Source of the DNA: Minisyncoccota bacterium
GTDB lineage: Bacteria; Patescibacteriota; Minisyncoccia; Phycocordibacterales; UBA9973
DNA length: 64,000 nucleotides
Direction: 5' to 3'
NCBI GenBank assembly: GCA_041662525.1
Contig: JBAZSF010000004.1
Span: 1,190 to 65,189 of the forward strand
The translations under genes and the position numbers were made by a program. Below are positions 1 through 64,000 of this stretch, piece after piece. A model generated the notes under the pieces. The model was not told where the DNA came from and did no database searches. It was given only the letters and a program-made list of their open reading frames with translations. Position 1 is the stretch's first letter. Each line of letters begins with the position of its first letter.

Positions 1-359
1 AAGCATTTCCTCTTTTGGCAGGTTTGTTTGATGGCATTTCAATCCGAGTGCCTGTACCGGCTGGATCAATCGTCGATGTTACTTTTATTGCAAAAAGAGA
101 TACAAGTGTTGAAGAAATAAATGCAATACTGAAAAAAGCATCGAGCTTAGATAGATGGAAAAATATTTTTTCAGTTACAGATGAGCCCCTCGTGTCCTCT
201 GATATTTTAGGAAGCAAATATGCTTCAATAGTTGACCTAGCTATGACACGCGTAGTGGGGGGTAATCTGGTAAAAGTAATGGCTTGGTATGATAATGAAA
301 TGGGGTATACGCATACTTTGGTAGACCATGTTGTTAAAACAGGGAGTACAATATTATAA
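1..359 (+). CDS. gap: Glyceraldehyde-3-phosphate dehydrogenase, C-terminal part; the 5' end lies outside the window
   Basis: The translation has the GAPDH C-terminal signature (…VMAWYDNEMGYTHTLVDHV) and the upstream RVPVP…VDVTF catalytic-domain motifs. The frame is open to position 1. Confidence 0.85.
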   Translation, partial: AFPLLAGLFDGISIRVPVPAGSIVDVTFIAKRDTSVEEINAILKKASSLDRWKNIFSVTDEPLVSSDILGSKYASIVDLAMTRVVGGNLVKVMAWYDNEMGYTHTLVDHVVKTGSTIL

Positions 360-373
360 ATAATAAAAAACAT

Positions 374-862
374 ATGAAAATTTACATTGGGACAGATCAC
401 GCAGGGTATGTATTAAAGGAGGCACTTGTAGTTTTTTTAAAAGGGGAGGGTCATGAAGTAGTAGATGAAGGTGCATATACTTATGATGAAGATGATGATT
501 ATCCAGATTTTATTTCTAAAGTCGCTCGAGCAGTTTCTAGAGATGTGCATGATTCGACAAAAGTGAGAGGTATTATTTTGGGTGGTACCGGACAAGGAGA
601 GGCGATAGTAGCCAATAGATTTCCTCATGTCAGGGCTATAGTTTATTATGGTAAAGCAACTCCCATAGTAGAAGCTGAGTCTGGTATTCTTCATAGATCA
701 AGGGAGCACAATGATGCAAATGTTCTTTCTTTGGGTGCTCGATATTTTACTGAAGCTGATCTGGTGGAAATTGTTAATTTTTGGCTGAATGCTCCTTATA
801 GTGGTGGGGAAAGACATGTTCGTCGTTTGGCAAAAATAGATCAAATAGACATAAATAAATAA
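374..862 (+). CDS. rpiB: Ribose-5-phosphate isomerase B (RpiB/LacAB family)
   Basis: N-terminal MKIYIGTDHAGY…LK motif typical of RpiB. About 160 aa. Sits next to rpe and tkt. Confidence 0.85.
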   Translation: MKIYIGTDHAGYVLKEALVVFLKGEGHEVVDEGAYTYDEDDDYPDFISKVARAVSRDVHDSTKVRGIILGGTGQGEAIVANRFPHVRAIVYYGKATPIVEAESGILHRSREHNDANVLSLGARYFTEADLVEIVNFWLNAPYSGGERHVRRLAKIDQIDINK

Positions 863-870
863 AAAAAATT

Positions 871-1566
871 ATGACTGAAATTATTCCGGCAATTTTGGAA
901 GAAAATTATGAAGATTTGAAGAACAAAATTGCCTTAGTGCGAGGGGTCGTACCTCTCGTGCAAATAGATTTTTGTGATGGAATTTTTGTACCTACTCGTA
1001 CTTGGCCATTTTCTTCTGGAGGAGGGGCAGATGAACATTTCCAGAGAATTCAAAATGAACAAGAAGGAATGCCTTTTTGGGAAGATGTTGATTTTGAACT
1101 TGATCTGATGGTGGCTGATGCCGTAGAGAATTTTGATATTTATACTAAGCTCGGACCGAAAAGAATAATATTTCATATTGAAGCGGTGGGGGAATTTGAA
1201 AATTTTAAGCATTTTTTAGAAGGGATCGATATGTATATCAGAGATAGTATTGAAATAGGGGTGGCTATAAATCCAACCACTTCCCTTGAGCAAATTTTTC
1301 CTTTGATTTCTTGTATAGATTTTGTGCAATGTATGGGAAACGATAAAATTGGGCACAGAGGAATTCTACTCGATGAACAGGTTTATGAAAAAATTAAGGT
1401 TTTGAGAGAAAAATATCCTGATTTTCCGATTGCCGTTGATATAGGTGTTAATAGATCAACAGCACCATTGTTGGTTGAGAGCGGAGCAACAAAACTCGTG
1501 GCTGGTTCAGCTATTTTTAAAACCGATGATATTATTGGAACGATAGAAGATTTTGAGAATTTATAG
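871..1566 (+). CDS. rpe: Ribulose-phosphate 3-epimerase
   Basis: IIPAILE…VQIDFCDG…MGNDKIGHRG…AGSAIF motifs of the Rpe TIM barrel. Confidence 0.88.
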   Translation: MTEIIPAILEENYEDLKNKIALVRGVVPLVQIDFCDGIFVPTRTWPFSSGGGADEHFQRIQNEQEGMPFWEDVDFELDLMVADAVENFDIYTKLGPKRIIFHIEAVGEFENFKHFLEGIDMYIRDSIEIGVAINPTTSLEQIFPLISCIDFVQCMGNDKIGHRGILLDEQVYEKIKVLREKYPDFPIAVDIGVNRSTAPLLVESGATKLVAGSAIFKTDDIIGTIEDFENL

Positions 1567-1589
1567 TTTTTTATGGTTAACTTAATATA

Positions 1590-2201
1590 ATGAAATTTTT
1601 TTTGAATAAAAAAGGTTTTACATTAATCGAACTTTTAGTGGTGGTTGCTATTATCGGGCTTCTTTCTTCGGTGGTTCTAGCTTCTTTGAATTCCAGCAGA
1701 GCAAAAACTCGCGATGCAAAACGATTGTCTGAATTACGACAAATAGTTAATGCGCTTGAATTGTATGCGATCGATAATGGGGGAATTTATCCGAGTACGG
1801 GCAATATGAATAACGTTTATATAGACTTAGGTTGTCCTCAAACAATTACTGCTCTTCCCGACTTAAAAACAGCTGATTGGGTCCCTGGACTTGCCCCTAC
1901 CTATATACCTGCCTTACCCCAAGATCCAAAACCAATAAGTAGTGGCGCTGGTGGTGGTTGCTATATGTATTCAAGTAATGGGAATAAGTATCTTTTAAGT
2001 GCTTATGGTACTGTTGAAGCGAGTTCAAATGGAGGAAAAATGGATTCAAATTTTGGTTATCGCGAGCTTAGTCTTATGAATGCACCATCTTGCTATTACT
2101 CTACTAGTTATCCTTCGATTGACAATGTTAAGAGAAAATCTTTTACTTATACTAATCTAACCACAAATGATTTTACCATATGTCCCAAAATTGGTCCTTA
2201 A
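1590..2201 (+). CDS. Type IV pilin-like / pseudopilin protein with an N-terminal prepilin cleavage-methylation motif
   Basis: KGFTLIELLVVVAIIGLLSSVVLASL is a class III signal peptide (G|FTLIE). The rest is a variable C-terminal domain with Cys residues. Confidence 0.75.
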   Translation: MKFFLNKKGFTLIELLVVVAIIGLLSSVVLASLNSSRAKTRDAKRLSELRQIVNALELYAIDNGGIYPSTGNMNNVYIDLGCPQTITALPDLKTADWVPGLAPTYIPALPQDPKPISSGAGGGCYMYSSNGNKYLLSAYGTVEASSNGGKMDSNFGYRELSLMNAPSCYYSTSYPSIDNVKRKSFTYTNLTTNDFTICPKIGP

Positions 2202-2236
2202 GTAAAGTTATGAAACAAAACCTAACAATTTGTAAT

Positions 2237-2473
2237 TTATAGTTTTTTTACAAGAATTTTTATTTTTAAAAAATTAAATATTTTTTTGCCCAGAACTTCT
2301 TTTAAGAAATATGAAGTTCTTTTTTTTCCTATTAACCAAATACAACCCAAGATAATCAATAGCGTAGATCCTGGTACTGGGGTTAGATAGGTTATTATCC
2401 CAATTAATATAAAAATAATGCCACATATTTTATGAAAATATTCCCACTTTTTCATGATTGTTTTGATACCCAA
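2237..2473 (-). CDS. Small hydrophobic membrane protein (hypothetical)
   Basis: 78-aa ORF with a hydrophobic core and an AT-rich codon style matching its neighbours. No recognised motif. Confidence 0.3.
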   Translation of the reverse strand: MGIKTIMKKWEYFHKICGIIFILIGIITYLTPVPGSTLLIILGCIWLIGKKRTSYFLKEVLGKKIFNFLKIKILVKKL

Positions 2474-3144
2474 TTTTTAAAATTTTTAATAAATATTGCT
2501 TCTTTTATTGCTTCCAATTCATGAGATAGATGTGTCCAAGAAATGTGATCTTTTATATTTTTTTCTTTAAGTAATTTTATTAACTTTTTTCCATTGGCGA
2601 TTGGAATTACTTTGTCATTTTTAGACAAAATGATATTGAATTCTGTATTATAGCTTTTATTTTTGAAATAATGATCAGGAGAAATTATCCTCCAACATTT
2701 TTTTAATTCAGGTAAGGTCGTTTGATGTTTTTTTATCATTTCATTTTTTAATTTTTGAGTATGTTCACCTAACCAAAAAGCTTCAGCTAAATTATAACCT
2801 GGCACAATGAGCATGACTTTTTTTATATCAATTTTATCTGAAACAATCATGCAGAATAATCCACCAAGGCTTTGACCATATAAATAAAAAGAACGATATT
2901 TTTTCTCTTTTAATTTTTTTAAATCCTTTTGGATAGCCGTAATTAAATAAATAAAATTTTCTTTTGTCTTGATTGGATCGGAACATAAAATTTTATTAGG
3001 ATAGGCATATTGTATATAGCCATATTCATTTGGGATAGATTCTCGTATTAAATAATATAGGTTTTCAAACGAAGACCAGCCATCTACTAATATTATAATT
3101 TTTTCTTTATCTAGTCTTTTACTTATTTTGGAAATTTCTATCAT
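2452..3144 (-). CDS. Alpha/beta-hydrolase fold esterase/lipase-like protein
   Basis: GQSLGG nucleophile elbow (GxSxG) within about 230 aa. A downstream His and Asp are plausible catalytic residues. Confidence 0.5.
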   Translation of the reverse strand: MIEISKISKRLDKEKIIILVDGWSSFENLYYLIRESIPNEYGYIQYAYPNKILCSDPIKTKENFIYLITAIQKDLKKLKEKKYRSFYLYGQSLGGLFCMIVSDKIDIKKVMLIVPGYNLAEAFWLGEHTQKLKNEMIKKHQTTLPELKKCWRIISPDHYFKNKSYNTEFNIILSKNDKVIPIANGKKLIKLLKEKNIKDHISWTHLSHELEAIKEAIFIKNFKNWVSKQS

Positions 3145-3205
3145 TTTGTTGAATTATATCTATTTTTAATAGTATTTACAAATTTAGTTTGTTATAATTA
3201 ATCTT

Positions 3206-4051
3206 ATGTCTCACTTAACAGATGAAAAAATTACAGAGTTGGAAAAGAAAGCGAATGATATTCGTATCTCTATTATTGAAATGCTCATAGAAGCAGGAAG
3301 TGGACACACTGCTGGGCCTCTTGGTATGGCAGATATTTTTACTCTTTTTTATTTTCATATTTTAAAACACGATCCGAAAAATCCTTCCTGGGAAGGACGA
3401 GATAGATTTATACTTTCAAATGGTCATATTTGTCCGGTATTGTATTCCACCATGGCACATGCGGGATATTTTCCAGTCGAAGAATTAAAAACTTTAAGAA
3501 AATTTGGTACTAGACTGCAAGGACATCCACATCGAGAATATTTGCCGTATGTGGAAAATTCTTCTGGTCCGCTTGGTTCTGGGCTTTCGCAGGCTGTAGG
3601 GATGGCGCTCGCTGATAAAATAGACAAGAAAGACAAAGATAGATTCATTTATTGTTTTATGTCAGACGGGGAGATGGACGAAGGAAATACTTGGGAAGCT
3701 ATTATGCTGGCTGGAAAACATAAATTAAGAAATTTGATTGCCGTGGTTGATAGAAACAATATTCAAATTGAAGGATTTACGGAAGATGTGATGCCCTTAG
3801 AACCTTTTCATAGTAAATGGAAAAGTTTTAATTGGCATGTGATAGAAGTTTCTGGACACGATTTTAGATCCTTAAACGAGGTTATAGAAGAAGCACAAAC
3901 CATCTATGAAAAACCCACGGTCATTATTGCACATACGATACCGGGCAAAGGAGTAAAAGAATTTGAAAGGAATTATAAATGGCATGGAAAACCGCCTTCC
4001 AAAGAAGAAGGAGAAATGGCGTTAAAAGAATTAAGAAATTTAAGATTTTAA
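3206..4051 (+). CDS. tktA: Transketolase, N-terminal (TPP-binding) subunit of a split enzyme
   Basis: GSGHTAGPLGMADI…GRDRFILSNGH…MSDGEMDEG…VVDRNNIQIEG motifs. Followed 1 bp later by the C-terminal subunit. Confidence 0.9.
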   Translation: MSHLTDEKITELEKKANDIRISIIEMLIEAGSGHTAGPLGMADIFTLFYFHILKHDPKNPSWEGRDRFILSNGHICPVLYSTMAHAGYFPVEELKTLRKFGTRLQGHPHREYLPYVENSSGPLGSGLSQAVGMALADKIDKKDKDRFIYCFMSDGEMDEGNTWEAIMLAGKHKLRNLIAVVDRNNIQIEGFTEDVMPLEPFHSKWKSFNWHVIEVSGHDFRSLNEVIEEAQTIYEKPTVIIAHTIPGKGVKEFERNYKWHGKPPSKEEGEMALKELRNLRF

Positions 4052-4052
4052 T

Positions 4053-5051
4053 ATGCTTAACCCTAAACTAAAACTTAATACCAAGGTGTTTAATGACGAT
4101 GTCGAGCAAGTACCGATTCGTAAAGGTTTTGGGCAGGGGTTATTGCTTGCGGGCGAGGAAAATGAAAACGTAGTGGGACTTTGTGCAGATTTAACAGAAA
4201 GTACTCAGATGCATTTATTTGCCGATAAATTTCCAAATAGATTTATACAAATCGGAGTCGCAGAGCAAAATTTAGTAACAGTGGCTTCTGGTATGGCAAC
4301 TATGGGCAAAATCCCTTTTTGTTCTTCTTATGCGATGTTTTCTCCTGGGAGAAACTGGGAACAAATAAGGACGACGATATCTTACAACGATAGAAAAGTT
4401 ATTATCGTGGGCTCACATTCAGGTATTTCTGTAGGACCTGATGGTGGGACGCATCAAGCACTAGAAGATATTGCTTTGATGCGGGTGATGCCAAATATGG
4501 ACGTTCTTTCTCCTTGTGATGCAATAGAAGCAAAGAAGGCGACAGTAGCGCTTGCAAAAACTAGTAAGCCAGCATACTTGCGTTTAGTTCGTGAAAAAAC
4601 TCCAATCATTACCACAGAGGAAACTCCTATGCAAATAGGCAAAGCAGAAATTTATTGGATGCCGGATTTAGGGCTCGCGCAAGTGGGTATCATCGCTATG
4701 GGTGGACTCGTATATAATGCACTTTTGGCTGCTAAAGAATTAGAGCAAGAGGGAATAAAAACTAAAGTGATGAATTTAGCTACAATAAAACCAATAGATT
4801 CTGAGGCAGTTATAAATTTAGCCAAAGAATGTAAAGCAATAATAACAGTAGAAGAACATCAAATAGCTGGGGGGATGGGTTCGGCTGTGGCAGAAGTCTT
4901 AGCACAGAATTTTCCGGTGCCAATAGAATTTATCGGAGTGCACGACAAATTCGGTCAATCCGGCACACCAAAAGAACTCATAGAACATTATGGTATGGGT
5001 AAAGATTCTATCAAAGAAGCGGTGAGGAAAGTTTTGAAAAGAAAAATTTAG
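4053..5051 (+). CDS. tktB: Transketolase, C-terminal (pyrimidine-binding) subunit
   Basis: Transketolase pyrimidine-binding and C-terminal domain motifs (…GVAEQNLVTVASGMA…GGTHQALEDIALMR…). Confidence 0.9.
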   Translation: MLNPKLKLNTKVFNDDVEQVPIRKGFGQGLLLAGEENENVVGLCADLTESTQMHLFADKFPNRFIQIGVAEQNLVTVASGMATMGKIPFCSSYAMFSPGRNWEQIRTTISYNDRKVIIVGSHSGISVGPDGGTHQALEDIALMRVMPNMDVLSPCDAIEAKKATVALAKTSKPAYLRLVREKTPIITTEETPMQIGKAEIYWMPDLGLAQVGIIAMGGLVYNALLAAKELEQEGIKTKVMNLATIKPIDSEAVINLAKECKAIITVEEHQIAGGMGSAVAEVLAQNFPVPIEFIGVHDKFGQSGTPKELIEHYGMGKDSIKEAVRKVLKRKI

Positions 5052-5085
5052 AAAAGAAATTAGACTTAATTTTAATAAAAACAAA

Positions 5086-5137
5086 ACCCCGTTTAGACGA
5101 GCTTGAGGCTTTGTCTATAACGGGGTTGATTACTGTT
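5086..5137. terminator. Hairpin between convergent genes (candidate bidirectional terminator)
   Basis: aaaaccccgtt…aacggggtt inverted repeat between the tktB stop and the stop of the minus-strand ORF. Confidence 0.4.
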
Positions 5138-5465
5138 TAAGGTATAAGTTGAAACTTCCGCACCATGCCGACGAAGCCTCGGCCTTGAGATTCTTATTAC
5201 TCGAACTTAGAATTCGTTTCAAGATCTCGATTTCTTCTGTCGGTCTTTCAAAAATGCTTTCTCCAGCATAATCACACCCCTTATGTTCAAAGATGATTCT
5301 ATTGCCGTGGAATCTAATATCGGCTTGGCCCTGCATGAGTGCTCGTACAAAACTTGTGCAGTAGATATTAGACTCCGTACTACCATCACCGGAAAGTCCG
5401 GCCCCAATAATCTCTCCCGCGTCGTTTCTTTTGAGATTAAAATTGAGATTTAAAATTGTTTCCAT
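5130..5465 (-). CDS. Hypothetical protein (~111 aa) with locally elevated GC
   Basis: ORF with an aaagga SD-like sequence before METILNL…. No recognisable family. The start is chosen at the internal Met preceded by the SD. Confidence 0.4.
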   Translation of the reverse strand: METILNLNFNLKRNDAGEIIGAGLSGDGSTESNIYCTSFVRALMQGQADIRFHGNRIIFEHKGCDYAGESIFERPTEEIEILKRILSSSNKNLKAEASSAWCGSFNLYLKQ

Positions 5466-5613
5466 GTTTTTCCTTTTGATATGTGTATTTTTGCCGACCA
5501 TCCAAAGAATGGTTTATTACAAAGTTTCAGAGCTTCAAAGTTCAGAAATCTGATATAATAAAAGCACAAAAAATATATTTTGTAAAGGCCAGCGTCTATT
5601 TTCAATACCGCTT

Positions 5614-6615
5614 TTATATTTTTCTAGCTTTGTAACCCTCTCCCGCATTTTTAAGATATTCTTCCAATTTTTCTTTAGTGAGGAGGCCTTTTTGGGCGCC
5701 GACTTCTTGAACTACGGACATGGAGTTTATGCCTGCCCAGGTTAGGGCTTCAGACATAGTTTTACCCAAGATGTTTGCAATTACTATGGTAGCAGAAAAA
5801 GCGTCTCCAGCACCAGTGCGTTCATAAGGCGGTTTGGGGTCAGGATAGGGAGGCATAAATAAATATTCTACCCCGTCATATGTATAAGCACCCTTGGGCC
5901 CATCTGTGATCACTACTGTCTTGGGTCCTAAGCTATGAATTTTTTCCAGCAATTCTTTTATCTCTCCACTATCGAGACCTAATATTTTTCTCGCTTCTTC
6001 AACATTGCAGAAAAACATATCTGTATGTTTATAAAGTCTTTGTAATTTTTCTTTTCCTAACTTTATTTCAAACTTACCAGGTTCGAAAGCGAATTTTGTT
6101 TCTGGATGGGCATCTAGATAGTCCGCGATAGTGTAATGAAAAGGAAAAGCAGTTTCATTTACTGAACTAAAATAAATCCATTTTGGTTCATCAAATTCTG
6201 GTAAACTATATGGGTAAATTTCATGTTTGATTAAAATAGTTCTTTCAGCTTCATACCATAAAACAAAATGCTGATTAGTTTTTATTCCTGTATTTATTCT
6301 TATTAGTTCTGTGCCAACTTCATCTTTTTTAAGTGAATCTAAACAATCTGTGCCTGCTTTATCATCACCAATATTGGAGATGAGTTTTGTCTGGAGTCCG
6401 AGCCGAGCAGCTGCGACAGCAACATTTGGAGCATTACCTACTGCGGGGAGAACGTAAACTTCTTCGTATGGAACTTTGTCGGCAAAAGGCAGGCATATTT
6501 TATAGTCTTTATTGTCTGGAGTACCCTCGATGCTTGCATCTTTTAATTTTATAAAAGTATCTATTACGATATCCCCAATTGCTAAGAAATCTATTTTATT
6601 ATTGTTTTCGCTCAT
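5614..6615 (-). CDS. PfkB-family carbohydrate kinase (ribokinase-like)
   Basis: C-terminal …TGAGDAFSA… anion-hole motif. The N-terminal …LAIGDIVIDT… is typical of ribokinase/PfkB kinases. Confidence 0.8.
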   Translation of the reverse strand: MSENNNKIDFLAIGDIVIDTFIKLKDASIEGTPDNKDYKICLPFADKVPYEEVYVLPAVGNAPNVAVAAARLGLQTKLISNIGDDKAGTDCLDSLKKDEVGTELIRINTGIKTNQHFVLWYEAERTILIKHEIYPYSLPEFDEPKWIYFSSVNETAFPFHYTIADYLDAHPETKFAFEPGKFEIKLGKEKLQRLYKHTDMFFCNVEEARKILGLDSGEIKELLEKIHSLGPKTVVITDGPKGAYTYDGVEYLFMPPYPDPKPPYERTGAGDAFSATIVIANILGKTMSEALTWAGINSMSVVQEVGAQKGLLTKEKLEEYLKNAGEGYKARKI

Positions 6616-6645
6616 GGTACTATTCTAACATATTATAAAAAATTT

Positions 6646-8019
6646 ATGAAAAAATTAATTTTAGTTCTTACAGGTTTTGTTTTTTTCTTTAGTTTTAATT
6701 TGGCGCAAGCAAGTGTTGTTATAAATGAAATAAAAATATCACCAACTGAAGATAGATTTATTAAGCTTTACAATCAAGATAATGCTGAAGTTGATTTAAC
6801 TAATTGGTATATTCAAAGAAAAACACAAACTGGAACTAGTTTCACTTCTTTAGTCACAAAGACTTATTTTGAAAATAAAAAAATTAATGCAAATGGTTAT
6901 TTTTTAATTTCTCGTGCTCAAATGGAAAATTCTGAAATTGTTGTTGATAATTTGACACTTACTGAATCAAATGTAATCCAACTTAAAAACTCAAGCGGGG
7001 AAGTAGTAGATAAGGTTTGTTGGGGAGATGTAGATAGCTGTGGAAACCCTAATCCAGATTTAGGTCAAAGTATTCTTGTAACAGATCATGCTTCATCCAC
7101 CGTACCGGCAACTGAAACTTCTTCTTCGAATTCAGACACTGTAGTATCCAATGATGATTCTTCTACAGTACAAATAAAACCTAAAGTAATTGAAAATCCA
7201 GTTATGAAAGTAAAAATTTTAGTTAATACTTTAGCTTTTGCCGGGGAGCCATTTGAAATAAAAACTAATGTTTTAGGGTTTTCTAATGAAAATGTAGTTC
7301 TTGGTAGAGCTTCTTGGAATTTTGGCGACGGTAGTTCATTTGAACAAATAAATAATTTTGAAAAGTTTTCTCATATTTATTATTATCCGGGAGAGTATGT
7401 TTTATTTTTGGAATATTATCAAAATAGTTTTTCAAAAATTCCAGAGGCGACGAGCAAGATGGTAATTAAAGTTCTCCCCACGACTGTTTCTATTTCTAAA
7501 GTAGGGGACGCAAAAGATTTTTTTATAGAACTTTCAAACAATGCTAGTTCGGACATCGATATCTCAAATTGGGTTATTAATGCCAATGGAAAAACTTTTA
7601 TTTTACCAAAAAATAGTGTGATTATGTCTAAAAAACAAATGACAATTTCTGGTAAACTAACTGGATTTACTCTTGGTGATCAAAACAACTTAAAGCTTTA
7701 TTCTGGAACAGGAGAATTGGTGTTTGATTATTTGTCATCTAAAGTTCCCATTGTCGCTAGGCAAGACCTAATAACGACAGCAACTAAGCCAAAAATTTCT
7801 ACAGCGATTCCTCCAGCGGTGAAACCGCTGGAAAATTTAGGCGCTACTGTTTTACAAAGTGATGTCGTAAACAGTGAAAGTTCAAACAATTCAAATACCC
7901 CCATTGTTCCTATTGCTTCTTTTGCTTTTATTGGAGCTGGTGCCGGTGCAGTTTATTTTATTCGTCGAAAAAAAGTTATTCCAAAAGAAGGAGAAGACTT
8001 CGAGATCCTAGATGCATAA
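6646..8019 (+). CDS. Secreted protein with two lamin-tail-like (LTD) domains and a C-terminal TM anchor
   Basis: Signal peptide. VVINEIKISPT…DLTNWYI and a second …FIELSNNASSDIDISNWVI LTD-type motif. The C-terminal GAGAGAVYFIRRKK is a hydrophobic anchor with a basic tail. Confidence 0.65.
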   Translation: MKKLILVLTGFVFFFSFNLAQASVVINEIKISPTEDRFIKLYNQDNAEVDLTNWYIQRKTQTGTSFTSLVTKTYFENKKINANGYFLISRAQMENSEIVVDNLTLTESNVIQLKNSSGEVVDKVCWGDVDSCGNPNPDLGQSILVTDHASSTVPATETSSSNSDTVVSNDDSSTVQIKPKVIENPVMKVKILVNTLAFAGEPFEIKTNVLGFSNENVVLGRASWNFGDGSSFEQINNFEKFSHIYYYPGEYVLFLEYYQNSFSKIPEATSKMVIKVLPTTVSISKVGDAKDFFIELSNNASSDIDISNWVINANGKTFILPKNSVIMSKKQMTISGKLTGFTLGDQNNLKLYSGTGELVFDYLSSKVPIVARQDLITTATKPKISTAIPPAVKPLENLGATVLQSDVVNSESSNNSNTPIVPIASFAFIGAGAGAVYFIRRKKVIPKEGEDFEILDA

Positions 8020-8078
8020 TCTCTCTTTGAAGCTTTGAAATAAGGGTTTTTTCTGATAGAATAAAAAAAGGGCAAGAA

Positions 8079-9863
8079 TTGTCCTATTTTTATATGGAAA
8101 AAGACTATTCAAATTTGCACATTAGATTGGTGCTTAAATATTATTGGCAGGTAATAAAGAATTATAGAATATCTTTTTTTTGTGTTGTTTTTTTTACAAT
8201 ATTTTTTTCTATTTTAGACATTTATATACCACTTCAGTTTTTAAAACTTTGGGATGTATTAAGCACAAATAACTTTGCAATTATTTCAACTGCTAAATCA
8301 ATAATTATTTTAATTTTGATATTAGGATTAACTCGTTGGTTTTTTAGTAGATCTTCTGGATTTTGTTTATCTTATTTTGAGGCTGGAGTTATGGCAGGTC
8401 TTAGAGAGCAAGCTTTTTCTTATATGATTGGTCATTCTCATTCTTTTTTTGCAAATAATTTTGCAGGATCATTAACTAGAAAAATAAATAAATATGCTGG
8501 TGCTTTTGAGAGATTAACTGACAAAATGGCTGCTGATGGATTACCTCTTTTAGTCCGTGGTATTGGTACATTTTTTGCTATTTATTCTTTAGTTCCGAAA
8601 TATGCTTACATTTTAGGAATATTTTGTTTAATTTTTTTATTAACCGCTTTTATTTATATTCGATTTAAAATTAAATATGATGTGCTTTCTGCTTTGGCTG
8701 ATACAAAAACCACTGGGGTTTTAGCTGATGCCATTGGTAACCATTCTTCAATTCAGATTTTTACGGGTCATCTGTATGAAGAAAATCGTACTAGAGAAAC
8801 GATCCAAAAACAACGCAAAGCAACCGTTTTTAATTGGTATTTATGGGAAGGGCTCAATGCTATCCAAGGATTTTACTCAGTCATTATAGGGTTTATTATT
8901 TTTTGGGTTGCGATTGATGATTGGAGACTTTCTCTAGTTACGCTACCTTTTATAGTATTACTTCAAAGTTATTTAGTACGTTTAATAGATAGTCTATGGA
9001 GTTTTGGGGGGATAGTCCGTACTTTTTATAATAGTTTTGCTGATGCTCAAGAAATGGCTCTTGTTTTAAATACACCATATGAGATTAGCGATAAAGTGGA
9101 AAAAGTGGCTAAAAATATAAAAGGAGAAGTTGTCTTTAATAATGTAACTTATTTTTACAAAAATAATAATAATAAAGTATTAGATAATTTTTCTCTAACC
9201 ATAATGCCTGGACAAAAAATAGCCATTGTTGGTTCTTCTGGCGCTGGTAAGACGACTCTGGTTCGTCTTTTAATGAGATTGTTTAATACAAGTTTGGGTG
9301 AGATTGCTATTGACGGAATTGATATTAGTAAAATTTCTCAAGAAAATCTCCGGGAACAAATAGCTTTTGTTCCGCAAGATCCAGTTCTCTTTCATCGTAC
9401 TTTGATGGAAAATATACGTTATGGTAGAAGAAGTGCTACAGATGAAGAAGTTTTAAAAGCTGCAACGCTTGCGCATTGTGATGAGTTTATTGATTCTTTG
9501 CCATTTCGTTATGAGACATATGTAGGAGAGCGAGGGATAAAGCTCTCAGGTGGAGAACGTCAAAGAGTGGCTATTGCTCGCGCAATAATTAAAAATGCGC
9601 CGATTCTTATTTTAGATGAAGCAACCTCTTCGCTTGATTCCCACTCTGAATCTTTAATTCAAGATGCTCTCGCAAAACTTATTGATGGTAAAACTACTAT
9701 TGTCATCGCCCATCGACTTTCCACCATTAGACAAATGGATAGGATTATCGTTTTAGAGAAGGGGAAAATTGTCGAGGATGGAGTTCACGAAGAACTTATA
9801 AATAAAAAAGATGGATTTTATAAAAAATTATGGGATCTTCAGGCAGGAGGATTTTTAGATTAA
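8079..9863 (+). CDS. ABC exporter, fused permease plus ATP-binding domains (MsbA/lipid-A-exporter-like)
   Basis: Six TM segments at the N-terminus. Walker A GSSGAGKTT, signature LSGGERQRVAIARA, Walker B ILILDEATS. Confidence 0.88.
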   Translation: MSYFYMEKDYSNLHIRLVLKYYWQVIKNYRISFFCVVFFTIFFSILDIYIPLQFLKLWDVLSTNNFAIISTAKSIIILILILGLTRWFFSRSSGFCLSYFEAGVMAGLREQAFSYMIGHSHSFFANNFAGSLTRKINKYAGAFERLTDKMAADGLPLLVRGIGTFFAIYSLVPKYAYILGIFCLIFLLTAFIYIRFKIKYDVLSALADTKTTGVLADAIGNHSSIQIFTGHLYEENRTRETIQKQRKATVFNWYLWEGLNAIQGFYSVIIGFIIFWVAIDDWRLSLVTLPFIVLLQSYLVRLIDSLWSFGGIVRTFYNSFADAQEMALVLNTPYEISDKVEKVAKNIKGEVVFNNVTYFYKNNNNKVLDNFSLTIMPGQKIAIVGSSGAGKTTLVRLLMRLFNTSLGEIAIDGIDISKISQENLREQIAFVPQDPVLFHRTLMENIRYGRRSATDEEVLKAATLAHCDEFIDSLPFRYETYVGERGIKLSGGERQRVAIARAIIKNAPILILDEATSSLDSHSESLIQDALAKLIDGKTTIVIAHRLSTIRQMDRIIVLEKGKIVEDGVHEELINKKDGFYKKLWDLQAGGFLD

Positions 9864-9875
9864 TGAATTTTATTT

Positions 9876-11708
9876 ATGGATTTAAAACACATTAGAAATT
9901 TTAGTATTATCGCTCACATTGACCATGGTAAAAGTACTTTGGCAGACAGAATGCTTGAAATTACACATACTATAGAAACACGCAAAATGCGGGATCAAGT
10001 ATTGGATTCTATGGACCTGGAGCGTGAAAGAGGAATTACTATCAAAATGCAACCAGTTCGAATGGAGTATGTTTTCGAAGGCGAAAATTATATTTTAAAT
10101 CTTATTGATACCCCTGGGCATATAGATTTTTCTTATGAAGTGTCTAGAGCTCTGAAGGCAGTAGAGGGGTCTATTTTACTTGTTGATTCAACTCAAGGAG
10201 TGCAAGCACAAACGCTTACTACTCTTGCTATGGCTCGCGATAGTGGACTCAAGATTATTCCTGTACTTTCTAAAATTGATTCTCCATTATCTAGGGTTGA
10301 TGAGGTTAAAGAGGAAGTGGTGGAACTTTTGAATTGTGATCCAGATGAAATTTTATTAGTTTCTGGGCGTACAGGAGAAGGAGTACCCGAGCTTTTAAAA
10401 GAAGTCATAAAACGAATTTCAGAACCAAAAGAAACTATTTCGGACGTTGGACGTCCGGATTTCCGAGGTCCAACGTCCGAAATATTACGCGCATTAGTTT
10501 TTGATTTTAAATATTCAAATCATAGAGGGGTGATAGTTTTTGTGCGAGTTTTTGATGGAAAAGTTGCTAAGGGTGATAGTTTAAATTTTGCAGTTTCTGG
10601 TGAGAAATTTACCGCTCTCGAAGTTGGGACTTTTTCTCCAGAAGAAACTCCTCGAGATTTTCTTTATCCCGGAGATACGGGTTATATTGTTACTGGTATA
10701 AAGAAACCCGGCATAGCATCTGTCGGAGATACTATTACGATGTCTAAAAATCCATTGGAAGCTTTTGAGGGCTATATGCAACCATTGCCTGTAGTGTGGG
10801 CGAGCGTATTTCCAGAAGACGCAGATGATTTTGCCGAATTAAAACTTGCCTTAGGAAAATTAAAACTATCTGATTCAGCCTTTTCACATGAAGAAGAATC
10901 CTCTGGGTCTTTAGGTAGAGGATTTAGGTGTGGATTTTTAGGAATGCTTCATTTGGAAATTATTACCGAGAGACTAAAAAGAGAATTTAATTTAGAACTT
11001 GTCGTTACTACTCCATCTATAACTTATGAAGTAACAAACAAACATGGTAAAAAAGAAAAAATTTATTCCCCATATTTTTTTCCAGATGATGGAAATATAG
11101 AAGATGTGCATGAGCCTTGGGTGGATGCAAAAATAATTAGCCCGTCTTTTTACCTAGGAGCTATTATGCAACTTCTTTTTGACCATGAGGCAGAAGTAGG
11201 AGAGACGGATAATTTTGGGGACAATAGATCATCAATTAGTGTCAAAATGCCTTTGCGTGAATTGATGCGAAATTTCTTTGATGAATTAAAAAGTGTTTCT
11301 TCAGGTTATGCTTCCATTTCTTATAAATTAAATGAAAATCGTGAAGCGAGTGTGACTAGATTAGACATTTTGGTGGCGGATGAAATAGTGCCAGCTTTTT
11401 CTAGAGTTGTTTCTAAAAAGAGAGCAGAAGTTGAAGCAGAAAATGCAGTTTTAAAATTAGAAGGTTTGCTTCCTAGACAGATGTTTACTTTGAAAATTCA
11501 AGGTCGCGCTTTTGGGCGCATTATTTCTTCTCGTACTCTTTCAGGTATGAAAAAAGATGTGACTCAACATATGTATGGAGGAGATATTACTCGAAAAATG
11601 AAACTTCGAGAGAAACAAAAGAAAGGCAAAAAGAAAATGAAAGAGCGCGGACGCGTTAATATTCCACAAGATGTATTCCTAAAAATGATGCGATCAGGGG
11701 AAAAGTAG
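9876..11708 (+). CDS. lepA: Elongation factor 4 (LepA)
   Basis: NFSIIAHIDHGKSTLADR G1 motif, DTPGHIDF, and the LepA-specific C-terminal domain. Contains an in-frame GC-rich palindromic insert at 10436-10484. Confidence 0.95.
   Translation: MDLKHIRNFSIIAHIDHGKSTLADRMLEITHTIETRKMRDQVLDSMDLERERGITIKMQPVRMEYVFEGENYILNLIDTPGHIDFSYEVSRALKAVEGSILLVDSTQGVQAQTLTTLAMARDSGLKIIPVLSKIDSPLSRVDEVKEEVVELLNCDPDEILLVSGRTGEGVPELLKEVIKRISEPKETISDVGRPDFRGPTSEILRALVFDFKYSNHRGVIVFVRVFDGKVAKGDSLNFAVSGEKFTALEVGTFSPEETPRDFLYPGDTGYIVTGIKKPGIASVGDTITMSKNPLEAFEGYMQPLPVVWASVFPEDADDFAELKLALGKLKLSDSAFSHEEESSGSLGRGFRCGFLGMLHLEIITERLKREFNLELVVTTPSITYEVTNKHGKKEKIYSPYFFPDDGNIEDVHEPWVDAKIISPSFYLGAIMQLLFDHEAEVGETDNFGDNRSSISVKMPLRELMRNFFDELKSVSSGYASISYKLNENREASVTRLDILVADEIVPAFSRVVSKKRAEVEAENAVLKLEGLLPRQMFTLKIQGRAFGRIISSRTLSGMKKDVTQHMYGGDITRKMKLREKQKKGKKKMKERGRVNIPQDVFLKMMRSGEK
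10436..10484. repeat. GC-rich perfect palindrome embedded in-frame in lepA
   Basis: tatttcggacgttggac…gtccaacgtccgaaata: 17-bp arms with a 15-nt spacer. GC-rich against an AT-rich background. Encodes …SDVGRPDFRGPTSE…. Confidence 0.7.
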
Positions 11709-11712
11709 AGAT

Positions 11713-11860
11713 TAAAAAAATCTAAAATAAACTTTTTCCGGTACGGATTTTTCGAAGCTTGAAAAATCTCTTCGAGCCTGAGGCCCTCAGAGCCGAAGGC
11801 CTGAAATTCTCGGCTCGACAGCCTCGAAACCCCTCCAAAAGCTTATTTTAGATTTTTTTA
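11713..11860 (+). mobile_element. MITE-like element, copy 1, with ~25-bp AT-rich terminal inverted repeats and a GC-rich structured core
   Basis: Left TIR taaaaaaatctaaaataaacttttt and right TIR caaaagcttattttagattttttta are near-perfect reverse complements. The core (ggtacggatttttcgaagcttgaaaaatct … ttctcggctcgacagcctcgaaacccct) recurs at 48961-49078. Inserted immediately after the lepA stop. Confidence 0.65.
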
Positions 11861-12030
11861 TCTAAAAATCGGTGAGTAAAGCAATATCATACTGATAATA
11901 ATCAATATGCTAACGATAGCCCAAGCAATTTGTATCTTCTTTTGATGTTTTTTGTTGAAAAGCATATACTAAGTATATCATATTATGACCCGTTCGACAA
12001 ACTCAGGGTCATGGTGAATAAAATTGAACC

Positions 12031-12405
12031 ATGAGAAATTTTCAAGAAAAAAGAGGTTGGAGAAATATAGTTCAATCAAAACCATTTTTAATATTTTTTG
12101 GCATTGTAATATTGTTTTTTTCTTGGAATGTTTTTACTTTCTGGAATAAAATGCAAGAGACGGTAAAAAATAAAAAAATAGTCGAAGATAAAGTTGCTTT
12201 ATTGAAACAACAAAAAGAAAATATTTCTTCTGAAATAAATAGTTTAAATACAGTAGAAGGTAAGGAAAAATTTTTTAGAGAAAATTTGGGCTTAGCAAAA
12301 GAGGGGGAAGATATGACCATAATAGTAGAAGAAAAAAAATTACCCGAAGTTTCCAAACCAGCATCTTCAGGATTTTGGTCTTTTTTTATTAATTTGTTTA
12401 AATAA
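12031..12405 (+). CDS. Septum formation initiator-like protein (FtsB/DivIC family candidate)
   Basis: Single N-terminal TM followed by a coiled-coil-rich segment. Small size. Confidence 0.4.
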   Translation: MRNFQEKRGWRNIVQSKPFLIFFGIVILFFSWNVFTFWNKMQETVKNKKIVEDKVALLKQQKENISSEINSLNTVEGKEKFFRENLGLAKEGEDMTIIVEEKKLPEVSKPASSGFWSFFINLFK

Positions 12406-12426
12406 TATTTATGATACAATAAAACT

Positions 12427-13434
12427 ATGAAAATTATATTTTTTGAGGTACCAAAAGTAGAACAAGCCTCTTTTCCACAATCCATAAATGGAACCGAAGT
12501 TTCTTTTTTTGAGGAAAAATTAAATGAAAATAGTGTTGAAAAAGCAAAAGATGCGGATGTGGTCAGTATTTTTGTTACTTCAACAATAAATAAAAATGTT
12601 ATAGATGCAATACCAAATTTAAAGTTTATCGCTACGCGTTCTACAGGTTTTGATCACATTGATTGTGTTTATGCCTCCACTAAAGGTATAAAAGTTTCGA
12701 ATGTACCTGCTTATGGTTCTCATACCGTAGCTGAGTTTGCCTTTACTTTAATGTTAAGTCTTTCGAGAAATATAATAAAAGCAAATAATTATCTGACAGA
12801 TTCCTTAGATTTTCATTATTTTTCGAATATGGAAGGTTTTGATTTAAACAATAAAACGCTTGGTGTCGTGGGTACAGGAAAAATTGGGAAAAATGTCGTA
12901 AAAATTGCCCAAGGTTTTAATATGAATGTCATTGCTTATGATTTATATCCAGACTTAGTTTTTGCAAAAGAAAATAATTTTACATATAAAAGTTTAGCAG
13001 AAGTTGTGTCTCTGGCTGATATTGTAACTCTCCATACTCCTTATAATAAAGATGATGGTTATTTAATAAATAAAGAAAATATTTCTTTAATGAAAAAAGG
13101 AACTTATTTGATAAATACAGCTAGAGGGGAGCTTGTAGATACTGAGGCACTCGTCTCCGGTTTAAAAGAGGGAATTATCGCTGGTTTTGGAGCAGATGTA
13201 TTAGAAGGTGAGAAACCATTAAAAGAGGGGGCTAGTTTTTTGACTAGTGGTAAAGCAACAGAGGAAGAAAAAAAGATAATAAACTTGAATCTTGAACTTA
13301 TAAAAATGCCTAATGTTATCATAACTCCCCATATTGCTTTTTATACTCGTGAAGCAGTTGCTTCAATATTGAAAACGACGGTTGATAATATTCAAGGTTT
13401 TTTGGCGGGGAGTCCGATAAATTTAATAAAATAA
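12427..13434 (+). CDS. D-isomer-specific 2-hydroxyacid dehydrogenase (NAD-binding)
   Basis: GVVGTGKIGKNV Rossmann motif. Catalytic-domain layout of the D-2-hydroxyacid dehydrogenase family. Confidence 0.85.
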   Translation: MKIIFFEVPKVEQASFPQSINGTEVSFFEEKLNENSVEKAKDADVVSIFVTSTINKNVIDAIPNLKFIATRSTGFDHIDCVYASTKGIKVSNVPAYGSHTVAEFAFTLMLSLSRNIIKANNYLTDSLDFHYFSNMEGFDLNNKTLGVVGTGKIGKNVVKIAQGFNMNVIAYDLYPDLVFAKENNFTYKSLAEVVSLADIVTLHTPYNKDDGYLINKENISLMKKGTYLINTARGELVDTEALVSGLKEGIIAGFGADVLEGEKPLKEGASFLTSGKATEEEKKIINLNLELIKMPNVIITPHIAFYTREAVASILKTTVDNIQGFLAGSPINLIK

Positions 13435-13438
13435 TATT

Positions 13439-14788
13439 ATGACCAAGCATTGGATCAAAAATTTTGATCAGTTGGCTACGACTGAAAATAGGAAAAATGC
13501 GTTAAAAATAGTAGAAGCTGGTTTTGATGCTATAAATACAGAGGAAGTAATAAAAAACAAGATAAAACTTGAAGATAATATTTTATTTATTAATAACGAA
13601 AGTTTCGATTTAAATAAATTCAAAAACATAAAAGTTGTTGGTTTTGGTAAAGATTCCATGGATGGCGCCTTAGCAATTGAGAAAATTTTAGGTTCTAAGA
13701 TAAAGGAAGGTGCTGTCATCGGAATTACTAAAGTAGATTGCACACACATTGAAACTTTTACAGGTACACATCCTAGGCCAAGCGAGGTAAATGTTACTGC
13801 AGGAAAAAAGATATATGAAATGATTAAAGATTCTAATACTGATGATTTGATTATTGTTCTTGTTTCTGGTGGAGGATCATCTCTTTTGTGTTACCCTGAG
13901 AGTGAAAATACAGAAGGTTCAAAACTCTATGATGCATTTTTGGGATCTGGTAAAACAATCATTGAGATGAATACTATTAGAAAACATTTGTCTCTCTTGA
14001 AAGGGGGTGGTTTAGCAAAGTTAGCTTACCCAGCTACCGTTATCGGTCTTATTTTTTCTGATGTTCCCGGAAATGATTTTGAGGATGTTGCCTCTGGGGC
14101 AACTTATAAGGATGAAACCACTATAGATGATGCGAAAAAAATTATTACCGAGAATAATTTAGGAGAATTTGATTTGATTGAAACTCCCAAAGAAGATAAA
14201 TATTTTGAAAAAGTTCATAATTTTGTTTTAGTTTCAAACAAAACTGCAGTGGAAGCAATGGCGAAAAAAGCGGAAGAATTTAATTTAGAAACTAATATTG
14301 TTTCAACTGAATTATATGATGAAATAAAAGAAGCGCTTAAAAAAATATTTTCCAGCAACAAAACCAATGAAGGATTTTCTCAGGTCCTCGGTTCTCCGGG
14401 TCCCTATCCCGGCCAGACCATTCAAAAACCCTTCATTGGTTTTGTTAAACTTGCAGCTGGTGAGCCAAGTATTGAAGTCACCAAAGAAGGAAGCAAGGGG
14501 GGTAGGAATTTACATATGGGATTAGAAGCTATAAAAATGAAATTAGTGGATGATGATTCTGTTTTTATAGCTTTTGCTTCAGATGGTATGGACAATAGCG
14601 ATGTGGCTGGAGCGATAATAGATAAAGATACTTTAGATAAAGTCGAAAAACTTGGTTTGGATGTTGATGATTATATAGAAAGATTTGATTCTTATGATTT
14701 TTTTCAAAAAACTGGGGATGTGATTATTACTGGACCTACTGGCGCGAATGTTTCTGATTTGATGATTCTTTTAACTAAGAAAAATTAA
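13439..14788 (+). CDS. Glycerate 2-kinase (MOFRL/DUF4147 family)
   Basis: …LVSGGGSSLL… and …LKGGGLAKLA… motifs characteristic of MOFRL-family glycerate kinases. Confidence 0.72.
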   Translation: MTKHWIKNFDQLATTENRKNALKIVEAGFDAINTEEVIKNKIKLEDNILFINNESFDLNKFKNIKVVGFGKDSMDGALAIEKILGSKIKEGAVIGITKVDCTHIETFTGTHPRPSEVNVTAGKKIYEMIKDSNTDDLIIVLVSGGGSSLLCYPESENTEGSKLYDAFLGSGKTIIEMNTIRKHLSLLKGGGLAKLAYPATVIGLIFSDVPGNDFEDVASGATYKDETTIDDAKKIITENNLGEFDLIETPKEDKYFEKVHNFVLVSNKTAVEAMAKKAEEFNLETNIVSTELYDEIKEALKKIFSSNKTNEGFSQVLGSPGPYPGQTIQKPFIGFVKLAAGEPSIEVTKEGSKGGRNLHMGLEAIKMKLVDDDSVFIAFASDGMDNSDVAGAIIDKDTLDKVEKLGLDVDDYIERFDSYDFFQKTGDVIITGPTGANVSDLMILLTKKN

Positions 14789-14864
14789 AAAAATGAATCC
14801 CGTTAGAAATTCAATAATGGGAAGTATGATTGATAAAATATTATAAATTAAAATTTCTAACGGG

Positions 14865-16100
14865 ATGAATAAAATTACAAAAATATTAGCAGAAGAAATA
14901 AATGATTCACGGGGGAATCCTACTATTAAGGTGACTGTATGGTGTGGAGAGGATTATGGAAATTTTTCTGTTCCTTCCGGGGCATCTACGGGGGCTCATG
15001 AAGCTCATGAATTGCGGGATGCTGACGGCAAAGGGGTAAAAAATGATCTAGAAAAAGTAAATAAAATTATTGCTCCAGTTTTAATAGGACAAGATATTTT
15101 AAATCAAAAAGAAATAGATAGAATAATGATTGAGTTAGACGGCACTTCTAATAAAGATAATTTAGGCGGTAATTCTATGATCGGTGTTAGTATCGCTTGT
15201 GCAAAAGTAGGGGCAAAAGTTTCTGGCTTAGAAACTTTTGCCTATTTACGAACCCTGGCTGAAATAAAACCATCCCTTCGGTTAGACTCAGGGCAAGCAA
15301 AAAAAGTTCCTTATTTATATATGAATTTAATAAATGGAGGCAAACACGCAAAAAATAATTTGGCTTTTCAGGAATATCATATTGTGCCTGATACGGAAAA
15401 CATAGAAGAAGCTGTGAAAATAGGAATATCTATACAAAATACTTTAAAAGAAATAATCTTGAAAGATTTGCGTGAAGATTCTGTGGTATTGGGAGATGAA
15501 GGAGGATTTGCTCCAAAAATAAGTGATATAAAGCAACCACTTTTTTATCTTCGAGCTGCGATAAAGCAAAATGACTTAGAAGACAAAGTGAGACTTGCTC
15601 TAGATGTAGCTAGTTCTTCGTTTTATAAAAATGGAATATATAAAATTGATGGTAAAGATGTTTCTAAAGAAGAACTATTAGATATTTACGGTTCTCTTAT
15701 TAAAGAATTTAATTTACTTTCGATTGAAGACCCTTTTTATGAAGAAGATTTTGAAAGCTTTAAAAAGTTAAAAGAAAATAATAAAACCATAGTCGTTGGA
15801 GATGATTTGACCGTTACCAATAAAAATCTTTTACAAAAAGCCATAGAAAAGGGGTGCATAAATGCAATGATTATTAAGCCGAACCAAATCGGTACCCTGA
15901 CAGAGACATTGGAAACGATGAAATTAGCCAGAGAAAATAATATTGAGTTGATTGTCAGCCACAGGAGCGGGGAAACAGATGATGATTTTATTGCTGATTT
16001 AGCTTTTGCATTTCATTGTTTTGGTTTAAAAGCTGGTGCTCCCACAAAGCCAGAAAGAATGGTAAAATATGATAGGTTAATAAAGATTATAAATTATTAG
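14865..16100 (+). CDS. eno: Enolase
   Basis: …SRGNPTIKVTVW… N-terminus, …SHRSGETDD… and the IKPNQIGTLTE motif. Confidence 0.95.
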   Translation: MNKITKILAEEINDSRGNPTIKVTVWCGEDYGNFSVPSGASTGAHEAHELRDADGKGVKNDLEKVNKIIAPVLIGQDILNQKEIDRIMIELDGTSNKDNLGGNSMIGVSIACAKVGAKVSGLETFAYLRTLAEIKPSLRLDSGQAKKVPYLYMNLINGGKHAKNNLAFQEYHIVPDTENIEEAVKIGISIQNTLKEIILKDLREDSVVLGDEGGFAPKISDIKQPLFYLRAAIKQNDLEDKVRLALDVASSSFYKNGIYKIDGKDVSKEELLDIYGSLIKEFNLLSIEDPFYEEDFESFKKLKENNKTIVVGDDLTVTNKNLLQKAIEKGCINAMIIKPNQIGTLTETLETMKLARENNIELIVSHRSGETDDDFIADLAFAFHCFGLKAGAPTKPERMVKYDRLIKIINY

Positions 16101-16119
16101 TAATAAGCAAGAATTATTT

Positions 16120-18540
16120 ATGGAAGAAGGGAAAAAAGGAGTTTTTGTAAAGTGGTTCAATGAAGTGAATATCGATGATGTGGGAATTGTGGGAGGGAAG
16201 AATGCAGCTTTGGGAGAAATGTTTTCTAATCTTGTACCACTTGGTATAAATATACCAGATGGTTTTGCTCTTACAGCAGACGCATATAGACATTTTTTTA
16301 AAGATACAGGTTTAGATGAAAAAATAAAAGAAATCCTTGCTGATTTAGATACTAAAGATCTTCGCAATCTTCAAAAAAGAGGAGAAAAGGTCCGCAATGC
16401 TATTTTAAAAGCTAAATTACCACAAGATCTAAATGATGTAATTAAAGAATATTATATAAAGTTGGGGGAAAAATACGGCAAAGATCCGGACGTAGCTGTA
16501 CGTTCTTCGGCTACAGCCGAAGATCTTCCGGGGGCTTCTTTTGCTGGTCAACAAGAAACTTATTTAAATATTCAGGGCATCGACAATGTTTTGGAAGCAA
16601 CAAAAAAATGTATTGCTTCTCTCTTCACAGATAGAGCTATCTCTTATCGAGCTGATAAAGGATTTTCACATTTTGATGTAGCACTTTCTGTAGGTGTTCA
16701 ATGCATGATACGTTCAGATCTTTCTTCCTCAGGTGTGGCTTTTACCATAGACACTGAAACAGGTTTTGATAAAGTCGTGGTGGTTACTAGTATTTATGGT
16801 TTAGGAGAATTTATCGTCCAAGGCAAAGTTATCCCAGATGAATATATAATTTTCAAACCTGCTCTCGATAATGGAAATAAGTATCCTATAATTTCAAAAA
16901 ATATTGGTAAGAAAAATATAAAACTCGTGTATGCCAGAAATGGAACTAAAGAAGAAAAAGTATCAGCAGAGGAGCAACAAAAATTTTCTCTTTCAGATAC
17001 CGAAGTGATAAAGCTCGCAACATGGTGTTATGAGATAGAAAAATATTTCTCGAAAAGACATGGGCATTATCAACCTATGGATATCGAATGGGCAAAGGAC
17101 GGAAAAACAGGAGAGCTTTATATAGTGCAGGCTCGTCCTGAGACTGTTGCTTCAGCCAATGATAGAAACATTTTGAAAGAATATAAACTTGAAAAAACTA
17201 GTAATGTTCGATTAAAAGGTATTGCTGTGGGCTCTAAGATCGGCGCAGGAAAGGTGCGGGTGTTAGATAACGCAAAAGATATTAATGCATTTAAAGAAGG
17301 AGAAGTTTTGGTTACGGAAATTACTGACCCAGATTGGGAACCTATCATGAAGATAGCGAGCGCTATTGTGACGGATAAGGGAGGGCGTACATCACATGCA
17401 GCCATAGTGTCGAGAGAGCTCGGTATTCCTTGCATCGTGGGTTCTAATAATGCTACTAGTTTATTAAAAACAGGGGAAGAAGTGACCGTGGATTGTTCTT
17501 CTGGAAATGTTGGTAATGTCTATGAAGGAATTTTACCATTTAAAATAAATGAACATCACTTAGACAAAATACCTCAAATACAAACAAAGATCATGGTGAA
17601 TATCGGTTCTCCAGATGAAGCTTTTAAGAATTACAATCTTCCAGCGGAGGGTGTGGGCCTCGGAAGACTAGAATTCATAATCGCTTCACATATTGGTGTA
17701 CATCCAAATGTTTTGATTGATTATGATAAATTACAGCAAGAAAAGAAAACTCCTGAAATACAAAAAGTATTAAACAAGATCGATGAGCTTACACCTTTAT
17801 ATAAAGATAAGAAACAATATTATGTAGACAATCTTGCTTTAGGTATCGCAAAGATTGGTGCAACATTTTATCCAAACAAAGTCATTATTCGTTTTTCTGA
17901 TTTCAAGACAAACGAGTACCGCACTTTACTAGGAGGAGAAATGTATGAACCTCATGAAGAGAATCCAATGTTGGGTTGGCGTGGAGCTTCAAGGTATTAC
18001 GATATAAAATTTAAAGAAGCTTTCAGTCTTGAATGTATTGCTATGAAACGTGTAAGAGAAGACATGGGTCTTACAAATGTTCTCCCTATGATTCCATTTT
18101 GTAGAACTCCAGAAGAGGGGAAACAAGTCATCGAAGTGATGAAAGAAAATGGTTTAGACCGCGAAAAAGATGAAACACTCAAAATTTATGTAATGTGTGA
18201 AATCCCTTCGAATATTCTTTTGGCTGATGAATTTCTTGATATTTTTGACGGTATGTCAATTGGATCTAATGATTTGACTCAGCTTACTCTAGGGCTCGAT
18301 CGAGATTCTGGCATAGTCACTCATATTGCAAATGAAAACAACCCTGCAGTAAAAAAACTGGTGGCTCAAATCATTCATAAATGTAAAGAAAAAGGGAAGT
18401 ATATAGGCATCTGTGGCCAAGCCCCATCCGACTATCCAGAGTTTGCTAAATTCCTAGTAGATGAAGGTATAGAAAGTATGTCGCTTAACCCTGATACAGT
18501 AATTAAAATAATCATGGCACTTGGGGAAAAAAATACATAG
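16120..18540 (+). CDS. ppsA: Phosphoenolpyruvate synthase (pyruvate, water dikinase)
   Basis: N-terminal PEP/pyruvate-binding ATP-grasp domain. Mobile domain GGRTSHAAIVSRELGIPCIVG. C-terminal PEP-utilising TIM barrel. 806 aa. Confidence 0.9.
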   Translation: MEEGKKGVFVKWFNEVNIDDVGIVGGKNAALGEMFSNLVPLGINIPDGFALTADAYRHFFKDTGLDEKIKEILADLDTKDLRNLQKRGEKVRNAILKAKLPQDLNDVIKEYYIKLGEKYGKDPDVAVRSSATAEDLPGASFAGQQETYLNIQGIDNVLEATKKCIASLFTDRAISYRADKGFSHFDVALSVGVQCMIRSDLSSSGVAFTIDTETGFDKVVVVTSIYGLGEFIVQGKVIPDEYIIFKPALDNGNKYPIISKNIGKKNIKLVYARNGTKEEKVSAEEQQKFSLSDTEVIKLATWCYEIEKYFSKRHGHYQPMDIEWAKDGKTGELYIVQARPETVASANDRNILKEYKLEKTSNVRLKGIAVGSKIGAGKVRVLDNAKDINAFKEGEVLVTEITDPDWEPIMKIASAIVTDKGGRTSHAAIVSRELGIPCIVGSNNATSLLKTGEEVTVDCSSGNVGNVYEGILPFKINEHHLDKIPQIQTKIMVNIGSPDEAFKNYNLPAEGVGLGRLEFIIASHIGVHPNVLIDYDKLQQEKKTPEIQKVLNKIDELTPLYKDKKQYYVDNLALGIAKIGATFYPNKVIIRFSDFKTNEYRTLLGGEMYEPHEENPMLGWRGASRYYDIKFKEAFSLECIAMKRVREDMGLTNVLPMIPFCRTPEEGKQVIEVMKENGLDREKDETLKIYVMCEIPSNILLADEFLDIFDGMSIGSNDLTQLTLGLDRDSGIVTHIANENNPAVKKLVAQIIHKCKEKGKYIGICGQAPSDYPEFAKFLVDEGIESMSLNPDTVIKIIMALGEKNT

Positions 18541-18559
18541 GAATTTCCTATGTATTGAG

Positions 18560-18630
18560 GCGGGATTGGTTTAGTGGTAGAATGAGTCCTTCCCAAGGAT
18601 TAGACGCGAGTTCGATTCTCGCATCCCGCA
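18560..18630 (+). tRNA. tRNA-Gly (anticodon CCC)
   Basis: Cloverleaf with acceptor GCGGGAT/ATCCCGC, anticodon stem AGTCC/GGATT, loop TTCCCAA, T-arm GCGAG-TTCGATT-CTCGC. No encoded CCA. Confidence 0.8.
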
Positions 18631-18703
18631 CAGAAATATGATAAAATAATGTATTAATATTTAATTTAGAAAAGCGTCGCGTTTTTAATGGACACTACAC
18701 GAC

Positions 18704-18955
18704 GTGATTCTGCAGAATCATATGCAAAAAGTAACAGTTTATTCAACAAATACGTGTCATTTTTGTCACTTGGCAAAAGATTTCTTTATTGAAAAGGGGA
18801 TAGTTTTCACGGAATATAATGTAGGAACTGATATAGAAAAAAGAAAAGAAATGATGGAAAAAAGCGGACAAATGGGTGTGCCTGTCATTATTATTGGCGA
18901 TGAAATTATTGTAGGTTTTGACAAGCAAAAAATAGTTCAACTCCTTGGACTTTAG
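18704..18955 (+). CDS. Glutaredoxin-like (NrdH/Grx family) small redox protein
   Basis: CHFC active-site CxxC near the N-terminus (KVTVYSTNTCHFCH) and …GVPVIIIGDEIIVGFD… glutaredoxin fold motif. The true start is probably the Met at 18722. Confidence 0.7.
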   Translation: MILQNHMQKVTVYSTNTCHFCHLAKDFFIEKGIVFTEYNVGTDIEKRKEMMEKSGQMGVPVIIIGDEIIVGFDKQKIVQLLGL

Positions 18956-18983
18956 TCTATTTCTAATATATTATTGTTCTATT

Positions 18984-19055
18984 GCCCTCGTAGTTCAATG
19001 GATAGAACAGTTCCGTCCTAAGGAATAGATGCACGTTCGATTCGTACCGAGGGCA
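18984..19055 (+). tRNA. tRNA-Arg (anticodon CCT)
   Basis: Acceptor GCCCTCG/CGAGGGC, anticodon stem GTTCC/GGAAT, loop GTCCTAA, T-loop TTCGATT. No encoded CCA. Confidence 0.75.
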
Positions 19056-19109
19056 CAAAAGGGTTCTTTTAGGAGTTGGTTTTTTAGAGAATTGTGTTAA
19101 AATATTAAC

Positions 19110-19817
19110 ATGATGGAAAAAACGTTTCAAAAACAAAAAGATGACCCTCTAGAACCAGAAAATACTTTAGAGGAAGTTAAGGTAGGAATGAGAGAGATGG
19201 TGGAAGAAACAAGAGCAAAAATAGAAAAACTTGAGACTGAAAATGAAGAGCTAAGAAATATTATCGAGAATTTAGATCATAGACTTCATATTGATTCCCT
19301 GACTGGTCTATTAAAAGATGTAGAGCCAAGATTGGGAAGATTAATCAAAAGACTAGAATTTTCCAAAGAATTAAAACCGGAACAATCTGCCTTACGTGCT
19401 ATTGTGATTGTTGCTATAGATTTAAATCGTTTTAAATTTTTAAATGATACTCATGGTCATGCTGCAGGAGATGAGGCATTAGTTCTTTTTGCTGAACGTC
19501 TTCAAGCAGTTTCAAGAGAGGGTAAGAATATTCTATTTAGACCCCATGGTGATGAGTTTGTTATGATACTTCCCATTGAAAATACAGAGGAAGCTATCAC
19601 CCCAGAAATTTATGAAACAATTTTTCAAAGACTTCAAAAAGAAGTGAATGATAATTTATTTGTTAAAGTTCCTGATGGAACTAATTTTCTGTTTTCCGCT
19701 TCAATGGGGTATGCAGTTTTGAAAAGGGGAGAGTCTAAAACTACTACAGAATTACTTCACGAGGCTGATTTGGAAATGTATAAAAATAAAGAAAAAAGAA
19801 AAGAAAAAAACGCATAA
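19110..19817 (+). CDS. GGDEF-domain protein with a variant HGDEF motif and an N-terminal coiled coil
   Basis: …IDLNRFKFLNDTHGHAAGDEALV…RPHGDEFVMIL… matches the GGDEF fold, with the first Gly of the signature replaced by His. Confidence 0.6.
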   Translation: MMEKTFQKQKDDPLEPENTLEEVKVGMREMVEETRAKIEKLETENEELRNIIENLDHRLHIDSLTGLLKDVEPRLGRLIKRLEFSKELKPEQSALRAIVIVAIDLNRFKFLNDTHGHAAGDEALVLFAERLQAVSREGKNILFRPHGDEFVMILPIENTEEAITPEIYETIFQRLQKEVNDNLFVKVPDGTNFLFSASMGYAVLKRGESKTTTELLHEADLEMYKNKEKRKEKNA

Positions 19818-19861
19818 ATTTGTACCTTTTATTTTATTTTAAATTATGCTAAATTATTGTT

Positions 19862-20119
19862 ATGGATCCTGAATCCAAAAAGTTATTAGAAGATACATTT
19901 GCTCTCGCACAGGAAAATAACAAAATGCTTCGTTCTGTATCGAGATCTATACGTATTTCTCGAATAATGAGCATTATATATTGGGCACTTGTTATTGGTT
20001 CTGCGGTTGGTGCTTATTATTTTATCCAGCCCTATATTGATCAATTGATTGGTGTATATAGTGGAGCAAAAAGTAATTTGGATAGTTTTGGTTCTTTACT
20101 TGATAATTTGAATAAATAA
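19862..20119 (+). CDS. Small membrane protein (hypothetical)
   Basis: 85-aa ORF with one strongly hydrophobic segment. No motif. Confidence 0.35.
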   Translation: MDPESKKLLEDTFALAQENNKMLRSVSRSIRISRIMSIIYWALVIGSAVGAYYFIQPYIDQLIGVYSGAKSNLDSFGSLLDNLNK

Positions 20120-20124
20120 ATATT

Positions 20125-20199
20125 GCCTGGGTAGCTCAGTAGTAGAGCGTTCCCCTGAAGAGGGACAGGTCGAGTGTGCGATTCACTCCCCAGGCACCA
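20125..20199 (+). tRNA. tRNA-Phe (anticodon GAA) with encoded CCA
   Basis: Acceptor GCCTGGG/CCCAGGC, D-arm GCTC…GAGC, anticodon loop CTGAAGA, T-stem GAGTG/CACTC, 3' ACCA. The T-loop reads TGCGATT (G at position 55). Confidence 0.75.
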
Positions 20200-20201
20200 C
20201 T

Positions 20202-20237
20202 AAAAACAAAACCCGCTTAAGCGGGTTTTGTTTTTAG
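20202..20237. terminator. Bidirectional Rho-independent terminator
   Basis: aaaacaaaacccgc-ttaa-gcgggttttgtttt is a perfect hairpin with A- and T-tracts, between the + tRNA-Phe and the minus hsp20 stop. Confidence 0.85.
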
Positions 20238-20719
20238 ATTGATTTCACCTTAACGGTATTTTTCTTTTCTCTATCCACCTTTTTTATTTTAACTGTAACG
20301 AGGCCGTGTTTTTCTGTTGCTTCAACTTCTTCTGGTTCTACTTCTACAGAAAGTGATATGGTGCGTGAAAATTTACCCCAATAGAGTTCCTTGGTAAAAT
20401 AATTCTCCTCATCTATGTTTCTATTTTCTTCACGTTTACCAGATATGGTGATAATGTCTCGGGCAATTGATAATTCTAAGTCTTCTGGTCTAACTCCAGC
20501 TATCATCGTTTGAATGACGATATCAGTTGGTGTTTGATAAACATCTACTGATAATTCTGCCTCTTCGTTTTCTTCTTCAATCCAATTGCTGTTTTTTTTA
20601 TCTTCAGTATTTTCTTTTAAATTTTTTCCCAAGTAATTTTTTTTAAACGTTGTTTCTTCATCTTCACTACTAACACTTCCAGTGAGTCTTTCAAAAAAAC
20701 TTCTTTTTTTATTTTCCAT
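20234..20719 (-). CDS. Small heat-shock protein, Hsp20/alpha-crystallin family
   Basis: Alpha-crystallin domain motifs (…VDVYQT…, …GKFSRTISL…, …GLVTVKI…). Confidence 0.85.
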   Translation of the reverse strand: MENKKRSFFERLTGSVSSEDEETTFKKNYLGKNLKENTEDKKNSNWIEEENEEAELSVDVYQTPTDIVIQTMIAGVRPEDLELSIARDIITISGKREENRNIDEENYFTKELYWGKFSRTISLSVEVEPEEVEATEKHGLVTVKIKKVDREKKNTVKVKSI

Positions 20720-20732
20720 ATGATTTTACGAA

Positions 20733-20806
20733 ATCATATCGCGCAATTGATTCTAATGAATCATGTCGCATTCTCCTTTAAAATGCGACCTAAGGCGCGA
20801 TACTTG
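20733..20806 (-). promoter_or_regulatory. Nested palindromes in the hsp20 5' leader (candidate repressor operator or RNA thermometer)
   Basis: Outer pair tatcgcgc…gcgcgata and inner pair tgtcgcat…atgcgac. Direct half-repeats aatcatatcgcgc and aatcatgtcgcat. The inner hairpin loop contains AAAGGAG in the transcript. Confidence 0.45.
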
Positions 20807-20816
20807 ATTTTATTAA

Positions 20817-21515
20817 TTAATAATTTTCACTCATTCTTCTTACTTTTTCAAAAAGTAACATAATTATAATTGTAACGACCCACAAAAATGCTAATACTTT
20901 CAAGAAATCACTTCCATCATTTCTTATTATAAAAAAATTAAAGGCGCTATGCAAGGCAATAGCAATTAAAAATCCAAAAAAAAGGAAACTATTTCTTTCC
21001 CATTTTTTCATAAAAAAAGAAATTCCTATCGAGATACCTATTATTCCACTTGAGATCGTGTGAAGGAGATTGGCCCCCAGAAATCTTAGATTACCAGTAC
21101 TTAGGCTCAAGGTAGTTCCTATTGAAGAAGGAAAAATTTTAAGCAAGAATAACATATTTTCAAGAGCAGCAAATCCTAGAGCTGCAGTAATCATATATAT
21201 CGGCCAATCTATTGGTTTGTCGGCATTTCTTGTTTTACACAAGATCACCAATACCGCAAGATATTTTAATATTTCTTCTGCGCTAGCCCATAATACAAGC
21301 TTACCTTCATAAGAGCTTATTTGATCTTGTATAAATTTTTGAATTGGCAAGACAAATATAACCATTATCATGCCCATTATAAATACTATAGCGACTAATC
21401 CTTTTGGTTCAGGGTGTTCTTCGTCTTCTTTCAACCAAAACCATAGCCATAAAAGAGAAGGGATAATTCCACCCAAAAATGCTACGATTAAAGTTTTTGG
21501 ATCAGTTGTTATCAT
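20817..21515 (-). CDS. PrsW-family intramembrane protease-like protein
   Basis: Multi-TM protein with EExxK (AEEILKY), FAxxEN (GFAALENM) and a downstream HxxxN/S motif typical of PrsW/YpdC. The start is taken at an internal Met to limit overlap with valS; the longest ORF runs to 21557. Confidence 0.55.
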   Translation of the reverse strand: MITTDPKTLIVAFLGGIIPSLLWLWFWLKEDEEHPEPKGLVAIVFIMGMIMVIFVLPIQKFIQDQISSYEGKLVLWASAEEILKYLAVLVILCKTRNADKPIDWPIYMITAALGFAALENMLFLLKIFPSSIGTTLSLSTGNLRFLGANLLHTISSGIIGISIGISFFMKKWERNSFLFFGFLIAIALHSAFNFFIIRNDGSDFLKVLAFLWVVTIIIMLLFEKVRRMSENY

Positions 21516-23715
21516 TATGGCCGTAGGTCCCGAGCGTAGCGAGGGGCCATTGTTCAATCATTAATAGATTTTTGTTTTGTTCTTGGTCTTTCGTGGGCAT
21601 CATCGACCAAATTTCTTCTGTAACGAATGGCATAAAAGGATGTAAGGTTTTAAGTAAGGTAATTAAATGTGTGTAAAGAAGAACTTTAGCTGAATCTGCA
21701 TTTTTATTTTCTAAAATCTTTTTCTTTGAACGTTCGATGATAATATCCGCGAAGGTGTGCCAGAAATAATGATAAAGTTTTTCGGCGACAAGAGAAAATT
21801 TAAATTCACTCATTTCTTTTGATACCTCAGCTATCAAACTTTCTAATTCTTTTTTACTTAGTGCATCTTCTTCATCGAGTTTTGATGTATTGATAATATT
21901 AAAATCTTTTGTTTGCTCTAAGACAAATCTGGAAGCGTTCCAAACTTTGTTAGTAAATTTTCCATAGCCACGAATATCGTTTTCATTTAATTTTAAATCA
22001 TTTCCTGGAGTATTGCCTATGACCATTGCCATCCGTAATGCATCATTGCCATATTTTTCTATTATATCTAATGGGTCGATAGCTTTTTCACCGAGTGATT
22101 TAGACATTTTTTTACCATCGGCTGTACGGACCATGCCATGTAGGTAAACTTTTTCAAACGGTATTTCTCCTAAGAGATACTGAGACATTAGAATCATACG
22201 GGCAATCCAGAAAAAAAGAATATCGTGTCCTGTTTCTAGAATAGTGGTCGGATGATAATCTTCAAGATCCTTTGTTTTTTCAGGCCAGCCCAAAGTAGAA
22301 AAGGTCCAAAGTCCTGAGGAAAACCAAGTATCTAACGTATCTTCATCTTGAATCCATCCTTCTTCTTTTGGTGCTTCAATACCACAATAAATTTCTTTAT
22401 CTTTATACCATACGGGTATTCTGTGCCCATACCAGATTTGTCTACTAATACACCAATCACGCAAGTTTTCAATCCAGTTGAAATACACTTTTTCGAAATG
22501 AGATGGCATTATTTTTATTTTTCCATTCCTTACTGGCTCTAGCATTAATTCTTTGAGGGATTTATTTTCTCTGTTTGGAATTTTTTTATTTACATCCACG
22601 AACCATTGGAGCATTATTTGAGGTTCGATCATTCCTCCAGTTCTCTCTGCGGTAGCCACTCTGTTTACATAATTTTCTTCAAGTTTTACTAGTAATCCTT
22701 TTTCTTTTAATTTTTCTACAATTTTTTCTCTAGCTTCAGTAATTTTCATACCTGCAAAATCTCCTGCAATAGGAAGGAGTTTGCCGTATTTGTCTATGAT
22801 TTGTTCTTTGTCTAATTTGTATTTTTCGGCAATGGCAAAGTCTTCGTGTGAATGCCACGGGGTTATAGTCATGACTCCAGTACCGAATTCCATATCGATT
22901 ATTTCATCTTTTATAACAGTAGCTTCTATTGGTCCATTTATCCACTCGACAGTCAGCTTGTCGCCATGTTTCCACTTTATATATCTTTTATCGTCTGGAT
23001 GCATCACAACGTATTTATCACCAAATTTTGTTTCTGGGCGAGCAGTACCTATTTCAAAAGGTCCATATTTAAAAGTATAAAACTTACCTTTTCTTTCTTC
23101 ATAGACTAATTCATCATCTGAAATGACTGTTTGCCCTTTTGGATCCCAGTTTACTATTCTGTGTCCACGATAAATAAGCCCATCGTCATACATTGTTTTA
23201 AAAGCAGTTTTTACGGCAATATTACGAGTTTCATCTAGGGTAAAAGCTTCGCGAGACCAGTCAAGGGAAGCACCGAGCTTTTTTGCTTGGTTCACTATCG
23301 TGTCGTGTGATTCTTTGGCAAATTTTTCTACTTGTTTTAAAAATTCTTCTCGGCCTAAAATATTTTTTCTAATACCTTCTTTTTCTAGCATTTTTTCTAC
23401 CTTGGATTGGGTGGCTATCGCAGCATGATCAGTACCAGGGAGCCAGAGAGTACGCTTGCCTTGCATACGAGCGTGCCGCACCATGATATCTTGGATTACG
23501 AGCATAAGTGCATGTCCAGTGTGTAAATTGCCAGTGACGTTTGGTGGGGGAAGTACTATGGAGAATTTTTCTGCATCAATTTTTGTTATTCCTTTTTCTA
23601 TACATACATCTGGATTAAAAAAACCAGATTCTTCCCAAAGCTTGTAAATTTTTTCTTCGGTATTTTTAGGGTCGTAGGGTTTGAGCAACTTTTCGTTCAT
23701 GCCTAAATATATCAC
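21502..23715 (-). CDS. valS: Valyl-tRNA synthetase (compact form)
   Basis: PPPNVTGNLHTGHA (HIGH region), KMSKSLGE (KMSKS) and the editing-domain layout of ValRS. 737 aa, so it lacks the long C-terminal coiled coil. Confidence 0.88.
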   Translation of the reverse strand: MIYLGMNEKLLKPYDPKNTEEKIYKLWEESGFFNPDVCIEKGITKIDAEKFSIVLPPPNVTGNLHTGHALMLVIQDIMVRHARMQGKRTLWLPGTDHAAIATQSKVEKMLEKEGIRKNILGREEFLKQVEKFAKESHDTIVNQAKKLGASLDWSREAFTLDETRNIAVKTAFKTMYDDGLIYRGHRIVNWDPKGQTVISDDELVYEERKGKFYTFKYGPFEIGTARPETKFGDKYVVMHPDDKRYIKWKHGDKLTVEWINGPIEATVIKDEIIDMEFGTGVMTITPWHSHEDFAIAEKYKLDKEQIIDKYGKLLPIAGDFAGMKITEAREKIVEKLKEKGLLVKLEENYVNRVATAERTGGMIEPQIMLQWFVDVNKKIPNRENKSLKELMLEPVRNGKIKIMPSHFEKVYFNWIENLRDWCISRQIWYGHRIPVWYKDKEIYCGIEAPKEEGWIQDEDTLDTWFSSGLWTFSTLGWPEKTKDLEDYHPTTILETGHDILFFWIARMILMSQYLLGEIPFEKVYLHGMVRTADGKKMSKSLGEKAIDPLDIIEKYGNDALRMAMVIGNTPGNDLKLNENDIRGYGKFTNKVWNASRFVLEQTKDFNIINTSKLDEEDALSKKELESLIAEVSKEMSEFKFSLVAEKLYHYFWHTFADIIIERSKKKILENKNADSAKVLLYTHLITLLKTLHPFMPFVTEEIWSMMPTKDQEQNKNLLMIEQWPLATLGTYGHNDNN

Positions 23716-23737
23716 ATTTATTCTGACTCGAGAAGGG

Positions 23738-24943
23738 TTAGAGCTTTAGATTACCAGTTGCTTTTACGTCATCTAATTTAGGAACTCTCTTTTTATTTTT
23801 TATATAATTTAAATATCCAGCGATACCGATCATTATAGAATTATCTCCCATAAGTTCTTTTGTGGGAAATAAGATTTTTATTTTTTTTCCGCCAGAGGCG
23901 GATCCGCCTAGGGCGGAGATTTCATTCTGTAAATGTTTATTAGCCACGACTCCTCCAGCAACGATAAGAGTTTTTATATTATATTTTTCTACAGCTTTTT
24001 TTGTTTTGTAAGTTAAACATTCGATAGCGGCGTTTTCAAATTCTAAAGCAATTTGTGCTTTTGTTTTTTGGTTGATTTTTTTGATACCACCTAAATCTCT
24101 TATCAAATACAAAACTGCTGTTTTGAGTCCAGAAAAAGAAAAATTAAAATCTTTAGTATATATCATTGGACGGGGGAGAGCTAAAGAAAAACTAATCTTT
24201 TTGGGGTTGCGTTCACAGGAGAAGCGAGAAACTCGTGCGGACTCAGCGCACATAATTTTCTGTTGAAAATTTGCTATGCTCGGCTCGCCAGCCTGCGCAA
24301 TGCTTCGCTCGCACGAGTTTCTCGCTTCTCCTGCCAATTTTGAAATCTGTGGTCCACCAGGATAAGGTAGATCAAGCATTCTGGCCACTTTATCGAAAGC
24401 TTCACCGACGGCATCGTCGAGTGTTTCCCCGATAATTTCATAATTCATAAATTTGTTAGAAAGTACTAATTGGGTGTGCCCGCCTGATACGAGCAACATC
24501 AGTATAGGTGTTTTTAATTTCTCTATTTTAAAAGTTCCCCTGCCTTTTCCAAAAACAGAAAGGATGTGTCCTTCCATATGGTTGACTGGTACTAAGGGTA
24601 CTTTCCATTTTTGCGAGAGCTCTTTGGCAAAAACGATCCCAGTCCAAAGAGACATTTCAAGTCCTGGACCATGAGTCACCATTATTGCGTCTATTGGTTT
24701 TTTATTTTTACTTAACTTAACTTTTTTCAAGCAGGCTTCTAATAAAATAGGCAGATTTTTTTCATGTTCCAGTTTTGCCAGTTTTGGAAAAACTCCGCCA
24801 TAGGGGATGTGAACATTGATTTGAGAATTTGAGCTGTTGGCTAAAACTTTAAAAGAAGCATTTGTAATGCCTCCTTTAGCTTCCATTATACTTATTGCTG
24901 TATCGTCGCAGGAAGTTTCGATGCTTAAAATTCTTATTGTCAT
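23738..24943 (-). CDS. tsaD: tRNA N6-adenosine threonylcarbamoyltransferase TsaD (Kae1/Gcp family)
   Basis: ILSIETSCDDTAISI N-terminus, …HMEGHIL… metal-binding motif, …FSFSGLKTAV…. Carries a ~40-aa in-frame insertion encoded by a GC-rich palindrome at 24216-24333. Confidence 0.88.
   Translation of the reverse strand: MTIRILSIETSCDDTAISIMEAKGGITNASFKVLANSSNSQINVHIPYGGVFPKLAKLEHEKNLPILLEACLKKVKLSKNKKPIDAIMVTHGPGLEMSLWTGIVFAKELSQKWKVPLVPVNHMEGHILSVFGKGRGTFKIEKLKTPILMLLVSGGHTQLVLSNKFMNYEIIGETLDDAVGEAFDKVARMLDLPYPGGPQISKLAGEARNSCERSIAQAGEPSIANFQQKIMCAESARVSRFSCERNPKKISFSLALPRPMIYTKDFNFSFSGLKTAVLYLIRDLGGIKKINQKTKAQIALEFENAAIECLTYKTKKAVEKYNIKTLIVAGGVVANKHLQNEISALGGSASGGKKIKILFPTKELMGDNSIMIGIAGYLNYIKNKKRVPKLDDVKATGNLKL
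24216..24333. repeat. GC-rich palindromic element inserted in-frame in tsaD
   Basis: Perfect 24-bp inverted repeats caggagaagcgagaaactcgtgcg / cgcacgagtttctcgcttctcctg flank a 70-bp core. The core contains ctcggctcgccagcct, a 15/16 match to the MITE core ctcggctcgacagcct. Confidence 0.7.
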
Positions 24944-24950
24944 ATTTATG

Positions 24951-25022
24951 TGCGCGGTGAGGGGATTGAACCCCCGGCCTACCCCACGTCAAGGGGTCGC
25001 TCTACCACTGAGCTAACCGCGC
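24951..25022 (-). tRNA. tRNA-Val (anticodon GAC)
   Basis: The reverse complement folds as GCGCGGT…ACCGCGC with anticodon stem ACCCC/GGGGT, loop TTGACGT, T-arm CCGGGGGTTCAATCCCC. Confidence 0.8.
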
Positions 25023-25031
25023 ATCTCATTA

Positions 25032-25787
25032 CTATACTATCAATTTCTCTAATGTTTCAAGCTCTTCTTTGGAATTTACTCCTAAAGCTTCATGGGGATC
25101 AATATTTATTGATTGTATTTGATTTTTTTCTTTCATCGCTATTTTTACTAAATCAGTCAAGTAATATTCTTTTTGAGCATTATTTGTGTTTAACGTTTTA
25201 AGGTTTTCCCAGAGCCATTTTGCTTCAAAACAAAAGTAACAAGGATTTAATTCTTTTACCTTTTTTTCTTCTTCGTCAGTATCTTTAAATTGGACGTCTT
25301 TTATAATATCTCCATTGGGATCTCGAATTATGCGAGAAAAATTTTTGTAAAACACAGCTCTCCAATCATCAAAATCTTGGACAGTAAAAGTAGCCATGGT
25401 TATTTTTTTACTGGAAGCCAGATGAGTATCTTTTAATTTTTTTATAGTTTCAGGACTGATAAGTGGATGGTCTCCATAGAGAACCATTATGTGATCCGCA
25501 TTATTTTCAAGCATTTTTTGGGTGATTATTACTGCATGTCCTGTGCCGAGTTGTTCTTCTTGAATCATGTAATCATAATCTTTACCAAGAGCTTCCATTA
25601 CTTTTTCTTTGCCGTAGCCGACGACAATAACAGGCCTGCTGTTTATGCCAGATTTTTCAATAGATTCAAGTAAGTATTTAATTATTGATTTACCTTTTAC
25701 TGTTTCTAAAACTTTAGGTAAATCACTCTGCATTCTTGTGCCTTTTCCAGCAGCCAAAATAATTATTTTTATTTGATTATTGTCCAT
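25032..25787 (-). CDS. Sugar-1-phosphate nucleotidyltransferase, GlmU N-terminal-domain-like (UDP-GlcNAc pyrophosphorylase candidate)
   Basis: IIILAAGKGTRMQSDLPKVL matches the GlmU/NTP-transferase G-loop. 251 aa, with no left-handed beta-helix acetyltransferase domain. Confidence 0.7.
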   Translation of the reverse strand: MDNNQIKIIILAAGKGTRMQSDLPKVLETVKGKSIIKYLLESIEKSGINSRPVIVVGYGKEKVMEALGKDYDYMIQEEQLGTGHAVIITQKMLENNADHIMVLYGDHPLISPETIKKLKDTHLASSKKITMATFTVQDFDDWRAVFYKNFSRIIRDPNGDIIKDVQFKDTDEEEKKVKELNPCYFCFEAKWLWENLKTLNTNNAQKEYYLTDLVKIAMKEKNQIQSINIDPHEALGVNSKEELETLEKLIV

Positions 25788-25835
25788 ATGGTGCTTAATG
25801 ATAGCAGATTAGAGAGTGGTTTTCAAATCATGAAT

Positions 25836-25856
25836 CCACTAGGTCTTTCCTAGCGG
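25836..25856. repeat. Conserved hairpin motif CCRCTAGG-N6-CCTAGYGG (copy 1)
   Basis: ccactaggtctttcctagcgg. A second copy sits at 35765-35785 in the opposite orientation with a compensatory G·U pair. Confidence 0.5.
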
Positions 25857-25971
25857 AAAGGCAATGTTTATGTGGTCCACAATAATTTGCTTTCCGTCGA
25901 AAGCAAATTTTCCAGACCCGGACTCAGCTATCCGCCAGCTGGCGGATTATGCTTCCGTCTTCACAAAGCAC

Positions 25972-26004
25972 AAAAAAAGAGCACAGCAGTGTGCTCTTTT
26001 TTAT
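25972..26004. terminator. Bidirectional Rho-independent terminator
   Basis: aaaaaaagagcacagcagtgtgctctttttt: a GC stem flanked by A- and T-runs. Confidence 0.8.
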
Positions 26005-26016
26005 GTAAGTGCTTTG

Positions 26017-26088
26017 TGACCCCACAGAGAATCGAACTCTGATTACCGGATTGAAAACCCGATGTCCTAACCGTTAGACGATGGGGCC
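26017..26088 (-). tRNA. tRNA-Glu (anticodon TTC)
   Basis: The reverse complement is GGCCCCATCGTCTAACGGTTAGGACA-TCGGG-TTTTCAA-TCCGG-…GTTCGATTC…TGGGGTC, closely resembling bacterial tRNA-Glu. Confidence 0.8.
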
Positions 26089-26161
26089 AATTTCTAAACT
26101 AAACTTAAAGTATCATAACATTTTTTGAAAAAACTGCAAAAAATGTTAGATTATCAAACGA

Positions 26162-26246
26162 GGAGGGTTCGCCTAATGGTATGGCACTGGTTTCGAAAAC
26201 CAGCGGGAGTAATCCCTTACAGGTTCAAGTCCTGTACCCTCCGCCA
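26162..26246 (+). tRNA. tRNA-Ser (anticodon CGA), type II with a long variable arm and encoded CCA
   Basis: Acceptor GGAGGGT/ACCCTCC, anticodon stem CTGGT/ACCAG, loop TTCGAAA, long variable arm CGGGAGTAATCCCTTAC, T-arm CAGG-TTCAAGT-CCTG, GCCA 3' end. Confidence 0.85.
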
Positions 26247-26249
26247 CTA

Positions 26250-26279
26250 TTGACAATTCAGCTTTTTTATGGCTAATAT
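26250..26279 (+). promoter_or_regulatory. Sigma-70-like promoter upstream of the NUDIX-REC gene
   Basis: TTGACA -N18- TAATAT, followed by a short inverted repeat (atgaca…gtcat). Confidence 0.45.
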
Positions 26280-26355
26280 GACATTGGAGGCACTTTGTCA
26301 TCTACAACCCAAAAATATATAAATAAATATGGCCTACACGGCTAAAGGAGGAGTT

Positions 26356-27267
26356 ATGGAATTGCATCATATTGCGTTAGTGCTTTTATTGAACGCAAAA
26401 GAAGAGGTGTTGCTCGCCCGTAGAGTTGACAATTGGGAGCTACCTGGTGGGCACGTTGAACCTGCCGATGGAAGTCGTGAAAAAGCATTCGTACGCGAAA
26501 TAAGAGAAGAAACACAACTGAGAGGGATTTTTAATAAACGCCTTTTGTTCAGTCGTGATGAACACAAGGAGGAAAAGTTGTACATGTTCGATATTTATGT
26601 CGGGCATTGCTACGATGAACGATTTCCTGGTTCACTCGTAGCCGAGGGGATTATCGAGACCAAGTGGTGGTCTCTAGACGAGACTAAAGGATTGACGCTG
26701 ACTCCTATGGCAAGTAAAGCGCTTAATTTTTTAAAGGAGAAGCGCTCGTCTTTTATCTCAGAGTGCCGGCATCACTTTCACGTGGTGTTGAACGAGGCAA
26801 AACTTCAGGGGGCTGGAGTTGAGAACATGGAAAACCTCAAGAAGAAAATGGAAGAATGCATAGAGATGTTGTCGATAATTGGCCAGTTACCGCCTGCTGT
26901 CAAGAGCAAAGCAGTCGGTAAGCAAAAGGTCATCGTTATGGTTGACGATGACGAGTATACTCTGTATACACTCAAAAAATTGTTTTCAGCTGAGAAATAC
27001 CGAGTCTACTCCTTTAGCGATCCAAGGGAAGCCTTGGATTGGTTGAAAGAGTCATCAGTTGAAGTTGACGCGCTTGTTACCGACCAGAGAATGCACTGTA
27101 TATATGGTTCAGAGCTTCTCAGGAAGGTGCGCGAGTTGAAGATACTCGCGTCGGCAAAGTTTGTTCTTATCAGCGGTGAAGAAGTTCCCGCTGATGACAA
27201 AAAAGGGTTTGATAAATTCTTTGTCAGACCAGTATCGCCCGATGAGCTCATTCGGGTAATATCATAG
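26356..27267 (+). CDS. NUDIX hydrolase fused to a C-terminal response-regulator receiver (REC) domain
   Basis: Nudix box GGHVEPADGSREKAFVREIREETQL. C-terminal KVIVMVDDDE…DALVTDQRM…KFVLISG has the REC acidic pocket, phospho-Asp and Lys positions. An aaaggagg SD lies 5 nt before ATG(MELHH); the longest ORF starts at 26329. Confidence 0.7.
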   Translation: MELHHIALVLLLNAKEEVLLARRVDNWELPGGHVEPADGSREKAFVREIREETQLRGIFNKRLLFSRDEHKEEKLYMFDIYVGHCYDERFPGSLVAEGIIETKWWSLDETKGLTLTPMASKALNFLKEKRSSFISECRHHFHVVLNEAKLQGAGVENMENLKKKMEECIEMLSIIGQLPPAVKSKAVGKQKVIVMVDDDEYTLYTLKKLFSAEKYRVYSFSDPREALDWLKESSVEVDALVTDQRMHCIYGSELLRKVRELKILASAKFVLISGEEVPADDKKGFDKFFVRPVSPDELIRVIS

Positions 27268-27280
27268 AATCTTAGATCTA

Positions 27281-27319
27281 AAAATCCCCGTTGCGTGCCA
27301 TAAGCACCAACGGGGATTT
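27281..27319 (+). terminator. Intrinsic-terminator-like hairpin after the NUDIX-REC gene
   Basis: aaaatccccgttg-cgtgccataagcac-caacggggattt: 12-bp GC-rich stem. Confidence 0.6.
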
Positions 27320-27346
27320 GCTATTTATAAAAGATAATTCATAATA

Positions 27347-28912
27347 ATGAGCATGGTTCGCCTATATGAAAAAATGTTCTCGATAATTAGAATGATTCTC
27401 ACCACAATGCGGCAGTACGTCATGGCACTTGAACATGTCCGGATGCATAAATTAGGAATCACCGATAGCGAACAAAAATTTCGCTTGATAGCGGAGTCGG
27501 TCAATAACGCTATCATCACGTTTGACGAAGCCGGATTCGTAGTGTACTGGAACAAGAGTGCTAAACGCATATTTGGTTTTAATGAAAGCGAGGTCCTAGG
27601 AAAACCATTTATTCTTGGTAAGCACGAAAAGAAAAACAACTGGGACATAGGAAAGAATATTTCAGTCGAGATGCAAGGGGTGCGGAAAAACGGCAAAGAA
27701 TTCCCCTTAAAGGTGTCGTATTCATCGTGGAAAATTGGCGAGAAACAATTCCATACAGCAATTGCCCGAGATGTAGGCCCTTATCGAGCAACAGAACAAA
27801 AGCTCCGCGATTATGCTCAAAAGATGAAAGAGGGTAGGGCATTCGACGACGCGCTTCTCTTGAGCATCGCAGACGGCATTCTAGTAACCGATACGGTAGG
27901 TAAAATTACCTATATCAACAAAGCGCTCGAGGAGCTCTGTGGCATGAAGTCCTCCGAGCTTTTGAACCATGATTTAGATGAAAAGATCCCTTTTTTCGAC
28001 GAGCTCGGGAGACGCGTCTCGAAGGAGAAACGGCCGCTCTATATGGCACTCGATACCGATAAAAAAAACAATGAACTCGCGGTTTCAACTGCGACGACTT
28101 TCCATCTCATTCACAAAAAAGACAAACGAATAGTTCCTCTCTCAATCAGTTCTGCGCCTCTCGTGATCAATGGTGATATTAAGGGGGCGGTGGTAGTCTG
28201 GCGCGATATTACTCAAGAAAAGGAGATCGAAAAAGCAAAAAGTGAGTTTATTTCTCTTGCTTCACACCAGCTCCGCACACCACTCACTACTATTTCCCTG
28301 ACAACTGAGATGTTAATGAAGGGTATGGTGGGTGATATGAGTAAGGAAAATAAAAAATATTTAAAAAAGATTTTTAAAGAAGTAAAAAATATGACAGAAG
28401 TGATCCAAACATTTTTGAATATTTCCCGCATCGAAATGGGCAAATTCGAAATAGAGTTGAAACCGGTAAAATTATTCGAAATTATGGAAGAAATAGTCGA
28501 AGAAATACTGCCACAGATTAATAATAAAAAAATATATTTCAAGAAACAATATAACAAAAATCTACCGACTATAAATTTAGACAAAAGAGTTATTAGAATT
28601 ATCTTGGAAAATCTTCTTTCGAATGCTATTAAATATTCAAAACCGGACGGCCAGATAACACTATTAACAAAAAAAACTGGCAATTATGTTATCATAGAGG
28701 TTTCGGACAATGGTATCGGCATTCCGAAAAAAGATCAAGATAAGATATTTACAAAAATGTTTCGGGCTAGAAACGCTTCGGAGCATGCCAATGTGAGTTC
28801 GGGGCTGGGTCTTTACCTAGTAAAAAATTTAGCAGAACAGAGCGGGTATAAAATCTCTGTTAAATCAAAAGAGGATAAGGGCACCACTTTTTCAATTTCA
28901 TTACCACTATAA
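27347..28912 (+). CDS. Sensor histidine kinase with tandem PAS domains (soluble; no obvious TM)
   Basis: PAS-like segments (…IITFDEAGFVVYWN…, …GILVTDTVGKITYIN…). HisKA H-box SHQLRTPL, N-box LLSNAIKYS, G1 DNGIGIP, G2 GLGLYLV. Confidence 0.85.
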   Translation: MSMVRLYEKMFSIIRMILTTMRQYVMALEHVRMHKLGITDSEQKFRLIAESVNNAIITFDEAGFVVYWNKSAKRIFGFNESEVLGKPFILGKHEKKNNWDIGKNISVEMQGVRKNGKEFPLKVSYSSWKIGEKQFHTAIARDVGPYRATEQKLRDYAQKMKEGRAFDDALLLSIADGILVTDTVGKITYINKALEELCGMKSSELLNHDLDEKIPFFDELGRRVSKEKRPLYMALDTDKKNNELAVSTATTFHLIHKKDKRIVPLSISSAPLVINGDIKGAVVVWRDITQEKEIEKAKSEFISLASHQLRTPLTTISLTTEMLMKGMVGDMSKENKKYLKKIFKEVKNMTEVIQTFLNISRIEMGKFEIELKPVKLFEIMEEIVEEILPQINNKKIYFKKQYNKNLPTINLDKRVIRIILENLLSNAIKYSKPDGQITLLTKKTGNYVIIEVSDNGIGIPKKDQDKIFTKMFRARNASEHANVSSGLGLYLVKNLAEQSGYKISVKSKEDKGTTFSISLPL

Positions 28913-28948
28913 TCTTTTATTATATTTCAATATAATATTATTTGCTTT

Positions 28949-29875
28949 TTATTTTGTACGTATCGTTAGATAGATATCTTCCATCGCGCGGACTGCGTCG
29001 CCGGCTGCGATGAGGTTTTGGTGGTAGTGAATATTGGTGCAATCTCCAGCAGCCCAGATGCCGGGGACTTCTGTTTTCTGGGACCAAGCGTCTATTTTTA
29101 CTTTGCCTATTTCATCTAAAGGCACTAAATCTTTTACGAAGTCAGTATTTGGAATTTGTCCGATTTCTACAAAAATGCCTGTTACTTTCAATTCTTTTTT
29201 TTCTCCAGAAGTTTTGTCTTTGTAAATTAATCCTTCCACGAATTTATCACCTTGGATTTCTAAAATTTCCGCATTTTTAATGATTGAAAATTTTGGATCC
29301 TTAGAGACTTTTTCAATGGTAATTTTTTCAGCACGAAAAATGTCGCTTCGGTTTATAAGGGTAACAGATTTACAGTATGCTAGAAGCTGGGAAGCTGATT
29401 CAAAAGCGGCATTGCCTCCACCTATCACAACTACATCCATATCTGCAAAGAGGGGTCCGTCACAGCTGGCACAATAGGTGAGGCCTTTGTGTTCTAATCT
29501 ATCGGCATTTAGAGCGGTGAGTTTCCTGCGACTACTGCCACTTGTTATTAAAATTGTTTTAGTTTCAAATTCTTCATTTTTTTCTGTCTTGACTAAGAAG
29601 TTCTCGTCTTTTTTAAAAATATTATTTACTCTTGAGCCCTCTTTTACTTCAAGACTTTCTCCCACATAAGATAAGACATGTTCTTTGAAATTTTGAGCCA
29701 GTTCTGCTCCAGAGATAGCAGGAGATCCAATCCAATTGTAAATATGTTCTGAAACCATACTTTGTCCACCCCACTCAGAAATAACTAAAAGCGTCTTTAA
29801 CTTTTTGCGAGCCGCGTAAACGGCTGCGGCAGATCCAGCCGGCCCACCTCCAATAATTATTAGGTCATATATCAT
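28949..29875 (-). CDS. trxB: Thioredoxin reductase
   Basis: MIYDLIIIGGGPAGSAAAVYAAR FAD motif, redox-active CASC, second NAD(P)H GGGN motif, …GDCT… C-terminal FAD motif. Confidence 0.9.
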   Translation of the reverse strand: MIYDLIIIGGGPAGSAAAVYAARKKLKTLLVISEWGGQSMVSEHIYNWIGSPAISGAELAQNFKEHVLSYVGESLEVKEGSRVNNIFKKDENFLVKTEKNEEFETKTILITSGSSRRKLTALNADRLEHKGLTYCASCDGPLFADMDVVVIGGGNAAFESASQLLAYCKSVTLINRSDIFRAEKITIEKVSKDPKFSIIKNAEILEIQGDKFVEGLIYKDKTSGEKKELKVTGIFVEIGQIPNTDFVKDLVPLDEIGKVKIDAWSQKTEVPGIWAAGDCTNIHYHQNLIAAGDAVRAMEDIYLTIRTK

Positions 29876-29954
29876 GATTACTATTATACACTAGGTGTCA
29901 AATCTTTTAAAATAAAAAAAAGACGTCGGTATTCCATCCAATGGAATACCGACG

Positions 29955-30170
29955 TTAAAGAGAATGCATTATTACCACAGGTTCATTGCATATAAGGCAA
30001 GTTTTACCCGTTTTTATGAGAGATGTCTCGTAACAATTATGAGGTGGAAATTCCAATTTCCTCATACATGAACAACAGTGAGCGTAAAATCTCTCATTGT
30101 AAGAACGAATTGTTTGAGTGTCTGAACAACGAGCGCACTTGTTTTCCTCGTTCATAACCCCTCCTTTCAA
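29955..30170 (-). CDS. Small Cys-rich (zinc-ribbon-like) protein immediately downstream of ftsZ
   Basis: CxxC…CCxC…C…CxxC pattern in about 66-71 aa. Moderately GC-rich. The start is uncertain (MKGGVMNEEN…). Confidence 0.35.
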   Translation of the reverse strand: MKGGVMNEENKCARCSDTQTIRSYNERFYAHCCSCMRKLEFPPHNCYETSLIKTGKTCLICNEPVVIMHSL

Positions 30171-30218
30171 GTAATAAATTATAACTTTTAAGTAATTTTG
30201 TCAAAAGTATAAAATTAT

Positions 30219-31436
30219 CTATTTCTTATTTCGTCTCAAAAATGCTGGAACAGCGCTCCAGTCATCACCATCATCTTCTATTATTATCTCTTCTTTAGGT
30301 TCTTTCTTTTCTATCTTTTTTATAAAATCATTGTTATGGATATTTGTATTATGTGTATTATGCGTATGATGTAGATTGCTTTGGATACTATTATGTATTT
30401 CTTTTTTTACAACTGCTGGAGTTTCTTCTTTTACAAGTGGGCCTGTCGTTGTTCCGCTAAAAAGACTCTTGCGAGGCGCATCGGCAGGGAAGCTGGTCGC
30501 GATAACAGTGACCTTGAGCTCTCCTTTTTTTAATTTTTCATCACGGATTGTCCCGAAGATTACTTTAGCGTCTTTATCTATTGATTCAGTGATTATTTTT
30601 GCAGCTTCTTGAACTTCGTTAATAGTTAAATCATCTCCGCCAGAGATAGCAAACAACACTCCTTTGGCACCGTGGATAGAAACTTCAAGAAGAGGGGAAT
30701 TGATAGCGGCTAGAGCAGCTTTCTCGGCGCGTTTTTCACCAGAAGCACTCCCAATACCCATCAGAGCTGATCCCGCATTTGCCATTACGGCTTTAATGTC
30801 CGCAAAGTCTACATTTATAATTCCTGGAGTGGTGATAAGATCAGAGATACCTTCTACGGCTTGGCGTAATACATCATCGCATTTTATAAATGCATCTTTG
30901 AAATTAGTATTTTTATCGGCTAATTGAAGTAGCTTGTCGTTTGGAATAATAATGATAGCATCCACTTCTTTAGCTAAGTCCTCGATTCCTTTTTCTGCTA
31001 GTTTCATGCGGTGATTTCCTTCAAAGAAGAAAGGCTTGGTAGTGACCGCTACGGTCAAGATGCCTTGTTCTCGAGCTGCGCGAGCGACGATAGGAGCAGC
31101 TCCTGTGCCGGTACCTCCACCCATTCCACAAGCAAGAAAAATCATGTCTGCTCCTTTGATGACGTCTTGGATTTCAGATTTTGTTTCTTCGGCTGCTTTT
31201 TTCCCGACTTCAGGATCCATGCCAGCACCGAGACCTTTGGTAAGATTTTTCCCAATATGAATTTTTTTCTCAGCGAGAGAGTGATGCAAGTCTTGAGTGT
31301 CGGTATTCATGCAAATAAAGGAAACACCTTTAACCTTAGAATTTATCATATGGTTAACTGCATTTTTCCCTGATCCACCGATTCCGATGACCATAATACG
31401 AGCAAAACTTTGTATTTCTTGATTTATTTTTGGCAT
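30219..31436 (-). CDS. ftsZ: Cell division GTPase FtsZ
   Basis: GIGGSGKNAVNHM and the tubulin signature GGGTGTGAAPIVA. The C-terminal variable tail ends with a basic peptide. Confidence 0.95.
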   Translation of the reverse strand: MPKINQEIQSFARIMVIGIGGSGKNAVNHMINSKVKGVSFICMNTDTQDLHHSLAEKKIHIGKNLTKGLGAGMDPEVGKKAAEETKSEIQDVIKGADMIFLACGMGGGTGTGAAPIVARAAREQGILTVAVTTKPFFFEGNHRMKLAEKGIEDLAKEVDAIIIIPNDKLLQLADKNTNFKDAFIKCDDVLRQAVEGISDLITTPGIINVDFADIKAVMANAGSALMGIGSASGEKRAEKAALAAINSPLLEVSIHGAKGVLFAISGGDDLTINEVQEAAKIITESIDKDAKVIFGTIRDEKLKKGELKVTVIATSFPADAPRKSLFSGTTTGPLVKEETPAVVKKEIHNSIQSNLHHTHNTHNTNIHNNDFIKKIEKKEPKEEIIIEDDGDDWSAVPAFLRRNKK

Positions 31437-31502
31437 AATTTTTACTTTAAAATGATTAGGTTTGTATGAAACTATACTAGCACTAGCCCAAAAAAAAGCA
31501 AA

Positions 31503-32666
31503 TTATGGCATCAATTGTTTTAGGTTTGATTTTAAGATGTTTTTTAAGTCTTTAAAAAGATTTCCTAAAGAACTGTCTCTGTAATTGTCGTTGTCTTTAC
31601 CAGAAGTCAAAAGACCAATCGCAGTAAAATAAGATGGGTCACGAAGTTTTGTTTTAGTATTACCAAAAATTTCCATTGCACCAATATTAGATGGAAGTTT
31701 GAGTATTGATTTTGATAATTCTGTTAAAAGGGAAGTGTTTGCGCCACCACCTACGAAGACTATGCCTGCTGGCAAGAGCTCTGATCTTTTTATTTTTTTT
31801 AAATTATTTTCTATTGATTCAAAAATATCACACAGTCTCGCTTCGATAATCTCGTCTAGTTTTTTCTTTGAGAATTCTCCTATATCATTTCCAAGTTTTA
31901 ATGCTTCTGCTTTTTCTAGTGGGATTTTAAAACCGAGAGCAATGTCATTGGTTATTTTGGTGGAACCTATTAAAAAAGTCGTCAATGATACTAATAATCC
32001 ATTTTCAAAAATAGAAAGGGAAGTTGTTTGATCTCCAATGTCAACCAATGCTACGCCTACGATTTTTTGTCGTTCAGACAAAGCGATACTACTGATAGCA
32101 ACCGGGGAAGCTATTACATCTATTGTTTCTACTCCAGCTTCTGCTATGGCTTTGATTAAATCTTCCAAATATAAAATAGAATAAGTGACAAAGAGGGTTT
32201 TAACTTCAAGTTTTGTTCCATACATTCCTTCTAGTCTTCCTAGTACTTCTTTTCCATCAAGTCGAAAAGTCTGTGGAAATATATGAATAATTTTTTTATT
32301 ATTTATATTTAAGTTGTTTTCGCAATCAGCAATGGCTTTATTGATATCGAGAGCAGTTACTTCACCATTGGCTTTTGAGATTATTGTTTCTCCTGAGCTT
32401 ATTTCACTACGCAAGGTCGCACCAGAAAGTGAAACAAAGCAGCGTTTAATTTTTAAGCCAGAAGTTCTTTCCGCCGCTTTCACTGCAGATTTTATTGAAG
32501 TGGTAACGAGAGATGAGTTTACTACATAGCCATGTCGCATACCAAGCGTCATGCTTTCACCCATACCAATAATCTTAGGATTTTTTTCTCCTTTAATGAA
32601 TTCTCCGACTACGACTCGCGTCATGAAGGACCCTACGTCTATCCCTACTGAAATATTTCTTATCAT
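31503..32666 (-). CDS. ftsA: Cell division protein FtsA (actin-like ATPase)
   Basis: …VGIDVGSFMTRVVVGE… phosphate-1 motif, actin-fold layout, positioned immediately upstream of ftsZ. Confidence 0.88.
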   Translation of the reverse strand: MIRNISVGIDVGSFMTRVVVGEFIKGEKNPKIIGMGESMTLGMRHGYVVNSSLVTTSIKSAVKAAERTSGLKIKRCFVSLSGATLRSEISSGETIISKANGEVTALDINKAIADCENNLNINNKKIIHIFPQTFRLDGKEVLGRLEGMYGTKLEVKTLFVTYSILYLEDLIKAIAEAGVETIDVIASPVAISSIALSERQKIVGVALVDIGDQTTSLSIFENGLLVSLTTFLIGSTKITNDIALGFKIPLEKAEALKLGNDIGEFSKKKLDEIIEARLCDIFESIENNLKKIKRSELLPAGIVFVGGGANTSLLTELSKSILKLPSNIGAMEIFGNTKTKLRDPSYFTAIGLLTSGKDNDNYRDSSLGNLFKDLKNILKSNLKQLMP

Positions 32667-33027
32667 ATTTTTCTTCTAATAATTCCATTGTACTACTATG
32701 TTCGAGACCTTTCAAATGAAGCATTCCGTGGATAACTAAAAAGCCCAAAAATTGGCTGAAAGTCCTCTCAAAATTTTTAGCTTCCTTTTTTATAATATCT
32801 GGACACAATATGATTTCTCCTTCTTTTTTACTCAACAGAAAAGATAATATGTTGGTGGGCTTATTTTTGTTTCTATATTTTTTATTTATTTTTTGAGATT
32901 CCTTTTTACTGACAAAAGCAATAGAAAGGGAATATTTTTTACCCAAGATGTCTTCTTTTAAAAGCACAAAAGGCAAGCGAGGAAGCTTGCCTTTTGTTTT
33001 ATTAATTAAAGAAAATTTTTCCTCCAT
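32593..33027 (-). CDS. ybeY: Endoribonuclease YbeY (rRNA maturation factor)
   Basis: HGMLHLKGLEH zinc-binding H-x3-H-x5-H motif. The ORF overlaps the ftsA start by 74 nt. Confidence 0.8.
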   Translation of the reverse strand: MEEKFSLINKTKGKLPRLPFVLLKEDILGKKYSLSIAFVSKKESQKINKKYRNKNKPTNILSFLLSKKEGEIILCPDIIKKEAKNFERTFSQFLGFLVIHGMLHLKGLEHSSTMELLEEKYDKKYFSRDRRRVLHDASRSRRIH

Positions 33028-33031
33028 GTTT

Positions 33032-33265
33032 TTACTTTGATGCCATTTTACCCAATTTACGAAGTTTTTCTATTTCTTTTCTCCTGCTTATTCTTTTAAG
33101 GGCGCTTCTTTTTAATTTAAGTTTTGATTCTTGTCTTAAATTATAGCGAGAACTTTTAACCTTGCGAACAATGCCTGACTCTTGAATCTTGCGTGAAAAA
33201 CGACGCAAAACACTTGAATTGTTTTCATTTGGGTTTTTCTTTACTTCGATTACTGTTTTTGCCAT
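33032..33265 (-). CDS. rpsU: 30S ribosomal protein S21
   Basis: Small basic protein …VLRRFSRKIQESGIVRKVKSSR…KRSALKR… matching the S21 pattern. Confidence 0.78.
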   Translation of the reverse strand: MAKTVIEVKKNPNENNSSVLRRFSRKIQESGIVRKVKSSRYNLRQESKLKLKRSALKRISRRKEIEKLRKLGKMASK

Positions 33266-33324
33266 ATAGATTACACTATCATATAATTGACTCTTTTGTC
33301 AAAAAAAGATAAGATATTTAAATT

Positions 33325-33792
33325 ATGCAACAAGCAGTGGATTATATAACTGAAGAAAAAAAGCAAATGCTTTTGGCAGAGTTGAAAGATTTAAAGGGTC
33401 CAAAAAGGAAAGAAATTTTGCAAAATTTAGAGTACGCTAAATCATTAGGGGATTTATCAGAAAATGCAGAATATCATCAATCTCGTGAAGATCAAGGTAA
33501 ATTAGAGGCGCGTATCGTAAAGATAGAACAGATTTTGCAGTCCTCGCAAGTTGTGTCGGGTGGAGGAGGTGATGTAGTTGAAATTGGTTCTAATGTCATC
33601 GTACAAAAAATCGGTACAAAAGAGGAAAAAAATTATACCATAGTCGGGTCAGAGGAAGCAGATATGACATCAGGGAAAATTTCTAATCGATCTCCTGTAG
33701 GTGTTGCACTTTTTGGTAAAAAGAAAGGTGATGATATTTCATTTCAAACTCCGAACGGCTTAGTCAATTATAAAATCATAAATGTTAGTTAA
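33325..33792 (+). CDS. greA: Transcription elongation factor GreA
   Basis: N-terminal coiled coil with …GDLSENAEYHQSREDQ… and a C-terminal FKBP-like domain. Confidence 0.9.
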   Translation: MQQAVDYITEEKKQMLLAELKDLKGPKRKEILQNLEYAKSLGDLSENAEYHQSREDQGKLEARIVKIEQILQSSQVVSGGGGDVVEIGSNVIVQKIGTKEEKNYTIVGSEEADMTSGKISNRSPVGVALFGKKKGDDISFQTPNGLVNYKIINVS

Positions 33793-33795
33793 TTT

Positions 33796-33836
33796 TTAGG
33801 TGTTGGACACCGAGATTCCAGGTGTCCAACACCTAA
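33796..33836. terminator. Perfect 16-bp-arm palindrome between greA and lysS (terminator or protein-binding site)
   Basis: ttaggtgttggacacc-gagattcca-ggtgtccaacacctaa. Confidence 0.55.
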
Positions 33837-33853
33837 GAAAATAAATAATTATA

Positions 33854-35752
33854 ATGTCCTCAATTGATGAAATTAGAGACGTCAGAATAAAAAAACTTGA
33901 ACTTCTAAAAAAGAGGGGTCATGAAGCGTATCCAGCAGATTCTAAAAGAGAAATCTCTCTCAAGGACGCCGTTGATGATTTCGAGAATTTAGAAAAGAGC
34001 AGAGAAGAAAAATGGATTGCCGGCAGGGTGATGTCTATCCGTGGACAAGGGGCAATTATTTTCATTACTTTAAATGATGGCACTGGAACTTTTCAAGGAC
34101 TTCTTAAAAAAGATGTTTTGGGTGATGAAAAGTTTGATTTTTGGAATGAGGTGGTAGACATTGGGGATTTTGTAGAAATACAAGGAACTTTTTTTACGAC
34201 CAAAAGAGGAGAGAAAACTTTAGAAGCCAGAGACTGGCGCATGCTTTCAAAAAGTCTGCGTCCGCTTCCAGAAAAATGGCATGGACTAGTGGATGTAGAA
34301 GAAAGATTTCGAAAAAGATATTTGGATATACTTTTTAATCCTGAAGTTAAGGAAATAGTGGAGAAAAAAGCTATTTTTTGGAATGCCGTTAGAGAGTTTC
34401 ATTTGAAGCATGGTTTTTTAGAAGTGGAAACACCTGTTTTAGAAAATACTACCGGAGGTGCTGATGCCACACCATTCAAAACTCATCATAATGCTTTAGA
34501 CTTAGATGTATATCTCAGAATATCAGCTGGAGAACTTTGGCAGAAAAAATTAATGGCGGCTGGAATTCCTAAAACTTTTGAAATAGGGAGAATCTTCCGT
34601 AATGAAGGAATGTCCCCAGAACATTTACAAGATTACACTCAGTGTGAAGCGTATTGGGCTTATGCCAACTATAAAGATATGTATAAGTTTTTACAGGAAT
34701 GCTATCAGTATGTGGCAGAGAAAACTTTTGGCACTTTGAAGTTTAAAATAAATAATTTTGATGTTGATCTTGGTAAAGAATGGCCTCTTATAGATTACAC
34801 TGAGGAAATAGAAAAACAGACCAAGATAAATATAGAGAAGGCGAGTGAAAAAGAAATTGAATCTAAATTGAAAGAATTAGGTGTGGAATATGAGGCAGAC
34901 AATAAGGCGCGCCTTATTGATTCTTTGTGGAAATACTGTCGTAAGAATATTGGTGGACCAGCTATTTTAATAAATGAACCAAAGATTACTTCTCCTTTGT
35001 CAAAATCTTCTCCTCTTAATCCTAATTTTACAGAACGCTTTCATTTCATCATTGCTGGGTCAGAGGTTGGGCAAGGTTATAGTGAGCTAAATGACCCTAT
35101 TGATCAGTATGAAAGATTTGATAGTCAAGAAAAATTGCGTAAAGCGGGGGACACAGAAGCTCAAATGATGGATAATGATTTCGTTGAAATGCTAGAGCAT
35201 GGAATGCCTCCTACTACTGGTCATGGTTTTAGTGAACGACTTTTTAGTTTCTTGATGAATAAACCGATTCGTGATACTCAAATATTTCCTTTTATGAAGC
35301 CGAAAGATGCAGAAAAGAAAACAGAAAATAAAAAAGGTATGATTGTGGTAGCTGTATTAAATAAAGAAGCCAAAATGGAACCATGGCAAGAATTAAACAC
35401 CGTTGCTCATTTGAATGCGGCTTTTGGTGCTAGAGTGGGGAGGGGAGATTTGTTTTATAGAGATACGATAACTTCCAAAGATAATCATAAAATAAAATTA
35501 AATATCAAAAATGCAATAATGATAAAAACTGCGCCATCTGGCAAAGTGTTGCGTGAATTATTAGAGAAGGCAAAAAAAGCAGAACTCGAAGTGGATGAAT
35601 TTATAAGAGAAATGGTAGAAACAACCAGCGATAAAAAAATTATTGAAATAACCGCTTCTAAAAATTTTGATGAAATTGAACATCTCGGTATTTTAATTTA
35701 TGGACCAAAAAATATCGTTGAGGATTTAACTTCGGATTTTAAGTTATACTAA
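33854..35752 (+). CDS. lysS: Lysyl-tRNA synthetase (class II) with a ~130-aa C-terminal extension of unknown function
   Basis: OB-fold anticodon-binding N-terminus. Class II motifs (…FRNEGMSPEHL…, …GHGFSERLF…). The core ends at about 500 aa; an extra domain (…MIVVAVLNKEAKMEPWQELNTVAHLNAAFGARVGRG…) follows. Confidence 0.88.
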   Translation: MSSIDEIRDVRIKKLELLKKRGHEAYPADSKREISLKDAVDDFENLEKSREEKWIAGRVMSIRGQGAIIFITLNDGTGTFQGLLKKDVLGDEKFDFWNEVVDIGDFVEIQGTFFTTKRGEKTLEARDWRMLSKSLRPLPEKWHGLVDVEERFRKRYLDILFNPEVKEIVEKKAIFWNAVREFHLKHGFLEVETPVLENTTGGADATPFKTHHNALDLDVYLRISAGELWQKKLMAAGIPKTFEIGRIFRNEGMSPEHLQDYTQCEAYWAYANYKDMYKFLQECYQYVAEKTFGTLKFKINNFDVDLGKEWPLIDYTEEIEKQTKINIEKASEKEIESKLKELGVEYEADNKARLIDSLWKYCRKNIGGPAILINEPKITSPLSKSSPLNPNFTERFHFIIAGSEVGQGYSELNDPIDQYERFDSQEKLRKAGDTEAQMMDNDFVEMLEHGMPPTTGHGFSERLFSFLMNKPIRDTQIFPFMKPKDAEKKTENKKGMIVVAVLNKEAKMEPWQELNTVAHLNAAFGARVGRGDLFYRDTITSKDNHKIKLNIKNAIMIKTAPSGKVLRELLEKAKKAELEVDEFIREMVETTSDKKIIEITASKNFDEIEHLGILIYGPKNIVEDLTSDFKLY

Positions 35753-35764
35753 TTTTTTATTACT

Positions 35765-35785
35765 CCGCTAGGTCTTTCCTAGTGG
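35765..35785. repeat. Conserved hairpin motif CCRCTAGG-N6-CCTAGYGG (copy 2)
   Basis: ccgctaggtctttcctagtgg, followed by the AT palindrome tagatttataaatcta (35795-35810). Confidence 0.5.
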
Positions 35786-35850
35786 AGAGAGTTTTAGATT
35801 TATAAATCTACCCTTTTTAATGCCATTTTTATAAAACGAAATTAAAAAGA

Positions 35851-35884
35851 GTCTGGTACCGCTGTAAAAAAGTGCGGTACCAGA
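35851..35884 (-). terminator. Terminator hairpin for the minus-strand lipoprotein gene
   Basis: tctggtaccgc-tgtaaaaaagt-gcggtaccaga: 11-bp stem with a T-run on the minus strand. Confidence 0.6.
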
Positions 35885-35890
35885 TGATGA

Positions 35891-36274
35891 TCAAATTTTC
35901 CCTGTTTTACTGGTGTTGATTGAGACCACAACACCATCGGGAGAAAAGGTAATACTTACTTGCCTTACCTCCCTTCCGACCAGGCTATTTTTTCTCATCT
36001 GGTCGGTGCTATCCACTCCTCTTGTGGTCAAGGCTTCCCACAAAATGTCATGCTTTTCCTTGACAGATACCCATGTGCAAACTTGGGTCCCGTTATCAGA
36101 TGTTATCTCTTGATCTGGGGGACCAAAAATATTTACTACATCAGCCTTGGTACTAACCCCCTTGATGATGCTGGAAACAGCATCAAGATTGTTGCTTCCT
36201 CTTGTTTCTGTTGTTGTTATACAACCACAACACATAAAAAAGAGAACCATAACAAAAGCAACCGACTTTTTCAT
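35891..36274 (-). CDS. Putative lipoprotein / secreted protein (hypothetical)
   Basis: MKKSVAFVMVLFFMCCGC signal peptide with a lipobox-like Cys, preceded by a taggagg SD. The start is taken at this Met rather than the longest ORF (36340). Confidence 0.45.
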   Translation of the reverse strand: MKKSVAFVMVLFFMCCGCITTTETRGSNNLDAVSSIIKGVSTKADVVNIFGPPDQEITSDNGTQVCTWVSVKEKHDILWEALTTRGVDSTDQMRKNSLVGREVRQVSITFSPDGVVVSINTSKTGKI

Positions 36275-36325
36275 ACGACCTCCTAAACGTTTAAAGGTTA
36301 ACAGAGAACTTCTTCTCCTCATCCA

Positions 36326-36400
36326 TCTATATATAAACATATAATTTTTACTTTGTCTAGAGGCTTTAAATTAGTATTTAAAGTTATTCACAGGAGAAGT
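36326..36400 (-). promoter_or_regulatory. Promoter/leader module, copy A (duplicated upstream of two adjacent minus-strand genes)
   Basis: ~70-bp segment (…aacatataattttta-ctttgtctagaggc-tttaaattagtatttaaagttattcacagga) homologous to 36706-36775. Contains the conserved CCYCTAGACAWAG box with a TCTAGA core. Confidence 0.5.
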
Positions 36401-36439
36401 TTGCGGAAGTCGGACTTTCGCAAGATGTTAAAACTGAAT

Positions 36440-36470
36440 AAAAAAAAGGAGGGGAAATCCCTCCTTGCCT
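36440..36470 (-). terminator. Rho-independent terminator of the small Cys-peptide gene
   Basis: Minus strand: ggcaaggagggatttcccctcc followed by a T9 run. Confidence 0.7.
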
Positions 36471-36486
36471 GTTTCTAGGACTTAGA

Positions 36487-36663
36487 TTAAAAACCGGTAC
36501 ATTCGAGAGAACTTCCTTCTTCAGTTAGTTCTCTTTCTGAAATATCAACGTCCTCCTTCGTTGGTATTTCTATTACACAGTCGCCGTCACACATACTCGA
36601 GCAGTTGTTTAACCGCCCAAGTTTGTCGAAATCCTCTCTAAAAGAACTACACCAAACTTTCAT
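36487..36663 (-). CDS. Small acidic Cys-containing peptide (58 aa), not in the supplied ORF track
   Basis: Minus-strand ORF MKVWCSSFREDFDKLGRLNNCSSMCDGDCVIEIPTKEDVDISERELTEEGSSLECTGF with an aaaggag SD 7 nt upstream. Preceded by promoter module copy B and followed by its own terminator. Confidence 0.4.
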   Translation of the reverse strand: MKVWCSSFREDFDKLGRLNNCSSMCDGDCVIEIPTKEDVDISERELTEEGSSLECTGF

Positions 36664-36705
36664 AGCTTATCTCCTTTCATTTTAAGTATGGAATTTCTTT
36701 TTTAC

Positions 36706-36775
36706 ATCTAAACATATAATTTTTGCTATGTCTAGGGGCATTTAGTCAATATAAAGAGTTATCCACAGGGGAGGG
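36706..36775 (-). promoter_or_regulatory. Promoter/leader module, copy B
   Basis: Homologous to 36326-36400. In transcript sense it contains a TTGACT -35-like hexamer and the conserved CCCCTAGACATAG box. Confidence 0.5.
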
Positions 36776-36841
36776 CTTGGAGGTATTTTTATAGTGGTTT
36801 ATAATGTTAACTAGGTGGGAAAAAGTGGGAAATATAATTTT

Positions 36842-37276
36842 ATGCTTATCGGCGAATACATACACACAATAGATGAGAAGAACCGAATGTCTTTGCCTGC
36901 AAAGTTTCGCAAGGAGCTAGGTAAGAAAATTATTATCACCCCCGGACTCGGACAATGTTTATTTATTTTTACAAATAAAGAATGGGAAAAGGTGAGTAAG
37001 AAACTTTCTGATTCAGATAATGACCTTTCATTTTTAAAAGCAGATCAAAGAAATTTTAATAGATATATGTTTGGACGAGCAGCAGAGGTAGAGATAGATT
37101 CCATCGGCAGAATTTTAATTCCAGATTTTCTGAAAGAAAGAATCGGACTTAAAAACACAGCAGCCATTGTCGGAGTCAAAGACAGAGTAGAAGTTTGGAA
37201 TGAGAAGAAGTGGTCGGAGGAAAAAGAGTTAGTAGAGAAGCAGGCAGAAGCATTAGCAGAAAAGCTTGCAAAATAG
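36842..37276 (+). CDS. mraZ: Transcriptional regulator MraZ
   Basis: MLIGEYIHTIDEKNRMSLPAKFR… is the MraZ DXXXR motif, with a duplicated SpoVT/AbrB-like half. The longest ORF starts at 36815. Confidence 0.85.
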   Translation: MLIGEYIHTIDEKNRMSLPAKFRKELGKKIIITPGLGQCLFIFTNKEWEKVSKKLSDSDNDLSFLKADQRNFNRYMFGRAAEVEIDSIGRILIPDFLKERIGLKNTAAIVGVKDRVEVWNEKKWSEEKELVEKQAEALAEKLAK

Positions 37277-38191
37277 ATGCAAAGCATACACAAGACAGTT
37301 CTTTTAAATGAAACAATAGATGGTTTGAACTTAAGGTCAGATTCTGTCGTTTTGGATTGCACTTTTGGAGGGGGCGGACATAGTATGGAAGTTTTAAAAA
37401 GATTTCCAAAAGCGAAAATCATTGCGCTTGATCAAGATGCTGCTACTTTTGAAAAAGCGAAAGGAAAGTTCAAAGGATTAGAGAACAGAATTACTTTTGT
37501 AAATGGTAATTTTAGAGATTTAGACAAAGTTTTTTCCCCGAAGCCGGGCTTAGGGGAATCAGGGACGGGAGAGATAGACGGAATTATTTTTGACTTAGGT
37601 TTGAGTTCTGACCAATTAGAAAATTCTGGACGAGGATTTTCCTTCATGAAAGATGAGCCATTACTCATGACCATGAAAGAAAACCCTCGGGTAGAAGACC
37701 TTACTGCACAAGACATCGTAAACACATGGAGTGAAAAAAGTTTAGCTGATATTATCTACGGCTACGGAGAAGAAAGATATAGCCGAAAGATAGCAAAGGT
37801 GATAGTAGAAGCAAGAGAGAAGGGGAAGATAGAGACAACTTTTGATCTAGTAAAGATAATTAGCGGGTCAGTTCCGGCAGGATACAGAAGAGGAAGATTG
37901 CATTTTGCCACTAGAACATTTCAAGCATTACGGATAGCGGTCAATGATGAGTTAGGGGTCTTGAAAGATGGGTTAGAAAAAGGATTTAATCAGTTGAAAA
38001 TTGGGGGCAGGATGTCGGTGATTTCATTTCATAGTTTAGAAGACAGGATAGTAAAAAGATTTTATAAAGAATTAGAAAAAGAGGAAAAAGGAAGATTAAT
38101 AAATAAGAAACCCATTTTAGAAAGTGAAAAAGAATTAAAAGATAATCCTCGGTCGAGAAGCGCAAAATTAAGAATTTTAGAAAAATTATGA
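37277..38191 (+). CDS. rsmH: 16S rRNA (cytosine1402-N4)-methyltransferase RsmH (MraW)
   Basis: HKTVLLNETIDGL…DCTFGGGGHS SAM-binding motif. Position after mraZ. Confidence 0.9.
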   Translation: MQSIHKTVLLNETIDGLNLRSDSVVLDCTFGGGGHSMEVLKRFPKAKIIALDQDAATFEKAKGKFKGLENRITFVNGNFRDLDKVFSPKPGLGESGTGEIDGIIFDLGLSSDQLENSGRGFSFMKDEPLLMTMKENPRVEDLTAQDIVNTWSEKSLADIIYGYGEERYSRKIAKVIVEAREKGKIETTFDLVKIISGSVPAGYRRGRLHFATRTFQALRIAVNDELGVLKDGLEKGFNQLKIGGRMSVISFHSLEDRIVKRFYKELEKEEKGRLINKKPILESEKELKDNPRSRSAKLRILEKL

Positions 38192-38598
38192 AACAAGCAA
38201 CCTTACAATTTAAGACACGCATCCATAACGTAAATATTATGAACAATAATATTGAAATTGAAAAGAATATTTTTTATACAATGGTTTTTATTTTTATAGG
38301 ACTAGCATTTTTTTATGTGTTTATTTTAGGGAACATGGTTTTTAGTATTGTAGCGAGGAGAGCTCTAGAAAAAGAAATGGTTGCTCTTTCTAGTGAAATA
38401 AGTAAATTAGAGGTTTCTTATTTAACTGTTTCTAATAGTATTGATATGAATCTTTCTTCTACTATGGGATTTAAAGAAACCAAAGCAACTTTTGCCACTC
38501 GCAAACCCCTCGGACGTAGTTCTACGGGTGAGACCCTTGGATTTAATGTGAGCGGGGGGCATCTTGGAAATATAAAACTTAATAATAATGAAATCTAG
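38188..38598 (+). CDS. FtsL-like cell division membrane protein (candidate)
   Basis: Single TM plus a coiled coil, located between rsmH and ftsI as in dcw clusters. Confidence 0.45.
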   Translation: MKQATLQFKTRIHNVNIMNNNIEIEKNIFYTMVFIFIGLAFFYVFILGNMVFSIVARRALEKEMVALSSEISKLEVSYLTVSNSIDMNLSSTMGFKETKATFATRKPLGRSSTGETLGFNVSGGHLGNIKLNNNEI

Positions 38599-40303
38599 TT
38601 TTGTTTTTAGATCTAGAATAATTCTTTTTTTCGTTTTAATTTTTGCCGCCGTACTTATGACAAAACTTTTTTTTGTGCAATTTGTGCATGGTGGTACTTA
38701 TTCGCAAGCCGCAGATCGTCAATATTCAACACCTTCATCAAATATTTATGAACGCGGGACTATTTATTTTGAGCGCAAAGATGGAGAGCTTGTTTCTGCC
38801 GCTGTTCAGACCGCTGGTTTTAAAATGGCTATCAATCCTAGTAAAATTACTAATGGAGAATCTGTTTATAAAAAATTGTCAAAAATAATAACTTTTGATC
38901 ATGATGATTTTATATCAAGGGTAGGACAAAAGAATGATCCGTATGAAGAAATAGCAAACCATCTTTCTAAAGAACAAGCTGATGCTATTTCTGCATTAAA
39001 AATAGGAGGAGTAAATATTTTTAAAGAAAAATGGCGTTTTTATCCTGGAGGTAGCTTGGCCGCGCATTCTATTGGTTTCGTGGGTTATAAAGGCAATGAA
39101 TTAGGTGGACGTTATGGACTTGAGAGACAATATGATTCCATTTTGGCTCGCAATGTAAACAACCCTTACATTAATTTTTTTGCTGAAGTTTTCTCTAACA
39201 TAAATGAAACTTTATTTTCCGATAAAATAGCCGAAGGAGATATAGTAACGACGATCGAACCTCAGGTTCAAAGTTTTTTAGAAAAAAAAATAATTGAAGT
39301 AAAGAATAAATATCAAGCTGATTCTGTGGGTGGGATAATTATGAATCCTATAGATGGATCTATTTTTGCCTTAGGGGCTCTTCCTTCTTTTGATCCAAAT
39401 ATTTTTAATCAAAATAAAACAGTTTCAGTATTTTCAAATCCATTAGTAGAAAATGTCTTAGAATTTGGTTCTGTAGTCAAGCCTTTGGTTATGTCCGGTG
39501 CTCTAGATGCAGGAGTGCTGACTGCTGACACGAAATACAACGATACTGGCAAGGTTATTGTCGAAAAACATGAAATATTTAATTTTGACAAAAAAGGCAG
39601 GGGACCAGGGACAAGCATGCAAGAAGTTTTAAATCAATCTCTTAACACGGGTATGGTTTTAGTAGAACAGAGGTTAGGTAAAGTAAAATTGCGGGATTAT
39701 TTATTAGGTTTTGGTATTAAAGAAAAAACAGGAATTGATTTACCGAATGAAACTTCGGGGCTTGTCTCGGGTATTTTAACAAGTCCTCGTGAAATTGAAT
39801 ACGCTAACGCTGCTTTTGGTCAAGGAATTGCTTTTACTCCATTTGAATTAATTCGAGCGTTAGCTTCTCTCAGCAATGGTGGGAATTTAGTTGTCCCGCA
39901 TCTTGTTAAAGAAATAAAATATACTGATGGGACTTCTAAAAAAATTACTTATGGAACGGTTCCTGCAAAAATTACAAAAGCCACCTCTTTAGAAATAACT
40001 AGAATGCTTGTGCAGGTTATGGATAAAGGGATAGCTGGGGATGCAAAAAAACTTGATCATTTTAGCGTGGCAGCAAAAACAGGTACCGCGCAAGTTGCGG
40101 ATAATGTAAATGGAGGATATTATGTAAATAGGCATAACCATTCTTTTGTAGGTTATTTCCCAGCTTATGACCCGAAGTTTATAGTTTTTCTTTATGCTAT
40201 AAATCCTAAAGGAGTGCTTTATTCCGCGACGACTTGGACTGATCCTTTTTTAGAGATTACAAAATTTTTATTAAATTATTACAATGTCCCGCCAGATAGA
40301 TAA
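38588..40303 (+). CDS. ftsI: Peptidoglycan D,D-transpeptidase (PBP2/FtsI class B penicillin-binding protein)
   Basis: N-terminal TM. SxxK (GSVVKP), SxN (NQSLN), KTG(T) (AAKTGTAQV). Confidence 0.85.
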   Translation: MKSSFVFRSRIILFFVLIFAAVLMTKLFFVQFVHGGTYSQAADRQYSTPSSNIYERGTIYFERKDGELVSAAVQTAGFKMAINPSKITNGESVYKKLSKIITFDHDDFISRVGQKNDPYEEIANHLSKEQADAISALKIGGVNIFKEKWRFYPGGSLAAHSIGFVGYKGNELGGRYGLERQYDSILARNVNNPYINFFAEVFSNINETLFSDKIAEGDIVTTIEPQVQSFLEKKIIEVKNKYQADSVGGIIMNPIDGSIFALGALPSFDPNIFNQNKTVSVFSNPLVENVLEFGSVVKPLVMSGALDAGVLTADTKYNDTGKVIVEKHEIFNFDKKGRGPGTSMQEVLNQSLNTGMVLVEQRLGKVKLRDYLLGFGIKEKTGIDLPNETSGLVSGILTSPREIEYANAAFGQGIAFTPFELIRALASLSNGGNLVVPHLVKEIKYTDGTSKKITYGTVPAKITKATSLEITRMLVQVMDKGIAGDAKKLDHFSVAAKTGTAQVADNVNGGYYVNRHNHSFVGYFPAYDPKFIVFLYAINPKGVLYSATTWTDPFLEITKFLLNYYNVPPDR

Positions 40304-40343
40304 CCTCACCCCAGCCCTCTCCTGACAAGAGAGGAAGAAATCA

Positions 40344-41684
40344 ATGAAAACAACTTTTAGAAACGCAATAGTTTATATTTTAAAAATTGAGTCGCAACTC
40401 GTGCTTTTTAGATATAAGCCAAAAATAATAGCAGTTACTGGATCAGTCGGTAAGACTTCTACTAAAGATGCAGTCTATGCTGTGCTTTCAAAGATTTCCC
40501 ATGTTCGTAAAAGTGAAAAAAGTTTTAATAGCGAAATAGGTTTGCCCCTTACTATTTTAGGTATTCCTAATGGATGGAATAATCTTTTCGTTTGGCTCTT
40601 AAATATATTAAAAGGCTTGTGGCTTTTTTTAAATCCTTTTGGGCCTAAATATCCAAAATGGCTCGTACTTGAAGTCGGGATAGGAAAGCCAGGAGACATG
40701 AAAAAAACTGCCTCTTGGATTAAAACTGACGCTGTTATTATGACTGCCATAGGGGATACTCCTTCTCATGTTGAATTCTTTCTCTCCCATAAACATCTCG
40801 TAGAAGAAAAAAGTCAACTTATAAAAACCTTAAAAAAAGACGGAATTTTAGTATTGAATGCAGACGACAAAATGATTCTTAATATGAAAGAAAAAAGCAA
40901 ACACTATACCATCACATATGGATTTAAAGAAGGCGCTGATGTGATAGGCTCTGGTGATACTATTTTTTACAATAAAGACAATGAACCAGAAGGGGTAATC
41001 TTTAGAGTAGACGAAGGGGGCAGCAGTTTACCCGTCGTGATAGAAAAAGTTTTTGGACGAAACCATATTTATGCTGCACTCTCGGCTTTGGCATTATCTT
41101 TTGGTTTAAAGTTCAATATGTTGGCAGCAGTGGATGCGCTTAAAGATTATGATGTGGCACCTGGGCGGATGAGATTACACAAAGGGATAAATGATAGTTT
41201 GATTATTGATGATACATACAATTCTTCGCCTTTTGCTTGTGAGTTTGCATTAAAGACTTTAGGTGAAATGAAAGGGTCAGGAAGAAAAATTGCTATCTTG
41301 GGTGATATGTTAGAACTCGGCAAACATACTATTGAAGCTCATAAAAATATTGGGAAAATTGCTAAAGATAATATAGATATTTTAATTGTGGTTGGACAAA
41401 GGGCAGAAAAAATAAAAGAAGGAGCGATAGAAGCAGGAATGAGAGAAAAAAACCCGCCTCGCGTCGACGAGTCTTCGCGAGTCGAGGCGGGTATTTTTCA
41501 ATTTTTAAATTCTAATGAAGCAGGGGATTTTATAAAAACTTTTGTAGAGAAAAATGATATTGTGCTAGTGAAAGGATCCCAAGGTATGCGAATGGAGCGA
41601 GTAGTAGGAGCGATACTTTTAGATCAAGAAAATAAATATAAGTTGTTAGTGCGCCAAGAGCCAGAGTGGCTAGAGAAAAAATAA
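40344..41684 (+). CDS. murF: Mur ligase, probably UDP-MurNAc-tripeptide--D-Ala-D-Ala ligase MurF
   Basis: IIAVTGSVGKTSTKD P-loop, Mur ligase middle and C-terminal domains, 446 aa. Carries an in-frame GC-rich hairpin at 41446-41498. Confidence 0.65.
   Translation: MKTTFRNAIVYILKIESQLVLFRYKPKIIAVTGSVGKTSTKDAVYAVLSKISHVRKSEKSFNSEIGLPLTILGIPNGWNNLFVWLLNILKGLWLFLNPFGPKYPKWLVLEVGIGKPGDMKKTASWIKTDAVIMTAIGDTPSHVEFFLSHKHLVEEKSQLIKTLKKDGILVLNADDKMILNMKEKSKHYTITYGFKEGADVIGSGDTIFYNKDNEPEGVIFRVDEGGSSLPVVIEKVFGRNHIYAALSALALSFGLKFNMLAAVDALKDYDVAPGRMRLHKGINDSLIIDDTYNSSPFACEFALKTLGEMKGSGRKIAILGDMLELGKHTIEAHKNIGKIAKDNIDILIVVGQRAEKIKEGAIEAGMREKNPPRVDESSRVEAGIFQFLNSNEAGDFIKTFVEKNDIVLVKGSQGMRMERVVGAILLDQENKYKLLVRQEPEWLEKK
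41446..41498. repeat. Terminator-shaped GC-rich palindrome inside the murF coding sequence
   Basis: aaaaaaacccgcctcg-cgtcgacgagtcttcgcgagt-cgaggcgggtattttt encodes …REKNPPRVDESSRVEAGIF… in frame. Confidence 0.65.
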
Positions 41685-41701
41685 ATTTTTATTTTTGAAG
41701 T

Positions 41702-41736
41702 AAAAAAAGGGGATGAGCTCCTAAAAGCTCACCCCT
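41702..41736. terminator. Bidirectional terminator between murF and the DsrC-like gene
   Basis: aaaaaaaggggatgagct-cctaaa-agctcacccct. Confidence 0.6.
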
Positions 41737-41755
41737 AACGACTAAAAGGAAACGA

Positions 41756-42091
41756 TTATATGCAACCTGTTGGTTTGGGAAGTCCTGCATATTTACATGA
41801 CCGTTTTACAGGACTACCCGGATATAATTTGAAAAGGTGTTTTGAGTTGCCTTTTTCTGGTCCCAACACCCTCCCTATCACCCTTATAAGGTTATTAAAA
41901 AAAGGAACAATCTGGTACTGCTTGTAATGGTCTCTGAGTAAATTGATCACCTCCCAGTGTTCTGGTGTCAATTCTGTATTGTCCTGTTTAGCAAGAACTT
42001 CTGCAAGCTCCTTGCTCCAGTCATCGAGGTTCAGAAGATAGCCGTCGTCATCCACCTCAATCTGTCTTCCTTGAAAATCTATTGTTGGCAT
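41756..42091 (-). CDS. DsrC/TusE-family sulfur-relay-like protein
   Basis: The C-terminal …CKYAGLPKPTGCI has the conserved penultimate Cys and a second Cys 10-11 residues upstream, as in DsrC/TusE. Confidence 0.65.
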   Translation of the reverse strand: MPTIDFQGRQIEVDDDGYLLNLDDWSKELAEVLAKQDNTELTPEHWEVINLLRDHYKQYQIVPFFNNLIRVIGRVLGPEKGNSKHLFKLYPGSPVKRSCKYAGLPKPTGCI

Positions 42092-42177
42092 TTTTGCCCT
42101 CCTTTGAACTTTAATTCCCTACAAAGTAGGGAAGTTTCATCTAAGGTGATTCTAGTGAAATAACCAAGAAAGTCAAT

Positions 42178-42426
42178 TTAGATTTTTCCAACAATTTTTG
42201 CGAGCCAATTTTCTATTTTATTTACAAAGGAAAGGGAGTGTTTGTTTTTTTGCGCGTGTTTTTGAATCTGCAGGCGAATTTTTGGGAAATAAAGAGAAAG
42301 AATCATAAATCCAATAATCAAGAAAGGAATCCCCTGCAAAAAAGGTATTATTAAACCAATCAATCCAAATAAGATGAAAATAATCCCAAGAGTTAAAATA
42401 AAAACTTTTTTTATTTTCTTTCGCAT
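42178..42426 (-). CDS. Small two-TM membrane protein (hypothetical)
   Basis: 82 aa with two hydrophobic helices. Confidence 0.3.
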   Translation of the reverse strand: MRKKIKKVFILTLGIIFILFGLIGLIIPFLQGIPFLIIGFMILSLYFPKIRLQIQKHAQKNKHSLSFVNKIENWLAKIVGKI

Positions 42427-42489
42427 CGTGAAAGCATTATAGCATTATTTGATTTTTGTGACGTGTTCTAATTATGGTATCATTATTTT

Positions 42490-43044
42490 ATGAAACTCTT
42501 GATAATTTTTGGCCCTCCGGCGGTAGGGAAAACCACAGTAGGGAAGATAATAGAATCAAAGTCTGATTTTAAACTTTTTCATAACCATATGGCCTTGGAT
42601 GGAATAATGCATTTATTTGGGATTGGAACTCCTTCTGAAGACAAATTGAGTCGTGTTGTTCGAGAAAATATCATCAAAGAAGCTGCAGAGGCCGGTATGA
42701 ATTTAATTTTTACTTACGTGTGGAATTTTGCAAAAGAAAAAGGAAAAACCAACATAGACTCTTATAAAAAAATTTATGAATCAGCTGGCGGTAAAGTAAT
42801 TTTTGTGGAATTAGTTGCTCCGCTTTCTGTCCGAGCCCTACGTGCTGATGACCCTATGCGTAACGTAGAGAAAAAATATGCTCCAAATAAAGAACGTGTA
42901 CTTGCTTTAGAAAATACTATGGATTTTAATAGTCCTGATCCTTTCTTCTATCCAAATTATACAAAAATTGACACAGAAAATAAAACACCGGAAACCATTG
43001 CTGATGAAATTCTCCCATTACTTATGATAGAATTAAAGAAATGA
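42490..43044 (+). CDS. P-loop NTPase / small-molecule kinase-like protein
   Basis: LIIFGPPAVGKTT Walker A at the N-terminus. About 184 aa. Confidence 0.5.
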   Translation: MKLLIIFGPPAVGKTTVGKIIESKSDFKLFHNHMALDGIMHLFGIGTPSEDKLSRVVRENIIKEAAEAGMNLIFTYVWNFAKEKGKTNIDSYKKIYESAGGKVIFVELVAPLSVRALRADDPMRNVEKKYAPNKERVLALENTMDFNSPDPFFYPNYTKIDTENKTPETIADEILPLLMIELKK

Positions 43045-43415
43045 GAAATTATAATGCAAAAGATGTTGATTCTTATATTGCAGGTTCAGAGAAAGAGGCT
43101 CGTCCTCATCTGAAGGAGCTTCGGAAAATAATAAAATCAACTGTTCCAAAAGCAGAAGAGGGAATAAGCTGGGGTGTACCATTCTACAAGTATCACGGCC
43201 TTTTGGGCGGATTTGCAGTATTTAAAAACCATGTTAGCTTTGGTCTGGCTTTTGTGTTTGAAAAGAAAGACCGTGAAATACTTGAAAAAAAAGGTTACAA
43301 AACTGGAAGTAAAACGGTGCAAATTAAATTTGACCAAAAAGTGCCAATCAAAGAGATAAAACAAATTCTAAAAGCGAAAGCAAAAATGAATGAGGTCAAA
43401 AAAGTGATAAAATAA
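43041..43415 (+). CDS. DUF1801 (YdhG/YdeI-like) domain protein
   Basis: Size and …YIAG…PHLKELRKIIKS…GISWGVPFY… pattern. Confidence 0.45.
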   Translation: MRNYNAKDVDSYIAGSEKEARPHLKELRKIIKSTVPKAEEGISWGVPFYKYHGLLGGFAVFKNHVSFGLAFVFEKKDREILEKKGYKTGSKTVQIKFDQKVPIKEIKQILKAKAKMNEVKKVIK

Positions 43416-43427
43416 ATTTTTAGTTTT

Positions 43428-44396
43428 TTATCTTAGGATTAAATTAAAAAGATATCCTGTGAATATAATACCGACTGCTACAATTCCCGCAAATATAAAA
43501 ATTAATTTAATTTTCATCACTCTTTTTAAAATCATAAACTCTGGCAAAGATAAAGCCGTCACAGACATCATAAATGCCAGGGTGGTACCCACAGACACTC
43601 CCTTCTCTGTTAGAGCAGAAACAAGGGGTATAACTCCCGCAGCATTTGAATACAGAGGGATACCGATGATCACAGCCAAAGGCACAGCGTACCATTTATC
43701 ACTTCCCGCATATTGTGCTAGAAAATCAGCAGGAACATAACCATGTATCCAAGCACCAATTCCAATACCAATTAAAATATAAATCCAAACTTTTTTAATA
43801 ATATTTAATGTATAATTTTTAGCATAAATAATTCGCTCTCTTCTTGTCATTGTTGGTAAGTTTGCACTTCCATTTATGGTATTTTGATAAACGAATGGTT
43901 CAACTAAATTTTCTACTTTCATTTTGCCAATAATCATTCCTGAAAGGATAGAAATGATAAGTCCACTCACTATATACATCAGAGCAATTTTCCAACCAAA
44001 CATTCCTAGGAGTAAAATTAAAGCCACTTCGTTTATCATGGGCGAAGCTACAAGAAAAGAAAAAGTGGTTCCGAGTGGAACACCTGCTTGGATAAAACCT
44101 AAAAATAATGGTATGGCAGAACAAGAACAAAAAGGAGTGATGATTCCTAAAAGGGAGGCGAAAATATTCCCAACATATTTATTCTTACGAGATAATATTG
44201 CTCTTATTTTTTCTGGTGGTAAATATGAGCGAATAATTGAAACAAAAAAGATAATCACAAAAAGCAAGAGGAATATCTTTATGGTGTCATAGATAAAGAA
44301 ATTGATTGCGAGAGCTTTAAGAGTTTTTGGGGTAATTGCAAGAACAGAATAAGTAAGCCAATTAGCTAGTATTTGTATTGGATAGAAGATACTCAT
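43428..44396 (-). CDS. Permease of the YraQ/UPF0718 (DUF318) family
   Basis: Polytopic membrane protein with the family's …FCSCSAIPLF… motif. Confidence 0.65.
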   Translation of the reverse strand: MSIFYPIQILANWLTYSVLAITPKTLKALAINFFIYDTIKIFLLLFVIIFFVSIIRSYLPPEKIRAILSRKNKYVGNIFASLLGIITPFCSCSAIPLFLGFIQAGVPLGTTFSFLVASPMINEVALILLLGMFGWKIALMYIVSGLIISILSGMIIGKMKVENLVEPFVYQNTINGSANLPTMTRRERIIYAKNYTLNIIKKVWIYILIGIGIGAWIHGYVPADFLAQYAGSDKWYAVPLAVIIGIPLYSNAAGVIPLVSALTEKGVSVGTTLAFMMSVTALSLPEFMILKRVMKIKLIFIFAGIVAVGIIFTGYLFNLILR

Positions 44397-44404
44397 AACC
44401 TCTC

Positions 44405-44590
44405 TTATTTTCTAAATGAAATAAATCCAATATAAATAGCTAGAATCACCCCTAGCACTATTAATAAAGTTATGTATTGAGAAAAAACTTCATGCCAATA
44501 TGCACCGACAGCAAGCCCAAAAGAAAATAATGCTAATTTTAATAAACCAACCTGCCACCAACTATACGTGTAGTTTTTAAATATGTTCAT
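44405..44590 (-). CDS. Small membrane protein (hypothetical)
   Basis: 61 aa with two hydrophobic segments. Co-oriented directly after the permease. Confidence 0.3.
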   Translation of the reverse strand: MNIFKNYTYSWWQVGLLKLALFSFGLAVGAYWHEVFSQYITLLIVLGVILAIYIGFISFRK

Positions 44591-44646
44591 AGGTATATTG
44601 TACCATCAAAATTATATTAGTTTCAATTAAATAAAAGTTTTTAGTC

Positions 44647-45234
44647 TTACCTTATACCTGTATCGCAAAAAATAGTTGCGGATGTAAAAATATTTGGACT
44701 CACAGTAACCTCTGGATGATCGCACCTTGGTAATTTATTTTCTCCTGCACCTAAAGTATATTTTCCTGGTGGTAGGGAAGCAGAGAAATTTCCATCGGCA
44801 TCACTGGTAGTTATTACAAATGGATGCACTGGATCATTTGCACGGAAGACAACGACTGTGGTTTTGTATGGCTTGTCGGCACAATTTGGGTCTGGTGGGA
44901 TACGCTCTACTGGACATGTTGGTCCTAACATGACTTTTCCTTTTACTCCTGATTGATATGGAAGAATGCTAGGTGTTCCTTTATTGTCCGGTAAAGTAAC
45001 TTCAGGGCAAGCAGTAAATTCACAATTAGGCCCAAAACGTCCTACATAAGAACCATCTGGGCATAATTTTGCTTCCTTTGTGCATGCGACTGGATTATTA
45101 CCAAAATGATTATAGTTATGATTATAGTTTTTGTTGTATTTTTCGTATAAGATGCTACATCCCACAACACATAAAATTACTAATATTAGTAGCGCAATTG
45201 ATATATATAAAAAACGATGTTCACTGTTTTTCAT
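44647..45234 (-). CDS. Secreted/membrane-anchored Cys-rich protein (hypothetical)
   Basis: N-terminal TM/signal, eight-plus Cys residues, an NYNHNYNH low-complexity stretch, …PPGKYTL… beta-sandwich-like segment. Confidence 0.4.
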   Translation of the reverse strand: MKNSEHRFLYISIALLILVILCVVGCSILYEKYNKNYNHNYNHFGNNPVACTKEAKLCPDGSYVGRFGPNCEFTACPEVTLPDNKGTPSILPYQSGVKGKVMLGPTCPVERIPPDPNCADKPYKTTVVVFRANDPVHPFVITTSDADGNFSASLPPGKYTLGAGENKLPRCDHPEVTVSPNIFTSATIFCDTGIR

Positions 45235-45306
45235 GATTAATTATAATGATGACATTAAAGCTAAAAGATTTCAAGCTGAGGGAGATGTTTATGTTATAAT
45301 CATTTT

Positions 45307-46164
45307 ATGAAACTTAGCAAAGGATTCTATTTTACTTTTGGAGCAGCATTTTTCTGGGCATTAGGTATTATTACAACAAAATTTATTTTTCTTAGAGGAG
45401 AAAATGTATTTAACTTTACTTTTTGGGTAATTATTTTTGCTACTCCTTTTTGGATATTTACTCTCTATAAAAAAAGAGATGAATTAAAAAGAATTACTCG
45501 CCAAGATTATCTTTTATTGCTCAGCACAGGCCTAATCAGTATGGTTCTTTTGAATATAGTTGATTTCTTTGCCATAAAATACAGTTATGCTATAAATTAT
45601 TCTTTTTTAATTAGAACTAGTATTATTTTTACTATATTTTTCTCTTTTCTATTTTTAGGAGAAAAAATTACGCTTAAAAAGATTATTTTAGCCACCCTGA
45701 TTTTAATAGGTGCTTTTTTCCTTACAACCAAAGGTCAAAAAATTATTTTATCGAGAGGAGATATATTAACTTTGATAGATGCAGCTTTGGTATCTTTTGG
45801 AAATACAATCTTGGGTAAAATTGCTGTAAAAAGAATGAGTGCTGGGTTAAGCGCTTCAGCTACTTTTTTAGTTGGTGTAATACCAGTAACATTAATTGTT
45901 TTATTTCTTCATAAATTAGAAATACCAAATTCAATATATTTAATTATATTAGCTGCAATTTTTTCTACAGCTGGAGCCCTTTTAAGGTTTAGGGCATATC
46001 AGAATGCCACAGCTTCTTATGTAGCGATGGTTTACTCATTTACACCAGTGATAGTATTTATTTTGGCTGTTATTTTCTTAAAGGAATCTGTTACTTATTT
46101 TCAGCTCATTGGAGGAACTCTAATAGTATTTTCTGGTGTGCTTGTTGAAAAATTAAAGATATAA
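45307..46164 (+). CDS. EamA/DMT-superfamily transporter
   Basis: About 10 TM helices in two repeated halves. Confidence 0.6.
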   Translation: MKLSKGFYFTFGAAFFWALGIITTKFIFLRGENVFNFTFWVIIFATPFWIFTLYKKRDELKRITRQDYLLLLSTGLISMVLLNIVDFFAIKYSYAINYSFLIRTSIIFTIFFSFLFLGEKITLKKIILATLILIGAFFLTTKGQKIILSRGDILTLIDAALVSFGNTILGKIAVKRMSAGLSASATFLVGVIPVTLIVLFLHKLEIPNSIYLIILAAIFSTAGALLRFRAYQNATASYVAMVYSFTPVIVFILAVIFLKESVTYFQLIGGTLIVFSGVLVEKLKI

Positions 46165-46172
46165 ATAATTTG

Positions 46173-46244
46173 TGACCCTACGCGGAATCGAACCGCGATT
46201 CCATCCTTGAGAAGGATGTGTCCTAACCGTTAGACGATAGGGCC
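46173..46244 (-). tRNA. tRNA-Glu (anticodon CTC)
   Basis: The reverse complement is GGCCCTATCGTCTAACGGTTAGGACA-CATCC-TTCTCAA-GGATG-…GTTCGATTC…TAGGGTC. Confidence 0.8.
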
Positions 46245-46401
46245 ATTAAAAATTTTAAAACCTATCGTCTTGAGTAAGCCGTGGGGCGATAGAGCCTTAA
46301 AAATAACAACAAAGAAAATATAGCATTTTTTAGTAAAAAACTAAAGAAAAATTTATACAACTAGCAATAGCTGTTCTTGCTAATTATGTTATAATTATCG
46401 T

Positions 46402-46872
46402 ATGAAAAAATTTATTCCAGCGATAATAATTATTCATGTTATCGTAGTCGTGGTTTTTGTTTGGCGATTTAATATTAAGAAAGAAACGGTTCCGAAGCCG
46501 AGCCCAGTAATTATTGTTGACATAGGAAATGCAGAAGAGAAAAAAGATCTGATTCGAGTAGCTTTACCTAAGCCCAATGATGTGATAAAAAGCCCACTTG
46601 TTATAAAAGGTGAAGCGAGAGGGAATTGGTTTTTTGAAGCGTCATTTCCTATTAAATTAATAAACTCTGAGGGCAAAGAAGTTCCTCTTTCGCAGGGGTA
46701 CATCATGACTGCGGAAAATTGGATGACGACTGATTTTGTTCCCTTTGAGCAAGCCATCACTTTTCCTCTACAAAAAGCTGGGAAGGGAAAATTGATCTTA
46801 ATGAAGGATAATCCGTCTGGACTTCCTCAATTTGAGGATGAGCTCGTGATACCTATTTCGTTTGGACAATAA
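46402..46872 (+). CDS. Membrane-anchored Gmad2-type Ig-like domain protein
   Basis: N-terminal TM. …IKGEARGNWFFEASFPIKLINSEG… resembles the Gmad2 Ig-like domain. Confidence 0.45.
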   Translation: MKKFIPAIIIIHVIVVVVFVWRFNIKKETVPKPSPVIIVDIGNAEEKKDLIRVALPKPNDVIKSPLVIKGEARGNWFFEASFPIKLINSEGKEVPLSQGYIMTAENWMTTDFVPFEQAITFPLQKAGKGKLILMKDNPSGLPQFEDELVIPISFGQ

Positions 46873-46891
46873 AAATTCTTAAATCTAGTTT

Positions 46892-47107
46892 ATGTTTAAC
46901 CCTGAAAGATTTGTAAAACTAAAACCCTTAGTTCCAGGAGATTACAGAAAAGTTCCACCAGATTGTATCTGTGCTTTTGCGGATAGCAAATGTATTAAAA
47001 GAGTACACAACGGTAAATGTCCTACTAATTGTTTAGAAACTGGAGTATGTGGTGGCTGGGGTCCAAGAAAAGGATTACCAGAGAAAAGCAGGGTTGAGAA
47101 AAAGTAG
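46892..47107 (+). CDS. Small Cys-rich protein (hypothetical)
   Basis: 71-aa ORF with seven Cys. Weak support. Confidence 0.25.
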   Translation: MFNPERFVKLKPLVPGDYRKVPPDCICAFADSKCIKRVHNGKCPTNCLETGVCGGWGPRKGLPEKSRVEKK

Positions 47108-47126
47108 CCGTTGTTGGTTCATAAAG

Positions 47127-48179
47127 TTACTCTTCAATTTTTGGTTTTTCCACTTCGAGAAGGGCTAGCTCGGGGGAGGATCCGGCTATGCGGAGGACGT
47201 CTTTGTCTATTTTTTTAAGTTCTTTATTTGAAGCGTTGTAATGATTCACGACTGTCCCTAAGGCATTACCGAGCTTGTTGTGGTATTCGTCATAAGATTT
47301 TAAATGCTTGCCTAGGTCTTCCACTTTTTTAATTATTTCCTTGGCTGATTCTTCTATTTGGAGAGCTTTGAGTCCTTGCAGGACAGTCTGTAAATATGCG
47401 AGGAAGGAAGTGGGACTCGTGATGATGACTTTATATTTTCCAGCGGCGCGTTGGATTAGATTTTCATTTTCACTGTCATTTATGTTTACCGCTCCGACTT
47501 TATTGGTAAGTAAGTCGTAATAAATGGCTTCATGGGGGATAAACATAAAAGCAAAGTCGGTGGTGCCACGGGTGGGCTGGATGTATTTGGCTGTTTCGGT
47601 AATGCGATTTTTTAAATCATTCACAAAAATTGTTTCTAGCTTTTTCTTCTCTGCACCGTCTCGCTCTTCTACCATTTTATTATAATTTTCTAGTGAGAAT
47701 TTTGAATCTATCGGAATGATTTTATCTTTGACAAAGACGACTGCATCCACTATCGTGCCATCAGGAAAAGGGTATTGCATTTGATAGCTTCCAGGAGGAA
47801 GCACATTTTTCAAAACTGTTTCTAAATAATATTCACCTAAAATTCCTCTTTGTTTTGGATTTTTTAAAATATTTTCCAAGCTTTGGAGCTGATCTGCGAA
47901 AGAAATGACTTGTTTATTTGTCTCGTCTAGGCGAGTGAGTCTTTCTGTTACATCACGGATTATTTTATTAGATTCACTTGAGTGAAATTGCAAGCTTTCT
48001 CGTACTTGTTTATGTGATTCACCGATTTTACTATCTACAGTTCTAGAGAGTTCATTTATTTGAGTTAGAATTAGACTTAATCCTGTGTCATCTTTTTTTT
48101 CTTCTTTTTTCCCATTCAAAAGAAAGTAAACAATTAATCCTCCGCCAATTATTCCTAATATAATCCAAAGAATTTCCAT
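47127..48179 (-). CDS. rmuC: DNA recombination protein RmuC
   Basis: N-terminal TM, long coiled coil, C-terminal RmuC nuclease-like domain (…TTDFAFMFIPHEAIYYDLL…). Confidence 0.72.
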   Translation of the reverse strand: MEILWIILGIIGGGLIVYFLLNGKKEEKKDDTGLSLILTQINELSRTVDSKIGESHKQVRESLQFHSSESNKIIRDVTERLTRLDETNKQVISFADQLQSLENILKNPKQRGILGEYYLETVLKNVLPPGSYQMQYPFPDGTIVDAVVFVKDKIIPIDSKFSLENYNKMVEERDGAEKKKLETIFVNDLKNRITETAKYIQPTRGTTDFAFMFIPHEAIYYDLLTNKVGAVNINDSENENLIQRAAGKYKVIITSPTSFLAYLQTVLQGLKALQIEESAKEIIKKVEDLGKHLKSYDEYHNKLGNALGTVVNHYNASNKELKKIDKDVLRIAGSSPELALLEVEKPKIEE

Positions 48180-48194
48180 ATATTTATTTTAAAA

Positions 48195-48926
48195 TTATTT
48201 ATTTAAATAATGTTTCAAAGTATAAATCCAATCTTCGTCTATGCCGTCACCATTTAGCTTTTGATCTAAAAGCCATTGCAAGTAACCCCTGTCTGTCTTT
48301 ACCACTTCTTCGATTCTTTTGCCATTATGTTTACCGAATTTAAAAGTATGTAAAAGTGAAGGATGGGAAGAAATTTCTATCATTTTATTTATTATTTCTT
48401 CTTCAGTAAGTTCTCTTCCTTCCTCTGTCAGGATCTTCGACATTTTATTTTTTAGTCTTTCAAAAAGTTTTTCCAAGACTAAAACATCTCCCATAGCATC
48501 ATGAGCCGTTGCTTCTACTTCTATCTCTAATAGATAACGCAAGTATTGCAGGTTATATTTTTCTATTTTTTCTTCTTTGTCTAAATATCTCACTAGTCGT
48601 AAGGTGCAAATGAAATTGGCAGGGAAAATATCTTCTTTTTTTATGATAGCTAAGTCAAAGGAGGCATTGTGAGCTATGACAACAGAATCTTTAGCTTCAA
48701 AAAGTTTTTTAATTGTTGCTTGGTCAGTGCTTTCTTTGAAGGTAGGCTTTTCAGCCACCATTTTGTTGGTAATGTGGTGCACCGCTGAGGCTTCTGGGGG
48801 GATTTTTATTTCAGGTTTATAAAGACCCATAAAAATTCCGTCATTACTTTTATAAGCAATCTGAACCAAAAAATCTTTCTCTGTATTACCTGTAGTTTCC
48901 GTGTCAAAAAATATTAATTTAGACAT
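48195..48926 (-). CDS. DEDDh 3'-5' exonuclease (DnaQ/epsilon-like) with a C-terminal extension
   Basis: Exo I FFDTETTG, Exo II …AHNASFDL…, Exo III …HDAMGDV…. Confidence 0.8.
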   Translation of the reverse strand: MSKLIFFDTETTGNTEKDFLVQIAYKSNDGIFMGLYKPEIKIPPEASAVHHITNKMVAEKPTFKESTDQATIKKLFEAKDSVVIAHNASFDLAIIKKEDIFPANFICTLRLVRYLDKEEKIEKYNLQYLRYLLEIEVEATAHDAMGDVLVLEKLFERLKNKMSKILTEEGRELTEEEIINKMIEISSHPSLLHTFKFGKHNGKRIEEVVKTDRGYLQWLLDQKLNGDGIDEDWIYTLKHYLNK

Positions 48927-48960
48927 AGTGCTATTTTAGCATATTTTTGATATAATTTAT

Positions 48961-49078
48961 CCAGATTTTTAAAATATCAATTTTTCTTCGGTACAGATTT
49001 TTTGAAGCTTAAAAAATCTTGAAGTTCTCGGCTCGACAGCCTCGAAACCCCTGCAAAAAATTATATTTTTAAAATCTA
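48961..49078 (+). mobile_element. MITE-like element, copy 2
   Basis: TIRs cagatttttaaaatatcaattttt / aaaaaattatatttttaaaatctag. Same core as copy 1 but lacking its 37-bp GC-rich segment. A compensatory C-G to T-A change in the agattttt[c/t]gaagctt[g/a]aaaaatct hairpin. Confidence 0.65.
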
Positions 49079-49082
49079 GATT

Positions 49083-49532
49083 ATGCTACATGAACAAATA
49101 AAAAACGGAATAAAAGAAGCGATGATGGCCAAAGACGCTTTACGCTTAAAAGCTTTTCGCGCAATGTCTTCGGCTTTTACAAATGAGCTTGTAGCCAAGA
49201 ATAAAAAACCACAAGACATGTTAACTGATGAAGAAGCATTAGCTGTCATTACGAGACTTGCAAAACAAAGAAAAGACTCCATAGAACAATTTAAAAAAGG
49301 GAATCGTGAAGATTTGGTAAAAGAAGAACAAGAAGAGCTCGCTATTCTTGAAACTTATTTGCCAAAATTGATGGACAAAAGTGAGGTAGAAAAGATTGCG
49401 CGAATTAAAAAAGAAGAATTAGGCATTGTTGACGCCACTCAAAAAGGGATGTTGATGTCTGCTTTAATGAAAGATTTAAAAGGAAAAGCAGATGGAATGA
49501 TAGTTAAAGAAATTGTAGATAGTTTATTTTAG
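49083..49532 (+). CDS. GatB/YqeY-domain protein
   Basis: MLHEQIKNGIKEAMMAKD…LKAFRAM… pattern typical of YqeY. Confidence 0.78.
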   Translation: MLHEQIKNGIKEAMMAKDALRLKAFRAMSSAFTNELVAKNKKPQDMLTDEEALAVITRLAKQRKDSIEQFKKGNREDLVKEEQEELAILETYLPKLMDKSEVEKIARIKKEELGIVDATQKGMLMSALMKDLKGKADGMIVKEIVDSLF

Positions 49533-49547
49533 CTTTAATTTTATTGT

Positions 49548-50150
49548 ATGCATACAGTAAATCTTTTAACTAGCTTGGTAGAGAATCATCAGACTCTAGC
49601 TTATTTGGTAGTTTTTTTAGGATCAGTTTTTGAAGGAGAATTTCTTTTGATTTCTGCTGGAATTTTAGCGCATCTCGGAGCTTTAAATTTTTGGTTTTCT
49701 CTATCTTTTATTTTATTAGGCGCAATAACTAAAACTTTTATTGGGTATAGATTGGGTGAATTTTTGTTTAAAAAGTTTGAACACCATAAATTTTTTAAAT
49801 ATATTCAAAAAAAAGTATATGGTATTTTGCCTAGATTTAAAGAAAAACCTTTTTGGTCTATTTTTATATCTAAATTTATAATGGGCGCTAATAATTTAGT
49901 TATTATTTTTTCTGGTTATGAAAAAATAAATTATAGAAAATTCTTAATGGCAGAAATTTCTGCTACAATAATTTGGGCTCCAGTTTTATTATCACTTGGA
50001 TTTTTCTTTAGTTATACCGCATTGCATATCAGTAGGGAAATTTGGAAATTCTCGGCAATAATTTTGATTTTGTTTGTTTTATTTATTCTTTTTGATAAAT
50101 TAGTCAGTTGGTTTTATAAGATATTTGAAGAATTTTATGATAAAAAATGA
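49548..50150 (+). CDS. DedA-family (SNARE-associated) membrane protein
   Basis: …VFEGEFLLISAGILA… DedA signature and hydropathy profile. Confidence 0.68.
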   Translation: MHTVNLLTSLVENHQTLAYLVVFLGSVFEGEFLLISAGILAHLGALNFWFSLSFILLGAITKTFIGYRLGEFLFKKFEHHKFFKYIQKKVYGILPRFKEKPFWSIFISKFIMGANNLVIIFSGYEKINYRKFLMAEISATIIWAPVLLSLGFFFSYTALHISREIWKFSAIILILFVLFILFDKLVSWFYKIFEEFYDKK

Positions 50151-51054
50151 AAAATTAAAGTTAAGCAAAAAGTTAGTTACGCACAATGGTTCTTTTCATG
50201 CAGATGATATTTTTTCAGCAGCAATTTTTTTAATTTTGCTTGAAAAAAAAGGAGAGACTTTTGATATAATTCGCACTAGAGACGAAAAGATCATTGAGAC
50301 AGGTGACTATATTTTTGATATTGGAGGAATGTATAATCCTGAAGAAAACAAATTTGATCATCATCAGGTAGGTGGAGCAGGTAAGAGATCAAGCGGTATT
50401 GAGTATGCTGCATGCGGTTTGGTTTGGAAAAAATTCGGGATAGACCTTTGTGGATCTCAAAAAGTGGCTGATTTAGTAGATGGAATTTTAATTGCACCAA
50501 TTGATGCAGGAGATAACGGTTTTGATTTAGTAGAAAATAAATATGAAACTTCACCTTATTTTATTCAACATGCTTTTAATGCGATGCGACCAACTTGGAA
50601 AGAAGTAGATTTAAATGAAGATGAAATGTTTTTGAAATGTGTAGTGATGGCAAAAGAAATTTTAATGCGAGAAATAATTCAAGCACAAGATGCTCTTTTG
50701 GCGGAAGAAATGGTGTTTTCAATTTATGAAAAGACTGAGGATAAGAAAATTATTGTTTTAGATGAAAATTATCCATTTGAGTATACTTTAAATAATTTTC
50801 CTGAACCATTGTATGTGATTTACCCGAGAAAGAGTGATGGATTCTGGGGAATCAGAGCGGTACGGAAAGATCCAAAAACTTTTTTAAACAGGAAAAATTT
50901 CCCCAAACTCTGGGCAGGACTCAGGGATGAAGAGCTTCAGAATGTTACAGGAGTCAGAGATGCAATATTTTGTCATCGTGGATTATTTCTAGCCGTGGCA
51001 AAGTCAAAAGAAGGGGCTATCAAATTGGCGCAAATTGCGGTAGAATCACTATAG
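50125..51054 (+). CDS. UPF0160/MYG1-family metal-dependent hydrolase
   Basis: N-terminal HNGSFHADD motif and about 300 aa. Confidence 0.75.
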   Translation: MKNFMIKNEKLKLSKKLVTHNGSFHADDIFSAAIFLILLEKKGETFDIIRTRDEKIIETGDYIFDIGGMYNPEENKFDHHQVGGAGKRSSGIEYAACGLVWKKFGIDLCGSQKVADLVDGILIAPIDAGDNGFDLVENKYETSPYFIQHAFNAMRPTWKEVDLNEDEMFLKCVVMAKEILMREIIQAQDALLAEEMVFSIYEKTEDKKIIVLDENYPFEYTLNNFPEPLYVIYPRKSDGFWGIRAVRKDPKTFLNRKNFPKLWAGLRDEELQNVTGVRDAIFCHRGLFLAVAKSKEGAIKLAQIAVESL

Positions 51055-51097
51055 GCTCATAAAATATCAATTGATATTTTATGAGCCATATAAATAT

Positions 51098-52111
51098 ATG
51101 GCATTTATTGACGAAATTAAAATAGAGGCATCAGCAGGACGCGGTGGAGACGGTGTCGTGCGTTGGCGTCAAGAGAAATTTATACCAAAAGGTGGGCCTG
51201 CAGGCGGAGATGCCGGACGTGGTGGGGATTTCTATGTTATTGCTGTGCGTGATATCAATATTCTTTCAAAATATAAAGCAAAAAAAAGCTTCAAAGCTTT
51301 CCGTGGAGAGGACGGTGGAAATAAAAGTTTGCATGGCGCAAATGGTAAAGATTTTTATCTTGAATTACCAATTGGCTCTATCGTTACAAATATAGAGACT
51401 GATGAAGTTTGGCAACTCACAGAAGAAGGGCAGAAATTTATGATTTTAAGAGGTGGTTATGGTGGTTTTGGTAATGAACATTTTAAAAGCTCTACTAACA
51501 CAACTCCCCAAGAATCAAAAGAAGGGCAGGAGGGTGAAAAGGGAAATTTTAAAATAGAGCTAGAGATTTTTGCAGATGTAGGATTTGTCGGTCTTCCGAA
51601 TGCAGGGAAAACTTCTTTATTGAATTCCTTAACTAATGCAGAAGCGAGAGTCGGGGATTATGCTTTTACTACTCTCGATCCAAATTTGGGAGAATTTTAC
51701 GGTTATATTATTGCTGATATTCCAGGAATCATAGAAGGAGCATCAGAGGGTAAGGGTCTCGGTGTAAAATTCTTGCGACATATTAAACGTACAAAAATGC
51801 TCGCGCACCTAGTGTCTTTTGAGAATCTATCTAAGGGTTCGACTGGTATGATGAAGGTTTATAAAGAAATTCGCAAAGAGTTAGAAAAATATGATAAAAA
51901 ATTAGGTTTAGGTGAAAACGGATTGTCTTCTAAAAAAGAAATATTAATTTTAACAAAAAGTGATTTTATCGATGATAGTAAAATTATTGAAAGGGAAATA
52001 AAAAAATTCGAAAAACTTGGAAAAAAAGTTTTTGTCCTGTCTTTGTTTGATGATAAAATGGTAAAAAAATTCAGAGATGGGTTGGTAAAAATTTTAAAGT
52101 CTTCATCATAA
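51098..52111 (+). CDS. obg: GTPase Obg
   Basis: Obg fold with Gly-rich repeats (GRGGDGVV…GGPAGGDAGRGGD). G1 GLPNAGKTS, G3 DIPG. The longest ORF starts at 51071. Confidence 0.9.
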   Translation: MAFIDEIKIEASAGRGGDGVVRWRQEKFIPKGGPAGGDAGRGGDFYVIAVRDINILSKYKAKKSFKAFRGEDGGNKSLHGANGKDFYLELPIGSIVTNIETDEVWQLTEEGQKFMILRGGYGGFGNEHFKSSTNTTPQESKEGQEGEKGNFKIELEIFADVGFVGLPNAGKTSLLNSLTNAEARVGDYAFTTLDPNLGEFYGYIIADIPGIIEGASEGKGLGVKFLRHIKRTKMLAHLVSFENLSKGSTGMMKVYKEIRKELEKYDKKLGLGENGLSSKKEILILTKSDFIDDSKIIEREIKKFEKLGKKVFVLSLFDDKMVKKFRDGLVKILKSSS

Positions 52112-52115
52112 TTAT

Positions 52116-52146
52116 AAAAAGCCGGACAATCTGTCCGGCTTTTTAT
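52116..52146. terminator. Bidirectional Rho-independent terminator
   Basis: aaaaagccggacaatctgtccggcttttt. Confidence 0.85.
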
Positions 52147-52157
52147 AATTTGTCTAA

Positions 52158-53948
52158 TTAACAACCTACTCCCACTTTCCAAAATTCTATAGCTTGAAGA
52201 ATTAAGGAATTTAAAACATTGCCGATCTTCCATTGACCTATATAAGATAAAATTTCCGCATTACCAATAACACCATCGAGATTTGTGTCAGCTGTAGTTT
52301 GACAAGCAGGGCCGACCGCTGTCACGGTAACTATTGAAGCATTACTAGTTACTGCGTCTGAAGTCGCAGTGATGTTTGTCGTACCAGCAGCTACTGCTGT
52401 TACGAGACCCGTAGCACTCACTGTAGCTACTGCTGTATCAGAAGAATTCCAAGTCATCGCAGGTTGAGTCGCTAGAGCTACACTATTTTGATCTAAAGCA
52501 GAAGCTGATAGTTGAGAAGTACCTGCGACTACTATACTCGCTGTTGTTGGTGTGACTGAAATTGAAGTGAGGACGGGATTTGGGGTAATAGCCACCACAT
52601 TGACAGTCCTGGTAACCGACGTAGCTGGATTACCAGCGGCGTCAGAAACGTTGTAGGTCAAAATGTAACTCCCCAAAGTGGCTGTATCTACTGTACCGGT
52701 GACAATTATGTTGGCAGTGATATTGCCATCCACATCATCAGAAGCAGTGGCTCCTGGATCAGTGAAGACACTTGCTTGAACCACATCCACTGGGTTAGCT
52801 CCAAGTAATATAATGACTGGGAGAGTGGTGTCAGCAGGTGGTGAAACAGCTGTAATAATTATTGTGACTGGAGATGAAACTGGCGCTGATACCATGTCAT
52901 CAACAATTACATTAAAATTATAAGTTCCTGCTATGCTTGGGGTCCATGAAAATGTTCCCATGGCATTAATTGATGATCCAATAGGCGCATTCGCGTCAAG
53001 CGTATACATTAGCATTCCCTGATTTGGATTAGTGGCAATTACATCAAATGTTACTGCTTGCCCAACTGTTCCATTTTGTTGAGGTATTGGGGTTATGACT
53101 GGAGATGCTGCAAAGCTAGCGCTGATCGTATGAGCAATAGTAACGTTGGTGAAGGTGTAAGTCGCAACTGCGCCAACTGAAACTCCGTCCACCAAAACAT
53201 CCGCTACTACGAAATTAGTATTCGGAGTTATGGTGTAAGCTCTATTTGCTCCATGATTAACCGACGTCACTCCAAGAGGAGAAATTGTTCCGTTGGCGCC
53301 CGTCGAAGATGTAATGTTGTAAGTATTAATCGCGAAACTTGCATTGATCGTGTGAGTAGTTGTTACATTATTAAATGTATAATTTAAAACTGCTCCGACT
53401 GAAGATCCGTCAACTAAAACATTAGCTATATGATAACCGGTGTTTGGTGTAATTGTATAACTTTGACTTGATCCGGAGTTAACAGGGGTTGTTCCAGCTG
53501 GAGTAACTGTCCCTCCCGCGGTACTTGCAACTGAAACTATATTATGAGTTGTTGCTGTAGATGATATTACCAAATTTACGTTTGTTAACGGTTCAACAAC
53601 AAATGATCTGGTTACGTTTGTACTAAATGCTCCAAATGTCGCGTTTAATTGAATTTGATCTCCAGCAACGGTACAGATATTTAGGTTGCTTGTGTCGATC
53701 TGGTAAAATCCTCCCAAAGAGGTTACGACTGATAGTGCGGGGGATCCATTTGTAACGTCAGTAAGCGTGACAGTGGCATTATCAGTCGCTATACCATTAA
53801 ATGTAACTGTCCCATAAAATGTATTTAGCGGACATCCTTGAGCCGCAATAGCCGGGGTAGGCGAGATGAAAGCAAATTGCATTATCGCGGAAGCTACTAT
53901 CAAACTTACTATTTTTTTTATTGTATTTTTTGAGATATTTATGTTCAT
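52158..53948 (-). CDS. Secreted surface protein with Big_2 Ig-like domains and a Cys-flanked dockerin-like C-terminal module
   Basis: Signal peptide. Big_2-type segment (VLTSISVTPTTASIVVAGTSQLSA…). C-terminal CQTTADTNLDGVIGNAEILSYIGQWKIGNVLNSLILQAIEFWKVGVGC, almost identical to the C-terminus of the 60637-62598 protein. Confidence 0.6.
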   Translation of the reverse strand: MNINISKNTIKKIVSLIVASAIMQFAFISPTPAIAAQGCPLNTFYGTVTFNGIATDNATVTLTDVTNGSPALSVVTSLGGFYQIDTSNLNICTVAGDQIQLNATFGAFSTNVTRSFVVEPLTNVNLVISSTATTHNIVSVASTAGGTVTPAGTTPVNSGSSQSYTITPNTGYHIANVLVDGSSVGAVLNYTFNNVTTTHTINASFAINTYNITSSTGANGTISPLGVTSVNHGANRAYTITPNTNFVVADVLVDGVSVGAVATYTFTNVTIAHTISASFAASPVITPIPQQNGTVGQAVTFDVIATNPNQGMLMYTLDANAPIGSSINAMGTFSWTPSIAGTYNFNVIVDDMVSAPVSSPVTIIITAVSPPADTTLPVIILLGANPVDVVQASVFTDPGATASDDVDGNITANIIVTGTVDTATLGSYILTYNVSDAAGNPATSVTRTVNVVAITPNPVLTSISVTPTTASIVVAGTSQLSASALDQNSVALATQPAMTWNSSDTAVATVSATGLVTAVAAGTTNITATSDAVTSNASIVTVTAVGPACQTTADTNLDGVIGNAEILSYIGQWKIGNVLNSLILQAIEFWKVGVGC

Positions 53949-53999
53949 TTTTTTTATTAATTTTTTAATTGGTAAATATTTTTCGACTTTAAAATATTT

Positions 54000-56900
54000 T
54001 TATGGTCGGTGAATGAATATTCCATCACCTTGATTGATAATGAAATCATTCAATGGAAACCCGATTATATGGCTACTATATTGCTGTATTGCCGAGTCCC
54101 ATTTGGTAACAACATCAGTACCGGCAAGTGAAGCGCCAAAAGTTTCTGCCGTGGTTGATATTGCGCTGACCCATCCAAGAAGATTCCAGCCAGTTATGGG
54201 ATTATAAGTGGCTTGAGCTGGAGATCCTTGGAATACAAATGGACTAGCTGCTGGAACATTCACAAAGAAACCATCACCTATAGTAAGATTAAAGTTATTC
54301 AATGGAAATCCAACTATATGACTGCTGTATTTCTGTGTCAGAGAATCCCATTTTACAACGACCGTTGCACCGACTGTTTGTCCAAAGTTTTCCGCTGTTA
54401 ATGTCATAGGAGTCCCCTGAGCATCAAGCGGAGTTGCGGGTAGTGTAACTAAATTCCATCCATCGTTTAGTGAAAGCATATAACTTCCAGGAGGAAGATC
54501 TCCCGCTGTTACATTGGCAGTGTTGGAATATGTTGAATTAGCAGTTGCGGTAGGGAAGCCAATTGAGGGATCCGCGTATATTTGTGTATCGCCAACAACA
54601 TTATTGGCAAAAACTCTATAATAATATGTCTGCCCCGGTTGGATAGAATTATCCAAGTATGCGGTTGCATTAACCGGAGATGTGTAAGTTATCAATCCGC
54701 TCGTAAATCCAGAGTTGGTAGCTTTTTGAATTGTAAATCCAGTTTCACTTAATGAATTATCATTCCAATTTAACTGCACTGCATTAGAAGCAAAATTTGC
54801 TGTTAAATTTGAAGGAGCTTCCGGTGGAGTGGCGAATAAAACTGCATGCATCATATCCATTTCTTCATGCGCTAAGAGATGGCAGTGATAAACATATTCC
54901 CATCCATAGTTTACATAATGATTGTTTACTGTGACATTGTTTCCATTAGGATCTTTGAGTCCGCCAGGTGGTAGCATTAACGGCGCACCCTCAGGCAATG
55001 TGGGATCAATCAAGCGCACACTATTGGGAACTGGGAATGGTTGAGTTGGAGCAAATGCTCTGAAAGCAACTATGGTGTCTTGTAAAGGATTCACTCTAAA
55101 TGTTTCCTTCCACCCGAGTTCGTTGGCATCAGGCGGTCTTATAGCACCATCCCAGGCGACTCTGTTTATAAGCTGAGCATTAAACAGGTGGGTATGGATG
55201 GTATGAGTGTCTACACCATTGTGTGTAATTTTCCAGATTTGGGTGCCGTCATCAAGAGATCCTATCGGTGTTCCGTATACAGAGCCTTTGACGATTTCAA
55301 CTGGCGGAGAGGCAAAACCGGAAAGAATGAGTAATTGTCTGTTAACTTGTGATGCTGGAAGTTCAAGCCCGAGAAATCCACTCATTCTTCCGTATTCCGA
55401 ATCGAATGCTTCGCCCTGCTCATCTTGGATAGCTTTTGTTTGGAAAGGTATAGTGACATTATCACCGGCGAGAGTATTGAATGTTTTTGATGCGTCATGA
55501 ATACTGGCATAATTATCTGTTGTAATATTAGAATTATAAGCTGAATTATATGCAGTTTGCGGTATGATAACTTCATCCTGAGACACTTCGAAAACTCCGC
55601 GTTTTGTACCAGGTCCTTTGGCAAATACCGCTTCTAGTGCGCCTAGATTGTATGCAGTCGCTGGAGTGGTAGGCGCCACTCTGATTTGCATTACAGTTCT
55701 TATATTAGGACCGTAACCGGCTTGGGTTGTCGGAGCTCCGCCTATGTCTGTCAAATCCGGGTCTCCGGTATGATAATCATAACGAGCATCAGCGGCTGGA
55801 AATGCTGCCGGAGCATCGTTGTATAAAATAATTGTTTTGCCCGCGTACTGTGAAAAATCAACAATTACATCCGCTCGTTCAGCCGTACCAAGGATAAGAG
55901 TTCCTTTGTTAACTAATCCCATGTCAAAGTTTGTCGGGTCCATATTCCAGTCAACTGGTTGATTGGGCAATACTACCGGTGCTGGCAAGAATCCTCCTTC
56001 GGTTCCAATTTGAATAAATGTCGGACCTGCGGTTGTCGGATCAGGCACCCCTCCTTCTCGTCCATCTTTTGGCCAATCTTCCGGGAATCCGGGAGTAGAG
56101 ACAGCTGGTACCATTTTTATTTCCGTGTTTGTTCTGCCATCAGGGGTAATAATTGTCGGATCTGCAACATAGAACTGTAAATTAAGGAAACGATCATCTG
56201 CGGCATTTAAAATTCTAAATCTGTACGCTTTTGGGTCTACGTTCATATACGGATACACTGTTCCATTGACAATGGGAGTGTCCATAAAAGCTTCCATCGC
56301 CATAGACTCATTTGGTGTTCCAGGCATTTGAGCTGGTTCCCATGGTGCACCTACTGGATCATAATATGGATTTGGAAGCGGGCCTTGAGTTACCCCAGTT
56401 GTTGGTGGCCAAAACCATGGACCATAGTGCCATCTCCCAAAAGCATTCATTCCGCTGGGATCCGCAGGATTTTGGTTTGGCATATAAACGTGTGGGTACC
56501 AAAGATCGCCATCTTGGGGAACTCCTGGTACTGCTGAATCCCACGTTGGATCTTGCATCGCAAGAGTACTGGTATCAATAAATGTTCTATCTTGAATAAT
56601 TAACGGGATACCAATATCCGGAAGAACTTTCACCAACCCAGGGTTAACTCCGGAATCATTTGTTCCATTAATTAAATCTTGTTCTACTTGGTCGGTAATT
56701 AAATATCCAGCCGCTTCTCCTGCATAAACATTTAAACGGGTAATTCCAAAAGAATGATCATGATAGAACATCAATCTAGCACTTTGTTGGTTGTTATAGT
56801 AAAAAGTAAGTGAACCATCTCCAGGGTTATTTGTTGCTCCTGGGGTTGGCGCTGTAATTTGACCGACTGTGTCTGCGACTACACTGCCATTTACAAACCA

Positions 56901-57923
56901 CATGTCGGGAACATACTCAACACTCACACCTTTCGGATAAGATGTAGTTTCACCCGCCGGAGTAGTCCATTGATGAGGAGTTCCATCACTTATCCATGGA
57001 ACAAATCCTCCATGAAGGTGCAATGTTGCCCTATTTTCTTTGTACTCTTCTTTCATTCCAGGCATTCCCGGCATATCCAATGGACCCATACCGGCACCCA
57101 TTACTGATTTATCAACTGGCAAAAAAAGTTCTCCACCTGCTCCAGTTGGAAGTTTATTTGTAAATTTAATTCTTACAGCACGATCACGATTAGAAAGAAT
57201 TAGCGGACCAAGATAATGAATCGGATCCGGCGCAATCGTATTCTGGCTGTTGCCATCAGTACCTGAATTTACCTGTACATAACCGCGTAATTTTGTTGCC
57301 GGAAGATCGGAATGCATCTTTTCCGTATATTCCCTTAATTCAATTTCATAATAATCAGCTCCCGGATAAGTAATTGTATCCGGATGCGCTACTGGGATAT
57401 ATTGTCCAAGATTGTTGGCATTAGTTGAACCTAATCCTGGCAAAGAATCCACGAATTTTTTTATTCCTCCAGTTAATGTCGAGTATCCACTCCCACCATT
57501 GGTGATTGTAATTTCAGTAATGACACCGGCAGTTGTTGAAGCTGTTGCATTTGCTCCGGTTCCAGTAAGACTTGTGATTGCAACTATTGGAGAAATATAA
57601 TTTGTTCCTCCGTTAATAATTGATATTGCGGTAACAGCCCCATTAGTAATTGTTGCTGTTGCGATAGCTCCTGTAGCTCCGCTTGTTGTGTTTGAGTCTG
57701 TGATTGTTACAACAGTCGGTTCACCGACTGGCATAGGACTATTTGCCCAGTTTGGATAAGGACCAAAATAATGTGGAATCTCTCCGGTGTTGGGAATCGT
57801 CATCGCCATAGCAACTGTCGATTTTGCATATTTGATATTTTCAATCGGCAAAGCAACAAAAGAAAAAATAAAAGACAAAATTATAAAAATATTTCCTAAA
57901 TTTCTTAAATAATTATTTTTCAT
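54000..57923 (-). CDS. Giant secreted multicopper oxidase (laccase/CotA-like, three cupredoxin domains) with FN3 and tandem C-terminal repeat domains
   Basis: Signal peptide. All four MCO copper-ligand motifs are present: HLHGG, YHDHS, HTIHTHLF, HCHLLAHEEMDMM. An FN3-like segment and two about 90-aa C-terminal repeats (…KWDS…QYSSHI(V/I)GFPLN…GDG(F/I)F…). Confidence 0.75.
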   Translation of the reverse strand: MKNNYLRNLGNIFIILSFIFSFVALPIENIKYAKSTVAMAMTIPNTGEIPHYFGPYPNWANSPMPVGEPTVVTITDSNTTSGATGAIATATITNGAVTAISIINGGTNYISPIVAITSLTGTGANATASTTAGVITEITITNGGSGYSTLTGGIKKFVDSLPGLGSTNANNLGQYIPVAHPDTITYPGADYYEIELREYTEKMHSDLPATKLRGYVQVNSGTDGNSQNTIAPDPIHYLGPLILSNRDRAVRIKFTNKLPTGAGGELFLPVDKSVMGAGMGPLDMPGMPGMKEEYKENRATLHLHGGFVPWISDGTPHQWTTPAGETTSYPKGVSVEYVPDMWFVNGSVVADTVGQITAPTPGATNNPGDGSLTFYYNNQQSARLMFYHDHSFGITRLNVYAGEAAGYLITDQVEQDLINGTNDSGVNPGLVKVLPDIGIPLIIQDRTFIDTSTLAMQDPTWDSAVPGVPQDGDLWYPHVYMPNQNPADPSGMNAFGRWHYGPWFWPPTTGVTQGPLPNPYYDPVGAPWEPAQMPGTPNESMAMEAFMDTPIVNGTVYPYMNVDPKAYRFRILNAADDRFLNLQFYVADPTIITPDGRTNTEIKMVPAVSTPGFPEDWPKDGREGGVPDPTTAGPTFIQIGTEGGFLPAPVVLPNQPVDWNMDPTNFDMGLVNKGTLILGTAERADVIVDFSQYAGKTIILYNDAPAAFPAADARYDYHTGDPDLTDIGGAPTTQAGYGPNIRTVMQIRVAPTTPATAYNLGALEAVFAKGPGTKRGVFEVSQDEVIIPQTAYNSAYNSNITTDNYASIHDASKTFNTLAGDNVTIPFQTKAIQDEQGEAFDSEYGRMSGFLGLELPASQVNRQLLILSGFASPPVEIVKGSVYGTPIGSLDDGTQIWKITHNGVDTHTIHTHLFNAQLINRVAWDGAIRPPDANELGWKETFRVNPLQDTIVAFRAFAPTQPFPVPNSVRLIDPTLPEGAPLMLPPGGLKDPNGNNVTVNNHYVNYGWEYVYHCHLLAHEEMDMMHAVLFATPPEAPSNLTANFASNAVQLNWNDNSLSETGFTIQKATNSGFTSGLITYTSPVNATAYLDNSIQPGQTYYYRVFANNVVGDTQIYADPSIGFPTATANSTYSNTANVTAGDLPPGSYMLSLNDGWNLVTLPATPLDAQGTPMTLTAENFGQTVGATVVVKWDSLTQKYSSHIVGFPLNNFNLTIGDGFFVNVPAASPFVFQGSPAQATYNPITGWNLLGWVSAISTTAETFGASLAGTDVVTKWDSAIQQYSSHIIGFPLNDFIINQGDGIFIHRP

Positions 57924-58086
57924 ATATCTCTATATTAATTATTAATAATCGATTACTTTTTAGTATTAAAAAACTTACAAACTTAATAATAGTCAAACGA
58001 TAATAGCTGAAGTTAAATTTGACATTAAAGATTTTAAGGGCATTTTGATTTTTTAAAAAAATATTATTATTTCTGAGCAAAAAAAA

Positions 58087-58095
58087 GGGGGGGGG
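58087..58095. repeat. G9/C9 homopolymer in the MCO promoter region
   Basis: The only long G/C homopolymer seen in this AT-rich window. About 165 bp upstream of the MCO start, just downstream of the terminator of the preceding gene. Confidence 0.6.
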
Positions 58096-58114
58096 AGTCC
58101 TTGCTTAAAATAAC

Positions 58115-58146
58115 AAAAAACCGGAAGACTAGTCCGGTTTTTGTTA
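58115..58146. terminator. Rho-independent terminator after the PG-binding surface protein gene
   Basis: aaaaaaccggaagactagtccggtttttgtt. Confidence 0.8.
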
Positions 58147-58179
58147 TAACGTTTTTTTATAATTAAGACAGTTAATAAT

Positions 58180-60591
58180 TTATCTATTAAGTGCCGCGCG
58201 AGTGAGAGGTCCTACGATCCCATCGCCAATTAATCCATTCACTATTTGGAATTTAATGAGAGCCCCACCGGTTATTCTTCCAAATTTTCCATCAACCACT
58301 AGTGGACCATATTTGGTGTTGTTTAAGAACTTCTGAAGTTCCATAACTTCGTTTCCTATTGAGCCATTCCTAAGGAAAAGAGTAAAGAAGAATCTTTCAT
58401 CTCCGAGCACTTGACTTGTTCCAGTATTTCCAACACAAGATTGACCAGTAGTTACACTAAATCCAGTTGTTCTATTGCCACATCCAGGAATTGGTCCAGT
58501 ATTCCCAACACAAGATTGACCAGTAGTTACACTAAATCCAGTTGTTCTATCGCCACATCCAGGAATTGGTCCTCCTGTTCCAGTATTTCCAACACAAGAT
58601 TGACCAGTAGTTACACTAAATCCAGTTGCCCTATTGTCACATCCTGCAATTGGTCCTGTTGAAGCACCTAATACTTGGCCAATAAGGGGTCTTATAAAAC
58701 TACCGCCACCGCCTCCTCCACTAGATTGAGGCACTGCTGTCACCGTCACCAAAGTCGTTCCAGTCACTGCTCCACTAGTTGCGGTAACTGTGGTAGTTCC
58801 TACTGCGACTGCAGTAAACATTCCAGTGGTAGCATTAATCGTTCCGACTGCTAGATTAGAACTTGTCCAAGTGACAGTCGCTACAAATGGTGCTCCGTTT
58901 TGATCCAAAGTGGTAGCGGTCATTTGCTGAGTGTTTCCTACTACTACGGATGGGTTAGCTGGGTTAACAGTGATAGAAGTTAAAACTGGAACAGCCGTCA
59001 CCGTCACCAAAGTCGTTCCAGTCACTGCTCCACTAGTTGCGGTAACTGTGGTAGTTCCTACTGCGACTGCAGTAAACATTCCAGTGGTAGCATTAATCGT
59101 TCCGACTGCTGGATTGGAGCTTGTCCAAGAAACAGTGGCTGCGATTGGTGCTCCGTTTTGATCTAAAGTAGTTGCTGTCATTTGCTGAGTATTCCCAACC
59201 GTGACAGAAGGAGTAGTGGGGGTGACGTTGATGGTGGTGAGGACGGGGGTTGGGGCTGCCGTTACCGTCACTGACGTACCACCTAAAATTGGTACTTCTG
59301 TTACACCATTAGAATCAAAAGCGAATGTGCCAGAAAATGTACTTACTCCCGAAGCTGTTCCTGGGATAGCAAGTGTGTATTGTCTTGTACCTGAAGCAGC
59401 TCCAGTTAATTCAAGCCATCGAATGTGTCCACCAGCGATGGTTCCTGTACCAGAGAGGTCTGTGGCGACCCAACCAGCAGGGAATATTTCATCGATGAGA
59501 ACAGTTCCGTTTGCATCGGCTGGATCAACAGCAGAAGTCAAAGTTACGGTGATGACTGTTCCGGCAGTTGGAGTAGCATTACTGAAACTGCGGGTGACGG
59601 TGGAATTTACCACCACTGGTGCTGTCACTGTCACCAAAGTAGTCCCTGTCACTGCGCCACTTGTAGCGGTGATAGTCGTGGTTCCTACTGCGACTGCAGT
59701 AAACATTCCAGTGGTAGCATTAATCGTTCCGACTGCTGGATTGGAGCTTGTCCAAGAAACAGTGGCTGCGATTGGTGCTCCGTTTTGATCTAAAGTAGTT
59801 GCGGTCATTTGCTGAGTATTCCCAACCGTGACAGAAGGAGTAGCGGGGGTGACGTTGATGGTGGTGAGGACGGGGGTTGCTGTCACTGTAATTACTGAAA
59901 TATTACTGGTCACTGCCCCTGAGGTCGCTGTAATATTTGTTGTACCAACAGAAACCGCAGTCACTAAACCAGTCGCACTAACTGTGGCTACTGCGGGATT
60001 GGATGAGTTCCAAGTCATCACAGGTTGAGGGGACATTGCTACCGCATTTTGATCTAAAGCAGAAGCACTTAATTGAGAAGTGCCTGCGACTACCAAACTA
60101 GCTGTTGTTGGAGTTAAGTTTATTGAAGTAAGTACTGGCGTAACAATTACTGCTGTCACTGTCACCGATGTATCACCAAGAATTGGTACTTCCGTTGCAC
60201 CATTAGAGTTAAAAGCGAATGTGCCAGAAAATGTACTTACTCCCGAAGCTGTTCCTGGGATAGCAAGTGTGTATTGTCTTGTACCTGAAGCAGCTCCAGT
60301 TAATTCAAGCCATCGAATGTGTCCACCAGCGATGGTTCCTGTACCAGAGAGGTCTGTGGCGACCCAACCAGCAGGGAATATTTCATCGATGAGAACAGTT
60401 CCGTTTGCATCGGCTGGATCAACAGCAGAAGTCAAAGTTACGGTGATGACTGTTCCGGCAGTTGGAGTAGCATTACTGAAACTGCGGGTGACGGTGGAGG
60501 CGTCAGCGGCCTGAGCACCAATTCCCACAAAGAAAGCAATTACTGCCACTACCATTCCTATTTTTTTAATTATTGATTTTAAGTATTTCAT
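58180..60591 (-). CDS. Surface scaffold-like protein: duplicated novel ~110-aa domain, four Big_2 domains, three Cys-repeats and a C-terminal peptidoglycan-binding (PG_binding_1-like) domain
   Basis: Signal peptide. Novel domain (STVTRSFSNATPTAG…GTFAF) present twice. Repeated Big_2 domains. Gly-rich linker. 3x GC(D/G)xR(A/T)TGFSVTTGQSCVGNTG. C-terminal …KFLNN…VDGKFGRITGGALIKFQ…GLIGDGIVGPLT…. Confidence 0.65.
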   Translation of the reverse strand: MKYLKSIIKKIGMVVAVIAFFVGIGAQAADASTVTRSFSNATPTAGTVITVTLTSAVDPADANGTVLIDEIFPAGWVATDLSGTGTIAGGHIRWLELTGAASGTRQYTLAIPGTASGVSTFSGTFAFNSNGATEVPILGDTSVTVTAVIVTPVLTSINLTPTTASLVVAGTSQLSASALDQNAVAMSPQPVMTWNSSNPAVATVSATGLVTAVSVGTTNITATSGAVTSNISVITVTATPVLTTINVTPATPSVTVGNTQQMTATTLDQNGAPIAATVSWTSSNPAVGTINATTGMFTAVAVGTTTITATSGAVTGTTLVTVTAPVVVNSTVTRSFSNATPTAGTVITVTLTSAVDPADANGTVLIDEIFPAGWVATDLSGTGTIAGGHIRWLELTGAASGTRQYTLAIPGTASGVSTFSGTFAFDSNGVTEVPILGGTSVTVTAAPTPVLTTINVTPTTPSVTVGNTQQMTATTLDQNGAPIAATVSWTSSNPAVGTINATTGMFTAVAVGTTTVTATSGAVTGTTLVTVTAVPVLTSITVNPANPSVVVGNTQQMTATTLDQNGAPFVATVTWTSSNLAVGTINATTGMFTAVAVGTTTVTATSGAVTGTTLVTVTAVPQSSGGGGGGSFIRPLIGQVLGASTGPIAGCDNRATGFSVTTGQSCVGNTGTGGPIPGCGDRTTGFSVTTGQSCVGNTGPIPGCGNRTTGFSVTTGQSCVGNTGTSQVLGDERFFFTLFLRNGSIGNEVMELQKFLNNTKYGPLVVDGKFGRITGGALIKFQIVNGLIGDGIVGPLTRAALNR

Positions 60592-60636
60592 ATTTTTTAT
60601 TTTATTATTTTTAATTTTGATAATTTTTCGACACTT

Positions 60637-62598
60637 TTAACACCCTACTCCCACTTTCCAAAATCCTATGGCTTGAAGAATTAAGGAATTTAAAACATTA
60701 CCAAGTTTCCATTGACCTATGTAAGATAAAATTTCTACGTTGCCAATAATTCCATCGAGATTAGTGTCAGCTGCAGTTTGGCAAACTGCAGCAGTGGTAA
60801 CAGTAATTGCTGAAGTTCCCTCGACCGTAATTACTCCATCAATTGCAGTAGCTGTAATCGTGACAGTGCCAGGAGCGATCGCAGTAACTAATCCTGAACC
60901 ATCAACAGTGGCAATAGCATTATCACCTGAAGACCAATTTATTGTTGGTTGAGGAACTAAAGCATTTCCAAATTGATCCAAGGCTGATGCTGAAAGTTGT
61001 TGAGTTAATCCTGTATTTATCGAAGCAGTGGTTGGAGTGACATTTAACCCAGATAAAATAGTGACAGCGAGAGAATGATCGATCGTTGTGGAATTACTTC
61101 CATCAGTAGCTGTAATAGGGATATTAAATAATCCTGCTCTGTCCAAATTTGGTAGAATAAGCGACCAGGTACCGTCTGTTTCAGATCCAGCATTTCTAAT
61201 CATGTTTACTATGTTTGGAGTAGGAATTATTTGCCCACGAATTTCACCGTTTGAAAATAGAGTGGTGTGTATATTTACATAAGTTCTCCCAGCTAAAATT
61301 TCTGCTTCTATTTCTTCAGGATAATTCCAGGTTCCATTTGCTGGAAGTGTAGTTCCTAGATCAAAAGTAATTGCTGAATTTTGACCCAAAGCTCCGTTTG
61401 GAGGAACAACAGATCCATGAATATGCATTCCGGTGATTGATCCACCTTGCAAACCCGAAGCACTAATATTATAAGTTAATGTATTTGCATTTGTATCAAT
61501 AGTAAATGTTCCGGATCCTGTTGCTGTACTAGTGGTTGCAGGAACTTCTTGTGTTTTATTAAGAGTAGCAGTAAAGGTGTTGCTTAGTGCCCCCAAATCA
61601 GCGGTAACTCCAATCACCCTCAGATCATCAGTAACGTTTGCGCTTAAAACAACATTATTAGAACCAAGTGGTACAGAAGCAGGTGCAGTAGAAACTATGG
61701 TTGGAGCGATGGTGTCAACAACCGCGATACGTCCAGTAACAGTAAATAAATTTTCTTGAATGAAACCGGCACCAGCAAAACTTGTTGCGGGGCCCTCAAT
61801 TCTTATAAAGTTTTGTCCAACAGGGCTACCAGTAATAGCGTGCGGTATATTTGGATTACCAATATATCTTTTGGTTGGATTCTGAGCGTTGACCAAGAGA
61901 GGATCCGACAAAGCTGGATTTAGATTGAACGTGTCCCAAGTCAAGAACGGTCCGATACCACTGTTAAGAGTAAGAATAGGATCACAAATGGCTATACCTG
62001 GAACACCAGCACAACCGATATCAGACGAATCATTGATTTCTGGAGCTCCCGGATCTATTACGTCCACGACATAAGTTTTTGTACCGAAAGGATGTCTGAT
62101 GGTGTATGTTCCGGGCACATCTACATCGTATCTGTGTCTGATGCGACCAAAAATAGATTCACTACCCTCAACCGTTCCACCGAGATAAGCAACCTCTAAA
62201 GCTAAAATGGTCTTACTGACAGAGCCGGCAGGATTAACTGGGATAGCGTCAGCCGTCCAGTAGAATCCTTCGCCCGAAAATCCGAGTTCTGCGGAAAAAT
62301 CATTTCCACCCTGAATCGGCCCTGAGATACCGAAACCGTCGATGGCTTCCATGATCTCAATCGCAAGACCGTTCTGGTCCATAAACCATGCAGGTAAACT
62401 CTTACCAATACCTGCAGTTACAATAGGACCAGCCATTCCACCAGGCACGAATGCCGCTTGGGAGACGTTCGCGCTAAACAATAAAGCAAACACAAAAACA
62501 CCAGTCAAAAGAGATGCGCTATATTTATATTTAACCTTTTTATTCATTCTCGCTATTAATAAAACGTATAATAATTTTTGTATGATTGTTTTTTTCAT
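60637..62598 (-). CDS. Secreted surface protein with CHRD-like and Big_2 domains and the shared dockerin-like C-terminal module
   Basis: Signal peptide. CHRD-like segment (…LTYNISASGLQGGSITGMHIHG…). Big_2. C-terminal CQTAADTNLDGIIGNVEILSYIGQWKLGNVLNSLILQAIGFWKVGVGC. Confidence 0.6.
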   Translation of the reverse strand: MKKTIIQKLLYVLLIARMNKKVKYKYSASLLTGVFVFALLFSANVSQAAFVPGGMAGPIVTAGIGKSLPAWFMDQNGLAIEIMEAIDGFGISGPIQGGNDFSAELGFSGEGFYWTADAIPVNPAGSVSKTILALEVAYLGGTVEGSESIFGRIRHRYDVDVPGTYTIRHPFGTKTYVVDVIDPGAPEINDSSDIGCAGVPGIAICDPILTLNSGIGPFLTWDTFNLNPALSDPLLVNAQNPTKRYIGNPNIPHAITGSPVGQNFIRIEGPATSFAGAGFIQENLFTVTGRIAVVDTIAPTIVSTAPASVPLGSNNVVLSANVTDDLRVIGVTADLGALSNTFTATLNKTQEVPATTSTATGSGTFTIDTNANTLTYNISASGLQGGSITGMHIHGSVVPPNGALGQNSAITFDLGTTLPANGTWNYPEEIEAEILAGRTYVNIHTTLFSNGEIRGQIIPTPNIVNMIRNAGSETDGTWSLILPNLDRAGLFNIPITATDGSNSTTIDHSLAVTILSGLNVTPTTASINTGLTQQLSASALDQFGNALVPQPTINWSSGDNAIATVDGSGLVTAIAPGTVTITATAIDGVITVEGTSAITVTTAAVCQTAADTNLDGIIGNVEILSYIGQWKLGNVLNSLILQAIGFWKVGVGC

Positions 62599-62759
62599 AT
62601 TTTATTTAATATTTATAATATTAGTAATAATCAAACAATAATAGATAAAGTTAAATTTAATATTAACAATATAAAGGACATAAAAAACGTCAAGGACATT
62701 TTGATTAATCCTTCCTAAAGTATTACTATGTATAGTACTGATCGGATGTTTTTATTTAT

Positions 62760-64000
62760 ATGAAAAAATTTAACTTTTTTAAGGAATATAATAATATTTT
62801 TCCAATAACCTTGGTAGATTTATTAGTTACGATTATTTTTTTGTTTGTTTTATATTTAACTAGTTTTATTAGTTATGAGGTTTTTCATTCGTTATCAGAA
62901 TTCTTTAGTATAATAATTGCTTTTGGGATTTTTACTGTAGCTTGGAATGCTCGAAATTTTTTTGATAATCATTTTCTTTTCTTTTTGAGTATTGTATATG
63001 TTTTTATATCTTTGATTGATATTGCTCACACTTTGGCTTATAAGGGATTAAATTTATTTTATTCTTTTGATCCTACTTCTAATCTAGCCACTCAGCTTTG
63101 GGTGGCAGCCAGGTATCTACAGGCCTTATCTTTGCTTTTTGCTCCTATTTTTTTAAGTAAAAAAATAAAAAATATCAGTTTAGTTTTTTTAGGTTATTTT
63201 TGGATTATTATTTTCATTTTTATTTTAATTTTTTATCTAAAAATTTTTCCAACTGCTTATGTCGAAGGAACAGGATTAACTTTGTTTAAGATATGGAGCG
63301 AATATATAATATCCTTGATTTTAGTTGCTGCGGGTTTCTTTCTTTATAAAAAAAGAAAAATTCTTGATACTAAAGTCTTTCTCCTCGTGCTATTTTCGAT
63401 TATTTTTACAATTGCTTCGGAATTGTCTTTTACGACGTATTTCGGTGTATATGATTTTTCAAATATGTTGGGGCATCTATTTAAAATAATATCTTTTTTG
63501 TTGTTGTATAAAACAATTATGGAAACCGGATTAAAGAATCCTCTTTCTTATATTTTCAGAAGTATGGAACAAAATGCAGAAATTCTAAGAGCTTCAGAGT
63601 CTAAATATCGCCTACAGGCAAAGATAGCAACAGAGGAATCTTTGGAAAGAAAAAGAATAGATAAAGAGTTGATTAAAAAAAATAAGACACTGGAAAAAGC
63701 GGTTGAAAATCTTAAGATATTTCAACTAGCAATGGATAATGCTTTTTCTCATATCATTATTACTGATGAAAATGGCTCTGTTGTCTATGCCAATAAAGCA
63801 GTGGAAGATATCACTGGTTTTAGCAAAGAAGAAATCATAGGTAAAAATCCATCCATTTGGGGAAAACAAATGCCTACTTCTTTTTACCAGAATTTATGGA
63901 AAACCATAAAAGAAGATAAAAAATCTTTTGTAGGGGAAATACTTAATAAAAGAAAGGACGGTAGTTTGTATCAGGCAGATGTGAGAGTTTCTCCTATATT
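62760..64000 (+). CDS. Membrane sensor protein with an N-terminal multi-TM domain and PAS domain(s); 3' end outside the window
   Basis: ORF open to the window end. Not in the supplied track. About 7 predicted TM helices, then …IIITDENGSVVYANKAVEDITGFSKEEIIGKNPSIWG… PAS motif. Confidence 0.6.
   Translation, partial: MKKFNFFKEYNNIFPITLVDLLVTIIFLFVLYLTSFISYEVFHSLSEFFSIIIAFGIFTVAWNARNFFDNHFLFFLSIVYVFISLIDIAHTLAYKGLNLFYSFDPTSNLATQLWVAARYLQALSLLFAPIFLSKKIKNISLVFLGYFWIIIFIFILIFYLKIFPTAYVEGTGLTLFKIWSEYIISLILVAAGFFLYKKRKILDTKVFLLVLFSIIFTIASELSFTTYFGVYDFSNMLGHLFKIISFLLLYKTIMETGLKNPLSYIFRSMEQNAEILRASESKYRLQAKIATEESLERKRIDKELIKKNKTLEKAVENLKIFQLAMDNAFSHIIITDENGSVVYANKAVEDITGFSKEEIIGKNPSIWGKQMPTSFYQNLWKTIKEDKKSFVGEILNKRKDGSLYQADVRVSPI

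Follow-up and report, generated by a model that had tools for sequence, protein, structure and literature searches.

The gene described here lies on the minus strand of the window, the 64-kb (64,000-nt) stretch of DNA that was analysed, in an uncultured Paceibacteria (CPR/Patescibacteria) bacterium. Its product is built in the order signal peptide, a block of one domain X and two Big_2 domains occurring twice, a Gly hinge, three Cys-closed mini-modules and a PG_binding_1 domain, with the following features at the locus:

58180-60591, minus strand: intact open reading frame of 803 aa (ORF list), with Pfam matches to Big_2 (four copies, E 2e-50) and PG_binding_1
60502-60591, minus strand: putative signal peptide, aa 1-30 (...GIGAQA/AD), read from the sequence without a predictor
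60148-60501, minus strand: domain X copy 1 (X1), aa 31-148, directly following the signal peptide
60211-60498, minus strand: exact 288-bp tract of X1, identical to 59317-59604 in X2 (offset 894 nt, or 298 codons)
59878-60138, minus strand: Big_2 copy a, aa 152-238, divergent type
59620-59877, minus strand: Big_2 copy b, aa 239-324, 'GNTQQM' type
59254-59607, minus strand: domain X copy 2 (X2), aa 329-446, placed by tblastn and alignment
58993-59250, minus strand: Big_2 copy c, aa 448-533, a chimera
59054-59175, minus strand: exact 122-bp tract of Big_2 c, identical to 59681-59802 in Big_2 b
58735-58992, minus strand: Big_2 copy d, aa 534-619
58739-58852, minus strand: exact 114-bp tract of Big_2 d, identical to 58997-59110 in Big_2 c
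58657-58734, minus strand: Gly-rich hinge (VPQSSGGGGGGSFIRPLIGQVLGAST), from the translation
58420-58656, minus strand: three tandem Cys-closed mini-modules
58189-58356, minus strand: PG_binding_1 domain, aa 746-801, a predicted non-covalent cell-wall tether (Pfam PF01471, E 3.8e-11)
58116-58142, minus strand: terminator-like hairpin, then a T-run, directly past the stop codon

The original prediction of a peptidoglycan-binding surface protein carrying repeats agrees with the single intact ORF and with its Pfam matches: Big_2 (PF02368) was detected in four stretches with 168.9 bits against a gathering threshold of 22.8, and PG_binding_1 with 43.4 bits against a threshold of 23, aa 746-801 covering profile positions 2-57 of 57. 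Judging from this domain content, the product is probably a secreted, peptidoglycan-tethered, modular surface protein, which would be exported by the Sec route. The G+C content of the gene is high (47%) because of its many Thr, Ala, Gly and Val codons; foreign origin or GC-biased conversion was rejected as its cause, GC3 (0.30) being typical of the genome. Plus-strand ORFs within the gene (for example 59201-59788) are by-products of the same Thr/Ala/Val/Gly-rich repeat composition, and an Rfam search of the 64-kb window returned tRNAs only.

Three tandem units of about 75 bp had been reported at about 58420-58660, and these were recovered as copies at 58417-58500, 58492-58575 and 58576-58659, spaced by 75 and 84 nt and 93% identical. 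They encode C-x2-R-x-TGFS-V-TTGQSC at C651-C666, C679-C694 and C704-C719 (28 and 25 aa apart), that is, 16-residue mini-modules each of which may be closed by a disulfide. The general pattern, C-x2-R-x-TGFS-x-TTG-x-SC, is absent from Pfam and NCBIfam; the sole NCBIfam row for this region, an OXA-22-family beta-lactamase (E = 0.52), was dismissed as a chance match. Proteins of Paceibacterota carry the module 0-3 times ahead of PG_binding_1.

All nine exact direct repeats of at least 30 nt in the window fall inside this one gene. The longest joins the two X domains, and a run of identity of this length is not expected by chance (permutation p < 5e-6). A 289-bp repeat encoding two identical copies of X had been announced; the repeat is present, although its maximal exact match is 288 bp (59605 differs from 60499), and 96 aa are indeed the same (aa 32-127 = 330-425), whereas four residues differ in the last ~20 aa. 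Immediately beyond the 288 nt without a single difference, the adjoining 63 nt of the homologous domain (59254-59316) contain 14, which alter 7 codons synonymously and 4 non-synonymously.

A comparable mosaic is seen among the Big_2 domains. The proposed 165-bp exact repeat (58994-59158 = 59621-59785) could not be upheld, as it contains 13 mismatches, all of them in 58996-59053; the exact tract between copies b and c is the 122-bp one. Over 199 nt these two copies show only 2 differences (permutation p = 3e-4), while copies c and d share the 114-nt exact run and differ at 40 positions over the remaining 140 nt (p < 5e-6), so that the 5' two-thirds of copy c are b-like and its 3' part is d-like. 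The segment 59054-59110 is common to b, c and d without any difference. In general, error-free tracts adjoin homologous tracts with 20-29% differences, mostly synonymous (permutation p from 3e-4 to <5e-6). The apparently unconverted tracts of b and c differ by 13 synonymous and 2 non-synonymous codons; since the protein is nearly unchanged there and the synonymous sites are strongly different, the copies are old.

Underneath the exact tracts there appears to be an older 894-bp tandem super-repeat, about 80% identical overall (blastn aligned 58735-59604 with 59620-60498 at 79.7% over 882 nt). Its in-register pairs are 58% (a/c) and 81% (b/d) identical, compared with 94% for the out-of-register pair b/c; the tandem pair c/d stands at 84%. 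The repeat offsets (894, 627, 258, 84 and 75 nt) are all multiples of three, and recombination between repeats would therefore shorten or lengthen the protein in frame. To this extent, as regards geometry, the suggestion that the repeats are substrates for recombinational expansion or contraction is sustained: in-frame exchange could delete or add modules, and a crossover between X1 and X2 would leave a protein of 505 aa.

Domain X had been considered a novel domain of 110 aa. A word-index homolog search with X gave no match; an exhaustive search, on the other hand, recovered at least 566 relatives at 50% clustering, and the predicted structure points to a known fold, so that this view was abandoned. 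AlphaFold2 modelled X with a pLDDT of 47 from the single sequence and of 95.9 from a 55-sequence alignment, and the best Foldseek match of the model was the CLIPPER structure 9ifr (TM 0.78, rmsd 2.7). The model shows the CnaA-like beta-sandwich that defines the fold of DUF11/CLIPPER (PF01345), and X, as modelled, is a divergent DUF11/CLIPPER-like beta-sandwich rather than a new fold. At the sequence level, the X of the window scored 13.9 bits (E 0.069) against Pfam DUF11, under the gathering threshold of 24.6, and DUF11 was matched at E < 0.01 by 17 of 55 members of the X family, the best of them reaching 1.1e-5. An Arg at position 6 of strand 1 is invariant across the family. Bacterial and archaeal surface proteins carry its members in tandem or as several copies. 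X copies of one protein are almost always mutual nearest relatives (62-100% identity).

The only full-length ortholog found (L001; contig JBAZSZ010000001.1, Ca. Paceibacterota) is syntenic, with the upstream CHRD gene and a spacer of 45-46 nt retained. It encodes a protein of 1099 aa with 2 Cys units, 5 Big_2 domains and other cassettes, and likewise contains two X copies, which share an exact tract of 344 nt. Its Big_2 copies are mosaic too, with runs of 154 and 185 nt (p <= 3e-5), in an independent assembly. Between the two proteins X diverges fastest (54% aa identity, compared with 83-91% for Big_2). X copies are 95-100% identical within each genome and 59% identical between the two genomes; this same two-copy layout, with copies alike inside a genome and different from those of the other, therefore indicates homogenisation of older copies. 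A metagenome scan did not find strain-level relatives of the gene, its yield being limited to a family of cytochrome-b5/Big_2 paralogs (L042) and one distant contig with X (L043).

Taken together, we consider it probable that the exact tracts result from homologous recombination within an intact surface-protein gene, that is, from concerted evolution by gene conversion and possibly unequal crossing-over, which would homogenise pre-existing paralogous modules. At least three events of different ages may be involved, affecting the X core (288 nt without difference), Big_2 b-c (199 nt with 2) and Big_2 c-d (114 nt with none). The original prediction had read the exact repeats as a sign of very recent duplication, and a single duplication of X or of the X-Big_2 block, too young to have accumulated substitutions, would indeed account for tracts of 288 nt in the window and 344 nt in the ortholog without any difference. 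In the ortholog the exact tract even spans the whole domain and stops where homology stops, as expected of a fresh duplication there, and the grouping of within-protein copies on the family tree would likewise be produced by repeated lineage-specific duplication. Such an origin is nonetheless unlikely for the window, where homology runs beyond the exact tract into a stretch of clearly different age, where the in-register pairs are less alike than the out-of-register pair b/c, and where Big_2 c is a chimera; the matching layout of the ortholog would moreover require parallel duplications. With a single full-length ortholog compared, X may also have been duplicated independently in each lineage, with one conversion following in that of the window. 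A further possibility, that the tracts are kept identical without recombination by selection acting directly at the nucleotide level (through mRNA structure, codon usage or an embedded element), was weighed solely on account of their perfect identity; we found no support for it and regard it as highly improbable, given that other tracts encoding the same peptide bear ~20% synonymous differences, that GC3 is ordinary for the genome, that Rfam found nothing but tRNAs and that the opposite-strand ORFs are compositional by-products. Selection on the protein likewise fails to account for the nucleotide identity, because tracts for nearly the same peptide in other parts of the gene diverge at ~20% of their bases, and do so at synonymous sites.

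It might also be argued that the identity was introduced during assembly or polishing, the real copies being similar rather than identical or the order or number of modules being wrong, as a result of collapsed bubbles or mis-joins. At 114-288 nt the repeats are longer than the k-mers in usual use, and the warning that they constitute an assembly hazard finds direct support. Among 5.8 billion clusters the protein is recorded only once more, as a fragment of 299 aa (P0001, whose cluster has no further member) that is 100% identical and comes from a 21.6-kb JGI contig; the fragment starts at aa 505, within the stretch of Big_2 shared without difference by three copies, and the N-terminal part of the protein was not found among these clusters. 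The ortholog itself comes from a low-coverage short-read assembly (SPAdes, 4.7x going by the contig name), and the absolute exactness of the tracts could have been inflated by bubble-popping or polishing. However, the ORF is intact with every domain boundary in frame, the C-terminal 299 aa (copy d, part of copy c and all three Cys units) were reproduced exactly by the independent assembly, and the mosaic recurs in a different genome and assembly. Although bubble-popping may remove a few differences, it could not produce so abrupt a step from 0% to 20-29% divergence, and an artefact is accordingly improbable as the source of the pattern.

Recombination within the gene would place this protein in familiar company. 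In Periscope proteins (SasG/Aap, Rib/Alpha C and Sgo_0707 SHIRT arrays) folded domains are encoded by near-identical DNA repeats whose number changes among closely related strains; homologous recombination has been proposed to drive this, and assemblies from short reads fail on the genes (PMC8201768, PMC9704523). The window protein would resemble them in being a single, presumably wall-attached chain with its presumed functional domain at the N terminus and its tether at the C terminus, but it has only 2-3 copies of each module type, its most identical pair (X) is interspersed rather than adjacent, its super-repeat is only about 80% identical overall with embedded exact tracts, and its tether is the non-covalent PG_binding_1 rather than LPXTG, in a CPR host. 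Helicobacter pylori cagY, which encodes a surface-exposed protein, also carries many intragenic direct repeats that always recombine in frame (PMC2194252); cagY, however, encodes part of a type IV secretion system, its repeats are much shorter and more numerous, and their rearrangement was shown experimentally, whereas for the window protein it is the in-frame geometry that was observed. The DUF11/CLIPPER domains of fibrillar adhesins (PDB 9ifr) share with X the CnaA-like fold and the multicopy occurrence in surface proteins, and carry an intramolecular Lys-Asn isopeptide bond with a catalytic Asp, which is not universal in the family (bioRxiv 10.1101/2025.04.25.650565). In contrast to those stalk domains, X sits at the tip, right after the signal peptide, and lacks a conserved Lys/Asn pair (X contains no Lys at all and its family has no conserved Lys or Asn columns, as judged by sequence). 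The overall architecture would fit the fibrillar adhesin scheme of adhesive tip, repetitive stalk and anchor, with fast-evolving X at the distal tip and the C-terminal PG_binding_1 as tether, and X may have an adhesive role.

The Big_2-type Ig-like stalk is also reminiscent of Leptospira Lig and intimin/invasin-type arrays, and NCBIfam returned a weak intimin match for the protein; we do not claim membership. The anchors there are a lipoprotein or an outer-membrane beta-barrel, and the hosts are others. Mosaic identity among the copies of Lig/intimin-type Big arrays has been put down to recombination.

The neighbourhood of the gene offers a further, more speculative reading. Big_2 copy a is 77% identical at the nucleotide level to the Big_2 domain (52318-52577) of a neighbouring gene of 596 aa, and neighbouring secreted proteins share a 48-aa C-terminal module with an EF-hand-type Ca-binding loop and two Cys. 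Its carriers are the 596-aa Ig-domain and CHRD proteins in the window and, in the ortholog's genome, proteins that include a multicopper-oxidase-like one; a profile search with the module gave one extra match only. Foldseek also aligned the X model with type I cohesins (E 5e-5, TM ~0.6), and a putatively wall-anchored protein with two modules of this predicted fold recalls the cellulosomal scaffoldins. The two X domains might therefore be imagined as cohesin-like docking sites on a wall-anchored scaffold to which the neighbours attach by their 48-aa module, in a miniature cohesin-dockerin-like display. We think this improbable: X and its profile had no cohesin match in Pfam or PDB sequence searches, no sequence-level dockerin match exceeded threshold, and, unlike a dockerin, the module has one loop closed by two Cys rather than a duplicated segment. 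Were it true, concerted evolution would have been selected to hold both docking sites at equal specificity, and X and the module, which are 54% (aa) and 58-62% identical between the two genomes compared with 83-91% for the stalk domains, would co-diverge between species.

To our knowledge, the surface proteins with which CPR/Patescibacteria meet hosts or surfaces have hardly been studied by experiment. The locus would offer a specific and well-resolved instance of such a protein, modular and wall-tethered, as well as a documented case of a gene at which short-read metagenome assemblies break. Three of its modules, or of those of its neighbours, are uncurated in Pfam, namely the X branch of DUF11/CLIPPER, the Cys-closed TGFS/TTG mini-module and the C-terminal Ca-loop module. 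Repeats that recombine are well known from bacterial surface proteins, and the present, probable case comes from a lineage that has been little studied; a tip domain that evolves fast between species yet is uniform within the gene is the pattern expected of a binding module under changing selection.

The gene at 58180-60591 on the minus strand is a single intact open reading frame of 803 codons, followed 3' of its stop codon by a terminator-like hairpin. In its product Pfam recognizes Big_2 four times and, at the C-terminus, PG_binding_1; combined with the translation, these matches define the following order of modules:

Domain order of the 803-aa protein (minus strand, residue numbers)
aa 1-30, putative signal peptide
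aa 31-148, first copy of domain X (X1)
aa 152-238, Big_2 a
aa 239-324, Big_2 b
aa 329-446, second copy of domain X (X2)
aa 448-533, Big_2 c
aa 534-619, Big_2 d
between Big_2 d and the Cys-closed modules, Gly6 hinge
C651-C666, C679-C694 and C704-C719, three 16-residue Cys-closed modules, C-x2-R-x-TGFS-V-TTGQSC
aa 746-801, PG_binding_1

When the entire 64-kb window was scanned for exact matches, nine exact direct repeats of at least 30 nt emerged, every one of them inside this gene. The repeat feature is real, although it was partly mis-measured in the original prediction. The longest repeat (59317-59604 = 60211-60498) spans 288 bp, one base less than the 289 bp claimed, and the supposedly exact 165-bp repeat (58994-59158 = 59621-59785) contains 13 mismatches, all within 58996-59053. 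The exact tracts shared by Big_2 copies measure 122 bp (59054-59175 = 59681-59802) and 114 bp (58739-58852 = 58997-59110), while the three tandem Cys units are present as described, spaced by 75 and 84 nt and 93% identical. Since blastn aligns the block 58735-59604 to 59620-60498 over 882 nt at 79.7% identity, the gene has at its core a tandem [X, Big_2, Big_2] super-repeat with a unit of 894 bp. Elsewhere in the window, outside the island of secreted proteins in which the gene lies, dispersed imperfect repeats occur at 36328-36397 and 36703-36772 (70 nt, 79%) and at 11802-11849 and 49020-49067 (48 nt, 90%).

Identity between module copies is strikingly patchy along their length. X1 and X2 share 288 nt without a single difference, whereas the 63 nt of the domain that follow carry 14 (longest-run permutation p < 5e-6), affecting 7 synonymous and 4 non-synonymous codons. 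Big_2 b and c differ at 2 positions over 199 nt and at 14 over the following 60 nt (p = 3e-4), where just one changed codon is non-synonymous (I>V); Big_2 c and d share 114 exact nt against 40 differences in the other 140 nt (p < 5e-6). Big_2 c is therefore chimeric, resembling b at the 5' end and d at the 3' end. Out of register, b and c are 94% identical, whereas the in-register partners of the super-repeat reach 58% (a/c) and 81% (b/d). The heavy synonymous divergence of the unconverted tracts indicates that the modules are old, and that selection at the protein level cannot explain the perfect nucleotide identity elsewhere.

A scan of GTDB genomes yielded one full-length relative, a syntenic ortholog on a Candidatus Paceibacterota contig (L001, JBAZSZ010000001.1), which shares with the window a CHRD-domain gene upstream and a spacer of 45-46 nt. 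Its 1099-aa product differs in module content, having two Cys units and five Big_2 together with one DUF5011-like and two InlB-B-repeat-like cassettes, and also contains two X copies, with a 344-nt exact tract in common. X copies are 95-100% identical inside each genome, but from one genome to the other their identity falls to 59% (nt) or 54% (aa), whereas the Big_2, Cys and PG-binding parts retain 74-91% protein identity. The L001 Big_2 copies are equally mosaic (runs of 154 and 185 nt, p <= 3e-5), and throughout the X family copies inside one protein are nearly always nearest relatives (62-100% identical). With a single ortholog as the comparison, X may have been duplicated independently in each lineage; even then, the two-age structure seen in the window would still require at least one conversion-type event. 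Taken together, the mosaic tracts, the ortholog and the family-wide clustering of copies bear the signature of concerted evolution, in which older modules would have been homogenised repeatedly by intragenic gene conversion or unequal crossing-over, and not that of the very recent duplication originally proposed.

The accompanying warning of an assembly hazard finds support in the protein database. The sole other database record of the protein is a 100% identical 299-aa fragment on a 21.6-kb JGI contig, which begins at aa 505, within the stretch that Big_2 b, c and d share without difference; no protein in that database carries the N-terminal part. The gene structure is supported by the intact reading frame, by the exact reproduction of the C-terminal 299 aa in this independent assembly and by the same pattern in L001. 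Where repeats are nearly identical, assemblers can lose a few genuine differences between them, so that 'exact' tracts should be taken as containing at most very few differences.

Against Pfam, X gave a below-threshold match to DUF11 (E = 0.069). A word-index search found no relatives; an exhaustive HMMER search at E <= 1e-3 retrieved 566 cluster representatives, of which many have 2-19 X copies. AlphaFold2 modelled X, from a 55-sequence alignment, as a confident beta-sandwich (pLDDT 95.9). Its top structural match by TM-score (0.78) is 9ifr, a CLIPPER domain (the new name of DUF11) from a fibrillar adhesin of Acinetobacter (bioRxiv 10.1101/2025.04.25.650565), followed by type I cohesins (E ~5e-5, TM ~0.6), and 17 of 55 family members match Pfam DUF11 at E < 0.01. 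X thus belongs to this known superfamily as an outlying branch and is no new fold. Its sequence lacks the Lys/Asn isopeptide pair, the copy in the window having no Lys whatsoever, and strand 1 of the family contains an invariant Arg. Relatives almost always have X as their first domain behind the signal peptide; Big_2 or further Ig-like domains come next, and PG_binding_1 or a C-terminal transmembrane anchor after these.

The gene belongs to an island (52158-62598, minus strand) that encodes four secreted modular proteins, the other three being an Ig-domain protein of 596 aa, a multicopper-oxidase-like protein of 1307 aa and the CHRD protein, and domain cassettes recur among these genes. Big_2 a (59879-60138) and the Big_2 of the 596-aa gene (52318-52577) share 77% (nt) and 82% (aa) identity. 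The DUF5011-like and InlB-B-repeat-like cassettes reside here in the 596-aa gene (52158-53948) and in L001 inside the ortholog itself (6001-9300). A 48-aa module with two bounding Cys (CQTAADTNLDGIIGNVEILSYIGQWK...FWKVGVGC) and an EF-hand-type Ca-binding loop, D-T-N-L-D-G-x-I-G-N-x-E, forms the C-terminus of both the 596-aa protein and the CHRD protein:

Copies of the 48-aa Ca-loop module
52161-52304 and 60640-60783, minus strand, window
3664-3807 and 5808-5951, ends of two neighbour proteins in L001
1065-1226, end of an X-bearing protein on a distant contig (L043)

In the window the two copies are 85% identical (nt), and their similarity continues beyond the stop codons (52140-52305 versus 60615-60784). 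Matches of the module to EF-hand (E ~1e-3), to GC-type dockerin (E = 0.026) and to PDB calmodulin loops are weak, and it is rare in databases, a profile search adding one further protein. A cohesin-dockerin-like docking of X with this module might be conceived of from the cohesin-like fold of X; we consider such an arrangement very improbable.

The 1307-aa protein (54000-57923, minus strand) weakly matches multicopper oxidase and fn3 and carries a C-terminal segment of ~80 aa in duplicate (54022-54104 versus 54271-54353, 73% nt); its L001 counterpart ends instead in the Cys-closed Ca-loop module. A ~70-nt AT-rich conserved element (57975-58043 and 62613-62681, 78% identical) lies upstream of both this gene and the CHRD gene and could be a shared promoter or leader. 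Between its first copy and the terminator of the repeat-bearing gene lies the sole G9/C9 homopolymer of the window (58087-58095; C9 then T8 on the minus strand; 0.11 expected per window by chance), a possible slipped-strand switch. A small secreted protein on two Paceibacterota contigs (L010, 5770-6516; L042, 2196-2951) combines a presumably cytochrome-b5-like N-terminal region, one 'GNTQQM'-type Big_2 and an acidic tail. Its Big_2 is 72-78% identical (nt) to the copies studied here, and since the small protein is conserved on both contigs, this Big_2 cassette circulates among genes that are unrelated to one another.

The C-terminal 179 aa of the repeat-bearing protein, used as a query, matched 54 proteins, which have 0-3 Cys modules ahead of PG_binding_1; those named by source are from Paceibacterota/Nomurabacteria. 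The Cys module has no match in Pfam, and its sole NCBIfam row is an insignificant chance match (E = 0.52).

The offsets of all repeats (894, 627, 258, 84 and 75 nt) are multiples of three, so that any crossover between tracts stays in frame; one between X1 and X2 is predicted to leave a protein of 505 aa, with a single X and two Big_2. Such behaviour would agree with descriptions of periscope proteins (PMC8201768, PMC9704523) and of cagY (PMC2194252). This kind of system is already well known, and the modest interest of the present case comes from its lineage and its uncurated modules.
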